A DNA stretch of 63,348 nt, filler included. It is 12 parts of 12 records of this genome, joined end to end, with 100 filler letters (N's around TTAATTAATTAA, not from the genome) between each part and the next. Parts side by side here need not be neighbours in the genome. Positions count along the whole stretch, not along the records: positions 1 to 8,739 come from SRR15195285_2372; 11 more parts are not named here. One strand, written 5' to 3'. The notes beneath the pieces were generated by a model, which was not told the origin of the DNA, ran no database searches, and was given only the letters and a program-made list of their open reading frames with translations. Made by a program: the position numbers and the translations under genes. Within the stretch, counting starts at the first letter, position 1, and the number at the start of each line of letters is the position of its first letter. Below are positions 1 to 63,348 of the stretch, in pieces.

Positions 1-669
1 TACGTGTGCTAACACTGCTATATTATCTACGCTGTTGCACACTAGATCTACTAGTAGCGCATATGAACTGTACCCACACACCTTGACAACGCGCGCCACC
101 GCCGCCACTCGCGCGCCGGCGTGGCGCGCGCCACCCACGCGCGCCGTCGCGCGCGTCTCAGATGATGCATGTGTTACATGCACGAGTCCTGATTTCCAGA
201 CAGTGCTCAGTCTGAAGCTTTGCAATTCTGTGAAATCCAGAATCAGAACTCAGAATCACATGGAATTTCAATAGTGATTTTTCCGAATCAAAATTTTACA
301 TCAATACGGAGAAGCAAGGTCGTACTCGAATTCGGAGGTCATCCGTTCTGAGCCAAGTCCAACTGCCACGCCGATTCCGCGTATGTCTCGCCGGCGGCGT
401 ATCTACTACGGCTGTACCGGTACAGTACTATACTGTATGTAGCTAGCGCGACGCCAACGCCTAGCTCGGGAAGGGAGCGCTCCCACCGAAACGTTGCCGC
501 GGCACGGTGAAAGACCGAACATGATCACACCTTGTTGACTAGCACAAGTTCGGCTGACATGGGTTCGCGCGCCGGCCCTCGTTGAGCTCGGCACCGGACG
601 CGTCGTCGAGTCGTCGTTCTCGGAGCTCTAGACTGAGAAATATGGCAGCGTGCGCAGAGTAGTGTCAAG

Positions 670-3600
670 ATGCCGACAGCGGCCGGCACATCGTCGCCTG
701 TCAAGAGACAGCGCACCAGCGAGACCGGTGATGTGTCACCGGGAGGACCCGCAGCAGTTGGCCGCGCACGGCCATCACGGGAGGAGCTGGTGCGCCGCAA
801 CGCCGAGCTCAAGGAGAAGCGCAAACGCATTAAGGAGGCTTCGATCGCGCCTTCTGGTAGGCCGGGCAAGCCAGGCGCCGTGCCGCCTGCCGCACCTGCT
901 GCGTCGGCCGCGGTTCAGCCACCGCCGCTGCCAGACGCACCGGTGGCACACTCTGTTCCGAAGCAGCCTGCTCCGGAGGAGGGGCTGCCACCGCCGGCCG
1001 GCAGCTCGTCCATCGAGGAGCAGGTTTCTGCGCCGCGGCGAACGGACAGCGCAGGCCTGTCCGACACACGACAGGAGCCGGAGCTGGAGCGTCTGGCAGC
1101 ATCTGGGGCCTCCAAATCAAAAATGGAGCAGGTAAAGGGACGGCTGTCTCCGCTTGCGATTCCAGACACGGACCCCGTAGGGATCACAGCTGAGTTGTCG
1201 TCTGCGGACGGCAGGCCCGAGTTGCCATCGCCATCTCTCTCCGGCACGCCAGGACCCCGCAGAGGCTCTGCTGTGGCTGTGGCACTGAGCGAGCCGGGAC
1301 GAAGCAAAGCTCCTGGCCCGCTGCTCGAGAAGCTGCACATCAAGGTACGGAAGCGGACGCAGAAAGAGAAGGGCGGTGCGGTCGGCCGCCAGTTCACCGA
1401 AATCGCCAGAAGTCACGGTCAAGATACCCTCGCCCAGTGCCTGAAATCAGGAGACGTGGTGCTTGAGGCCAGGGTAGAAGGCCAATCACTCGGTGTTTCA
1501 CCACGGTGGACAATTGAATTGCCGAAAAACGTGGAGACGATCAGGAGCATGAAGGAAGAGATTGCAAGAACGGAGGCAGAACGTTCCGACGGGGCATTGT
1601 CCATCCCAGTCGAGGAGCAGCTTTTGACGTTCAAGGGCAAGCGACTGCAGTCGGACCATCACTTGGCGGATCCTCGCTATGGCATTCAGATCGAACCTGG
1701 GTCAGTACTGAGTTTGACACAGAAAAGCCTGCTTCAGATTGCGGAGGAACACAGAATTCAGGAGGCCGAGCTCAAGACGAAGGCAAAGTCGCGGAAGTAC
1801 CTCAAGTCCCTTTTCGAAATGATCAGTGGTGTCGGCGGGCAGACTGTCACTTGGCAGCAGGTCTTTGAACACGTTGCCGGAGAGATGAATCAAGGTGTGC
1901 GTGTCGCGCTGAATCTGAAGCCTGCAGTCGACGAAGAGTACAGGAAGGAGTTGCAAAAAGTTTTCTTGTCAAATGACGATGACGATGTGGATTTTGAAGA
2001 GTTTGTTAAGTGCATGCATCAGCACTTCGGCGATTCCATCCACGGTGGTCGTACGGCAGAGGGCCCTGCTGTGGTGGCTTTGCCCCCAGCAATTGCTGCG
2101 AACCCCAGGGACCCATCGCTGAACTTATTCAAAGCCGCTTCCATGCGAAAGGCAGAAGGACGTCCGGATCCAGAGTGGCCAGACTGGAAGATAGATCACA
2201 GACCACCGTCTACGCCGAACCTCTTGCTGAACAAAGCGACCGAGCGCCCAGGCGGAATTTACGCAGAATCTGTACTTGGTGCAAACGTCGCCTGTCGGAG
2301 CGTCAGCGGCCCGGGCAGCAGCACGCCAGAGCAGGCTATGGGCGACCCGAAGCGCTGGGTGCTTGCTTGCCGAGAGCAGATCACAGATGGTGCAGATTGT
2401 CCAGATCAACTTCAGGAGGACGCGCTTCGCAGCATGAGTGTGGACGCACTGCGTGAGTTCTTCGAAACACGTGGTATTGATGTGTCAGATTGCCGTGGAG
2501 TTGCCGAGCGTGATATGCTGGTTGCCCGTGCGATCGTGCTTGTGCATCGCGATGTGGCCACTGATGACGAAGCAAAGCTGGAATGTCAGGAGACGAATGG
2601 CTCAGGAGAGAGGCCGCCACCACTTCCGATTGATCCTGCACTGCTGGTGGACAACATGGGAAAATTCGCTGGAAGAGGTAGTGCACCTGACCCACAACCC
2701 GCGGCTGCTATGCCAGAGTATGACCTGTCTGATGACGTCCCTGACGATCTTCTTCATGCGTCTTGTTTCATGTTCAAGCAATCCTCGATGATTCGCATTG
2801 CATGCCTGGAAATCGTTCAAAGTGTAGTTTTCGAGTTTGTTGTGATCTGTCTTATCGCTGGTAACTCGGTAGTGCTGGCAATGTACGACCCGCTCAACCC
2901 AGACTCAGAGCACAACGAGGACCTCGAGAATATTGGCCTGTACTTCACGGCGATCTTTGCGGTGGAGCTGGTCTTGAAAGTGATTGCGTTTGGTTTTGTT
3001 TTCGGCGACAACGCGTATTTGCGGACGCCCTGGAACGGTTTGGACTTCATTGTTGTTGCAACTGGCATGCTGGACTTCATTCCTGGCTACGAAAGTCAGT
3101 TTGGGGTATTACGAACGGTTCGGCTGCTCCGTCCGCTGAAAACCATCACGACCATAAGGAGCATGCGCGTTCTAGTCGCATCTCTTTTGAGCGCGCAGAC
3201 GATGAGGGGCATCATAAGCGTGTGCACGCTGCTTTTTTTCATGCTGGTGGTGTTTGGCATAATTGGGGTGAATTTCTTCAGTGGCGTTCTGCGTCAACAC
3301 TGTATCAACATCGACGGTCTGGACGTCCTCGACCAGATCTGCACACCAGACTCAAGTGGCCGACCATGTGATGCAGGCCAATACTGCTCGCGCGTTGATC
3401 CGTTCACTGGGTTAGAGTTCGACAATCCCGAGTTTGACCTTGTCTCGTTCGACGATTTTGCCATGGCGAGCCTCACAATCTTCACCATGTTGACTCTCGA
3501 AGGTTGGACTGATGTGATGTACAGCATTCAGGACGGTTTCTCGCCGTACTCTTGGTGCTTTTTTGTGCTGCTCATCACCATGGGATCTTTCATCGGCCTG

Positions 3601-6600
3601 AACTTGTTCCTTGCTGTGATTAGCTCCGGCTACGAGAACGTCGTAGACCAGCAGGACGAGGCGCAGGCACAGACAGATTACGCCAGAGAATGCATGTCTA
3701 TGATCACTGGGGCGGTGTATGAGTCGATCCACCGTGACGTACTGCCCACACCTGATACAGACGCGAAACAAGACAAGAAGCTGCCGATGCGACCAGGTGA
3801 CACTGTTACGCTGACAGAGGATGCAAAGAGGAAGTATTCATTAATCGGTGTGGAAATGGGCAACCTGCGTGCTGGACCAACTGGCTGGCGCACGGGCAGA
3901 ATAGTAAACTTGGGCCCAGGCAATCAGAGAGCGCGGGTGGACGTGGGTGTGCAGCCAGCGATGGCCAAAGTCAGTCGGTATTACTGGTATGAACTGTCGG
4001 AATTGCGGGTTTTGGATCAATCTGACACCATGGACGACATCGGCGATGACGATCTCGATGACAACCCACTGAAGCCATCAGACCGCGTCATACAGGAGCG
4101 CGTCAAGAATTTTTTCGAGCTCTTCGCCACTGACCCTAACGGCGGTATGGATGGAATCATTGAGCGTGATGAGTTCTCGCAAGGCCTCAAGCAGCTCAGC
4201 ACGGGGTCGGACGACAAAAGGATAGAAGACAGTGTGTATATCAAAGATGACGTTGTGCGGACGCTACTTAGGCTGCTGACGGAAGAGGGAAAACATGGCC
4301 GTGAGCTGCAGTGGCAGAAGCGGAATATCGCGTTCATGTTTGATGCCATTGACGACAGCGGCAACGGACTCATCACTCAGGGTGAATTCTACGCTCACTT
4401 TATGGACCCTGAGAAGTGGCGAATTGAAGAAGAGGAGGTGCTGACGTGGGGATCCCTGTCTAATGACAAAATGAAAGGCGCACCTGCTCGCTACGTGATG
4501 GAGCAATACTGCAAATGGCTGGTCGGCAAGAGTTGGTTTGACACGTTTGTGTCCATTGTTGTACTCTTCAACTGCATCGTGCTATCATCCGAGAGTGCTA
4601 ACATGGGTGACACTGAGAAGTCGGTTCTGGACGCCCTCAACCTGTACTGCACAATCTTCTTCGTTATGGAGATGGTGTTAAAGCTTTTCGCTCTCGGTGT
4701 ACAGGCCTATTGGTCCGACTCTTTCAATCGTTTCGACGGGTTGATCGTCACACTAAGCCTGGTGGAGCTCTCGATGCCAGGAGAGTCCGGAGGCCTTAGC
4801 GTCTTCCGAGCGCTGCGCATTCTGCGGGTGTTCAAAGTCACCAAGAGCCTCGGCGACTTCAAAAAAGTGCTCGTTACTATTTTCTCAGTCCTGCCGGAGC
4901 TGGGAAACTTCTTCGGGTTGCTTTGTCTGTTCATTTTCTTCTTTGCAGTTTTAGGCTTGCACCTGTTCGGTGGCACTTTCGGCACGCTGGAAGAATATCC
5001 TCGCGACAACTTCGATACATTCGGAACCGCTCTGCTGACAGTGTTCCAGATTCTAACAGGTGAAAATTGGAATGCAGTCATGTACAACACGATCGAGACG
5101 AACGGCTATACTTCAATTGTATATTTCATCCTGGTGGAGATAATCGGAATCTACATGCTACTGAATCTGTTCCTGTCTGTTCTTCTGCTGAAAACCATGA
5201 GCGCATTCCAGCCCGATCGTGGCGTGCGGGACGATATTCTCTACCGCGCGAAGAAGCTGAAGACCAAAACTGACCTGAGTGCATATGCAGCGCCCGAGGA
5301 CGAATTTGTGCTGGAGTCTAAGTCTTTGTTCATATTCGGCCCAACGAGTGGCATCCGCATGAAGTTGAAGGACGTTTGCGCGAATCCTGGCTTTGAGTTC
5401 TTGATTTTGATGTGCATTCTGATCAGCTCGGCCGGGCTAGCAATTGAGGAGCCTGGGGCCTCGCAGCAGGTCAAAGATCTAATCAAGACCTCAGATTACA
5501 TCTTCACGTCAATATTCACATTCGAGCTCGTCATCAAGGTCATCACCCTCGGGTTTGTACTCGGCACGCAGCATGCCTATTGCAGGAACCCGTGGAACGT
5601 CCTGGATGGATTTATTGTGGCAGCCAGCTTGGTGAGCCTGATTTTCGAGAATAACCCTCAGGTTTCGGAGCTGGGCTGGGTAAAAGGTCTTCGGGTTCTC
5701 CGGGCGCTGCGGCCGCTTCGCGTTATCAAACGCGTCCCAGAGCTTAAGATGGTCGTGAACAGCTTGTTTCGGTCGGCACCTATCATTTCAAACGTGTTAG
5801 TACTGTTGACGATGTTCTGGCTAGTTTTCGGAATTCTCGGCCTGCAGCTTTTTGGAGGCAAGCTGTACTTCTGCGACGATCCTCTCGTTGTTTCCAGAGA
5901 CGACTGCGTTGGGACGATGTGGACTGACTGCGCTGACGAGGTCTCTGGGGTTTGTGTTTCTGGTGTGCAAGAACGCGTTTGGGCTGCTCCCTCGGGCTGG
6001 GGCTTTGATACCATGCCACAGGCCGTTTTGACGCTCTTCGAAGTGTCGACTCTGGAGATGTGGCTCGACATCATGTTCTGGTCTATAGATGCACGTGGAA
6101 TCGGGAAACAGCCATTTGAGAACTACGATCAGTCTGTGGCCGTTTTTTTTGTACTGTTCATTAGCTTTGGCTCCTTTTTCCTGCTCGAAATGTTCGTTGG
6201 TGCAATCGTAACGTCCTACAACATGTTGCAAGAAGAGAGCGAAGGTGGAGCCTTCCAATCAGAAAGGCAGAAACAAGCTGTGGCGAAAATGGTCCTGCGC
6301 AAGAAGGACGATGTATTCGAAGCGACCTACGGGTTCCAAGAACCCCTCCACAAAGTTATGGTTGAAAACAGCCTTGTTGATAGCCTCATATCAGGGTGCA
6401 TTGTTTTGAACGTCCTCGTGATGGCGCTTTACTTCTACGATATGTCTGAAGAGTACGAGGGAACGCTGGACATGTTCAACGACATTTTCACTTTCATTTT
6501 TGCGACCGAGATGATTTTGAGGATGGCTGCTCTCTTGCCGGGCCGGTACTTCAAGTCTGGTGCCAACTCGTACGACTGCTTCGTGGTAATCGTAACTATG

Positions 6601-8500
6601 GGCGAGTTCATCTACAAAGCTGCAGCGGGTGGAGAGATCCCAGGCGCTGCTGTTCTTCGCGTCTTTCGGATAGCAAGGTTGTTCAAGCTCATGAACCGCA
6701 TCAAGTCTCTCATGGACCTAGTGGTCACTATTTCGACAGCAATCCCTACCCTTGTGAACGTCGGATCAGTACTGTTCCTTGCGTACTTCATTTTCGCAGT
6801 GCTCGGGATGCACCTATTCGGCACGGTCAAGCGTGGAGAGTTCTTGAACGAGCACGCAAACTTTGAGACATTTGCGAGGTCCTTGCTGACCACGTTTAGG
6901 ATGTCCACGGGAGAGAGCTGGAATGGGATCATGCATGATTGCCAAGTTGCGCCCCCGCATTGCACCCTTGGGGAGAACGGTGCCAGCGGCGACTGTGGAA
7001 ACCCGATTATTGCGCCAATTTACTTCGTACTGTTTCAGCTCATCGGCCAGTACATCATGCTCAACCTGTTCATTGCTGTAATGCTTGAGTACTATCAGCG
7101 CCAGCAGGATTCTGTCAACCCTTACGTTACCGAGGAACAAAAGGAGCAGTTCGATGACCACTGGGAGCGGTTTGTTGGTCGTGATCCAGTTCACAACGAG
7201 ATATACCCTTTGTTGCCGGCCCGTTTATTCGATGACTTCATGACATTTCTTCCGGCGCATATCGGGTGGTCTTTAAAGGAGAGACGAGAATCAGAGATGA
7301 AGCGAAAGGCGTTGCAGCAAGGTATGTCCTTTGCCCGTGGTACTCTGGCAGCATGTGCACTGCACGTCTATCTTGCCTGGCTCACTCTGAAATTTATCGC
7401 GCGTTGCCACCTCTTTGTTTTGCAGCTCCGTTACGGGATCTGCCTCTGCGTTCAATGCACACTTTGATCCCTTGGCGACTCGGAATGCCAAGAAATGCAC
7501 CTGATCGTTGGGATCGCGAACATGAAAGACAGCTGCAGGAACAGGATCGCGCGGAAGCAGCTGGGATTCCCACGAAAAGAGTCACACAAGCCGCGCTAGG
7601 TGTTTCTTGGACAGCTCGCATGTCGCACTCTATAGTCGGCGCTGCTGGAGCCTTTGTGCCAACGGCGGCGAAGCACGGCCCCTTCGATGCGCACAACGGT
7701 GACGATGAGGATGAAATTGATGCTGAGAACAGGGAGAAGGCCCGCGCACTCAAAGAACAACAGACAACGACATCTACCGTGGAGCAGCATTACTACCATA
7801 TGCATGAAGTGTGGCATTGCCTTTACAACCGGACAGAGACCAGCCACTTGCGAGACCCGGACAACGACGAATTCAAGAATGAGGATGCGCGCAAACGCCA
7901 AATCTCGCTCTTTGAGTCACTGATGCAGACCTCGCAGGTGGAGCTCTACCAGGCGGTGAACGCTGACATTGACAACGAATGCTGTGCTCGACTCCAGGTG
8001 CGCTTACGCAGGACTACGCTTGATTTTACGCTTGTAATTTGTACCTGACGTGACTTGCTGAATTGACGTCGTGGTGTTCCGCAGCCGATGGAAAAGGCAT
8101 CCATCGGAAGCATCAACCTAGTGCATGCCGAAGCAGCCAGGGTCATTCAGAGGGAGGCGCGCTCGTACCTTCACCGGCAAGCCTTGCAAAACGTGTTCGG
8201 GGGGGGGGAGCTCGCGGTGCAAAAGGGATGCACGCTCAAGCACAGAAGTCGATGAAGAACGGGGCGTACGAAGACGCCGCCAAACACCTGTTCTCAGCGT
8301 ACTCGTTGGAGGTGCAAGAAAGAGCGAAGAGGGAGGAGGAATTCGTGGAGCTTCGGCAACAGGAGAAGGTGCTGCGCGAGAAGGTGGAGGAGCTTGAGGC
8401 CGAGAGAGCCAGGCTAGTGAAAGCGGGTGGTGGCGCTAGCAAGCCGGCCACCAAGCAAGCTCTGCTGCGTGCCTCAGGCAGAAACAGTCCCGCGGCGTAG
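670..8500 (+). CDS. Four-domain voltage-gated calcium channel alpha-1-like subunit (EEEE filter) with N-terminal ubiquitin-like domain, EF-hands and C-terminal IQ motif; exons about 670-7321, 7426-7997, 8085-(8255 or 8500)
   Basis: The 2265-aa ORF has four 6-TM repeats. S4 sensors: LRTVRLLRPLK, FRALRILRVFK, LRVLRALRPLRVIKR, LRVFRIARLFK. Pore motifs: TLEGW, TGENW, TLEMW, TGESW. GT-AG introns 7322-7425 and 7998-8084 keep the frame and yield AARVIQREARSYLHRQ (IQ-like). The 3' end is ambiguous because of a G10 run at 8199-8208. Confidence 0.93.
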
Positions 8501-8739
8501 CATGAGCAGAAGCATAATGAACTGTCGAGTGTAGGTTTCCAGATGTCTGAGCCCTGCGGGTACTCGGTCAGTGCTCTGGGCTGGGTGGTTTTGAGTGAAA
8601 ACCAGAGGGTTCGGCCCCGTGGCGACACGGGGGCGAGTGAGCCGAAGCTCGGTGTCGTTGCTGCGCTTAGAACTCCTGCGAGGCCGAGCCGCCCTTGCGC
8701 CCTTTGCTTTTCGGGAGCAGGACGGTGTGGATGTTGGGC

Positions 8740-8839
8740 NNNNNNNNNNNNNNNNNNNNNNNNNNNNNNNNNNNNNNNNNNNNTTAATTAATTAANNNNN
8801 NNNNNNNNNNNNNNNNNNNNNNNNNNNNNNNNNNNNNNN
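8740..8839. other. Artificial contig-joining spacer (N44-TTAATTAATTAA-N44)
   Basis: Identical 100-nt block with stops in all six frames; 11 copies in the window. Confidence 0.99.
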
Positions 8840-8858
8840 CGGCTCAAGATCAGCAGAC

Positions 8859-9055
8859 GACAAGTGCAGAAGCAGTGCGCTGGAGAATCAGTCCAGTCGA
8901 AAGTCACAGTACGGATTTCTGCACTTGTCAAGTGCAAACCTTGATTGCCGACAGATTTCTGCACTTTTCTGCAATCTGTCGGCTTAGACAGGTCCTTACT
9001 GTCTACCTTTCCCTCAACCACTAGTCAACCTAAAGGTTGCAAATCAATTTGTAGC
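8859..9055. repeat. Cluster of short inverted repeats / hairpins
   Basis: GACAAGTGCAGAA (8859-8871) vs TTCTGCACTTGTC (8917-8929); TGCACTTG-T-CAAGTGCA (8920-8936); GCCGACAGATT (8947-8957) vs AATCTGTCGGC (8973-8983); CAACCT-AA-AGGTTG near 9026-9039. Confidence 0.75.
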
Positions 9056-9178
9056 AGTGCCCAGGATAAACCGGCGCATTCCAATGAATCTTCTGGTTTC
9101 TGATTTCCTCTTTCGACTCTGGGAACAAGCGTTTTTTGTTCGAACGGTGACATGCGTGGGTGCGATTCTCATGCCTGC

Positions 9179-9295
9179 AAAATCAAGCGCCCCCGGGCGG
9201 GTACTTCCCTTTTCAACTATTTTTTGTGCAGCCCGCATTGGAAAATCGTACCATTCTACTGTACTCTGAATTGCCGGCAATATGTATAGATATAC
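9179..9295 (+). repeat. Dispersed repeat copy 1 (core TTGGAAAATCGTACCATTCT)
   Basis: AAAATCAAGC...TGTGCAGCCCGCATTGGAAAATCGTACCATTCT aligns with the copies at 12902, 17831 and 22376-22495. Confidence 0.85.
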
Positions 9296-9446
9296 TCGTT
9301 TCCTCGTGGACTCGGTGCACCACCCGCCGGACCCGGTTTCATTCCGAATACAATCTCGTCACAGTTCCTGATAGGTGGCTCTTAATTTGCATATGAAATT
9401 ACGGTAATTTCTATGAGTATATTTATACGAGAGTGCGGACGCGCTG

Positions 9447-11453
9447 ATGGCCATGGGCGATGGGAAAGCGCACGGGATGACGGTGGAGATACCCGGCGAG
9501 GCGGGCGGCCCCCCGAAGCAGCAGCATCGGCGAGGCGACGTCAACGCCGAGGAGTACGCGCGCAACGCGCGGGTGGCCGAGGCGCTGCAGAAATGCATGA
9601 ACACGCCGAGCTCGATTTTCGCCAAGCAAGTCAGCCTGACTGGGGCGGACGTGGAGGCGTACTACACGTGCGCGATGTCCGCACACGCAGCCTCGCCGCC
9701 GTGCTTCCTCGGCCTTCTGCTGCGTATCCGCCCGTCAGTGCATGTGCGCTCTAATCTTTTCACGCGCTGCGGGCACGTAGGGAGCGGCTGGAAAAAACCA
9801 AGGCCGCGGGTGACCCAAAACTAAACGGCATGTTCGATCGGCTTGATGGCGACCTCAAGGAGGCCCTAGCGGCGATCGCAGCCTCCAGCGAGAGCCTGGA
9901 AAAGGCCCGGCAGATGGACATCGGCGAGATTCCGGTGCGATCCTCACAGAGCTGCTCGAGCCCAGCCTATGCCTCGTGCTTGCCCACGAGCGCAAGTGTG
10001 CTGACCGTGCACACGTGCTCGCGCAGGGCATTGACCGCGCAGCGGCGAAGCTCGCTCGGTTGCAACAAGCCCTCGATGGTCTTGAAAACCAGGAGCTGAT
10101 CACATCATTTGTATCTGACAAGGCGGCCCTAAAGGTTCGAGAGGGCGCCGATAGGGGCAATTTGGCCGCGTTGAAACACGTTGAGAAAGAGCGCCAGACG
10201 TGGCCTCCGTACATGGTCATGTCAAGCTGGGACTTTGCTGACTATCGTGGGAACACTGCCGTGCACTTGGCGGCCAAAAACGGGCACGCTGAGTGCTTGG
10301 ACTTTCTGCTATCGCGTGGGGCGCAATCCTCGCTGGCGAACGCACAAGGCCAGTCGGCGCTGCACATGGCGCCGGCTTACGATATTGCGAAGCTATTGCT
10401 GAAGCACAACGCCGATCCGGTTACTCTCGACCAGATGGGGCGGACACCGTATGACGTGCACAAAGCCAATCGGATGGGGGGTGCACACAGCGTCGGTGGG
10501 AAGCTTGTGGTTGATGCGTTTGAACTGGGCCACCACAAGGTCACAGGGCCCGCTGCCCGCAGCATTCTTAAGGAGCGGAGCATGAGTCTTGAAGATAAAG
10601 CAGCACGGGCGGCGGCTCAAAAGGCTAAAGAGGAAGAGGAGGAGGCGGCAAGACAGAAGGTGGAGCGGGCACGAATCGCTAGGTCGAGCTACAGCCAGGG
10701 TCTTGGCGCTCTTGTAGTCAAGGAGTTTGACTACGCCGTCCGTTTGTTCGTCACCTGCCTTGAGAACGACCCCGCCCATTCAGGAGCAATGCTGAAGCTG
10801 GCAAAGATGGCCGCCGATGGTGAAAGCAGCGCAGCAGCGGCGCTCGACAAACTGCATGCTGAGAATGAAGCTGCGGAGGCAGCTGCAGCAACTCGTGAAC
10901 TGGAGCCGGAGCCAGAACCCGAACCCGTTCTTGTGCCGTCCCCTTCGCAGCCATCGCTTGATGGTCGCGCCGCCGCACCGGTTATCGCAGGTGGTCTTGC
11001 GAAAACGCGATCAGCGCTGCACTCCGTGGAGTCGATACCAATGAGTCCAATGTCTTCAAGAGGTCGACCGACTATTTTGGTGCCGACGCCACCGACTACA
11101 GAGAGTGGGGGGTTGCCGCGCTCGACCTCAGTGCCCACAATGTCGCCAAAAGCGCCGCCCCCTGCGCCATCGGTGTGCTCGCATCCTGCTACACTTCGCA
11201 ACCGGCGCGATTGTCGCAGGTTATTTGCGCGCATGGAACGAGTCTTCTTGTACACTAATCCTTCTCGTTGGACGGTGCGCAGGGCCGGCGCACGCTTGCT
11301 GTTGCACCAGGGAGGACGGGCGCGCGGGCAGGAGCGCCTACGAATGCCCATGGGAAAAGAGTGAAACTCGGTGGCATGACAATGTTAGGATCAGGGGCGC
11401 CGAAACGTTGTCCGTCACCCAACAACCAGCGGCCACACGGCTACCAGCACTGA
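9447..11453 (+). CDS. Ankyrin-repeat protein with coiled-coil/TPR-like segment and Pro/Ser-rich tail; introns about 9668-9780, 9935-10026, 11173-11282
   Basis: Ankyrin motifs GNTAVHLAAKNGHAECLDFLLSRGA, GQSALHMA and GRTPYD. Three GT-AG introns join ORFs 9447, 9830, 9976 and 11268 in frame. Confidence 0.8.
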
Positions 11454-11863
11454 CTTCGACCGCATGTTTAGGGGTCCTTCGGAATTGCTAACGCCGCCTG
11501 CCTGCTTCCACACATGCAGGGGAAGAAGTGAGAGACGCTTTCCGAGTTGTAAGCTGGGAGAAGGCGCAAACTGCGCGCACCACACCAGCCCGCACACTAG
11601 TTGGACGGAGAGTGCAGACCACGGACGGGCAATCGCCGAAAAGAGAGATAGCACCTAGTGGAATTGGTACCAAGCTGCCACCGATCCGACGGGGTCAAGT
11701 GCATTCCTCACAGTCAGCTAGATGACGATAGTGGTAGTAAGAGGGTATGTATCGCTGTGCGAGAGCACTCAAGGATGGTGTAAAACAAAGTCGTCTTATG
11801 AGTGACAACCGGGCGGCGCCGCCGCTGACACGAAGTCGTCTGGTTGGACTGTCGTCCGTCGTA

Positions 11864-12784
11864 TCACTGCCGAACGGTGTACAGCATCGCACCGCTAGAT
11901 CTCTGCCCACGCTTCGCCTCTTGACAGTCCCGCTCTAGATGTCCCGGCTGGCCGCAGTTCTTGCAGACGGATTTCTTGGCCACTGTTTCTTTTGTGTCCT
12001 CATCCAATACTGTTTCGTTCTGCACACGCTTGCGCTGCCCACCATCCTCGTACTGCCTGCGCAGCACCTCTTCGCGCCGCTTCTCCTCTGGTTCTGACGT
12101 GATCTCCTCCTCTTCCACCGCCGCCTGTTGTTTGGTCGCCGTGACCAGTCCGGCCTCCTCTGCAAACTTGCCGGCCAGCACCTTGAACCGAAGCTTGGCC
12201 ATGTCGACCGGCGTGCGACCGAAGTTGTCGAGCTGTGCTGCAGCTTTTGGGTAGGCCTTCCAGACCGCGTCGACCGTGTCGACGCTGGCCGCGGGACTGC
12301 GGCAGATCCAGTGCAATGGGAGCTCGCGCCCTTGGTCCACCTTCTGGGCCGCGCCTGGAAACGCCTTCAAGATGAGGTCGAGCGCCGTGTCCCCGTCCTC
12401 GTTCGCGATCGCAGCACTGTTGCGGCAGATGCAGTGCAGCGGGGTTTCGCCAAACTCGCTCTCGACTCTGACAGCCGGCTTGTGCAGCTGCAGCACGCGC
12501 TCGATCACGTCGAACGTCGCAGTCGAGTTCTCGCACGCGACGTGCAGTGGCGTATAGCCAGAGGACGTGGTCACGCTGGCGGGGGCCTCTGGGTGCGCCT
12601 CCAGCAACTCCATGATCTTGCGCGGCGTCGATGGCATGAACTCGTCCTGCAGCATCCTGAGCAGCTTGAACGCCGACCCGTGTATCAGCGGCGCGTCGTA
12701 GTCCACGCCCGACTCCTCGTCCGAGCCGGCGAACTCCGCGAGGTCCTCCTCGCCGAAGCGGCTCAGCTCCGCCGTCGTCGCCAT
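11864..12784 (-). CDS. Ankyrin-repeat protein with C-terminal CCHC zinc knuckle
   Basis: Ankyrin-type motifs GYTPLHVAC, GETPLHCIC, ELPLHWIC and GRTPVD; CKNCGQPGHLERDC fits CX2CX4HX4C. Confidence 0.85.
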   Translation of the reverse strand: MATTAELSRFGEEDLAEFAGSDEESGVDYDAPLIHGSAFKLLRMLQDEFMPSTPRKIMELLEAHPEAPASVTTSSGYTPLHVACENSTATFDVIERVLQLHKPAVRVESEFGETPLHCICRNSAAIANEDGDTALDLILKAFPGAAQKVDQGRELPLHWICRSPAASVDTVDAVWKAYPKAAAQLDNFGRTPVDMAKLRFKVLAGKFAEEAGLVTATKQQAAVEEEEITSEPEEKRREEVLRRQYEDGGQRKRVQNETVLDEDTKETVAKKSVCKNCGQPGHLERDCQEAKRGQRSSGAMLYTVRQ

Positions 12785-12801
12785 GGCCGTGCTGCCGTCC
12801 A

Positions 12802-12901
12802 NNNNNNNNNNNNNNNNNNNNNNNNNNNNNNNNNNNNNNNNNNNNTTAATTAATTAANNNNNNNNNNNNNNNNNNNNNNNNNNNNNNNNNNNNNNNNNNN
12901 N
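12802..12901. other. Artificial contig-joining spacer
   Basis: N44-TTAATTAATTAA-N44. Confidence 0.99.
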
Positions 12902-12942
12902 AGTCTGTATTGGAAAATCGTACCATTCTGTTGTCCGATGGC
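12902..12942 (+). repeat. Dispersed repeat copy 2 (contig starts inside it)
   Basis: AGTCTGTATTGGAAAATCGTACCATTCTGTTGTCCGATGGC. Confidence 0.9.
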
Positions 12943-12966
12943 TGCGGCCGGACTGCAGTGGCATTG

Positions 12967-14196
12967 ATGGCGCCAGCGGTGGTGGTGGAGATGGGCACCA
13001 CGACTGGCTTGGGCCGGCCGTGGTCCGCGAGGCAGTGGTACCGCTCCGAGCTGCGGAAGCGGAGCGAAACCAAGCACGAGCCTGTGGCACCACCGCCGGC
13101 TGAACCCACTCGTGACGCTGCTCGGCGGCGAATGTTCGACGGCGATCTCCGGGCACCAATCCCCGAACGGTTTGCAACGCCGAAGCCACCTTGGGAGCCG
13201 AAGCAGCGGCTATCCCCCAAGGAGAAGCAGCTGCAGCAGGTTCGAGCGAGTCTGGGGCCGGCCCTGAAGCGCGCCATGGAGACCATGATGCTGTCTGGTA
13301 AGGACCAGAACCAGCGGTTGAGGGCTTTCTGCCGTGTGCTAGACCGGAACGGCGACGGCGTGATCTCTGCTGCGGAACTGTGCGACGGCATCGCGCTGCT
13401 GGGCCCTCGGCTGCCGATGACCAAGAAGCAGGTGGACGCCGTTTTTGATCGAATCGATCGCAGCGGTGGCAGCGCGCTCAGTTTCGACGACTTTGCCACG
13501 CTCTTCAGTGCAGTCGATGCGCGTGTCCACGAGACGGAACGGCAGGACGAGCGCCTCGCCGTCGGGCAGCGTGGCAGCGCAAAGGCGGACACGCCACGCG
13601 AGGTTGACACAGAGGCTAGTATCATCCGCACACAAGATTGGCGCAACATGCCGCTATCTCCACGCGACGTGAAATGGTCACCCCCAGCATCGTCTTTCTC
13701 ATCGATGAGGCCATTCCTGAAGCAAGGTGGCGGTCACGGATCAGAGCGCCAGGCCCAAAAGCGCGCCGACCTTGCACCGACACTTGATGCGAATGTCACA
13801 GTCTTCTCCAGCACTGTCCCAAAGTGGAGACCCTTCTCGCATCGCGATGTTACTCCTGAGAAGTGGTTGGACAAGGACTGGGATCGCACTCCGGGTACAA
13901 TGGAGCGGCTCATCGAGCCACGCGCCGTCAGCCTCAACACGCACGATACTACCAGCCCGGAGGCACTTGCTGCCGCTGCAGCCATCGCCGCGGATGCGGC
14001 CCGGGCCGGTGTAGAGTGTCGGTCCAAATTCAAGTTCACGCCACGGCACTGCAGGGCGCCGCGGCCAGAGCCGGCTCCAGTGGGCAAGTACCAGGAGCTT
14101 TGGCATCGCTCGCTGCCCATAAAGCACCCGGAGCACGTAGTCCCGTCGCACTCGCCGACGCATGCAACAGACTGGATCAGGCCGAATCCGCGTTGA
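12967..14196 (+). CDS. EF-hand calcium-binding protein (one EF-hand pair), apparently intronless
   Basis: EF loops DRNGDGVISAAEL and DRSGGSALSFDDF. First ATG at 12967 within ORF 12910..14196. Confidence 0.8.
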   Translation: MAPAVVVEMGTTTGLGRPWSARQWYRSELRKRSETKHEPVAPPPAEPTRDAARRRMFDGDLRAPIPERFATPKPPWEPKQRLSPKEKQLQQVRASLGPALKRAMETMMLSGKDQNQRLRAFCRVLDRNGDGVISAAELCDGIALLGPRLPMTKKQVDAVFDRIDRSGGSALSFDDFATLFSAVDARVHETERQDERLAVGQRGSAKADTPREVDTEASIIRTQDWRNMPLSPRDVKWSPPASSFSSMRPFLKQGGGHGSERQAQKRADLAPTLDANVTVFSSTVPKWRPFSHRDVTPEKWLDKDWDRTPGTMERLIEPRAVSLNTHDTTSPEALAAAAAIAADAARAGVECRSKFKFTPRHCRAPRPEPAPVGKYQELWHRSLPIKHPEHVVPSHSPTHATDWIRPNPR

Positions 14197-14453
14197 CCCT
14201 ATAACTGATCTACACGAGTGCGGTAGTGTAATGAAGGTGAAGGTAGAAATCCTGATTGTTCTGAGCCGTCACTACAACCTCATTTTGCTGCGTGTGCATC
14301 TATAGTTTGTAGCTATTTTACCTTTCGCGCCTCGAGTAACCCGCAGAGCGGCCAGCCCTCGCACTCCTTTGCTGGTCCGCCGCCACCGTATGCCCTAACT
14401 ATGTCAGACAGGTATGTACCGGTCACCGGATCAGCATTTTGCTATTCAAAAGC

Positions 14454-17109
14454 CTAGCTTTTCCGAGCAGCCAGCTCCGGTACACCGGGAGGGTCTTGTT
14501 CTAGTTCGAAAAAGAGGAGGTAAACCTTCCGCTGCGACTCCTCCGACATCACGTCTGTCTCTTGTACATGCGAGACCGACGTGTCGTCGAATCTAATGAT
14601 GGCAGCACATCGAACGCCGGAGGCCAGTCAGACAGACTGACTTGCTAGGGAGTACAAACGGGCCGACTAAGCTAGCGGGCCGTGCTTTACCTAAGCCAGC
14701 GATCATGGGTGTGCAGGACATCACAGGTGTAGTGCCCACCGCCCAGCGACTGGCCATGGTGCCAGACTACTGCAAACAGCGAGTACGTCTGCGCCTTGCC
14801 CCCACCTGCAATCGCAGTAGGATGGCCGAAACATAAACGTGTCCAAACAAGTCAGAAGACCCTATAGAGATGGTCTTGTGTGGCCCGAAAGTCTAAGGTC
14901 TAGTAAGCGGGCTGCGACGCGAGGATCACATCGGGTTGCGGTACTGCGTCGCACATCTGTACTATCAGACTGCCTGCAGAGTGCGCACCTTTGCTCGGCA
15001 GAGCTAACTTCTGCCTAAAACTGACTTTTCTGTGCAGCTTCTTGGGCTGCCCATCCAAGTACACAAATCGTTTGACTTGGACTGCTAAGACCCGCGGCAA
15101 ATCCTCCAGAGTAACCTGCACCAACGCGCGCACTGTCACAATGCAGTTGGCAGTAGAAAGTGGCTGCTTGACGAGATTGTGCAGTCGGGTGGTCTCTTGA
15201 TCACAGGTGCTGAAGGATAGCTTTGGCTACCACACGTGCGGTAGGCACAACGACGGAACAGCACAGAGACACACACGCTGACCTGCTTCTCGGCGGCTTT
15301 GTTCTCTGTCCCGTATTCGTCTAGTGTCTCGGGTTCAGAGAAACTCAGAATGGCCTCTTCGAGCGTGCCAGCTGAGGAGCTCGGCAGGTTTTGAATATCG
15401 ACCGCCAAGCAATGGAAAGGCTCGAATGTCACTGCCAGCCACATCCAGATTTACAACAGATGCCCACTTTAGATATGGCCTCATGACTAGCCCAGTGCTG
15501 CGGTGCAGCATCACTGCTAACCTCATCGCGCGCGCGTGGGGGGAGTAGAGGCAGAGCGTGGCTAAAATAGAAGCGTTCTGAGCTGGGGTAGATGGCGCCC
15601 ACCTGATGGTTTCGCGCCCTGTTGCCGCACTGTCGAGCGCAGCTGCCCTCGGAAGATTTCGCTAATCGGCGTCTCCTTGTGTTTTGTGTGTCTAGTGATC
15701 GATGTCTTATTCCCTTTCCCTACCTCCGACCACTCCCCCGCGGAGGGGTCTCCCTCTTCCTGATCACCTCCCCAGCCTTGCCCTGTACCCGCAGAGCAAA
15801 AACGGATACATGGCAGCCAATCAGCATACTCTAACCTCAGGAAACTGGATGTGGTCCTTGCGCACCGTCGCCCTCGTCACCCTCGCTCTCTTCCACTGTC
15901 ACGTCTGCAGATTCGCTGTACCTGCGTGGTTGCAGAGAAAGGCAGGAGATGTGCAGATAGAGGCAACGAGGCTCAGCCGTGTGGCGCAGCACGACAGCAA
16001 GGGTGGGTACCCACTTTGCGAGCTCTTCGTGCAGACCGTCTAGCAAAAAGACGAAGAATTCATGTGCATCCTACTCGACCGGCAGCAGCGGCAGCAGCAA
16101 CAGCAGGTTTAGCACACTCCACAAACATTTCGCTGCGACCGCAGCAGTCATGGGCCGCAAGTGCTGACCTGTTGCTGGCCCATGAAGCCATTCGTGCCCA
16201 CGCCTTGGCGGTGATGAAACTGCTCCAAGACGTCCCGCAGCATGTCGGGCGAGAAAGGTCTCTCCAGCTCCACTGGCGGCACGGAATCCCCCGACGCCAC
16301 AGGCTCAACAGCTTCTGCGTCGTAGCGCGAGAACTGTTGGGCGAACTTGATCGTCTGGGTCGTGGTCTGGCCGATCTCACCAGCGCGGAGCCCATCGCCC
16401 AGCTGCGAAATGAGCTGAAGGAAGGACTGTCAAACGCGCGTGATTGACCGATTTAGTGAAAGTCGTCAATAACATGCAGGCGCAGCAGGCACGGGCGGGG
16501 AGGCAGAAGCGCACATACCTGGCAGGCCACGAGGCACTGCAAAATTACGTTCATGAAGCAAGTGTTCCCGTTGTTGACGAGACCTCGTGGCTTCGGCGGT
16601 GGCTGGTACTGCCGGCTGCCCGCCGCGCATTCTGCGAGCCAAGCTTTCCGCTGCCTGAGGATGAGCGACTCTCCCTCGGGCGCTGGCTCCGGCGCGGGGG
16701 GGGCAGCAACAGCGTCGCCGCCCGCCGCCGCGTCGCTCGCCTGCGCCTCCGCGGCCTCTGGCACAGCCGCAACGCCAGCCCCAGCACTCGCACTCGCCTG
16801 CCGGGCGCTGACCAGCGACGCCCAGCTCTTCGGGCCACTCGGCGCGGCATCTACAGACGCTGCCGTGTAGCTGCCGCTGCTAGCCTCGCCTGCCTGCCCA
16901 TCCTGCCGTGCCTCCGCTGGCTCGGCGTCGAGCAGGGGCGACCCAAAGCCGAAGGGCAGCTCCACCTGGTCCGCCTCAATGGACAGCCGCCGTAGCTCCG
17001 GGTCGAGCCATTCCACCGAGCTATCCAGCGGGTCGCCCCCGCCAACGAGCGGCTGCTGCGGCTCGTGCGCGCCGAACATGATCCCATCGTCGGAGTCCTC
17101 CTCGGCCAT
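14454..17109 (-). CDS. Ubiquitin-specific protease (peptidase C19), USP10/UBP3-like, multi-exon
   Basis: Cys box PRGLVNNGNTCFMNVILQCL; QQ|DAHEFFVFLLDGLHEEL; LPRVLAVQVKRF; His box YSLFAVVWHHGQSLGGGHYT; RWLR|FDD; VYLLFF. Stop TAG at 14454-14456. Exons joined by GT-AG introns read manually. Confidence 0.9.
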
Positions 17110-17730
17110 GCAGCACCACACGCTGAGCGGCGGAGACTGGCGCCGTGCTTTTGCCCTCTGTGACAGACACACCATGCACCATACGCCGTGAATGCGCTGC
17201 GGGACCTCCTGATCTACCGCTCAGCACGTACACACCGACCCACAGAAAACAGCGCCCCGACCAAAACGACCAAAACGCGAGACGATCTATCTGAGAGAGT
17301 GGTTTCAGGTGGAACATGTACCGTGAGGAAAGGCCCCCCCCCTCTCCCCCCCCGCAAAAAAAGCTCCAGAGCGCGATGTGCCGTCAAACAATCGCCTCTT
17401 TGCAGCCGATGCCCCGCGGCCCCCGCTCCCGCCCAAACACACAACGCGGCGTGTGCTGTCCGGAACCACCAACAACCCACAGGGGCAGTGCTACCCAAAT
17501 CAGACAGACCTGTCCGAGCCGCTCGCCGAACCGCGCGCTTCCCGAAGTCTCCCCTCCCGACCAGGCGAGGTACCGCCGACAACTCCACCAACCACGCAGC
17601 CCTCTACGCACCCAAGCGAAAAGGCTTCTTCTTGCAGTGCGCCGACGCGACTGACCCAACGCGATCGAGCTGGCGGGCAACGAACAAGCCCGCGGTGCGG
17701 TGGGGGGCAGGCAGGCAGGCAGCCCTCTAC

Positions 17731-17830
17731 NNNNNNNNNNNNNNNNNNNNNNNNNNNNNNNNNNNNNNNNNNNNTTAATTAATTAANNNNNNNNNNNNNN
17801 NNNNNNNNNNNNNNNNNNNNNNNNNNNNNN
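17731..17830. other. Artificial contig-joining spacer
   Basis: N44-TTAATTAATTAA-N44. Confidence 0.99.
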
Positions 17831-17863
17831 AGTCTGTACTGGAAAATCGTACCATTCTGTTGT
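17831..17863 (+). repeat. Dispersed repeat copy 3 (contig starts inside it)
   Basis: AGTCTGTACTGGAAAATCGTACCATTCTGTTGT; one mismatch in 33 nt to the copy at 12902. Confidence 0.9.
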
Positions 17864-17957
17864 GGCCGAATTTGACGGGGGTGGACTGAGAACCGACCGT
17901 GCCGGTCTGTAGGAGTGGGAAATTGCCCCTGAATAGGCCGTTACGCGAACGTTACGT

Positions 17958-19175
17958 ATGGAGCCAACGCCGCCAGCAGACGATGCGAAGAAGAGCTACG
18001 CGACGCTGGGGGTCTCGTACGGCGAGCAGCACCACAAGGTCCGCTACGCTCGGAGCACGCCGGCGTGGCTGCTGGAGAAGACGGTGCGGAACATGTGCGG
18101 GGTTTCGTTCGGGGCGGTGATCCGGATCGTGGACTCGAAGGCGACGCCGGGAGCGAGCAGCAGCGCGGCCTACGCGCTGGAACCGAAGCGGCTGCCGGAT
18201 GGGAAGCAGCTGCGGCTCGAGCTGCAGGGGTCGCCGCGGCGGATTCAGCTCTCCTCCACGAGCTCGGCGATGTGGTTCCCAACGCTCTCTGGCCTCCACT
18301 CAGCGCGCAGCTCGAGCTCGCTCCCCATGGTGGAGAGCGGCAGCATCGGCGACACAGCGGCACCGCTGACGGACCGTTCTCACTACCGTGGCAACCTGGC
18401 CCTGCGCATGGCCTCCATCCCGATGCCGATGCCGCCTCCGGACGCACCGCTCTCTGCACGAAGTTTCAGCTCGACCACTGCCCCGGACGGGCAGTACAAA
18501 ATTTGCCTCCTTGGGGACAGCGGAGTGGGCAAAACCGCTTTCACAGCACGAATGTCCAACACAGACACGCCACGAGAGTACCGCTGGGATGGCAAAGCGG
18601 AGTACCAGCCAACGACTGCCGCGGCGATCAGCACAACCACAGTCACAACGTCCAACGGCCCAATTCAGATCAAGCTCTGGGAGCTCAGCGGCAAGTGCAC
18701 AACGAGCAATAGCTCACGACGAAAGTCGAAGAACGCTGGCGATTCGGCCGTGTATCTTGCTGGGGCTGATGCCGCTATAGTGTTCTTCTCGTTCAAGCAA
18801 CCAGCTGAGGCCTACCGCAATGTGCTACGCTGGACCAATCTGGTTCGGAGAACGTGCGGAGCCATCCCGCTGCTTGTGGTAGGACTCGGTTCGGACGATA
18901 AAAAGTCGGTTGCGGCTCGCGCGGATTTACAAGCTCCACATCCAGGTATCCTGGCAGCCTCAAACAAGTCCGGTGACAATATCTACGCACCGATGGCGAC
19001 CATCCTAGCGAGGCTGGAGAGTGATCCAGAGCTTCGTTTGCAGGCGCACCGGAAGGTGGTACCTTCAACACTAGCGACGGATTTCGAGATTATGCGGCAC
19101 GTCAGCGAAAGCTGGCAAAGCGAAGTGGCCATTGAGGCGACAGGTGCTGAGGATGCTGTGATTCCGGAAGAATGA
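17958..19175 (+). CDS. Divergent Ran-like small GTPase domain with about 180-aa N-terminal extension
   Basis: P-loop YKICLLGDSGVGKT. Ran-like segments TSNGPIQIKLW, YRNVLRW...RTCGAIPLLVVG, SNKSGDNIYAP...LESDPEL and acidic end AVIPEE. Confidence 0.8.
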   Translation: MEPTPPADDAKKSYATLGVSYGEQHHKVRYARSTPAWLLEKTVRNMCGVSFGAVIRIVDSKATPGASSSAAYALEPKRLPDGKQLRLELQGSPRRIQLSSTSSAMWFPTLSGLHSARSSSSLPMVESGSIGDTAAPLTDRSHYRGNLALRMASIPMPMPPPDAPLSARSFSSTTAPDGQYKICLLGDSGVGKTAFTARMSNTDTPREYRWDGKAEYQPTTAAAISTTTVTTSNGPIQIKLWELSGKCTTSNSSRRKSKNAGDSAVYLAGADAAIVFFSFKQPAEAYRNVLRWTNLVRRTCGAIPLLVVGLGSDDKKSVAARADLQAPHPGILAASNKSGDNIYAPMATILARLESDPELRLQAHRKVVPSTLATDFEIMRHVSESWQSEVAIEATGAEDAVIPEE

Positions 19176-19331
19176 CTTTGATGAGGAACGAGATCGGGGC
19201 TCAGTAAATAGATTTTTTGGGGCGTAAACACTCGAATCACTCCCGGTAAACGTACATCAAACTCTTGCATGAGGGTGGGCGATTCGTCTCCTTGTGCGGC
19301 AGCTGCCTAACTAGATCTGGAAAAGACTGGC

Positions 19332-21036
19332 CTACTTCCCGCAGGCTGGATTGACCACGTGGAACAGGAAGCACTCCTCCCCGGCCGGACCGTCGTCTGA
19401 ACAGCCCACAAGGTGCACACCCGTAAGAACTCACAGTTATGGTGCAGCAGAAAGGGGCTTGTGCATACAATGAGGCTGCGGTTGCGCACCAAGGAGAGTG
19501 TACTCGTAGTATCTTAGCGCCCCGGTGCTTGAACTCTGCTTTTGTTTTGCCACCGCTGGAAGCACAGCTCCGTACCTGCAATAGCAGCACAGTGTTAGAC
19601 TCTCGGTGCAGCAGAGTTCGACGTTCACAGCAGCAAAAGCATCTTCGGCTGGGGTTACTGCGTACCTCCTGCGGACAGCGGGCTGCTTGGCTTCCTTGGG
19701 CAGATCTGAAGAACCTTTTGATCCACCGCTGTTGCGCCATCGATCTGTCACAGCGTGCACGCACGTTCGATCTCTTGAGAGTTCCTGACACGAAGAGCTG
19801 ATAGATACGCAGCGAGTGTGTGTCTTCTAGAGGCTCACCAGGCAGGATGTCTCGAGCGGATCTCGCCTTTTGCTCTGGTGTGAGCTTGGCTCTGGCATTG
19901 GCGGACTTGGACCGCTGACGGGGGCGGGGAACCTTAGGCATTTCGATGTAGACTCCACCCTTCTGCGCAGTCCCTTTAGCCGCCCCAAGACATAGTGGAC
20001 GCGGTGGAAGCTTGGGCCACTGAGACCCCTTTCGCTTTAGCTTTAGATGATAACGAAGGATAGTCGCGGCTTCAGACCACTCTAGCATCCGCTTCTGTGA
20101 GGCTTTGAGGCAACGCTTCACCTCCAGTGGGAAATCGTCGACGTCGACCGCCGCTGCTGAGGCATCTTCTCGAGCGGGCGCTGCAGAGAGCGATGTTGCA
20201 GAGCTGTCGTTCTCATCTGTGCTGTTGTCGGTCTCCTCTTCGCCATCTGGATAGGTAGTATCTTCTGTGCTGCGCTTGGAGTCGTCCTTGTCTTCCTCAT
20301 TTTCCTCCTCATCGGAGGTGAAGTGCGCAAAATCTTGACGCACGCGTGGCACCGGTACGCGTGCACTGCGGCGTTGGACTACCTGTGGTCGTGGTGCTGG
20401 TGCCGGTGCCGGTGCCTTTGTCCGGCGTTTTTTCAGTGGGCGCGCATGCTTTGAGGCAGGGCGATTCGATGCCGCTGATTGACTGCGCTTCTCCTTCTGC
20501 TGGACTGCCTTGGCTGGCGCCTTCAACGAGACTGGCGGCACTGTCTGAGAGGCCGCAATCTTGCGTGACGCCTGCGTGAGCACCGGCATGATCGGTGCCT
20601 CCTGAGGTGGATAATGGTGTGGTACAACCCGCCCGAAGTCTGGTTCGAGCATATCCACAGGCTCAGATTCGAAGAAAGTCGGCGCCGAGACAGGCGAGCC
20701 AGGGGAGGACTCGTTATCTGAGGACAGGTGCAGCCCATTCCAGCGATGTTCACGATCAAGTTGGACGTGGGCCTGGATGGGCACCGTGGCGCTGCTGTCC
20801 ACTAGATGGTCAGGAAAGTCCTGCCAGCTTGAGGGCCACTCGCCCCGATGATCTATTTCGCCTGACATCTGCTTCAGGGGGTCCAGGCTCATGTATGAAG
20901 AAAATGCCGAGGGCGCTGCTAGGTCGCAGGCTGTCGCTGGTCGCGGCACTTCATCTTCTGGCGGGGTCGCTCCCCACCACGGCTCGCTGACCTGGTCTGC
21001 GTAGTAATCGTTGAAGAACCCGCCGTCCGTGGTCAT
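19332..21036 (-). CDS. Hypothetical nuclear protein; low-complexity acidic/basic N-terminus and a C-terminal globular domain resembling the CG-1 DNA-binding domain; 3 introns near the 3' end
   Basis: ATG at 21036 (MTTDGGFFNDYY); NLS-like PLKKRRTK. The spliced C-terminus reads KRMLEWSEAATILRY...KLPPRP...GGVYIE...|DRWRNSGGSKGSSDLP...VRRR|YGAV...LRYYEYTLL|...FLFHVVNPACGK*. Confidence 0.65.
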
Positions 21037-22091
21037 TGCCGCCAAAGCTAGCCGCCGCTGAAGCTGCCTCGCAACTCTGCCTGTTACGCTCCACGCACGC
21101 CTTTCCACGCCTAGCGCGTCGTGACTGCGCTCAGCGCGGTCGCGTGGTGGGACTTCACCACACAAGCCGCACCCACCCCCTTCCCAGCCCAACCCACCAA
21201 ACTCCTCCCTGCCACTCCGCCAACCCACCGAGCCTCCCAGCCACTCCCCCACTGCCGTTACCAGCCGTTACAAGCCGCGACCACCACGGTTTGAACAGCG
21301 CTGAGCCGAACGTGGAAAAGACAAAGCGGCACGAAGGAATCCTGTACAACCTTGACTGGTGAGCCTCCTTGAATCCCAATCACCAGTCCTGGGTCCAGGC
21401 GAAAATCGAGTGGGGTTTCAGACGGAATTTTGCAACTCCACGGTGCAAAAAACAACGACTTCGTCAGGGTAGCTAACTTTCTGTTTCAATAAAATTTGCA
21501 TTGACGGACTCGTAGTTGTTCCGAGCGTTGAATTGTGAAAAGACGTATTGCCGATTCAGCGAATTCAGCCCGGACTCATGCACACAAAATTCATTCAGAA
21601 CGCACTCCCACGCCGGCTCACGCTTTTCCTGTCACATCACGCACGTCACGCGAACGCTGCAGCGTCCGGAATTTCTCGTCGAATTTCGGGCGTGCTCACG
21701 TCTTTTTCTTTTCGTTGGGTTTTCATACTGAATTGGGTGTTGAATGTGGGGAGAATCGATAGCTCGGTCGAATTCTAGGATGGGATTTTGCGAAATTTTC
21801 TGCGTGATGCAAGCAGTTCCGAGGCACGCTCCTGACCACATCTGATATCAGCCAGGGAAGCCGGAATGTCACACGTGCAGTTGCACTGCACCGCCGTGTG
21901 CACCGCAGACGTACTGTACTGCATGACGTACTACGGTAGCTAGCCTAGCTAGATCTACATAGTACCGTACTGTACGGTCTACAGTACTCATGGGTCTACA
22001 GCACACTATACTATTACGGTAGTTAGTAGAACGGGACCGGAGCTGATGAGACAAAATCAACTACAGGTGTTGTGTCCTGATTGATTACCCG

Positions 22092-22191
22092 NNNNNNNNN
22101 NNNNNNNNNNNNNNNNNNNNNNNNNNNNNNNNNNNTTAATTAATTAANNNNNNNNNNNNNNNNNNNNNNNNNNNNNNNNNNNNNNNNNNNN
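22092..22191. other. Artificial contig-joining spacer
   Basis: N44-TTAATTAATTAA-N44. Confidence 0.99.
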
Positions 22192-22375
22192 GTGGAGTAC
22201 ATAGAACTCACTGATCAATGCAGCAGGCTCTGGGTTTTATTCGCAGAGACACTGGGTTTTATTCGCGTCCCGGCATTGATGTTGCAGACGTTAGCTGGCC
22301 CGCCTGTGCGGATTGAATCCTGACCCAGCCTGTGATAATGTGTACACCCGCGGTGATGATTGGCGGTACGTATGG

Positions 22376-22495
22376 AAAATCAAGCCCGCCGAGGGGTCCC
22401 TCTCCCTGCCTTCTTTGCCGCCAATGCCCTGTGCAGTCTGTATTGGATAATCGTACCATTGCGGTGTCCGGTGGCATTCGGAATGTATAATACAC
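22376..22495 (+). repeat. Dispersed repeat copy 4
   Basis: AAAATCAAGC...TGTGCAGTCTGTATTGGATAATCGTACCATTGCGGTGTCCGGTGGC...AATGTATA. Confidence 0.85.
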
Positions 22496-22791
22496 TCCGC
22501 GAGCAGCCGGCATCCATCCCCCCCGCCGTGCAGACCTCATCTCGTTGGATACGTCTTCATGATTACGACCCGGGGCGGTCGATCTCAGGAGTCGAGCGGA
22601 TTCCTCGTCGAGGACCACCTCGAGTCATCGCAAAGGCCTATATTTCCCAGTGCGAAATCCTCATGTCGCTGCAGTTTCCCCCCACACCAGAATGATGCTC
22701 CCGAGAATTGAAATTCACTGTCATATCGAAAATGAACACCGCAGCTGTGGGACACTATAGTACGTCCGCGTGGCGCGCCCCAGACGGCAGG

Positions 22792-25045
22792 ATGCTCGCA
22801 CGCGGCTGGCGCTCTGTACAGGTAAGGACCGGAGGGCACAGACCAGACTGGAGCAGACCAGCAGTTGTTGTGTGTGTTGCTGCTTTGCTCGGCACTTGGT
22901 CGACTGGAGCGTGGTGTGGTGTGGCGTGGCTCGGACTGACCGCTGCGAACGCCGCGCCGGTGCAGGTGCGGGTCGCCCGGCGCAGTTCAGCTGGATGCGT
23001 GGTGCAGCGCTGCCGCATGTCCAGCCTTGCCGCTGTGACTGGGCACGGCGGGACTGTGCCGAACTTCATCAACGGCCAGTTTGTCGAGTCGAAGACGGAT
23101 CGCTTCATCGACTGCATTAACCCGGTACGGAACCCAGCGCCTGCCGGCGCCGGCTGCTTGTAACCCCGCTCTGAGGCCGATTCGCGCCACCTCTGCAGGC
23201 GAACCAAGAGGTGCTGTCACGGGTGCCAGAGAGCACAGATGACGAGATGGAAGCGGCGGTCGCCGCAGCTAAGGCAGCGTTTCCAGCGTGGAGCAACACA
23301 TCTGTATCGGTGCGCTCGCGGATCATGTTCAAATTGCAGGAGCTGATCCGCGAGCACACGGACGAGATGGCGGATATCATTACTGTCGAGCTAGGCAAGG
23401 TGACCGCAGATGCCAAGGGAGACATCTTCCGCGGGTTGGAAATCGTCGAGCAGTCCTGCGCGATGGGCCAGACTATGCTCGGCGATACGCTCAGCAATGT
23501 CTCTGCCAACATGGACACAGTCATGATCCGCCAGCCGCTGGGCGTCTGCGCTGGCATCACCCCATTCAACTTCCCGGCGATGATTCCTCTCTGGATGTTT
23601 CCTGGTAAGCGCAGCGATCAAAGTTCTCGATCGTTGTGAGTGCGTTGCCCACACTGGCTTGACATGTGTCGTTGTGGACCACAGTTGCGGTTACGACCGG
23701 CAATACCTTTGTAATGAAGGTGTCCGAGATTGATCCGGGCGTCCCGATGATGCTCGCTCAACTAGCAAAGGAGGCTGGCCTGCCAGATGGTGCGCCTAGC
23801 CAGCGCCATCATATGGGTCGCCGCCACCATCCGCAAGCAGCACGGTATCCTCGATCGTGATCTGTGTTGCTGGCACGCCTTTTTTCTGCAGGTGTGCTCA
23901 ACATTATTCATGGTACAAAGGACTCCGTCAACTTCATCTGCGACCACCCAGACATCCGGGCTGTGTCTTTCGTTGGCTCCAACCCGATCGGCCACTTGGT
24001 GCACGCACGTTCCACACGCAACGGTAGCTCTTCTTTCCATATGATCGACACTCTCTTCCGTGTGGATGCGAAGCTTCGTGCTAATCGATAGTGCCCTTGC
24101 TGTGTTGCTGGATGCGTACACGCGCACAGGGAAGCGCTGCCAGGCCAACCTTGGCGCAAAAAATCACGGGGTGATCCTTCCCGACGCTGATCGGGAGCAG
24201 ACAATTGCCGCCCTTGCTGGCGCTGCATTCGGTGCGGCTGGGCAGCGTTGCATGGCCTTATCCACTGGTGTGATGGTCGGCGAGACACGGGGCTGGCTCG
24301 ATGACCTGGTAGAAGTTGCTGCAAAGCTCGAGCCAAACTTCGGCAAAGTGCCGACGGCCGATCTAGGCCCAGTGGTTACAGTTGAGGCCAAAGCGAGGAT
24401 CGAGAGCCTGATAACTTCGGCGGAGGAACAAGGCGCCACCATCTTGCTCGACGGCCGTGGTTACAGTGTAGAGGAGTACCCAGAAGGGAATTTTGTCGGG
24501 CCCACTATCATCGCGGACGTGACACCCGACATGGATTGCTACAAGGAAGAAGTCTTCGGCCCAGTGATGGTGCTGCTGAATGCGGACACGCTAGATGAGG
24601 CTATTTCCATTGTGAACGCTAATCCGTTTGGAAACGGCACAGCTGTCTTCACACAGAGTGGTGCCTCCGCGCGCAAGTTCCAGCATGAGATCGACTGCGG
24701 GCAGGTTGGGATCAACGTCCCGATTCCGGTCCCACTGCCGTTCTTTTCATTCACCGGCTCGCGCGCTTCTATCGTCGGCAAGTTCAATCAGCTCAGTGCC
24801 ATCTAGATCCCCCATATTAACCGTGTCTAGGCCATATCGCTCGCTGAGTGTCGATACTTAGTGGACGCCTTCGCAAGCGTTGATCAACGCCTGTCGTTTG
24901 TGCTGCAGGTGGACCACATTTCTATGGCAAGCAAGGAGTTGACTTCTACACGCAGTGCAAGACTGTCACATCACTGTGGGTGGAGCCTACAGCAGACCGA
25001 GAAATCGACAAGCATCTCAATTTCAAGGCGTCTGGCAAGCTTTAA
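22792..25045 (+). CDS. ALDH6A1: Methylmalonate-semialdehyde dehydrogenase (acylating), mitochondrial; introns 22822-22965, 23125-23198, 23605-23684, 23790-23891, 24024-24129, 24778-24908
   Basis: Family motifs [52 protein letters not shown] (catalytic Cys), [26 protein letters not shown] and [12 protein letters not shown]. Arg-rich N-terminal transit-like peptide. All six introns restore the frame. Confidence 0.96.
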
Positions 25046-25446
25046 AGAACTTAGGGCAACGACACCCGACCGCGCCAATCCAACATGGAGTGGTAGATGG
25101 TCTTCAAATTGCAGGACTCCGAATCAATCTGATCAATGCTTACAGATCGGAACAATGTATGCATACACGTCTATGTATTCGTGATGAACCACAGACGATG
25201 ATTGAGTTCAATGGGGAGCCGTAGAGCTTAGATACATCGTACGAGCGTACATACATCCTACGAGCGTACATATAGGGAAAGGGGTGCTCTAGCGAGAAGG
25301 GACACCCCCTCAGGGAGGGACGGAAGAGAACACGGAAGACACAGCCAAGAAGGGAGGATGTTTTGGGATACTCTCATTGGTCGGTCAAAAATTGTGGGAG
25401 AGGCCGTTTGAGCCATTGCCTTGCGAGTTGACAGACCTGCACCCAC

Positions 25447-25546
25447 NNNNNNNNNNNNNNNNNNNNNNNNNNNNNNNNNNNNNNNNNNNNTTAATTAATT
25501 AANNNNNNNNNNNNNNNNNNNNNNNNNNNNNNNNNNNNNNNNNNNN
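25447..25546. other. Artificial contig-joining spacer
   Basis: N44-TTAATTAATTAA-N44. Confidence 0.99.
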
Positions 25547-25582
25547 AGGTCATGTCTTAGGCGAAGGGGGTGTTAAGCCATG

Positions 25583-26011
25583 CTACAACCAAACGATTGT
25601 CGGGACGGAACCGGTGCCATTATGCCCATCACAGAACTCCCATCCATGCGATGGTGGAACATGTGAGTCGACGGAAACCCTATAAAACCATTCGTCGCGC
25701 CCTTCCCACCACGCCAGCAACCACTTCCCGCTCGAGTTGTATATTGTGTACTCGTCATCATCGATCTTGCAATATTTTGGCTTGCCATATCTAGTTCCAT
25801 TTTCTTTGTAGAAACCATTGCAGTCCGTATGACCTGCATTATCAACTCGAAGTACTGCTCCGACCGGGTGTTGTGTAGCAACCGAGACACTTTGCAGCCA
25901 TGCGATCTTCGCTAGTGCCTCAGCAAGCTGCGCTTGCGCATCGAAGGCGACGCCAGCTTGCCGCCGCGTTTCTCGCTCTGCTGCCTCACGCCGCGCGCGC
26001 TCCGCCTCCGC
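25583..26011 (-). CDS. Probable terminal exon of a hypothetical protein (not in the ORF track)
   Basis: A 143-codon stop-terminated frame follows a CTAAC...CAG acceptor: AEAERARREAAERETRR...VLRVDNAGHTDCNGFYKENGTRYGKPKYCK...WFYRVSVDSHVPPSHGWEFCDGHNGTGSVPTIVWL*. Confidence 0.55.
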   Translation of the reverse strand, partial: AEAERARREAAERETRRQAGVAFDAQAQLAEALAKIAWLQSVSVATQHPVGAVLRVDNAGHTDCNGFYKENGTRYGKPKYCKIDDDEYTIYNSSGKWLLAWWEGRDEWFYRVSVDSHVPPSHGWEFCDGHNGTGSVPTIVWL

Positions 26012-26876
26012 CTGCGCTGTTAGCTACATGTAGGTCAAAATGCTGGAAAGTGCTCTCAAGGGGTCAAAGTGCCAAAAGCAATGCTAGCATTATTTCGTCG
26101 GCCCAAGTCGCGTGATGCGGATTGCGATGCGGACAAAATGGCAACTCACCAAGACTCAAGTACCACTACCAGGTACATGATCATGACATGTACACGTACA
26201 TGTACACGAGTACCGTACATGGACCGACCGGTACAGTGTACCGTACCAGCTCTAGCTCTAGGTTTGGGTACTACTGACCAGTATCGAATCTGTTCTGCTG
26301 ACCCCGAAGTACGATTCTGTTTGTATGATCGAATATGTTTCGCTTACCCTCAGGGAAGACGCGCCTCTTCCCGGGATTACTCGCTCGTCGATAATTATCG
26401 CACGGATCTTTGCCCCTCTATTTCCTCAGAAATGCGATACGATCCCGCCACTGGGTTCGTGGACCCCGATGACATTCATCCGATGAGGATGAAGCGGAGC
26501 GCCAACGGATTATGGTACAAATGCATAGTACTCGTACAATACTTTTCGAATAGTAGATTCCAACATGTACACTAGAGATAGTCAGAAATCGGCCCTGAGT
26601 CATGACCGAGTCATGACTTTTTCATGACTTGGGACACGGGACAGAAACTGGTATGGCAGAATGCATTGTAGGGATCCCCACTCGTACAAAACTGGTACCG
26701 GTACTATGATGGTATTCATACATTCTTGATTCTAACATGTAGGAGCCATCGAATCCAGTCGTTGTGCTCCGTCCACGCCATAATTTCCCACCCCGCGCGC
26801 GTGAGCACTCAGTGAGCTCGCGCCACCGCGTGTGGCCGCGGCCGCCGCGTGTGGCCGCGGCGTGCATGTGCGAATT

Positions 26877-29347
26877 TCACGGCAAGAATGGTCCCCAAAA
26901 GTTGCCGTTTTCCAACGCCTGGTTGCACGCCGACCCGTCGTGCCCACCACGTTCAGGGCTGTACACCGTCGCATTGAGCTTTTGCACGGCGGTATGGAGC
27001 TCGTTCCACTTCTCCGCGTTCTCCATTGCGACATTCCGAATCTCGTGTGGGTCTGCGAGGATATCGTAGAGACACCCTGTCTGCGCGGTGCGGCCACAAC
27101 GTTGGGTCAAGTTCCTCCACTCTACTGTTGCACTTGTGTTGGGACTCTGCTCGCCCGCCCAGCCTGCCATGTCCAAGATATCGCCAGGGCCCTCACCGAT
27201 GATAAGTTTCCATGGCGGCCGTATAAGGGCAGCAACTACCGTGGTGGTCCCACCAGCTTCGTCACCGCCGATGTGGGAGCCAATCACAATCTCCGAGCGC
27301 GGGGACGTCCCGTTGCTGCCGCTGAGCATAGGCCACATGTTGTACGAGTCTACCTGTGGCAATCCAGCTGCCGCAGCTACGGAATCGTAAAGGTCTGTAA
27401 TTCCACCCAATGCAGCCCATGTCGCGTACCTGCGTACCAAAGTCACGTATCCCACAAGGACTTTAGGGTGACACGCAACACCAAGCCAAAACGGCATTTG
27501 ACGAAGGTTTACCAATCCCAAGCGGTCACAAACCCTCGTGCGATGGAGCCATGAGCATGAGCTGGCAGCCACCCTCCGGAGACCAGGGCGTTTACACGAA
27601 TCCCGCCCTCCCAGTTAGAGAACTGCATGCACAGACGCGTATGTGACAAGCATACAGTACCCACGATATCAACAATTTCGGCGGCACACGGGCCGAGAGC
27701 TACGACAACAATGTTGGCCAATGATGCCACACTCACCTTGCCACCTTTCAAAGGGAAGTTGTTAGCCCCTTTGTCCAACGGCCCACCGTTATCCGCGTTC
27801 AGCGACAAGAGGGTATTCTCCCATAGCCCAGCATCCTTGAGCGACTGTATCACCCGCCCGATTGCTGTATCGATCCAATTTACCATTGCGTGGTATGCTT
27901 GGCGATCTGGCTGGTCGATGAAGTCAAAGCGAGCAAGCTGGACATCGGGCACCTGCAGTGGGCCATGCACGATATGGGGGGCCCAGAAAATGAACAGTGG
28001 CTCATCGTTGGACGTGTTCGCCACCTTATCAGTGTACCAGCTGATTATCCGCTGGACTCTCGCCTCAAATACTTCGTCTTCATACTGGCACTTCTCGCCT
28101 GCTGAGACGTTTTGGGACTCGTCTGTGCAAGAGGGTGAGTTCACATACTCATACCCAGGCCGACCCATACGTGGGATTCCAGCCTGACCCCCTGGTGGGT
28201 AGTTCCACATGTCAACCGGACCCACCTTCCCGGTGTCAAGCCTTGGTCGATTTTCTTGCGTGTCGGGGGCACAAGGAATGACCTGCGCATTGGTTGCGCA
28301 TGCCGTAGTCGACCACGCCACCAACGTGCTCGCCGAGGTCGCAAACGCCGCCACAGTGAGGTTGTGCTGCCCACCAGAGCTGATGCGGTCGCACGGCAGC
28401 TGAAACTTCCAGCCGTTGAACCCAGGGTGTTTGGGCGCCTTCGGGCGCGAGATGTTCGCCTCTTGCCTGCTGCCGTACGGCGTGCCGTCGATCGAGAGCT
28501 GGACGTACACTGAAAGGTGGCCAGCACTCACGAAGCCCGCCCAACCGCTGACTCCGCATTCACCATTTCCGTAGTTAATGATGTCCTTTATTCCACTCCC
28601 TGTGACGTCGACGCCTGGAGTAGAGTTGTGACAGACGTTGCCGTCGCGGAAAGTGTAGTAGTCGTTTGCATGGCTGAAGTAGATGAGGGTCGAGTCGTAG
28701 CCTCTGCCAGCTGGTGTGTGAGTGGGTGTGGCCATACCAGCGTCCCACTTCCCTATCATGTGGGTTGAGTAACCCGCGCGCTTCATGACCTGTGCTACCG
28801 TCGTCATGTTGCGTGGAATACCAGCGAAACCTCCGACAGGGTCTTGCAGGTTGAACGTCGTGGGCTGGGCATTGACAACGTTGACGTGCACTGGCGCGCG
28901 TCCCGACTATGCAGGTAGGCAAAAGTTAGCCGCAACAACTCCGAGGCGCAAGGGCAGCGCACTGGTGCACAGGCAGGCCCGGCCAGTGTGTGTTACCTGC
29001 ATCGCCGAACGTGTGGGGCTGCAGAACTGGTGAACGTCTGCGCGTGAGTGGGAGCGCCGTTGTTAGCAACCGCTGACTTCTCACGGCCAGCGGTTGGCAT
29101 GGAGAGGGAGCCAGCCGGACTTACAGAAACGGTCCAGCTGCACCCCTGCGGCTACGAGCTCGTCCATGACGGGCGTCTGTACTTCACGGTATCCGCCAGG
29201 GCGGTGCATCCCAATCTCTGCCCAGCCGAAGTCGTCCAGTAAAATGTGGAGAATGTGCGGTTTGGTCGTGGCAGTCGGTGTTGTCACGGCCGCTTCTACG
29301 GCAGCAGATGTCGCCACAACGAGGACCACCGTCGGCAGAGCGGCCAT
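26877..29347 (-). CDS. Secreted arylsulfatase (family S1, arylsulfatase B/I/J-like), multi-exon, with an inserted beta-rich domain
   Basis: Signal peptide; KPHILHILLDDFGW; formylglycine motif FCSPTRSA; GYSTHMIGKWDAG; APHIVHGPLQVP; DNGG...NNFPLKGGK|FSNWEGGIRV; LYDILADPHE. Confidence 0.92.
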
Positions 29348-29625
29348 GTGCACGTACGGTATCAAGATGTTGGTGCCATTGCGGCGCCGCACGCAATGGC
29401 ACGCACCCCTCCGTCGGGTGCGCGTGGAGGTGCAGCCCCGGAAAGTGGCGAGAATGTGTACATGAACGAATGCATGCATGCCGGTAATCGATTCAGTCGA
29501 AATTCAATACAGCGACTGATGAGAATTCAGAATTCGGCATGCATTCGATTTCAGATCAATTCCGAAATCATGCGCACGCATGCACCATGCAAGATGCATC
29601 ATCTGAGACGGCCGGCGCGCGGCCG

Positions 29626-29725
29626 NNNNNNNNNNNNNNNNNNNNNNNNNNNNNNNNNNNNNNNNNNNNTTAATTAATTAANNNNNNNNNNNNNNNNNNN
29701 NNNNNNNNNNNNNNNNNNNNNNNNN
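29626..29725. other. Artificial contig-joining spacer
   Basis: N44-TTAATTAATTAA-N44. Confidence 0.99.
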
Positions 29726-32700
29726 CTGCGGATCAGCTCGACGCTCAGCGCTCGCGTCACGAACACAAGCATCGACGAGCCGGCGGATGAGTGGTCCAGT
29801 GCCGTCTCGACGTTTGGGGCCAGCGTCGCCACCTGCTTTGGCAACCCTTGTGGCACTGGCAGCAGATGCAGCTTCAGAGATCACAGCACACTCTGCGAGG
29901 CGTGTGGTCCGAACGAGATCGGTGTGGATGGGATCTCCTGCCTAGCGTGCTCACCTGGCAGCCAGCCGAATGACGAGCAGACCGAATGTGTGCAGTGCGA
30001 GTCAGGTCGTGCTAGTACCATCGGAATCTGCATGTTCTGTGCGGCTGGCAAAACCAGCTCTGTGGATCGAACAGGCTGCATTCCTTGTCAACCTGGCACA
30101 TATCGTGGCGCCGAAGACAACGAGTGCGTTCAGTGTCCCGTAGGAACACAGAGCTCGGACGGCGTTGATTGTCAGGCGTGTCCAGCAGGAACGAGCCCGA
30201 GGGAATCCCGCGACGGGTGTACTGCGTGCGACGCAGGCAAGCACAGCACTGCTGGCATCGACTGCACGCCGTGCGATGCAGGAAGCCAGCCCTCTGCGCT
30301 GCTGACCGGGTGTGACTCTTGCACGCTCTCTGGCCCAAACTCATACTCACCCGACGGAGCTGCATGTCGCGACTGCCCAACTCGAAACACACCGAACTAT
30401 GAGCGGACAGAGTGTTCCTGCCAAGTGGACACTTACAATGCTCTGGAGATTGGCACAGTGAGCTGTCATGGAGCCGTCTTCTACGCTGATGGTATCGCTT
30501 CGGATGAGTGCACAGTGTGCCCACCATGCTTGGACTGCAGTGTCAGTGGCGAGACCACGTTGAAGAGCGGATGGTCGTTCTTCGGTGCATCTGGAGATGC
30601 ATACCAATGTCCAGGCAGAGATGAGTTCGAGGCCTGCCCACCTGCGCTGCTCAACGAGACCGCATCAAGCAGCTGCGCGGTCGGCTACACGGGACCCGTG
30701 TGTGGCAATTGCGAGCTTGGTTTCACCCACATCAAGGTCAGCAAAGCCTGCTCTCCTTGTGACGATGGGGTCGTTGATGTGCCTTCTATCCTGGCACTGT
30801 TCTGCTTCGGATTGGTCGTGGCAGGTGTTGCCCTCAGTGGCATAATGAGCATCATTCAAGAGCACAGCTTTGTCACTGATGCTCGGATCCTCGTGGGATT
30901 CTTTCAGATCTTGAGCCAGTCACCCCACGTTCTTAACCTGACGCTACCATATCCAGCGCCTCAGTTCATCGACATCGTGAAGCTCTTGTTCCTGAACCTG
31001 GGAAAGATTGTGAAGCTTGAGTGAGTGTGATAACTCTGCAAACAACGCAATTCAATTCATTCCATCGCACTTCACCTAACACACGGGCGGTTGTCACACA
31101 CAGCTGCTGGACTGCAGGTGGCTTTTACGGCAACGCCGCAGTAAACATTTTCGTGGTCCCGATCGTGATCGGCGGCATCTGCGGGCTCACGTACATCTAT
31201 CGTCGCAAAACTCTGCAGGCTATCATCGAGATGGGAGCTGCGGAACCAATGGCTTTGAATGCGCTGAAGGTCCAGCTGCAGCAGAACCTCTTCTTCTGCA
31301 TCTTCCTTGTCTATCCAACCATCACGACGTGCGTACTAAGCGCTTGACCACCATATCACGCGCGCGCGCGCGCACGGTCACGTGCCAATCTGATTCGGTC
31401 GCGTTGACAACAGGACACTATTCCGCATTCCGATGTGCACGCACTTCGGTGGGGCGTCGTTTCATGAGGACGACTATACCATCGACTGCAGCTCATCCTC
31501 GTTTGTTTGGGTTGAGAGCTTGGCAGTATTCGGAGTCGTGCTTGTCCCGATCGGTGTACCGGCCGCATTCACGTATTTCATGCTGCGCGCCAAGCAGCAA
31601 CTGCCTGATGGAATCGTGAACCAGACAGACCTTGGTGGCGCAAAACTCTCACCGGATGAAACTGAGGACGCCGCTGACACGTACGGATTTCTGACCAAGG
31701 ATTATCGCCCAAGTTGCTGGTACTTCGAGGTTGTCACGGTAAGTTGCGCCAAACTATTCTACACGTCCTACCCTCGGTTTACTACTCGTCTATGTGCATT
31801 AATGGTGCTGGCCCCGCAGTACGCCCGCAAGCTACTCCTCGGAGGGATTTCGGTACTTGTTGGTCGTGGCACCATGGCACAGACTTATTTCATGGTTGCC
31901 ACCGAAGCTGCGTTCCTCATGCTGCACATGCGCACGTATCCGTTCGTGGTCTACAAACACAATGTGATCGAGGCGCTGGGCCACTGCTCACTCATGCTGC
32001 TTTACGCCGCATCGCTCATCTTGCGCAATGTGAACGAGGACGATTGGGACAACGAGATTTTCCCCCAGGAAGCCTGTGAGTGGTCCTCTATCATGCACAC
32101 CAGGTGCGTGTTCTTATCTGGCTGTTGCTTGCTGTATGTTCTACAGACGGTTGGCTGCTCGTGTTTCTCTTCCTAGTCTTGCTCCCATCGCCGTCGTTCT
32201 ACTTCTATCACAAAGACACACGCAACCACAGCAAGAGAGAGATCGAGTTCAGCCGAGAGAACTTCGAAGAAAATCCACTCGCGATAGATTCAGGAGATGG
32301 CGAAGACAACTCGAAAGCACCTGCATCGCGGGCAGTGGTTTTCAAGTTCCAGCGCGACAACAAGGTCCTGCTGGCAAAGAACAAACAACTGCAGAAAGAC
32401 AACGCCGCATTGCGCAGAAACAAGTCGCTTCCAGATTCTAACCACGATGGTTCACAAGCTGATGTGGAGATGTTTGATGGTGATGCTGACACAGGCCCAG
32501 CCACAAAGAAGCACCCAGTTGATGAGCTGAAGGACTTTGCTACAGACGAGAGCCTGAGCGAGGAGGCTCGTGCTGCTGCCAAGACGGCGCGGGAGACGCT
32601 GGTGGCTTCTCAAATTGCGCTTACCCACCTGCGCTCGGAGGAAGTGTTTAGCAACCAAATCCTCACGCAACTGGGAGCAAAGCACGACGATGTTGCCACT

Positions 32701-32964
32701 TCAGCCCGGCAGGACCTGCTTGGTTGGCTTTCAGCCAACCGACTGCTTCGGTACGCAGAAATTGTCATGCAGGTTGCAGGCAAGGATGCGGCCTCAAGCG
32801 ATCTCGTACATCTGACCGAGGACAACATCGAGACAATTAGCGAGCCTATGGCACACGTCGAGAAGCTGCGGCTCAATGCAGCACTGCAAGCTTTGCGCGA
32901 GAAGGGGCAGCCAACAGAGCCAGCAGAGGCAGAGGCAGCAGGGCCACAAGTGAGTAGTGGTTGA
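29726..32964 (+). CDS. 5'-partial membrane protein: Cys-rich (GCC2/GCC3, ephrin-receptor-like) repeats, multi-pass TM region, coiled coil and C-terminal SAM domain
   Basis: Tandem CxxCxxG repeats (CLACSPGS, CIPCQPGT, CQACPAGT); CAVGYTGPVCGNC; RILVGFFQIL; YGFLTKDYRPSCWYFEVV; SAM-like LLGWLSANRLLRYAE...DLVHLTEDNI...EKLRLNAAL. GT-AG introns near 31021, 31329-31413, 31739 and 32075. Confidence 0.82.
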
Positions 32965-33291
32965 AGAAGCGAGCAAAGGGCTGTGATTGCCTGCTAAGAC
33001 AATGATGGCGAAGAATGACAAAGGGTTTCCGCTTGATGACTGAAAAGACGGGTAAGACAAAAAGACGATGATGCTGATGTCCTGTTGAGTAGATTAGGAG
33101 GTAGAGTAGCTGAGCAGAGCTGAGGAAGTGGGGCTGAGCGGCGCGGCGCAGACCGGACCGGAGTGGAGTGGCGCACCAAGGAAGGGAAGTCCGCAACTGT
33201 CCATTAGATGTAGAGGAAATAAATCGCACGTTGCGGCTTTGAGTCTAGGTTCGCGCCTATCTAATTGGTTCAAGGACGGGGCACTTTCCCC

Positions 33292-33391
33292 NNNNNNNNN
33301 NNNNNNNNNNNNNNNNNNNNNNNNNNNNNNNNNNNTTAATTAATTAANNNNNNNNNNNNNNNNNNNNNNNNNNNNNNNNNNNNNNNNNNNN
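33292..33391. other. Artificial contig-joining spacer
   Basis: N44-TTAATTAATTAA-N44. Confidence 0.99.
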
Positions 33392-36300
33392 TGTTGGACT
33401 TGCGTAGTAGCAGAATTACTCTGCGCGCATCAAACACAAACCTCAATGACAGCCAGAACGCAAGCCAGGCAGGCCCGTCAAAATTTGTTGCAACGCAAGT
33501 TAGGCATTACCCGTTGCCCTCCAGGTTTGAAACGTGTGCTGTGCACTCGCCTACGCGTCGACCAAACTGCTCTCCACCAGCAACAGGTACACCGGCACGC
33601 AGCAGAGTGCCTGTGGACAGCAACACGAGCTCAGTTCGATGCGAGCGGCGAACATTCGCCACAGATCATTGCGCGGCATACCGGTCACAAGACAGAGTGC
33701 TGGCTCGTCTGGCACTGAACCATATGTCGCAACGAACTTTTCGTTGAGCTCTGTGGCTAGTTGATCGTATCGTTCAGGCAACTCGACAAGGTGCTGCCCG
33801 ACTAGCGTGGACTTCGTCAGTGAGGATCTTCCTCTCGGCTGCAGACCAAAGCGCACGGCGCGTGTTGTGTTAGTTGCGGAGTCAAGCTGGCGAGAATGAC
33901 AACTGATGCACATGAGGTAGACTTGCCGGTGGATCCAGTGGCCATGGAACTGGTGAGTCAAGTCGAAGGCCAGACATCAAGCGAGTTGGTGAGGAGGGTG
34001 GGGCCTTGTCATCTGGAGATGTAGCTGCGCCGCTACCACCTGGCGTCATCCGTCTGGCGGCACACCACCTGGGGCCAGGCAACAGTGCTTTCCATTAGCA
34101 GTTCATACCAGCACCAGCAGCCGGCGTGGGGTGTGCACAACTTACGCCTCGACGGCCGGGCGGCAGGCCTGCACCAATGCTAGCTCAGGCTCAGGCTGAT
34201 CCGCGCAAGGGGCCGACAGGCCCAATTGTCCCGCGCACCATGCGTATTCATCTTCGACGGAGCATCCGATGGAAGGCAGGTCGTCGCCTAGACGCAAAGC
34301 GACGTGGCCCACCAGCATGATCGCCCGACGCATGAAAGGCAAACATAACTGCCGCAACCTAGAGAGCGTTAACGGTTTCCTGCCATCACCGCCCATGGAA
34401 CAAATCAGCGCGGGCGTTTCACCATCAGACACCGCTTGCTCCTCGTCCATAGCTGCATCGTCACCGCTGCTTGCTGGACCAGGTCCGAACGTGGCTTGCA
34501 CCAACCGTACGACAAAAAAGCAGCGCGCAAGATTGAGCAGATCAGCTCGGGAGGTAGCATGAACAGCGGCAATTGCGAGTAGACGCAATGTGTCTGCCTC
34601 CAGGATGTGAGCTGGAACTCCTACGGCATTGCGGCACGACACTAAATTCGTGGGCTTGACACTGAAGGTCTTTCCATCGACCAGGCAAACGAATCTGCCT
34701 TTGTTTTCGTCGTGTTTCTCGATCTGACCGCGTTGACCGTTGAGTGGCATAGCTGCCGAGCTCCGAAGTCCATGGATTAAAACCGGCTCTCCCACTTCGA
34801 ACATCTGGCTGGTCCGAACGGACGCATTTCCTTGCCACGCAGATGCACCAGTTGCAATTCCACACCACCCGTCGCGAGGGGCGCCCCGCATCAAGTCGAC
34901 GAGCTGGACACGGATCCAGTCCATTAGGGGTTCTGGGGCAGACCTTAAGTGTGTGGCGTAGGCCCGAATACCGTCAAACATCGTACGCATTTGCCGCAGC
35001 TGCAACTCTGGCCACAAGGGTGTGGCGGCGCCGCCATCTGAAGGCAGAGCTCGACACATATCTCTAGCCTCTATGCTGTAGGCAATTACCTCGGAGCCAG
35101 CTTGTAGCATTGTCAACACGTTCTTCTGTGCTGGCGACCCCTTGGCCAGGTCGTACAGAGTGGACAGCATGCGCGCCACGTGCTCCGTCGAGCACACGCC
35201 CGCATCTAGAGGAAAGGTGTCTGTGTCTCTGCTTGTGTCGTACGCAGTCTCGACTGCTCCTAGGAGCCACGACGCCACACCATCTGGAGCCTCTACAGTC
35301 GCTTTGGTGGCCACAGCTGCTGCAGCACGAACCGATGCTGCCCCATTTATAACTGCTGGTACCAGTAGGTTGCAGATTGACTTGCATACAGGGCTAAGAA
35401 ACTCTCCACGATCGACGTCGATACTATGCATACCTTCGTACGGTTGGTTCTGTTCCATCTTGTCCACTAGTGTAACGTAATACGTGTCGTACCGGTCGAA
35501 ATGCAATGCATGCCCGTAGAAGTGCACGCATACCCCACCGCGCAAAGGTGATCCTGACGCGACGCAAGACCGCTGGGCAAATGCCATCATGCCGACCAAG
35601 CGGTCAGGTTGAGACACCTCATGACTGAGTGCACAAGTTGGCAACGATGCTGCATCGTCTCCCCCATCTCCACCATCTCCAGATGCGGCGGCTTCAGTTG
35701 CCCCAGTTTCTTCGTGTGGGGTGACTGTACTGACAAGCGCCATATCGTCTTCGTCACTGCTGTCGCTGTCCATACCCGCCAAGAAAGACATCTGCATTTT
35801 CTGCATATCCGCCATGGCGCGTCGCTGAGCTTCTTGTTTCAGCTGCTTCCTTTTCTCTTCCAAAGATGTTTTGTTGCTCGGAGAAGATGCCCCAGTCACG
35901 CGTCGAAGTTTTTGTTCGCATTCAGCATCAGCTGCGACCATCTCCGCAATGATCCATGCGGTTGCTTCAGCGATACTCGGATTTTCCTCTGCAATTTGAG
36001 TCTGCAACTGGTGCAGCAAAAGCAATATGCATGGAGTACCGTCCAGTGGATCAGCAGCAATAGCGGCATAAAGCGGACGCCGCCCTTGTCCGCCTTCTTC
36101 GGGCAAATACTTCTGACAATGTACGGCCATGGTCAGCAGCTGCAGTGATGAATCGATGATGCCATCAGTGACAGCAGCTGTCGATGGTTTTCCGGGGAGA
36201 GCACTGTCCTCGCCGGCTGACGAAGAGACAGCAATTGCTGACTGCAGCACCAGTCGCCACATGCCCACCATTGCAGTCGCTTCAAAAATTCGGAACGATG

Positions 36301-39145
36301 ACGCAAAGAACTCGTGTGGCTCACTTGGAGCCTGCACACATGGTCGAGGCTGCTGCAAGTCTCGAGCCTTCTTTCGGATCCCTTCGATCCAATCGCGCGC
36401 TTGCTCGTGCTCGTTCCGATTCAAATGAAAGTAGTGCGGATCATACTCCAACACGCTCGCCTCGCGAAGTACGTATCTTCCAGGCTGCATTGGATCAGCA
36501 TTCTCTTTAAACTCAGCCACCGCGGAAATCTCGGCATCGACTTGCTCCGGACTGAAAAAGTCACTCTCGACCATAGTTTGCCGGCGAGCAATCCGTGCAC
36601 ATTCCGACAGCCGAGAGTGACTGCAGCCAGCATCCCCAACGGCACAAAGTCTATGGAGCAACTCTCGCCGCAGGCCAGTACTTGCAGGCAAACGTGGACT
36701 TCGTGGCAGTTCGTTTATGATCTGAATGATGAGCACCAGGCATTCTTCTGCCAATGCTTTCTGGCTCTCATACGATAGCTGAGGTGGTCCATCATCACTA
36801 TCAGTCGCGGGTGCTCCAGCTACCCACTCTCGAATACCAAACCGATCGAACAGGGCGCCCAGGAAGTCATCCGGCTTGACTCGAGCTGCGCCAAGCTGTA
36901 GAACGGTGAGGTCAAGATCGGCCATTAAAACACGGTTGTTAGTGCCAGCATAGTTGACTGCTTCGTGTGCAACCGAGGCCCCGTTCCGTTTCCACATGCC
37001 AACCTGGACTTGGGCAGCGAACGCACTAGTGCGCAGCGGGTGCTCTATCAACCGGAAAATCTGCGCGTCGCATGCTGGACCATCGCGCAACGAAATGAAC
37101 GTTTCAAACAAGGAATGTGGCCCAATGCTGTTGGTTGAACTGATACATGTGGAGCTGCGCCGTAGCGCAATTGCCAGGGCCCGAGAGAGCGGCAAGTGAA
37201 ATGTCACCGGCTGAGTGGCGACATTGTAGGGTGCACCCACTGTTCCATCCTTCTCAACCCACGCAGTCAGGTGCTCGAAACAGACGGCGCCGACTGTGCG
37301 CATTGCAGTCACACGAGCTTGATCGTCCTCAAGCTTATCTATCGCGCCGTAGATTGCTGAGAGGATATCATGTGACATCTGAGTCAACGACCATGTGAGC
37401 TCAAATGCAGACACCCAATGCTCATTCTCGTACTCTACATGAGCTCCAGCTTGGCGTGTTTCTTCTGCTACACCTTGCACGAGCGCTAATGAGTCGCACC
37501 AGTAGCCCAGCAGCTCCGGCCGAGATACCAGCATCATTGGCATCGATGCATTGCAGCGTAGTACGTGCACCATGTCTTGGACTATGTGCCGGTAGCGAGA
37601 GTGCCTGAAGCAGTGATGCGATAAATCCAGACTTCGTCCGGTTTCCTCTGAACCATCGTCAACTGGCGCTTGGGTGGCTTGGAGCATGTCCCTCAGCGAC
37701 AGCAGCAGTGTGCCCAACACATCTGTCTCTTCCTGGAGTATCGGCAACATCGAGGGCACGGTTAAAAGTTGCACCGCAAGCCCGAATACCGACTCCTCTT
37801 GAGTGCCGACCCCGAGGGTCCAGCGGGTGTTGATTGCACGATACGATCGCACAAAGATCAGCCCGAACTGCCGCCGAAAGGCTTGATCATCTTCCGCGGC
37901 AAACAGCGCTAGGTACATGTCGTGCAGGGCCTGCACTAATTTCACGTCGAGCAAGTCGTTGTGCTGCACCAAGGCCAAGAGGCCGACTGTTTGCTGTCCT
38001 GCTGTAGGGTAGTGATCGAACTGTTCGAGCAACGCGTTGCCCGCCAGTGCTGCCAACTGCTTGGACGTCTGCACAACGCGGTGAATCCACCCGACAAGCA
38101 CCACGGCAATGGCAGACCGCTTCGGCAGCGCTGCCCAGCGTGGCGCGACCGACACGAGCAACCCCTCCTCCCGCAGCCCGTCGACAACTGGCCTCGCTGC
38201 CCCTACGTCGCCGCTCCACGCGTCTGCGCTGCCAGCGTTGTGCACGCTGGTGGCAATCTCACGAGCAGCCTGGGCGTGGAGAGCGGTCTCTGCAGCGCGA
38301 GCGTCTACCCGCGGAAGCGCGTGCTGCTGTAGCGCATGGATCACGTCCTCGAATGTGTGCACGTCATCATTGTGCAAACGCACCCTGAAGCTGCTGCGCT
38401 CCGTGTCCCCGGGGCTCTCCGGTGTCACTGGCGCCCCCCCAGCGTCGCGGTGAGCCTCATCCCAGCTGTCTATCGCGCCAGGCGCGAACGACCGCGCGGT
38501 GTCCGACAGAAGGCGCAGCGTAAAGCCGAAGCACGCGCGGAAGAGTTGCGATGCGGCGTCTGCCACCGGCGCCGGCAGCTGTGGCACTTCAGTCGTCTGC
38601 TTCTTGATGCCACGCAAGATGGCGGGGGCGCTGGGGACCCATGCCTCCGGGTCGCCGCCGTCGCAGCAGCCACCGCGGCCGCTCGAGGAGTAGAACGTCA
38701 CCTCGTGCCCATCGTGCGCCTTCGCGTCGAAGCAGCGGGCGCACATCACACAGGTGGGGTCGACGCCGCACGTGCTGCAGCGGTAGACGATCTCGTTCGA
38801 CGAGAACAGCCGGCCGCAGCGCGTCTGGTCGCTGCCCTGCGCCAAACTCGCGAAGAAATCCGCGGGCTGCACAGCCACCGCCCCACCCCCCGCGCCAATA
38901 CACAGCAGCCGGTCCAGCGCCGCGCACAGCCCAAGGTTCTCCGGCTGCAAGAAGGACGGCTCCGCCTCCGCCAAATCGTCGAACGACGCAGGCGACGGCC
39001 GCGCACCCAGCGCAAGCAGCCGCTCCGCGAGCTCCCCCACCCGCGCCACAATCCCATCGCCGCCGCCGCCGCCGCCGCCGCCCTCCTCCGCCAGCAGCTC
39101 GGCCAGCTTGCGGACCATCAGCGTCGACTCCTCCGCCATCGCCAT
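33392..39145 (-). CDS. UBR1/UBR2-type N-recognin E3 ligase homologue (UBR box, ClpS-like N domain, degenerate RING-H2, C-terminal domain); 3'-partial
   Basis: UBR box CGRLF...YRCSTCGVDPTCVMCARCF...HDGH...GGCCDGGDPEAW; ClpS-like LHNDDVHTFEDVI; AVQLLTVPS; HVEYENEHW; VTFHLPLSR; GMWKRNG; EYDPHYFHL. Later exons HLVELPERY...EPALCLVTG and GECTAH run to the contig edge. Confidence 0.92.
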
Positions 39146-39174
39146 CTCACAGGCTGGGTTGGATTCTTGTGGAG

Positions 39175-39274
39175 NNNNNNNNNNNNNNNNNNNNNNNNNN
39201 NNNNNNNNNNNNNNNNNNTTAATTAATTAANNNNNNNNNNNNNNNNNNNNNNNNNNNNNNNNNNNNNNNNNNNN
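39175..39274. other. Artificial contig-joining spacer
   Basis: N44-TTAATTAATTAA-N44. Confidence 0.99.
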
Positions 39275-42200
39275 CCGCTGAGGGCCAATTTGCAATCAGT
39301 TTGTGGGCGACTAAGGCAGCTTGCACTTCTGGGCCGTGGGAATACGTTTTCAGTCACGCCCAGGATCCGACTCTGCAGATCGACAACCCAAGCAATTCCA
39401 ACGTGAACTTGTATGTCAATTGCAACTACGTGAGTTACGAACCGTTTTTCCGCTACATTCTCGTTGATGCTGGTTCTACGTTTGGTTCAGTGGACATGTA
39501 CCTCGGGAGCGACGACCGTTTTCACCCAGGCTACGGTGACTGGGTGCATCTCGCGATCTCAGTCTTCCATGGCATCACCACATTTGTCAACGGCGCAGTC
39601 GTCCACGACTCGTACTACCGATTCGGCGTCGCCCAGTGGCAACAACACGCCGTGAACACGTTCTTCCCAACGCCATCAGAGGGCAATCTTGGCACATCCT
39701 TCAATCTGCAGACAGATGTATTCATTGGCGGCCGAATGGACCAGAATGAAGACCGGCATTTCGCAGGTTCAATTTATGGCATTGCCGTGTTCGAAACCAC
39801 AATCACAGCAGCTGACGCTTGGTGCATGTTTGCCGAAATTGCGCCGCCTACCGTGACAGGTGAGTCCGTCGCTGCCGAACCGGCCGTAGTCTTCGGCTGC
39901 ATTGACCACTGGACCACACGATGCGCTTATGATATCAACCAGGCTGCAGTGGACGGCGACGATTACAACGAGGCGCTTGCGGCGTTCCACTCCTGTGCAG
40001 GGGTTATTCCGCAGCCTCCCGGATTCTGCCACGTTGAGCTTGACACAGCAAGTCACCTGAGCAACCAGGACGCATGTCAGAGCACTGTGTCCGAAAACAT
40101 CGGCTTTCACACAGTGATTCCGTTTACCGTGATGGAGGGTGGTCCGTATCGCTTTCGCTTTCATGTGGACTATGGTCTGGGTGGCTACATCGGCATTGAT
40201 GGCACAGATCATCACGCGGGAGACATCTGGGGCCACATTCTCTTCGAAGACTCAGCTCTCCCAGAAGGAGAGCACTACTTCGAGTCATTGGGGTTCGACG
40301 GCTGCTGTGACGACCACAGTGAGCTGGAGGTGCACGTTCCGTGTGACCTACGGACGGATCCGTGGCGCACGGTGGTCTCTGGGCCATCGGCGAGCATGGT
40401 CTCTCAGGCAAGTGCTGGTGAAAACTGCACGGAAACGTTCCAGGACGAGGGCCGCATCCAATGTGGCGAAACGAAATCAGGCAGCACGGCCGGTATGGCT
40501 GGGCGTGAGCATGTTGATGAGATCCATGCCAACCATAAATTTGGGTTCACAGTAGACGAAACGGCTATTCTCAAGTTTGATTCCTGCGCAAGCGACTTTG
40601 ACACGCTTTTGCGCGTGTACACAGCCGATTTGCAGACGGAGCTCGGCATCTGCGATAACTGTGGCCCATGTGGACTAAAGGACGTACTCAGCGTGCGGCT
40701 GGCTCCAGGAGAATATTTTCTGGTTGTGTCTGGCGGTGGCGATGCAGAAGGGCAGTACTCGGTAAGCATGCAGTGTGGCAGTGGACTTCACGGGTCGATC
40801 GCATGCGGTGATACGGCTAATGGAACGACAACTGGTGATTTGTCCATGCTGGGAGAGGCATCTGCCGAACATTATTACGCGTTCACGGCTTACGCACGCG
40901 GCCTGTACCAGTTCAACAGCTGTGGTAGTAGCTTTGACACATTTTTGAAGGTATACAACCGTGATGCCACGACAGAGATCGACGGGTGCGATGATTGTGG
41001 CAGCTGCTCTACAAGCCATTTGGCATCCATACTGACGACTCAGCTCGAGCCTGGTGACTACATCCTTGTGGTGGAGGGGTACGGGAACTCGCATGGGTAT
41101 TATCAGGTAAGTATGGAGTGCCGTCCCGTCGCTGATATGCTCAACACCAGCATTTCGTGCGGACAGATGGTGAATGACACTACGAACTGGGCTGTTAGCA
41201 TGCTCGGCAACGATGCGGGCGAGCATGTGTACAGCTTCGTTGTTGAGACAACCAGAGTTGTCACGTTTGACTCATGTGGAAGTACTTTCGACACATTCCT
41301 GCATATCTTCGAAAATCAAACAATGACTCCAATTGCATTCAGCGATGATGACTGCAACGATGGAGCGATTGTTACAGCGCTGCTCGGACCAGGTCTCTAC
41401 TTTCTTGTCGTGGAAGGCTTTGGTTCGTACACAGGTTACTACGAGGTTGTCATGAGCTGCCAGCTCGATGATTACACCGAGGAGCCGATGGTTTGTGGTT
41501 CAACCGCGCATGGGGACACGAGAACTGGTGCGAACGTCTTCGACGATGGGGGTTCATATCTTACCGGGCATCCGGCCAGAGAACAGTTGATCCCGTTTTC
41601 TTTGTCTGTCGCCGCTGCTGTGACATTCGAATCATGCCACAGCGCATTTGATGTCAATCTGCGCGTAGTAGATGCCGTCCACCCGCAGCTCCAATACAAC
41701 TCTTGTGAGAGCGTTGATCCAGGGTGCACTGCTGGGGAGCTGAATTTGCCTGCTTGTTCCGCCACGGTCGGCTTCCAGAATCAATTCGACCCCCACCGCT
41801 CAGTTATTGCGGCTGATCTTCCTGCAGGTGATTTTCTCCTCGTGGTCGAAGGCAACATGATTGAAGGCATGTACTCAGTCACAATGTCCTGCCCGCTCGA
41901 GCTCACCGACCCTTGCGAGCGTGCCGACTGCCTCAACGATGCAACATGCGTCGCTGTTCCTGGCAATATCACCCATCCCAATGGCGACTTTCACTGCGAG
42001 TGTCCACCGTCCACCTTGGGTCCTCAGTGTCGATCTACTTCCACGTTCGGTGAAGTAGGCTCCGTCGTGGTGGGCAGTGGTGATCGGTGCGTCACACCCG
42101 AACAGCCTGATGTCAACGGACTTACATGCGCGGCTGCGGTTGGCTACGGCTGGAGCTGTGGTACTTTGATTAATCCGCCTTACAACTACGACTGTCACTG

Positions 42201-45200
42201 CACATGCAATGGATACGCCCGGTTTGATGATATCGAGTGGCATCCAGTTGACCTCTTTGGCCAGTATTCGGACCCAGTTGTAGTTGCTGGCATCCCTTCT
42301 GCTGACGAGGACGACCAAGTCATAGTTCGGATTCGTGCCGTAACACCAACTGGATTTGAAATTGGCCTCCAGGAGCCTAGGTGCATGGATAAAACGCACC
42401 GTGATGAGCAAGTTGGTTGGATTGTCGTTGAGGCCGGGTGGCACCACGTGACTTCGTCTGTTGCAGGCGCGGAAAGCGTGCTGTTGCAAGCTGGACGGGT
42501 GGCTCTGTCAGAAGTCGAGCGATTTGATTGGTATCCAGTCCAGTACGCAGAGCCGTTCGATTCCAAGCCGGCAGTCGTGACCCAGATAAGTACGTTCAAC
42601 GATCGAAACCCAGTGTGGCCTCGCATGCAGGAGTCCACTGCTGCAGGATTCGAAGTGACTCTGCAAGAGGACGATTTTGATGGAATACACTTTGTCGAGG
42701 ACGTGTCCTGGATCGCACTGCCTCCGCGACATGGTTACATTGGAAACCTGCGCTATCAGTCTAGCTTTCTACTGGGAGCGACGCATGAGCCGAATGAAAT
42801 TTCGTTTAGTGCAGAATTTGGGACGCAGCCCGCGTTTTTTGGCGAGCTGACCAGTCTAACAGTCTGTTGCGGAGAGGCGGTGCATCGCTGCGACGGAGAT
42901 CCAGCATTGCTTCGCCTCAACGCAGCAGGTGCACAATCGGTGAGTTTGTTCGTTGACGAGGTGACGTGCAACGAGATTAGCGGGAGGGAAGGGATCGATT
43001 GGTTGCTTGGGGCACGGATAAACGATCACGAGGAGCTCAGTTGGCTTGCGATCGAACCTGGCCTGCTGCTCAAGACAGACCTGGTGGGCTGCGATGGCAT
43101 TGTCGGGAGCGAGCTTCAGTTTGACGGCTGCGGTGTCTGCGACGGAGACGGGATGAGTTGCGAGTGCTGGTATACGGCTGAATTTTACTGGGATGAGCTC
43201 AGTAATTCCACACTGTTTCCGGACCGAGCGGTTTTGAACTTGCCCGATGACGGCTTCGAAAATGTCGCCCTACCTTTTGACTTTCAATTTTTCGGTGTGA
43301 CATATGGAAGTGGCACGCAGATCGAAGTTTACTCCAACGGATTCATCCGCTTTGGTACATTTGCCGGTTACGATGGGACAGCGTCATCGGTGCTATCGCA
43401 ACACTACACCCAATATGGGCTGACGGCACCGCTACCATCGCATGGTACGCCTGGTCCGATGATTGCCGTGTACTGGGCCGACCTGAATCCAGCGGCAGGT
43501 GGGGCAATTTACACGTGGCAAGATGACACTAGACTGATTGTTGAGTGGGCCGAGGTCCCGTTTTGGAACAGCGACATACACGTGCACTTCGAAGCGGTGC
43601 TGAAGGCTGATGGTACCATCGAAATGCGGTACCTCGACATCCAGCCCACTACCCCGCGCGATGGACTCGGGCATCTGCATATGCCGGTCTCGATCGGGTG
43701 GGTCAACGGGCTTGGCGACGAAGGTGTGCAGGTTGGTTACGGCAGCAATCTGAGGGAAGTACAAGAGCGCATCATCGTGCCGCACCAATGCACTGCTATA
43801 GTCGGTTGCGACGGGGTTCTAGACTCTGGATTGGTGGAGGACCGCTGTTCGGTATGTGATGGCAACGGGACGGAGTGTGAGGGTTGCACAGATCCCAATG
43901 CGATCAATGCCCAAGCGTCTTCCCTTTTCGAGAACGGGGGCTGCACGTATGACTGTGCAGCAGTGGACCTCGATCTGGCGCAGCCTCTGTGGGGCGGATC
44001 CACTACGTTCATGCCCTCAGAGCCACACGACTCATCGAACCCGATGCCGAATGTCACGTTCGGAGGCAACGCCTTCGCGGACCGGTATGGCCTGCACATC
44101 GATGGTTCGGGCGACTACGCTGCGATCGACAACGGAGTCACAGGTGATTACGCAGCAGATGCGACCTTTACGGTTTCGTTTTGGTTCACGAAGACAGACT
44201 GTACAAACAGCCTGTACGAGTACATGTACAGCCATGGTGAGTCCGTCGACGGCATGCCACTGGACCGTACGAATTCAAATGTGAACGTGTTCATGAGCTG
44301 CAACCCCCAGGCGTCTCTTCTAGGCACAGGATTTGTGCGAACCACAATGGTAGACCACCGTGCTGCGTCTGGAGACCCAGGGCTGGCCGTACTGTGGGAT
44401 TGGGCTCTGCACGATGCTGGTGACTTCGATTCGATAACGGACTCTTGGATTGCGTACAGCCTGGCTGTCACTCCGACGTCGACGCATACGTACGTAGACG
44501 GAGTTCCAGTATTGCCAGAAAATTACGGTTTTCACTACGAGTGGACCGACTGCATGCGCAACCCGGCATATCCCAACCCGACAGTTCTCAACACAGCACT
44601 CGAAGGGTTCCTGTTCCAGTCTGAGGTACTGGTGGGCGGTCGGACTGATCTCGATCAGGACCGACACTTCTGGGGCGCCATCGCCGGAGTGGTCATCTAC
44701 GACGACGCCATTACGCCAGAGAACATCCACTGCGAGTTTGGCATGGTGATACGGTCCGGTGGCATCACAACAATGCCCGAGCACTACATGGGCTGCACAG
44801 ACCCGCAGGCCAATAATCACTCTCCATGGGCTGGTATCGACGATGGAAGCTGTCTGTATGGAACAGAGGGCTGCTGGGACTACTCGTCCATGGAGGAATT
44901 GGGTGTGCAATGGTTGGATGTCGCGGGGCAGGAGGGCTCAGAGACACCGCACACCAATGCTGACGACGAAACTGTAGTGGTTCAAATCCCTTTCGCCTTC
45001 CCATACTTCGGTCGGAATTACACCCGGGTCGCCGTTGCGGACAACGGCTATGTGACTTTTGCCGACCCAGGCACGACGCTTTTTGTTGGTGAGACAGGTC
45101 CGGCAGCGTACCAGACGAATCGAATGCCGAGCCAGCAGTGGCCGAATAATCAGATCGCGGCACTGTGGACAGACCTGGCAGTGGAAGGTGAGCAGTACAA

Positions 45201-45433
45201 TGCGGGTGATGTCTACACCTGGGGTAACGAGACTGTATTCGGCATCGAGTGGGCCCAGATTCCACACTACGACTCTGACTGCTTTGCCAGCGGAAATACC
45301 GGTGGTACACTCAACGAGGACGGGACAATCGAGCCGAGCTGCCTTCGCCTCACCCATTTTGAGCTGCTCCTATTCGCTGATGGCAGCGTGCAAATGCTGT
45401 ACATGGAGGCGCCGCCTGCGCCTAGCCTGTACG
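39275..45433 (+). CDS. Internal fragment (>2000 aa, open at both ends) of a giant extracellular mosaic protein: LamG-like x2, PA14-like, PPC-like x4, EGF, lectin-like beta repeats, NIDO-like x2, GCTDP-type Cys repeats
   Basis: The frame is stop-free across the contig. Four repeats of ICG...FDSCxSxFDTxLxVY...LxPGxYxLVVEG...GxYxVSMxC; EGF CLNDATC...FHCECPPSTLGPQC; LPFDFQFFG/IPFAFPYFG plus IAVYWADL/IAALWTDL; GCDG...CGVCDGDG; GCTDP. Confidence 0.85.
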
Positions 45434-45533
45434 NNNNNNNNNNNNNNNNNNNNNNNNNNNNNNNNNNNNNNNNNNNNTTAATTAATTAANNNNNNNNNNN
45501 NNNNNNNNNNNNNNNNNNNNNNNNNNNNNNNNN
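45434..45533. other. Artificial contig-joining spacer
   Basis: N44-TTAATTAATTAA-N44. Confidence 0.99.
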
Positions 45534-45630
45534 GTGGTGGTGGTGGTGGTGCTGCTGCTGGTGGTGGTGGTGGTTGGCTTGGGTGGCGCTGCTGCTACTG
45601 GTGGTGGTGGTGGTGGTTGGCTGGGTGGGG
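45534..45630. repeat. (GTG)n/(CTG)n trinucleotide low-complexity tract at contig edge
   Basis: Runs of GTGGTGGTG interspersed with CTGCTG. Confidence 0.9.
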
Positions 45631-45842
45631 CTGCAGACCACGGCCGCCTGGCTCGGGTGGGGCGCGCCGCTGAGGCTGCCCGAGCTGCTGCTGAGGATCG
45701 GTAGGGGCGCTGGGGAGGGGCGAGGAGAGCCTGGTAGGCGGCAGCGGGAGGGGTGGGAGGGTGCTTTGCTGTGGGAGGCGGCAGCGGGAGGGGTGGAGGG
45801 TGCTTTGCTGCGGCTGCTGCGGCTGCGTTGGCGCTGGAGGGG

Positions 45843-47495
45843 ATGGGGACGGATAATGAGGGCAAGAAACCGTTCAACTACCATGCGGCGAAGTGCGTGC
45901 TGCACTGCAACAACTGCATCACGCTGGCGCTCGCGCTGATACTGCTGATCAACGGGCTCTTCACCACGATTGGAAGCAAGGAACAGGTTATAAAGTTCAC
46001 TCTTTGCAGCCAGCTGAAGGCGGTCGGTATCCAGCCCAATGACCTCCTGCACCTTCGCTCCAACAAGAGCGAGACCTCGCCGGTCCCAGTGGTCAACCCA
46101 CTCGCTGCACTCTGCCGGCCGTCGGGCGAGAATGGGGACAGTGGGCACTGCAACCCTTGGAAGCATCAAGACAGAAACCGCCACGCCGACTGCAACGACG
46201 GATTCTACTGCGACGAAGACTTCGTGTGCTGGGATTGCGACTACGTGATGCCCTCTGTGGATGCAGACGGCAACACAGTGGAGGCACACCCGTGCGACGC
46301 GTTCGACGCCAACGACCCTAAGTACGATGACATGACTGTCGAGGAGTGGAGTGAGCGGGGTCCGTGTGCGCGGTGCATGTCGCTGGAGACTAATCCGGAC
46401 CATCTGCGCAACAATTCGAAGACTGTCATGCGGAGTGTGGATGCGCCGGATGGCGCCGACTTTCTCGGCTGGCCCTCTGACCTCTCGATTGGCTTTGGGA
46501 TCGTGGTGGTGATCTCCTCGATCTTTGGCTTCGTTGGCGACGCGTTCAAGCGCCGGACGCTACTCTTCATCCATCACTTTGTCCTGTTGCTGCTGGGCAT
46601 CGCCATGATCTATGCTGTGGTAATCTGCTTCGTGTACAAGCAATATGCACACGACATGCTGCGCACGTACTGGCCGTGGATAAAATTCAATTGGAGTGGG
46701 GAGGTTGAATTGCACGACGTACAGACACTGGTCAAGGAGAATTTGGGCAGAGTCGCAGTGCTGTGCGCCATGACGACGATGTCTCTCTGGTCAGGGGTCG
46801 TCGCATCAGGCAGGCTGTTGGGCCTGCGGCTGCTGGCGAAGCAAATGCTCGTCATGACGAACGCACTCACGTTGATCTTCTCGATGACGCTCTCGATTAC
46901 TGCACTCGTTGCGTATCTAAGTGGTTATGCAGCGACTACTGTGATCGCCGTGATGTTTTTGGGGATGATCAGCTCGCTGGTCGGCCTGCTCGGCTTCATC
47001 GGGGCGGCCACCGAGCGGGCGGGTTTCCTGCGTGCGCAGATGTACATTACAGTGCCACTCGTGCTGCTACTGCTCATCGGTGCGCTCGAGGCACTCTTCT
47101 GGGACAAGGCAGGGCTGCGGAATAAAGCGAAAGCGCTCGCCGGCACGCTAGGGAAAATGGCGCCGAACGCAGCAGTCGATATGCTAGAAGTTCACTTTGT
47201 GTTCGTTGGCCTCATGGCACTGATGGTGATGGTGCTCATTGTCCTAAACCTCTGCTGCACTCGGGTCCTGCTGCAGCGGCTATCTGTGGATGGGCGCTAC
47301 TACGAGCGGGTCTCTGTGGTCGACGACCTCGAGGACGATTATGCGATGTCCAGTGATGTCTCCAACGCACGGAGAAGAAATGCACAGGATGGTCACAACC
47401 TTGAGATGCAGAGCTTCGCGATAGATGAGGAAGAGGCAGCCGGCGAGAGCTCGTCCGGACGTGGCGGGGCCACAGACAATGCTAGTAGGCCTTAG
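45843..47495 (+). CDS. Multi-pass membrane protein, probable tandem (2x4TM) tetraspanin-like fold with Cys-rich first loop
   Basis: About eight hydrophobic segments. Two copies of a TM2-TM3 signature (IFGFVGDAFKRRTLL; LLGFIGAATERAGFL). Acidic cytosolic tail containing YERV. Confidence 0.7.
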   Translation: MGTDNEGKKPFNYHAAKCVLHCNNCITLALALILLINGLFTTIGSKEQVIKFTLCSQLKAVGIQPNDLLHLRSNKSETSPVPVVNPLAALCRPSGENGDSGHCNPWKHQDRNRHADCNDGFYCDEDFVCWDCDYVMPSVDADGNTVEAHPCDAFDANDPKYDDMTVEEWSERGPCARCMSLETNPDHLRNNSKTVMRSVDAPDGADFLGWPSDLSIGFGIVVVISSIFGFVGDAFKRRTLLFIHHFVLLLLGIAMIYAVVICFVYKQYAHDMLRTYWPWIKFNWSGEVELHDVQTLVKENLGRVAVLCAMTTMSLWSGVVASGRLLGLRLLAKQMLVMTNALTLIFSMTLSITALVAYLSGYAATTVIAVMFLGMISSLVGLLGFIGAATERAGFLRAQMYITVPLVLLLLIGALEALFWDKAGLRNKAKALAGTLGKMAPNAAVDMLEVHFVFVGLMALMVMVLIVLNLCCTRVLLQRLSVDGRYYERVSVVDDLEDDYAMSSDVSNARRRNAQDGHNLEMQSFAIDEEEAAGESSSGRGGATDNASRP

Positions 47496-47617
47496 TGAAA
47501 CCCGTCAGGCAGGAATGCGGGACGGACACACGATAGTAAAGTCCAGTTTCAATTATCACCTACGTTCACTGGCAATGAATCGTCGCGACCACCGCGAACC
47601 TGCGTGCCGGGTCGATA

Positions 47618-49153
47618 CTAAAATGGCGATGCTTGTCTGCTTTTGTCAGCTGCGGCGGCAGCTGCATCGGCCTCAAGTTCTTTCAAGACATCTGGCGGTA
47701 GCTCATCAGGCATGACGACTTCTCCGGTCACAGGGTGGAAGTAGTACAGCGGCTTACTCGCCTCGTTCGGATCCTCCTCAGGTGTCTTCACCGCATCTCG
47801 TCGGCTCTGCCACAACTCGTTCAGCTGTTTCGTCTCTTCTTGCAAGTTAGGGAAAATCGGACTGCCGATCCTGACGGGGCGTGCAGAGTCAGACGTAAGC
47901 TTTAAGTACGCTGGCTCCGGGGTCTTGACGCGCGGTTTCCACGGGTTGCGACGCTGCTCTATAGGTGGCTGGTGGCGGTCGTGCGCTGTCGTTTTTGCCC
48001 AGGTCATGAGCCGCTGCAGGCCGTCGTTGGCAGCTTCGACATTGCCGTACTCTTTAGACTCAGGCTTAATTTCCTGGTAAACAGCGGGTTTCAAGTCGAG
48101 CGCGTCTGCTGCAGTTTTCTTTTTGCCGCCGACCGCTCCCCTAGCGGACAACGACCGAATCGATGCACGAGAGGACGACCGTACGCTCGAGATCGACCCC
48201 ACGCTGGCGCGCGATGAAGGTGGCCTCGGGCGGTGCCGAAGCTCAGAGGAGGCAAGCTGATCCCCGACAGGAGACGAGCGGCGGGAAGAACTTGGCGAGA
48301 GCGGGGCGTCTGGCGTAGCTAGCGCGTTGAGCCGCGCGAGAATCTCGTCTGCCCGTTCGTCAGTCGTGGTTGCACCACTGACATTGCGCCCATCTCCGAC
48401 GAAATTGCACGGCGATTTTGTCGGACGCCCCCCCGGCAACGCGACCCGCGTCGACGCCGTCGACGACTCGAGCTCGACCGGCTGTAGCCGCGAGGGCGCA
48501 GAGGTCGTGGATCGGGCTGTGGCGCTCGGACCAGGTGCGAGATTGGCCACGAGCATGTCGCGGAAGGCGCGTTGCTCGTACACACGCTCTTCGGCTACGC
48601 GCTTTTGTTCGCCCCACGTGTGCCGGAGCTCTTCGATCCCACGCCACAGCTCTGCCTGCGTCAGCAGACCTTCCTTATGACGCTTCACCAGCTGCTGCGC
48701 TGTCGGCAAGGGATTGAGCCGCGAAACCGGGTAGTGCCTCGCGAGCGTCATCTGGAGCGCAGGCACCTTTGGCGGGCTGATCGGCGGCGAGAACCCACCG
48801 AACGGGTGCTGCCCAGGCGCGATGGCGCTGTGCAGCTCCCCCACACCCTCTTGCAGGGCCGTTGCCATCAAGTGGTGCAGGGTCTCCTTCTCGGCCTCAC
48901 TCACCCAGTCCTTCTTCTCCGCGTCCCACAGCGAGCTACCGCCATCGGGCGCCGCTGGCTGGTGGCGCGCTGGCTGGCGCAGCGGCTGCGCCACCAGCTG
49001 CGGCGTGCGGGTCGGGCACATCGCCCGAAAGCGCTGGATCGAGGCGTGGTAGTCTTCGCTCTCGCCCTCGACCTTTCGCCGCGGCACGGGTGGCGTCGGC
49101 ACACGAGAGGAGGACCCATCGCTCGAGGACGTCGTCGACGGCGGGCGCTCCAT
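47618..49153 (-). CDS. Hypothetical protein, largely low-complexity Ser/Pro/Arg-rich
   Basis: A 511-aa ATG-to-stop ORF convergent with the membrane protein gene; short WW-like YYFHPVTGE near the C-terminus. Confidence 0.7.
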   Translation of the reverse strand: MERPPSTTSSSDGSSSRVPTPPVPRRKVEGESEDYHASIQRFRAMCPTRTPQLVAQPLRQPARHQPAAPDGGSSLWDAEKKDWVSEAEKETLHHLMATALQEGVGELHSAIAPGQHPFGGFSPPISPPKVPALQMTLARHYPVSRLNPLPTAQQLVKRHKEGLLTQAELWRGIEELRHTWGEQKRVAEERVYEQRAFRDMLVANLAPGPSATARSTTSAPSRLQPVELESSTASTRVALPGGRPTKSPCNFVGDGRNVSGATTTDERADEILARLNALATPDAPLSPSSSRRSSPVGDQLASSELRHRPRPPSSRASVGSISSVRSSSRASIRSLSARGAVGGKKKTAADALDLKPAVYQEIKPESKEYGNVEAANDGLQRLMTWAKTTAHDRHQPPIEQRRNPWKPRVKTPEPAYLKLTSDSARPVRIGSPIFPNLQEETKQLNELWQSRRDAVKTPEEDPNEASKPLYYFHPVTGEVVMPDELPPDVLKELEADAAAAAADKSRQASPF

Positions 49154-49469
49154 CGCCCACCGACCCCGTCGATCCGTGCGTGCGTGAACTGTTCCGCTCG
49201 CTGTGTATTCTGTACAGCGTCAAATCGCCGCAGTCAGTGGAATCCCTCAGCCACTCCCGCCGCAACGACAGGGCAGAGTTCTGTGTGGCTAGCGGCCATG
49301 CTGTCTCATGCACTGTGGGTTGACGGCGCAGAGCGGCTACGGGAGGCGGATCGACTGGCCCAATGCCAACGCGGCCGCCCTCTCAGCTGCCTGAGACGGT
49401 TCACGGTACTCCGTGTCCCTCAATTTCCCCTAACTAGGAAAAAACATCCCGGCGCTTGATCATGGTACT

Positions 49470-49569
49470 NNNNNNNNNNNNNNNNNNNNNNNNNNNNNNN
49501 NNNNNNNNNNNNNTTAATTAATTAANNNNNNNNNNNNNNNNNNNNNNNNNNNNNNNNNNNNNNNNNNNN
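49470..49569. other. Artificial contig-joining spacer
   Basis: N44-TTAATTAATTAA-N44. Confidence 0.99.
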
Positions 49570-49642
49570 GGGGGGGGGGGGGGGGGGGGGGGGTGCGAGC
49601 TTCAGGCGGCAGAGGGCAGAGGGCAGAGGGCAGAGGGCAGAG
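49570..49642 (+). repeat. Poly-G run followed by (GGCAGAG)5 tandem repeat
   Basis: G24 at 49570-49593; five perfect GGCAGAG units at 49608-49642. Confidence 0.9.
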
Positions 49643-49761
49643 CTCCCCCTCGGATTTCAGGAGGGTAGGCTTCCTCTAGAGAGGGTGTTCCGTCTGCTCA
49701 CCGGCAGGGCGTTTGCAGCGGCCCCGCTGATTGGGACATCTCTTGAGATTTGGCAGCCGTC

Positions 49762-52700
49762 ATGATGTTCGGCGGCGGCGGGGGGGACGATGCGGACGGC
49801 TTCCGGCTGGTCAATCTGTTCTCGATGCTGCAAGGCGACGGCGGTGGGGATGGGAGCGCGACGTTGGAGTGCAGCTGCGGCAGGGAGTTTGGGGAGTACA
49901 TGCGCCAGGCGGTGCAGGCTCCGTTCCCGTGGGATCCGGCTGGCCCGGTGCGGCGGAGCGTCACGACTGTCTGGCGAGGGCGGCGGCTGCGCGTGCTCTT
50001 GGAGCCTGGCGGGGAGTGGCACCCGGGGCGCGTGATAAAGTTTGAGCAATACAACAACGGGCCGTTTCATCGAGAGACGCTCTGGTCCGTGTCTGTGCGC
50101 TTCGACGATGCGGCTGTTCCCGCCCAGTTGACTGCACCGCAGCCGGCTGCGACCGAGGCGCCGCGTGCCGAAACTCAGGGCGACGAACGTATTTTTGCCC
50201 ACCAGACAGCGGAACAAGCAAAGGGCACCATCTACAGCCTGAGCTACCGCGAGCTGCAGTCCAGCTTGAAGGAGATGGGACTTTCTGCGCGCGGCCGAAA
50301 GGAGGTGCTTGCCGACCGCATGTACGAGGCATGGCTCGAGGATGCCGAGGCGGAATGGGAGGAACAAGACTTGGCTGCGGCCACATCAGCAGCTGCGGAG
50401 CAGGAGGCAGCTGCGGAGGTGGAGCGAACGGCGGCGGCAACTGAAGCAGTAGCCGCCCGCAGCCGCAGCCGCAGCCCGAGCCCAAGTCCGCGCGGGAAGC
50501 CCATTCCCCCAGTGGATTTTCAGTTGATTCGAGCAAACGTGCACGTGGGCGGTACACTGACGGACCCACGACCGGACAAGGGTGGACTGCTGCTGTCGTT
50601 TGAGTGGCTAGATGCGCCCGTCCCTGACTTGAGCCTCGGAGATGGCGTGAGCTGCCCGACATGTCGACAGGTACAGCCTCCGACGGCGGGAGAGGACGTC
50701 GCTCCGGAGGCTACCTGTGTCGGGGACTGTCCCATCTGTCTAAGTGAGGCGCAGGACTGCCTGAAGCTGCACTGCGGGCACGTGGTTTGCTTATCGTGCT
50801 GGAAAAAATGGGAATTCGTTGGCACACTTGCAGGCGAGGGGACTGACGAGGACGACCGTGGGCCGGATGAACCTGACGGTAGTGAGCTGAGCCACGAAGC
50901 GCTGGAGGCGGAGCGCAAGAGGCTGTATGACGAAATGGCCCGACGAACACGCGAAGCGGAGCATACCGACGGTGGCCAAACAGTAGGCGATTGTCCGCAC
51001 TGTACCAGGTTGACCGACATGGTTAACGAAACCATCGCTCGGATGGAGGATGACGACAGCGGTAGTCGCAATGGTCTGCGCAGGCATAGGCGCAGACTTC
51101 TGACTGAGCCGATCATCACGTCGATGAGTGATCACCTCCGTGGGCTTGCATTGCGCTATGGCTCCATAGGGGTGCTTCAGGTGTTCGTTGAGGTTATTCC
51201 TCTGCGCGAGGCTTGCATCGCTGCTGAAATTGAGCGTAATAGAGACGGCAGCCAGCCCCCGAAGCTAGACGAGCAGGGACGAACGAGGGTAGTCAATTCG
51301 TGGATGAAGTCTTTTTGCTGCAGGATCGGCGAGTTGTACGAAGAGCAGGGCAAATACTCAAGTGCGATTCCGTGGTACAAACGCTGCTGCTCGATTTCTG
51401 CCCTTTGCCAGTGGGAGAGTGGAGAGCACTCGAGCGACTTGTCCAACCTGGGCGTGGCACAGAAACGAGCAGGTTTGTTCGTGGAGGCATTGGCTTCATA
51501 TGACAAAGCGATAGCCTTGCACCCAGGGAACTGCGACATCGCAGTGGCCAATAGGCAGACCCTGGTGCGGGAGATGCGGCACTGGACTGGCACAGCAATA
51601 GAGTACGACTTTGACGATGAAGTTGAAGACGGCATTCGGGAGCGCCTGAACGCGGCATCGCCGCCATACGAGCAGCTTCCATTTGGCTATTACAGCAAAG
51701 AACAAGAACGAGCCCTGCCGCACCATCGATTGCAGGCAGCCAGTGCTATGAAGGGCACGCATTTGCTCCTCTGGAAAGTCGTAAAGCGTGTGACCCACCG
51801 CATTCCGCCGCGGGTGATTCAATTCACAGCGACCGCGGGTGCTGTCATCTTGGTTGTTGGCCTTGTCATGTGCATCGTTGTTCGAAGCGTGGACGTGTTT
51901 GTGTTCAACGAATGGTCGGTTTCTAGGGCGATCTTTACTTCCACGGTCGTCACAGGTGCACTCGACCCGTGCAGTTTCGACTGTGCGTTGTCGATTTACT
52001 GCGGCCTGCCATCTGTTCGCAACCGCATCGACATGACGCACCTGACAGAGGTGCATAATGTTGTGGCTGCCATGAAAATTTCCATATGGCTGCTACATGT
52101 TGTTCTGCCACTGTGCTTGCACTGCATGCAAGTGATTGCCATATTTTTTGGCAGTCCTCACTTTTTCTCGGTACACCATATCTTGGTGATGGCAAACTTC
52201 GGGGCAGTCTTGGCGTTCTGTGTCGCCATGGTTCGTCTGGCTGTACAAACTCCATGGCGACTGGCAGCAGGCGCGCATGCTGTTGCGGGTGCATTGGTGA
52301 TATTCTTACTCATGAAATGTGAAGGAGATATACTGATGGGAACACCGACGCTGGCGTGTGGCAGTGAGTCAGGTGGAGAGGATGCACCTGGAAGCTGCGT
52401 CGCGCTGCTCACGGGTGCGAATTCAGGGATCGGCTACGCAACTGCGTACAGCCTTGCTGCTCAAGGTCACACAGTTCTGCTTGCGTGCCGATCGCAAGTT
52501 CGCTGCGATGCGGCTGCGTCTTCAATCGTTGCTGCGCTAGGTAGTTCTACCGAAGAGCGGGTAGTGTCTCTAGGAGGCCTTGAGCTGTCATCACTGACGA
52601 GAGTGGAGGAGTGGGTCGCCTCACAAGAAACCACGCTGCCCAGAATCGATGTGCTGTTCTTAAATGCTGGGTTTTTGCCCCGGCCTGGGGAACAGACGGA

Positions 52701-53512
52701 GGAGGGCTACGAGGCTGGCCTGGGGGCGATGCATTTCGGGCACTGGGCACTTGTTGAAGGTCTCTGCACGGGACGCATGCTGGCGCCAGTGTCCCCGCGC
52801 GTCGTTGTTATTTCGTCGGACGCGCACCGCATGGGTTCGTTTCATTCGTCCCTGTTGCAAGGTTCAGGGGAGGGCGACTTGCGAGGAGAGCTTACAGCCG
52901 GCTGCCCAGGCGACCCAGGCCAGCCGGTTTGCGCGCAGATGCAGTACAGCGACCACGGATCTCTTTCGCAAGAAATGCCCACGAAGTTGGTGGGAGGCGG
53001 CGCCTACGCTCGTGCAAAGCTTGCAAACCTGCTGTACGCGCGACAGCTTCCAGTGGCTCACAACGGCTGGAGAGCTACAAGCGTGCACCCGGGCATGGTT
53101 TACACGCCCATGGCGGAGCGGATCGCGCGGCCCTACGCGTGGATGCAGTTTGGGATGCAAGGGGCGCAACAACTATTCATGCGGGCCATGTTGCGTCCGG
53201 CGTCTGCTGCAGCGGCGGTGGTGCTGCATGCGGCGAAAAGTCTAGAAGGGAACTCGGCTGCCAATCGCCACTTTGTCAATGGAATGGTGCGCCCCCTTCA
53301 GTCGCTGCAACGCCCAGTGGTTGCAGGTTGCAGCCTCGTTTGCGACTTAACGAGCCCGCGCGCTTTGCAACTTGTGACACAATCAGGGCGAGGTTCTCGC
53401 AGACGATGGCGGCATGCTGCCGGGCTCGGCGCTCGACGACGTCGTTGCCGCCCGACTCTGGGAGGTAAGTGACGCGGTGGCTGCAGCGGCAGGCGCAAGC
53501 GGGCAAGCATAA
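49762..53512 (+). CDS. Multidomain protein: SAP + RING-type zinc finger + TPR + TM bundle + short-chain dehydrogenase/reductase (retinol dehydrogenase/WWOX-like); intron 53287-53386
   Basis: SAP LSYRELQSSLKEMGLSARGRKEVLADRM; CPIC...CGHVVCLSC; TPR SNLGVAQKRAG...ALASYDKAIALHP; SDR TGANSGIG, LNAG, YARAK, VHPGMV. The spliced last exon gives AARLWEVS...*. Confidence 0.82.
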
Positions 53513-54186
53513 GTGGATGACACAAGCTGGTACTAATTCATTTTATGGTTCAGTCATGCACCGCTGTGTGGCACAGAACAAATGAAACAAAATATTCAAT
53601 TATAACGAACCATTTGAGCGAAGGCGACAAGCTGCCAAAATGATTGCCTTGATTCAATTTCATGAACTCGGGTACACTCCCGCGTCTTAGTCTACAGCGT
53701 AGTGACGAGTCTTGCGGTGGGCACTTGCGACGGCGATTCAGCCAGGTCTGGTGAAGCTATAGTAATTAACGGTGCTGCTGTAGTAGAAATCGCATTTAAA
53801 TCAGATCGATTCCTTGAAGACAGTGAAAGAACTGGACTGCAGGTGATGGAGCGCGCACCCTCTTGTAAGAACGGTGTTCCCGACAACGCATCTTGATCAT
53901 GACTACCTGAGCCCTATCTTTTAAAATGCTAGAGTGCAAACTACACACGGTGTCTTGAATGCATTCGCTCGTTAATTCATTCACACTGGCCCCTGATGAA
54001 GTATCTTTTCCGTGCTGCAGCATGAAGCGCGTAACCTTAGTCGTGCATCCTACCGCGCCGCGCGTGGTCGTGTTGCTCCAGTTCAATCATCCAGAGTACA
54101 CTAGCTCTAGCCACAAGGTGCAACCTAGCGATCGCGCCAAGCCCAAACAACTCCCACGAAATTGGTCACAGCCAGAACTCAATCTG

Positions 54187-54961
54187 TCAGCTGCAGGTCT
54201 TGCCCTCAGCGGCACTGTTGATCGGTACCAAGCGACCTCCTCCGTGCCTACTCGTAGCACCCATCGGCGCAGCACCATCGCTCGTGCCTGCTTCAAACTC
54301 TGCCATGGTAACCACACCTCCTCGTTGTTCGCTCTCGTACTGCAGCAAGTCCTACAAACGGGTAGCCACGCCGCCTGTGTCAACTCACATATCCAGAATG
54401 AGCGTGGTCTCTTAAAGCAGAACCCCGGGGCTACGCCGGTCTGGTACGCTCTGCGCAGCTGGGGCAGCACCGACTGTGCAGGTCGTACAGTGTACTTACC
54501 GCCCGGTTATCAGCCAATGGCGCTGCCGCTTTCCTTCGCTCGCAAACTAGTGACCACGCCTCTGCTAACGTGAGGCTGAGTAGATCCATACATACCGCGA
54601 TCGTGACTGTAGCAGAGCGGTTGGAGCCATTTGCACAGTGCACAAGCACGCGTCCAGGGGTGGAAGCCGCCCATGCATCTCGTACAAATGTCACCGCAGC
54701 TGGATAAGCGTGCCGCGAGCCACCGCCGAAATCAGTGATGCGAAGGCACAGGTAGGTCAGGCCAGCTTCGGACTCGTGGAAGTTCGGGACATCGTCCGCA
54801 ACGTTCAGGACGTGCGTGATACCGTGAGCCCGCAGCTGCGGCAAGTTCTCAGCGTCGCGACCGGCACCGAGCCACAGTTTTCCATCGATGACCTCGTCCG
54901 CCCAGATCTCGCCGGACTCCATCGCTCGGCGCCGCGCCAGTGCGCGCTCCATTTCGGTCAT
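54187..54961 (-). CDS. Dual-specificity protein phosphatase; one intron near 54353-54498
   Basis: KLWLGAGRDA, HGITHVLNVA, catalytic VLVHCANGSNRSAT (HCX5R). The second exon begins DLLQYE. Confidence 0.9.
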
Positions 54962-55748
54962 CGCGCGTTCAAGTTTCTTTGGAAGGTCGCAGCGACGGCT
55001 ACTGGCGTGACACGAGACGCTCCTTGCCCAGCCCCTCAACGAGCGAGGCTCCGGGCGCCGCCCCCCATCGATGTCACATGGAATTTTTTCCCGCGCCGTG
55101 CACGCCATGATCCTGACATGCGCATATATATGTATACGCATGTAGAAGTAGATGTACCGTACATGCCGACTCAATTTGCCTGGTAAGGTCCGCGGCGCCC
55201 ACGCCTCACCCCGGCGACCGCGCGCAATTCTTCATCTATCGGAATCTATTCGAATATGATATATGTTTACTAATATGTATGCGCAATGCGGGCAATGTAC
55301 ATTAATTACACGCCGGTGTGTATAATACACGGGTACCGGCTATTCATATCATGTTCTATGCGTACCCAGGTGCCTGCCGGATCGCAGCGTCCATCCGGTC
55401 GCAATTCGGTTGATCAATTCCTGACGACTTGCGACTGCAGATCTGCGGAGTCATCGCGGCATGGACGCACACGGCACGCACTGAGATTCTCTCGTCGGCA
55501 CACGCACGCACGCGCACACGCAACCACTTCAACCAACGCGAAGCGGGCGCGCGCGCCGACCGACTCCCTGTAGGGCTCGCTATCTGATCGATCTGCGTGC
55601 GGGCCTGAGAGCGCGGCACAGCTAACCGGGCACGCAGGGTAGTGTAGAGCAAGGGGCTACGCGCGGCACGGGCTGCGAGCTACGAGGCTTGAGAACGCCG
55701 GCAACAAGCGGTTAAGCGGCGCACTTCAGTTGCTGAGGTCGAGGTAGA

Positions 55749-56539
55749 ATGTCTCTCAAGCACGACGGCGAGTACTCAGCGCTGTCCGGGCCCGACGTCG
55801 AGGACAGCACCAAGAATACTCAAGGCGGCGAGAGCAATGCGCCCGCAAGCGCGGAGGAAAATCCGAAGCCGCGACTTGAAGGAGCAGCGCTGCAGGATGA
55901 GAATGACGATCAGGATACCGACGACGAGGACCCGACAAGCACCAGCCGGCGGGCCTCGGCCGATCTCGCGGACTACAGCACGCCGCTGTGTAGCATATCT
56001 CCTCTCGCGGCGGCGTGCACACAGGTAAAGGTGGAGGTAGAAGCCGCGGCAGGACGTTCGGCGCAGCTTGAGGGCAGCACGGAAGAGGTGCAGGTACAGG
56101 CCTTGCTGCAGGAATTCAACTCAACTGGTGTTCCGCAGGTGCGTGCGCGTCGCAGTTGCGCCTGCGTCCTTAGTGCTGCAATGTGACCTATTGCGCTGCG
56201 CAGGAACTCTTGAAGGAGATCCAGACACATGTCGAGACGGCACGCGAGAAGATCATGATCCAGCTTGATGAATTGATCGGCCAGCTTGTTGGCGCGGCAC
56301 CGGGGCTTGAAGACAGTGCTAGCATGCTCTCTACAGAACGCGAGTCTCTGGCCCGAGCTGCGAACTTGCAGCAAGACACGCAGAAACGCCAAGCATTTAC
56401 GCTGAAAAACTTCTTGGAACAGATGAAAAACATTTCGTGCGCGCGCGCCCCTTGCACACCGCATGTCGCCTTGTCATGCGGTGATGCTGAATAACCGCGA
56501 CCGCGCATGCACAGGTCGATAAGTACTTTCCTTCAGTGA
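55749..56539 (+). CDS. Small hypothetical coiled-coil protein; introns 56139-56203 and 56437-56514
   Basis: ATG at 55749 with an acidic N-terminus. Two GTGCG...CAG introns join ORFs 55749 and 56183 in frame; helical ELLKEIQTHVETAREKIMIQLDELI. Confidence 0.65.
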
Positions 56540-56754
56540 CTATCAGCTGCTGTGTGCATGCTCTGCGGCTACTGGAATCGTTAGCCACCTAGTGGGCGCT
56601 TACTGGGCGAGTGTTGAGCACCATAGTGACTTTCGCTTGTACAACGCAACCACAGAAAGAGAGCACTCGATGGCAACGGCGGGTATCACCATTGTTCCCG
56701 ACACCTATGCTGCGCTGTGGACTATGAACTTTTCCCGTGCTCTTTGCTAAAAGT

Positions 56755-58661
56755 CTATATGTTGTGCTCAATCGCTGCACTCCAAGAGATCTTCTTGGCC
56801 TGTGCGCAGCCCAATATCTGCTCCGGCATTTCTTCATCTTCTGTAGGCTCGATGCAAATGCCAATTTCCAACCCCAGTCCCGGTACAGTGTCCCATAGTG
56901 AGGCGATTGATTTGCGTGCGACCAAATTCCACTGCATCCAGAACAGCCAGGTTAGAGCCGGAAAATGGCAGGCATCCACACCGCCTCTGGTGCGGCTAAT
57001 TGGAAATTGCAGGCGTACATGCCGAGTGTTGCAGTCAATCTCCATATAGCTGTTGTCTCCTGCCTCTCCTGGCACTGTGCCGACTGACACGTCTGACGAA
57101 GCCGTGAGCAGCACCGGCTTGCCGTTATACCCATGAAGCATCGATGGCATTGCCTCTGGAAGTGGCTCCGCTTTGACGATCAGCTTCGCTCGGCCTCGAA
57201 ACCCAGCTGCACCAATGAGTGAACGTGTATGAGTCAGCAGCAGCAAATGAACAGGCTGAGTCACAATAGCGGCGAGTAAAGAAGCGAGCCTGGCGCACCT
57301 TTCGGCCCTTTGATCGTCGGAGCCACCTTGCAATACTCCTCTAGCAGCGCAACGGCCGGCGAAAGAAACCCGCTTTCGAGATTCTCAACCACGTGCGCTG
57401 AAATGCGCCAGAGAAGTACAAGGTTCATTGTTTCTCCATCCAAGGGCTTGCTGAACGTGACCGCTTCACCACAGGCGATCTGTGCATTCAGGACGACATA
57501 CTCCGGCACCACACTCCCTGCAGGAGGTGTAGACTTGCCAGCTCTATGGCTCGGAGGAATTAGCTCTGGCATGCTGCTAAGTAGGTTGTCGAGCCTCACT
57601 GCGCTGTGCAGCAATGTTGCACCGACAAAATCATACAGCGCAGGTCCAGATGGTTCTTTGTGCCCTGTCTTTTTGTAATTTGGGCCCACACGCAGTTTAT
57701 ATCTCTCGGCAAATCCGCCGCAGAACTCGCCGTCACTCATCTGAGCTATCGGCACCCGTGGAATGTTCCACAGTAACCCAGGGTTCACCTCATCTGCAGG
57801 CCCTGCCCCGTGCGTCGGCACCAAAACCAGCCCCGGTTCTGGCTCAGGCTCAGGCTCCAGCTCCAGCTCCAGCCTCAGGCCAGCCCCAGTCACAACCTCC
57901 GGCACTGCCGTGGCCGCAGCCGAAACTTCAGGCTCGAGATGAGACAGCTGCTTAGCAGGTGCTATCACCGGAGCTGGAAATTGTGCTAGTGCACGTTTCT
58001 CCATATAGTTTGACGGGAAGTCGCCAATGACGCTTGGGTCGAGTTGACGATATCCTGTCCACCACCCAGCGAGACCCGCAGCATCAAGCCCATGGGTATT
58101 CGTAACAACTATCAGGTCCCCTTTCGAGAAAGACAAATCGCCGGGCTCGATCGCAGCGAAATTTGCCCGTGCGCTCACAACGTGCGCCGCTTGTACCGCC
58201 ACTGGACCTGCAACGGGGACCACGGCCTGCTCTGCGACGGGCTGAGCTGGAGCCACGGAGGAGGAGGAGGTTCTGCTGTCACGAACAGTCCCTTGCTCCC
58301 GCACTGCCGGTAAAGTGTTCACCTGAACCCTGCCTGGCACCACCGCTGTGCTGGTCTGTGCCGTCTGGCTGAAGCCTGAGCTGACCTCCCGGTTCCCGGG
58401 ACCTGGTGGAGCCGGGCCCGATCCGCGCAGGACGGACGGCGTGGAGAGCGGAGGCCGGTATGGGAGTGGCGCAGGGTGCTTCTTGCGCTTGACGACATCG
58501 CCATGGCCAATCGTGAAACCGGCCGGCGGTGCACTATGCGGTGGTGCGGTCCCATTCCCACCCGCTGGGTCGGTGCCTGGCTCGCTGTGCCTGACACGCT
58601 GCGCAGATCCACCCTCTTGTGCTGAGCCCCCTCTCCCGTCGGCAGGCCCAGCGCGCGGCAT
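56755..58661 (-). CDS. SH3 domain + EDR2 C-terminal (DUF1336)-like domain protein, multi-exon
   Basis: SH3 ARANFAAIEPGDLSFSKGDLIVV...WWTG...GDFPSNY. EDR2_C-like LRVGPNYKKTGHKEPS, YNGKPVLL, YMEIDCN, IEPTEDEEMPEQILGC. Confidence 0.82.
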
Positions 58662-59308
58662 CGCCACAGCCAGCCGCGCCTCCCAGCACCGACCTTTCTG
58701 TTCAACCGCCGTCGCTCACAGCGCTTGCTCCGTTCAGCCTCCTCCTCAGCTCTGCTTGACCCAAACAAGCTGTTCAGCCTCCCTACCCAGAGCACACTCC
58801 TCCCATGCGACGGCAACACCCAGCGCGCCTCTGCTCGCCAACGCAACGCTGCTCGCAGCTACCCGCAGCAGCGCCTCGCAGCCTCGCGCCCCACAGCGGG
58901 CTGAGTCAGCGCCACTCTCCGCCGCAGCCTCATAGCACCATCATCGTCGCTGCCGGCGGCCCCCTCCTCTAGGGGGCACCGCGCTGCGGCTGCACGCAGG
59001 GGACTCGGGGTGGACGGAGCTTCGGAGGGGCGGGGTGGGCGCGCTAGCGGTGCGAGGGTGCATGTCGGTGCTGCTGTGCGATCAACGTCAGTGAATCAGA
59101 GAAGAATCACGGTGAGGGAGCAGGCAGGCGAGGGGTGGTGGGGTCATGCGATTTCTCAGCGAGTTGTTCATGAGTTTGAGTACTGATGCAACACCTACTG
59201 AGCGCCGGCCGGGTGCGTGTGGCCCGCCGCGCGCGGGCTGCTACTAGTATGGTACTCGGGGCCCTGTTTGTATTCCCAAATTCCAGCTGTCAGTCTGCGC
59301 GCATATTA

Positions 59309-59408
59309 NNNNNNNNNNNNNNNNNNNNNNNNNNNNNNNNNNNNNNNNNNNNTTAATTAATTAANNNNNNNNNNNNNNNNNNNNNNNNNNNNNNNNNNNN
59401 NNNNNNNN
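59309..59408. other. Artificial contig-joining spacer
   Basis: N44-TTAATTAATTAA-N44. Confidence 0.99.
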
Positions 59409-59827
59409 GTACAGATAGAGTGTGCCGTGGACTGATCCTAAAACGGGTACATCAGCGTCCGATCCGATGCATTTCCGCAACCCGTGCCACACGGGATTGT
59501 CCCCAAATGGGCGCAAAATCCTCCCCAGCCACCCAAGACATCCCTGACAGGAGGCATAAGGCCTTATGCCCCCTGCCTTATGCCCCCTGTCAAGTGTCAG
59601 CCGTGTGCCCTGTGTGTCTCTCCAACATGCGCACGACGAGAAATGCAAGAACCCACCCCAATATGGCACGGATGGCGGTCTAAAACGCTTAACTTTTTGC
59701 CTCAAATGACGCTCTTAGGTCAAAGCGCCACGAAATGCATCCCTCTTATAATTATGGAACGGGAGCTAATTTTAAAACATTCATTGGTTAAGGGATGTAC
59801 TACCCTTCAATGCATACGGTAATGGCT

Positions 59828-62800
59828 CTAGCTCTTCCCTATGACGCCCCGTGGCGTGGCAACATCTCTATCTTCAAATTGTTGCAGTGATGTCTTCACC
59901 GATTGATGCTCCCAACGCCTGCGCGCCTCGCTGAGCTGCCACAAGAAGTGAGGTTTACCGATCACTCGAATGCTTGTGCTCACGAAGTCAGCATCCCGAT
60001 GTGGACCGCTGCCTGCGCCACCAAACCGCAATCGATACTCGCCTGGCGCAATATAATCATCGCCAGCATCGTTAGTTAGCGCCAGCCGCTCTTTCGGAAC
60101 CCTGAGGCGAACAGTTTCAGACTCTCCTGGCTGCAACAGTCTTGTCGTTGCGAAGTCAACCAGCTTTGAGTTCGTCACGGCGTCGACGTGATCGCTTGAG
60201 AGCAATGCTAATACGGAGACAGCGCCAGGTATTTCACCACGATTGGCAACGCGGACATCCGCGTGAATCGTCTCGCTCTCATCGGCAAGGCCGTGCACCG
60301 TAAAGTCAGGGCAAGCCACCCCGCTGGATCTAGTAGTGTCACGATTGAGCTCAAACGTAAACACGGTGTAACTCTTTCCAAATCCAAACTCATAAAGGAG
60401 TCGGGGTCCTGTCCAGTACAGATGTGTAGTGCCGTTGTCGCTCGCAAGATCGTAGTTCGTCATGTTGCGCTTGATATAGTCCTTTGGATACCAGGAAACT
60501 GGTAGTCGGCCTTGGGGATTGTGATCACCGAGCAAGACTGACGTAATTGCGTCGCCACCCATCTGGCCCGGAAAGTAGGCTTCGACTATGGCAGGAACAT
60601 GCTCGGCTGCCCACTCGATTGCCAGCGGCCCTGCATTTAGCATCACCAAAACAACGTTCGGGTTGGCAGCAACTACAGCTCTGACCAGGGCTGATTGGAT
60701 TCCAGGTAGCTCCAGGCTCGTGCGATCGACGGCCTCCTGTCACGCAACGAGTTTCTCAGACGTATACTTGTGTTATTCTTACACGGAAACGATGAAGGCA
60801 TTGGATTCCTCACTGCTTCTGTGGTGGGTCGACAAGCGCTGCTATCTGACGGGCACGAGACAACATTCCCGATTGGATTAGTTCCAACGAACAGCAGCAC
60901 AGTCTCGGCTGCCTTCGCTGCCGCCACCGCATCCGGGATTGCAGCGGTGCCGTTATTCATCACATCACACGACATCATATCCCCTGCACCCACAAAACGG
61001 CGCTCGCAGCCGAGAGCTGAAGCAATCACCTGTGAGCCAAGCCTGGCATTCAGCCTTGTCCATGGCGACTGCGACCAAACTGCAGTATTCCATCCGGCGT
61101 AGTTCGATAGCATTTCTTGCGTAAAGTTCAGAGCTGGGCCTATGAGAGCAACCGTCCTGGACCTATCGATAGGGAGCAAGGGCACTGTTGCAGCTGGGAT
61201 TGTACGTGCCACTGATGCTATCGGTGTTGCTGCTGGCTTATCATTTTTTAAGAGCGTGATCGCTTGCTGGCCCGCTTCAAGTGCCAGCTGCCTGCTCGTC
61301 GCAGTATCGATGTCATTGGGCCCAAGATTTGTCCATGCCTGGTTTGCACCATCCAACAAACCAAGCTCAATCGTTGGCTTCAGCAAGTGCCGCGCCGCCA
61401 GAGCAATGTCCGTCGGTAATACATTCCCCTCACCCAACGCGCCAAGCATATGCGCGCCGAAAGTTGAACCGCAGTCGACGTCGCAGCCACCACGCAGGGC
61501 TGCTTGACAAGACATCGAACCATTCACCTGCTTGGCGTATGGATGAGCTGAAGTTCCGTGGTTTCCCTCAACGTCGAGACCACGAATTTCTCCGCTACCA
61601 CCAGCGCCATTTGTTAGCTAGCTCAAAAGCTCTATATCACCCATAGTGTTGGTGATATAGAGCTTACCAATCGGACACAACGAACCCGTCGAGTCCCCAC
61701 TCTTTTCGCATCAGCTGGTTGTTGAAGAAATCATTGCTGCACGCTAGAAGGTACAAGCATGGCTTGGATGAGACGAGCCACAAGATGCATGAGCAAGATA
61801 TCCCGACGCCATCTGCGAAACGAACTCACAGGCTACTCCATTGACTGAGTTGTAACTGCACATAGGACCCCGCACTTTGCCTTGTCCCAGATTTGGCGGA
61901 CATCAAGTGTTGGTGAAAGATACAGATAGTTGCTAATGTGCCGACCGGAGCTAGACAAACAAATAAAGTGGGTTGGTCGTATGCGATTGCTCACCGGTGC
62001 CGATCGCGGAGCGCCAACCTGGGAAGAAGTAGCTTGTTAGATACTTCTCCAGTACGACAGCATCAAATGTCCATCGCATGATGCCGCCCCAGTTTTCAGG
62101 ACCACAATAACATGAGAAGTGCTTCGGCGCCGGCGCGGCGACCATTGTCGTGGCGTTTCCAGCGATGCCCTCGACGATGGCCTTGCCGTATTCGGATACC
62201 AGGGTTGGGTCCTCGCCGGCTGTCTCTTGCAGTCTGCCCCACCTCGGATCACGTGCGATGTTCAGATTCGGAGACCGTAGGTAAAGCCCACCGACCCCTT
62301 GATTTGAAAACGCACGGGACTCCATAGCTATCGATCGACCAATTAGTCGCCATAGCGTCCGGTTGAGCGTAGCTGCTAGAGCAAGAGCGTGAGGGAACGA
62401 AGTTCCGAACCCAGTGCCAGGACCGTCTAGAGAGTGGTTGTTTGATGGCGCACCACCGGATGCGCCAGCGCCATGGAGCGCTTCTTGTTGCGTGTTGTTT
62501 GGATTTATGCTGAGTCGCGCAAGCCACGGGCGGTTCGCCCCGTCGTTCGAGAGCATCGCTGCTTGTTCCTCCACGCTCGCCCGACTCAGCAGATCATTCA
62601 CTCGCTCGTCGGCGGACTTAGTGATATCACAAAAAGGAAGCTTCTTGAACTCGGCGGGATCGCATGGCTCACCCCAAGAGGCTGTGAGACAAGTTGAGAA
62701 GTTCAAGAAGTTGAGGTTGTAGGCGTCGCGGTAAATGAAGCGGACCGTGCTGTCCGACTGGTTGAGGAGCAGGCTGCCCAGTCCCGCACCAGGTGGCAAA

Positions 62801-63267
62801 TCACCCGCAGAGCTGTCCCAGCTAGTAACTGGACATGTACCAAGAGCGACATTCGAGAATTGCCCATTTTGCAGGTATCGGAGGCATAGTGGGTGCGGTT
62901 CTTGACTGTTTCCCACTAGCTGTAGCGCTGACGTGTTTGCGACATACTGCCATTGCGGCACGGCACTGACGTTGGTCACTGTACGCAGCACCGCGACCAC
63001 ATGCGCCTGCTGCCGTATTGGCTGAAGGTGAAGGCTCATCCGCGGCGCAGACCGCAGCGTGAGCGAGGACGCATTGGCTTCGCTGGCTGACGGCAAGCTC
63101 CACCGTTGCTGTGCTGCCATCAACGGCGAGCACGGCGCGACGATCACACGAGCGTTTTCCTTAGGTTGTGCCGGCAGCGCTGTCGGCACGAAGCCCTGCG
63201 TCACTGCATGATCGAGATGTATCAGCAGCAACAATGTTGCTACCAGCAGCAGGCGAACTTCCAGCAT
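59828..63267 (-). CDS. Secreted glycoside hydrolase family 3 beta-xylosidase/arabinofuranosidase-like enzyme with N-terminal ricin-B-like region and C-terminal Fn3-like domain, multi-exon
   Basis: Signal peptide; PFCD...ERVNDLL; EALHG; TSFP; SPNLNIARDPRWGRLQETAGEDP; PKHF; MCSYNSVNG; WGLDGFVVSD|C (nucleophile); ITLLKND; YFPGQMGGDAI; NPQGRLPVSWY; YEFGFGKSYT. Confidence 0.95.
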
Positions 63268-63348
63268 CCACTCAGCAGCACGCAGGAGCGGACGACGGAC
63301 GCGCGACGCCGCGCGTGCGCATGTGTTACGCGTGGGGGATGATCGAGT

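Follow-up and report, generated by a model that had tools for sequence, protein, structure and literature searches.

Four-domain Ca2+ and Na+ channels drive fast behaviour in flagellates as in animals, and their cytoplasmic ends are the site of attached regulation. The animal Cav1, Cav2 and Cav3 alpha-1 subunits combine four Ion_trans repeats, pore-loop glutamates (the Cav-type rule being an acidic selectivity ring with one Glu per pore loop, or EEEE), charged S4 segments and a C-terminal IQ motif, all of which are shared by the channel described here, in which the IQ motif is predicted. To our knowledge, no animal Cav channel carries an N-terminal ubiquitin-like domain (UBL), EF-like pair or SAP-like motif, nor an EF-hand pair in the I-II linker. 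Such modules are known from other proteins: for example, the C-terminal EF-like domains of NALCN, Nav and Cav channels and the EF domains of TPC channels are built-in lobes that typically have degenerate loops. Similarly, RAD23, DSK2/ubiquilin, UBL4A and BAG6 each contain a UBL that forms part of a larger protein and has no processed Gly-Gly end, and the SAP (PF02037) and RNF34/RFFL SAP (PF23632) families consist of a helix, a Gly-bearing loop and a second helix.

The locus considered here lies in a window of 63,348 nucleotides (the whole stretch of DNA that was analysed, filler included), and is probably a picozoan Cav-type channel gene whose N-terminal extension serves as a platform for docking or regulation, built into the protein. 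The host is a picozoan (Picozoa), a small marine heterotrophic flagellate. A single ORF on the + strand (670-7467, 2265 codons) carries an N-terminal part of about 700 residues and, after it, the four Ion_trans repeats; exon 1 starts at the first ATG following a stop, and holds the entire N-terminal tail together with all four channel domains. The features of this exon are as follows:

670..7321, + strand: exon 1, codons 1-2217 and the first base of codon 2218
769..810, + strand: RPEL-like motif RPSREELVRRNAEL at aa 34-47, with a basic stretch after it (Pfam RPEL, E 0.34)
1450..1725, + strand: divergent integral UBL, aa 261-352 (sub-threshold PF00240 in six of six members, and family profile against the PDB)
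1726..2049, + strand: long connecting helix, modelled at aa 351-386, that leads into the EF-hand-like pair (about aa 365-460; AlphaFold and VIA)
2050..2400, + strand: linker predicted to be disordered, aa 461-577 (alignment A3; pLDDT 25-32)
2425..2544, + strand: SAP-like helix-loop-helix, aa 586-625, LRSMSVDALREFFETRGIDVSDC...LVARAIVLV (PF02037, PF23632 and model)
2755..7321, + strand: channel body with four Ion_trans repeats (PF00520, E 2.7e-220, 4 stretches)
4351..4386, + strand: loop of a canonical EF-hand, DDSGNGLITQGE (aa 1228-1239), located in the I-II linker (EF-hand_6, E 5.4e-4)

Domain I begins at about HASCF (aa 696-700), and the UBL, EF-like and SAP-like segments all lie upstream of it with no intervening stop; the N-terminal peptides that a preliminary description had placed in the same ORF as the channel were all recovered from its translation. 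The pore-loop glutamates fall in TLEGW (aa 942-946), TGENW (1463-1467), TLEMW (1794-1798) and TGESW (2080-2084), forming an EEEE ring whose motifs are identical in two relatives (P0002 and P0003), and the four S4 segments are rich in Arg and Lys, one of which recurs at every third place (aa 814-833, 1379-1394, 1674-1689 and 1996-2014). The best solved relatives of the channel body are Cav2.1, Cav1.2 and Cav3.2 (E 1e-174 to 1e-172 in the PDB), and the animal matches listed there align with the channel body only. Judged by these PDB E-values, the protein is closer to Cav (1e-174 to 1e-160) than to Nav (about 1e-145) or NALCN (about 1e-92), and is roughly equidistant from the three animal Cav subfamilies. 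The gene thus encodes a four-domain, EEEE, voltage-gated Ca2+ channel of Cav type, with predicted gating and selectivity. The canonical loop DDSGNGLITQGE of the I-II linker, which is the second hand of a pair (EF-hand_7, E 0.0079 on a fragment), is invariant in P0002 and P0003, and EF-hand_6 matches P0009 with E 8.2e-4.

Only five relatives (P0002, P0003, P0005, P0006 and P0009) were found among 1.84 billion representatives, and in four (P0002, P0003, P0009 and P0006), some of them labelled Picozoa, the tail and domain I lie within one ORF. Among the 21 cluster members listed (ENA, JGI, Logan), 15 are full-length forms of 2213-2285 aa, which indicates that the association of channel and tail is not an assembly chimera. 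The undescribed channel architecture put forward in the preliminary description is thereby borne out as a layout, in this ORF and in the four relatives, and the literature searched described no channel into which a UBL is built. Scans of metagenome contigs with profile A4 and with P0009 found no locus. A further candidate from a wide HMMER search (P0007, E 1.1e-11) proved to be a spurious match to a low-complexity tandem-repeat protein, and short ORFs on the minus strand or in other frames inside 915-2791 were set aside, as all of them lie within the long conserved frame.

The part of the tail that follows the UBL is modelled by AlphaFold (pLDDT 69-82) with five helices, plus short beta bridges at model residues 175-176 and 222-223, and its fold suggests an EF-hand-like pair with degenerate loops. 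In the VIA structure comparison, where every match of the tail model has Z < 8, 46 of the 50 listed matches fall on this part, and those inspected are EF-hand proteins with Z 5.2-6.7, the top ones being AtCBL2 and the N-domain of CaBP1 (Z 6.7 for both). The model also aligns with the C-terminal domain of NALCN (7sx3_A, Z 6.2, 81 aligned) and with TPC2 (6nq0_A, Z 5.9, 91 aligned), but unlike the lobes of NALCN, Nav, Cav and TPC channels, this one precedes domain I, has no Pfam EF-hand match, and coexists with another EF-hand, a canonical one, in the I-II linker. Pfam EF-hand models run on aa 356-467 returned no family at E<=10, PDB sequence matches were weak (E 0.4-2.4), Foldseek found nothing at E<=0.001 in the PDB for the 483-residue model (best E 0.075), and a language-model search with the entire tail gave only an EF-hand cluster, at a score (0.80) under the useful range. 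A canonical 12-residue Ca2+ loop has an acidic position 1 and a Glu at position 12. In loop 1 of the tail (SGVGGQTVTWQQ, aa 386-397) the acidic ligand pattern is absent from all six members, and the final Glu is replaced by Gln, Arg or, in P0009, a preceding Lys, with Glu present in P0002; loop 2 (SNDDDDVDFEEF, aa 434-445) is one residue short in this channel, and in P0009 and P0006 its last residue is Ala or Gln. The EF-hand-like pair of the preliminary description is a candidate whose support comes from the predicted fold, the loops being degenerate.

The linker that follows has identities of 90/114, 74/113, 82/117, 51/109 and 39/102 to the five relatives, and the motifs LPPAIAANP, PDPEWPDW, PGGIYAESVL and AMGDPKRW are kept even in the most distant one. 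Beyond it, a possible SAP-like motif is suggested by a sub-threshold PF02037 similarity in four of four members (best E 0.0025) and by PF23632 (E 0.053, profile positions 4-48 of 50); the segment scores 13.6 bits, against cut-offs of 23.9 for SAP and 27 for RNF34/RFFL SAP. Its modelled helices (aa 591-600 and 613-638, pLDDT 56-81) match the PIAS1 SAP structure 1v66 with Z 5.3 and rmsd 3.3 over 52 aligned residues; the SAP-like motif proposed earlier is a weak one, its family scores lying far under the cut-offs. A profile of the segment run against the PDB retrieved chance repeat and ankyrin-like matches and no SAP protein. Compared with the SAP families, the loop is longer and of variable length among relatives, and the context is cytoplasmic and membrane-adjacent. 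Close to the N-terminus, the RPEL-like motif is conserved in P0002, P0003, P0005 and P0006, the Pfam matches of this channel and of P0005 (E 0.13) both being far under the cut-off.

At the sequence level, residues 261-352 are a ubiquitin-like domain, with a likeness beyond chance. PF00240 matches the fragment with E 4.7e-5 and 23.5 bits, and falls on the homologous place in all six family members (23.7 bits in P0006, 22.4 in P0009, 19.7 in P0002, 17.4 in P0005 and 12.9 in P0003), none of which reaches the Pfam gathering cut-off of 25.4 bits. In a PDB library of 177,635 sequences, profile A4, made from the six family sequences, retrieved mono-ubiquitin (2gbr_A, E 6.1e-6, profile 18-88 aligned to Ub 12-74; 7f0n_A, E 2.5e-4) and di-ubiquitin (about 3e-9), with E-values from 6e-6 to 1e-3 for single ubiquitin domains. 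Its best 60 matches, out of 332, comprise nothing but ubiquitin, fusions or variants of it, and UBL proteins, and among the 165 obtained with profile A2 the best 60 are likewise exclusively Ub or UBL; as a lead only, the language-model neighbours of the segment bear PF00240 (score 0.89). The ubiquitin-like stretch announced upstream of domain I is thus confirmed, as is its lack of a di-Gly end: the domain terminates in ...SVLSLTQKSLLQIAEEH and runs straight into a long helix, and is therefore an integral, non-conjugatable UBL rather than a modifier. It differs from the integral UBL proteins in belonging to a membrane channel, in starting only after about 260 residues, and in scoring under the PF00240 cut-off. 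Another difference concerns the region of ubiquitin Ile44, the usual hydrophobic recognition patch, which canonical receptor binding requires but membership of the fold does not. Thr takes the place of Ile44 in six of six members, and all six carry Thr or Ser at the place of Val70, next to the end of the last aligned strand, which makes this patch polar here; the Gly-Lys pair aligned to Gly47-Lys48 is invariant throughout the family. Identities of the domain to the five relatives are 77/91, 60/91, 65/89, 40/88 and 28/72.

Could this likeness be a chance or compositional match, over a region with another fold or none? The Pfam cut-off missed by every member would fit such a reading, and so would the AlphaFold results: the single-sequence model of aa 240-477 is unusable (mean pLDDT 37.7), and a model from seven sequences has pLDDT 32-44 over aa 261-352. 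Neither gives the confident beta-grasp that the preliminary description had proposed as a check, the model being poor rather than contrary; even at this confidence it places a strand, a strand, a helix and short strands in the order of ubiquitin. With profile E-values of this size against single ubiquitin domains, two profiles whose best matches are exclusively Ub or UBL, and the same location in every member, a chance match is highly improbable. A different question is whether the tail belongs to the mature channel, or whether the use of a start further downstream, or of a shorter transcript, leaves the upstream frame rarely or never translated. In-frame Met codons occur at aa 663 and 679, and no RNA contig covers nt 2611-2900 or bridges nt 2321-2900, so that none links the tail with the channel; such contigs, moreover, cannot reveal transcript starts. 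On the other side, the frame is open from the first ATG, the protein sequence of the tail is conserved in blocks, with identities as low as 36-40%, the four relatives keep it in one ORF with domain I, and contigs of RNA libraries, one of them poly(A)-selected, span nt 1017-2297 in pieces. Absence of the tail from the mature channel is, on this balance, very unlikely. One contig of the poly(A)-selected metatranscriptome, 269 nt long, is identical to nt 1623-1891, and the transcript check suggested earlier revealed no downstream start or splice; under half of the sampled words of the sequence are present in each of the 20 listed RNA runs. The RNA contigs may be DNA or pre-mRNA, as contigs of the same libraries cross a predicted intron (intron 2, below) unspliced.

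The N-terminal tail, which we take to be cytoplasmic from the usual membrane topology of four-domain channels, is most likely a docking or regulatory module. The UBL would serve protein-protein interaction, its surface contacting either a partner or a different cytoplasmic part of the same channel, and the EF-like lobe would be a structural or peptide-binding module, not a Ca2+ sensor; together, they may set the location, lifetime or gating of the channel. Ca2+ feedback would more likely operate through the canonical EF-hand of the I-II linker and the C-terminal IQ motif. A complex prediction, run without controls, for the N-terminal EF-like lobe and the predicted IQ segment gave no answer (score 0.00). 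Alternatively, the UBL may be read by ubiquitin receptors (Rpn10/Rpn13 of the proteasome; UBA, UIM or ESCRT adaptors), linking channel turnover or sorting with the ubiquitin system, with a possible dependence on Ca2+ via the neighbouring EF-like pair. The nearest solved relatives of the domain are indeed ubiquitin and the proteostasis UBLs (UBL4A, RAD23B, BAG6, DSK2), and not beta-grasps of the RA, PB1 or FERM type, and the invariant Gly-Lys pair points the same way; but the polar recognition patch, the loss of acidic ligands in loop 1 of every member and of the final Glu of loop 2 in P0009 and P0006, and the fact that no partner has been identified make receptor reading unlikely. The preliminary description went further in proposing that Ca2+ entry could be coupled to the ubiquitin-proteasome system, a claim that found no computed support, with Thr at the Ile44 position and a ligand-free loop 1 in six of six members. 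In its most explicit form, the UBL would be a permanent tag read by proteasome, ESCRT or endocytic adaptors, with access gated by the EF-like lobe, so that Ca2+ entry would set the removal or sorting of its own channel without an E3 ligase; this we consider quite unlikely. By analogy with animal Cav channels, from which nuclear fragments are known, the tail or a cleaved fragment might also signal to the nucleus, its basic clusters serving as NLS and the SAP-like motif binding DNA or chromatin. The clusters KRQR (aa 12-15) and KEKRKRIK (aa 48-55) are conserved, and both the sub-threshold SAP similarity and the PIAS1 fold match would agree with this, but the SAP evidence is weak, Pfam also matches the segment to the membrane-associated RNF34/RFFL variant, P0006 has a degenerate form of the motif, and neither a cleavage site nor evidence of DNA binding was found, leaving nuclear signalling extremely improbable.

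A lineage-specific extension with a ubiquitin-derived domain suggests that protists have tried out forms of channel regulation unseen in animals, and constructs of the channel with or without aa 1-690, or with or without the UBL, make the proposal testable. Should it be true that the UBL recruits ubiquitin receptors, the gene would represent a new means of linking protein turnover with ion entry. In Picozoa, an abundant and uncultured group, a Ca2+ channel is a plausible trigger of the movements of the cell. These are described as a striking jump, drag and skedaddle motility (PMC3608682).

Downstream of the channel body, the gene is predicted to continue across two introns:

7322..7425, + strand: predicted intron 1, 104 nt, GTATGT...TTTTGCAG, joining the frame to ORF 7266-8048
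7426..7997, + strand: predicted exon 2, C-terminal cytoplasmic region (stop-free in-frame translation after splicing)
7998..8084, + strand: predicted intron 2, 87 nt, GTGCGC...CCGCAG (frame kept, stop 8046-8048 removed)
8085..8500, + strand: predicted exon 3, with the IQ motif AARVIQREARSYLHRQ at nt 8133-8180 (located by script; ORF 8063-8500)

We infer intron 1 from the sequence: its donor is AAG/GTATGT at 7321/7322, and the sequences of the relatives part directly after KALQQG. No splice joint was seen in RNA contigs anywhere across 1-8700, and two RNA-library contigs, X1 (7944-8311) and X2 (7928-8128), cross intron 2 unspliced, which argues against it. Exon 3 contains a run of ten G at 8199-8208; the assembled frame stops at 8253, and with two G fewer it reaches 8500. 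The RNA contig of run X1 has two letters missing at 8199.

In the picozoan channel gene of the first part (positions 1-8,739), a Cav-type channel and an N-terminal tail with a ubiquitin-derived domain lie in one reading frame, the tail comprising about 700 aa before domain I. All the peptides quoted in the preliminary description are recovered in the translation of this frame.

Features of the gene and of two further long ORFs (positions in the window)
670-7467, +, long ORF of 2265 codons, opening with the first ATG that follows a stop
1450-1725, +, ubiquitin-like stretch (aa 261-352), by translation of the ORF
aa 386-397 and 434-445, +, two EF-like loops, by translation of the ORF
2425-2544, +, SAP-like stretch (aa 586-625), by translation of the ORF
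aa 696-700, +, HASCF, just past which domain I starts (motif positions)
7322-7425, +, predicted intron 1, 104 nt, GTATGT...TTTTGCAG, bringing the frame into ORF 7266-8048
7998-8084, +, predicted intron 2, 87 nt, in phase, which would open onto an exon with an IQ motif
8133-8180, +, predicted IQ motif, in the exon past intron 2
34142-39145, -, long ORF, UBR-box/ClpS-type N-recognin E3 ligase
49762-53472, +, long ORF, RING + TPR + short-chain-dehydrogenase protein

The channel body is a Cav-type four-domain channel, since the ORF contains four Ion_trans repeats (Pfam, E 2.7e-220), a Glu in every pore loop (TLEGW, TGENW, TLEMW, TGESW) and an S4 rich in Arg/Lys in each domain, both read from the translation, and since, of the proteins with solved structures, Cav2.1, Cav1.2 and Cav3.2 match best (E 1e-174 to 1e-172), with Nav (~1e-145) and NALCN (~1e-92) behind them. 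Gating and selectivity are predicted.

The ubiquitin likeness noticed earlier, here placed at aa 261-352, is upheld at sequence level by family-wide comparison. PF00240 matches the homologous place in all six members, each time below the cut-off of 25.4 bits (window fragment 23.5, E 4.7e-5; relatives P0006 23.7, P0009 22.4, P0002 19.7, P0005 17.4, P0003 12.9), and UBL identities are 77/91, 60/91, 65/89, 40/88 and 28/72. Against the PDB, a search with only the window fragment reaches ubiquitin and UBL4A at E 0.008-0.03, while the best 60 of 165 matches of the family profile A2 are all ubiquitin or UBL proteins. The cleaner profile A4, made of six sequences, reaches mono-ubiquitin chains at E 6.1e-6 and 2.5e-4 and di-ubiquitin at ~3e-9, its best 60 of 332 matches all being ubiquitin, ubiquitin fusions or variants, or UBLs. 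PF00240 clusters are among the language-model neighbours of aa 255-355 (score 0.89, a lead only). A seven-sequence structure model, whose pLDDT of 32-44 across the domain does not confirm the fold, still places strands and helix in ubiquitin order. The domain is integral and not a modifier, because it continues into a long helix and ends without Gly-Gly, as had been noted and as the translation confirms.

For the EF-hand-like pair described next to it, support comes from the fold. Pfam EF-hand models do not match aa 356-467, and EF-hand proteins in the PDB match the window sequence at E 0.4-2.4. In the seven-sequence model, this part is built of five helices with two short beta bridges (pLDDT 69-82), and accounts for 46 of the 50 rows listed in a structure search of 48,161 representative chains, EF-hand proteins leading: AtCBL2 and the CaBP1 N-domain (Z 6.7), followed by S100s, troponin C and centrin, with NALCN and TPC2 also matching through their EF-like domains. 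As every Z is below 8 and the best Foldseek E is 0.075, an EF-hand fold is probable rather than certain. Loop 1 is without Ca2+ ligands in all six members, and loop 2 is acidic, one residue short in the window, its final Glu gone in P0009 and P0006; the pair is thus read as a structural EF lobe rather than a conserved Ca2+ sensor. These loops are non-canonical; a fully canonical one, DDSGNGLITQGE (4351-4386), lies instead in the I-II linker, within an EF-hand pair at 4087-4404 (aa 1140-1245; EF-hand_6 E 5.4e-4 on the fragment). P0002 and P0003 have it unchanged, and P0009 has it too. In animal Cav channels, the I-II linker is the place of beta-subunit binding.

The SAP-like motif is plausible but weak. 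PF02037 matches all four aligned members below cut-off (best E 0.0025; window segment E 0.055, with PF23632, the RNF34/RFFL SAP, at E 0.053 over profile positions 4-48 of 50), and the modelled helix, loop, helix (pLDDT 56-81) is matched by the PIAS1 SAP domain at Z 5.3. A profile of the segment found no SAP protein in the PDB, and P0006 has a degenerate form of the motif.

Relatives of the tail (aa 240-700) are very scarce: HMMER gave four matches at E<=0.001 among 1.84 billion representatives, including P0007, a spurious match to a low-complexity protein, and word-seeded searching of 5.8 billion clusters brought up P0002, P0003, P0005, P0006 and P0009 (the fragment P0008 is identical to part of P0009). 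P0002 and P0003 are full length (80% and 60% identity over aa 240-640). Among 21 cluster members listed from three sources, 15 are full-length forms (2213-2285 aa), and two fragments in the cluster listings bear the names Picomonas judraskeda and Picozoa sp. COSAG01. This places the gene in Picozoa and shows that the architecture is no assembly artefact.

Fewer than half of the sampled words are present in each of the 20 runs listed, 17 of them recorded as RNA, from marine samples. RNA-library contigs cover nt 1017-2297 piecemeal, and a poly(A)-selected library contributes a 269-nt contig identical to nt 1623-1891; no splice joints were seen in the matching contigs. Both introns are inferred. 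In the alignment, the three closest relatives diverge directly past KALQQG. Intron 2 is retained in contigs of two RNA-library runs, X1 (7944-8311) and X2 (7928-8128), so that DNA or pre-mRNA may make up part of the material. Since nt 2611-2900 are uncovered, no contig connects tail with channel, and the case for one polypeptide rests on the frame, open and conserved block-wise in four relatives: P0002, P0003, P0009 and P0006 carry the tail together with the start of domain I within one protein (P0005 stops short of the channel). As assembled, a G10 run (8199-8208) breaks the frame, which ends at 8253; the X1 contig is two letters shorter at this run, and with that length the protein would reach nt 8500.

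The tail, presumably cytoplasmic given the usual topology of such channels, may serve as a docking or regulatory platform, in which partners would interact with the surface of the UBL, the EF-like lobe would have a structural or peptide-binding role, and the short motifs conserved in aa 461-577 would add contact sites. The preliminary description proposed that this architecture could couple Ca2+ entry to the ubiquitin-proteasome system. The closest relatives of this domain are indeed proteostasis UBLs, but its Ile44 patch is polar, with Thr at the position aligned with ubiquitin Ile44 in all six members and Thr or Ser at the place of Val70, and the link, though possible, is unsupported and improbable next to a docking or regulatory role. 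No report of a channel with a built-in UBL was found among titles and abstract openings, and 'channel', 'ubiquitin' and 'calcium' are absent from the main text of the Picozoa genome paper (PMC8599508).

Several further features were observed. Window 2050-2400 (aa 461-577), modelled as disordered, carries the motifs LPPAIAANP, PDPEWPDW, PGGIYAESVL and AMGDPKRW, still recognisable in a relative whose identity is down to 36-40%. An RPEL-like motif, RPSREELVRRNAEL (769-810, aa 34-47), with a basic stretch after it, is kept in the N-termini of P0002, P0003, P0005 and P0006 (Pfam RPEL no better than E 0.34 and 0.13); in animal proteins, motifs of this type bind G-actin. Upstream, window 114-331 has deep RNA-library contig coverage, with contigs diverging into unlike sequence at several places, and has the look of a dispersed repeat. 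Immediately past the gene, 8741-8840 holds N runs with TTAATTAATTAA between them, described as an assembly gap. A beta-rich conserved segment of the I-II linker (3775-4014, aa ~1036-1115), PGDTVTLTEDAKRKY...RYYWYELSELRV, gives a faint SH3_9 match (E 0.077), and the P0006 tail carries a similar-looking insert with a faint KOW match.
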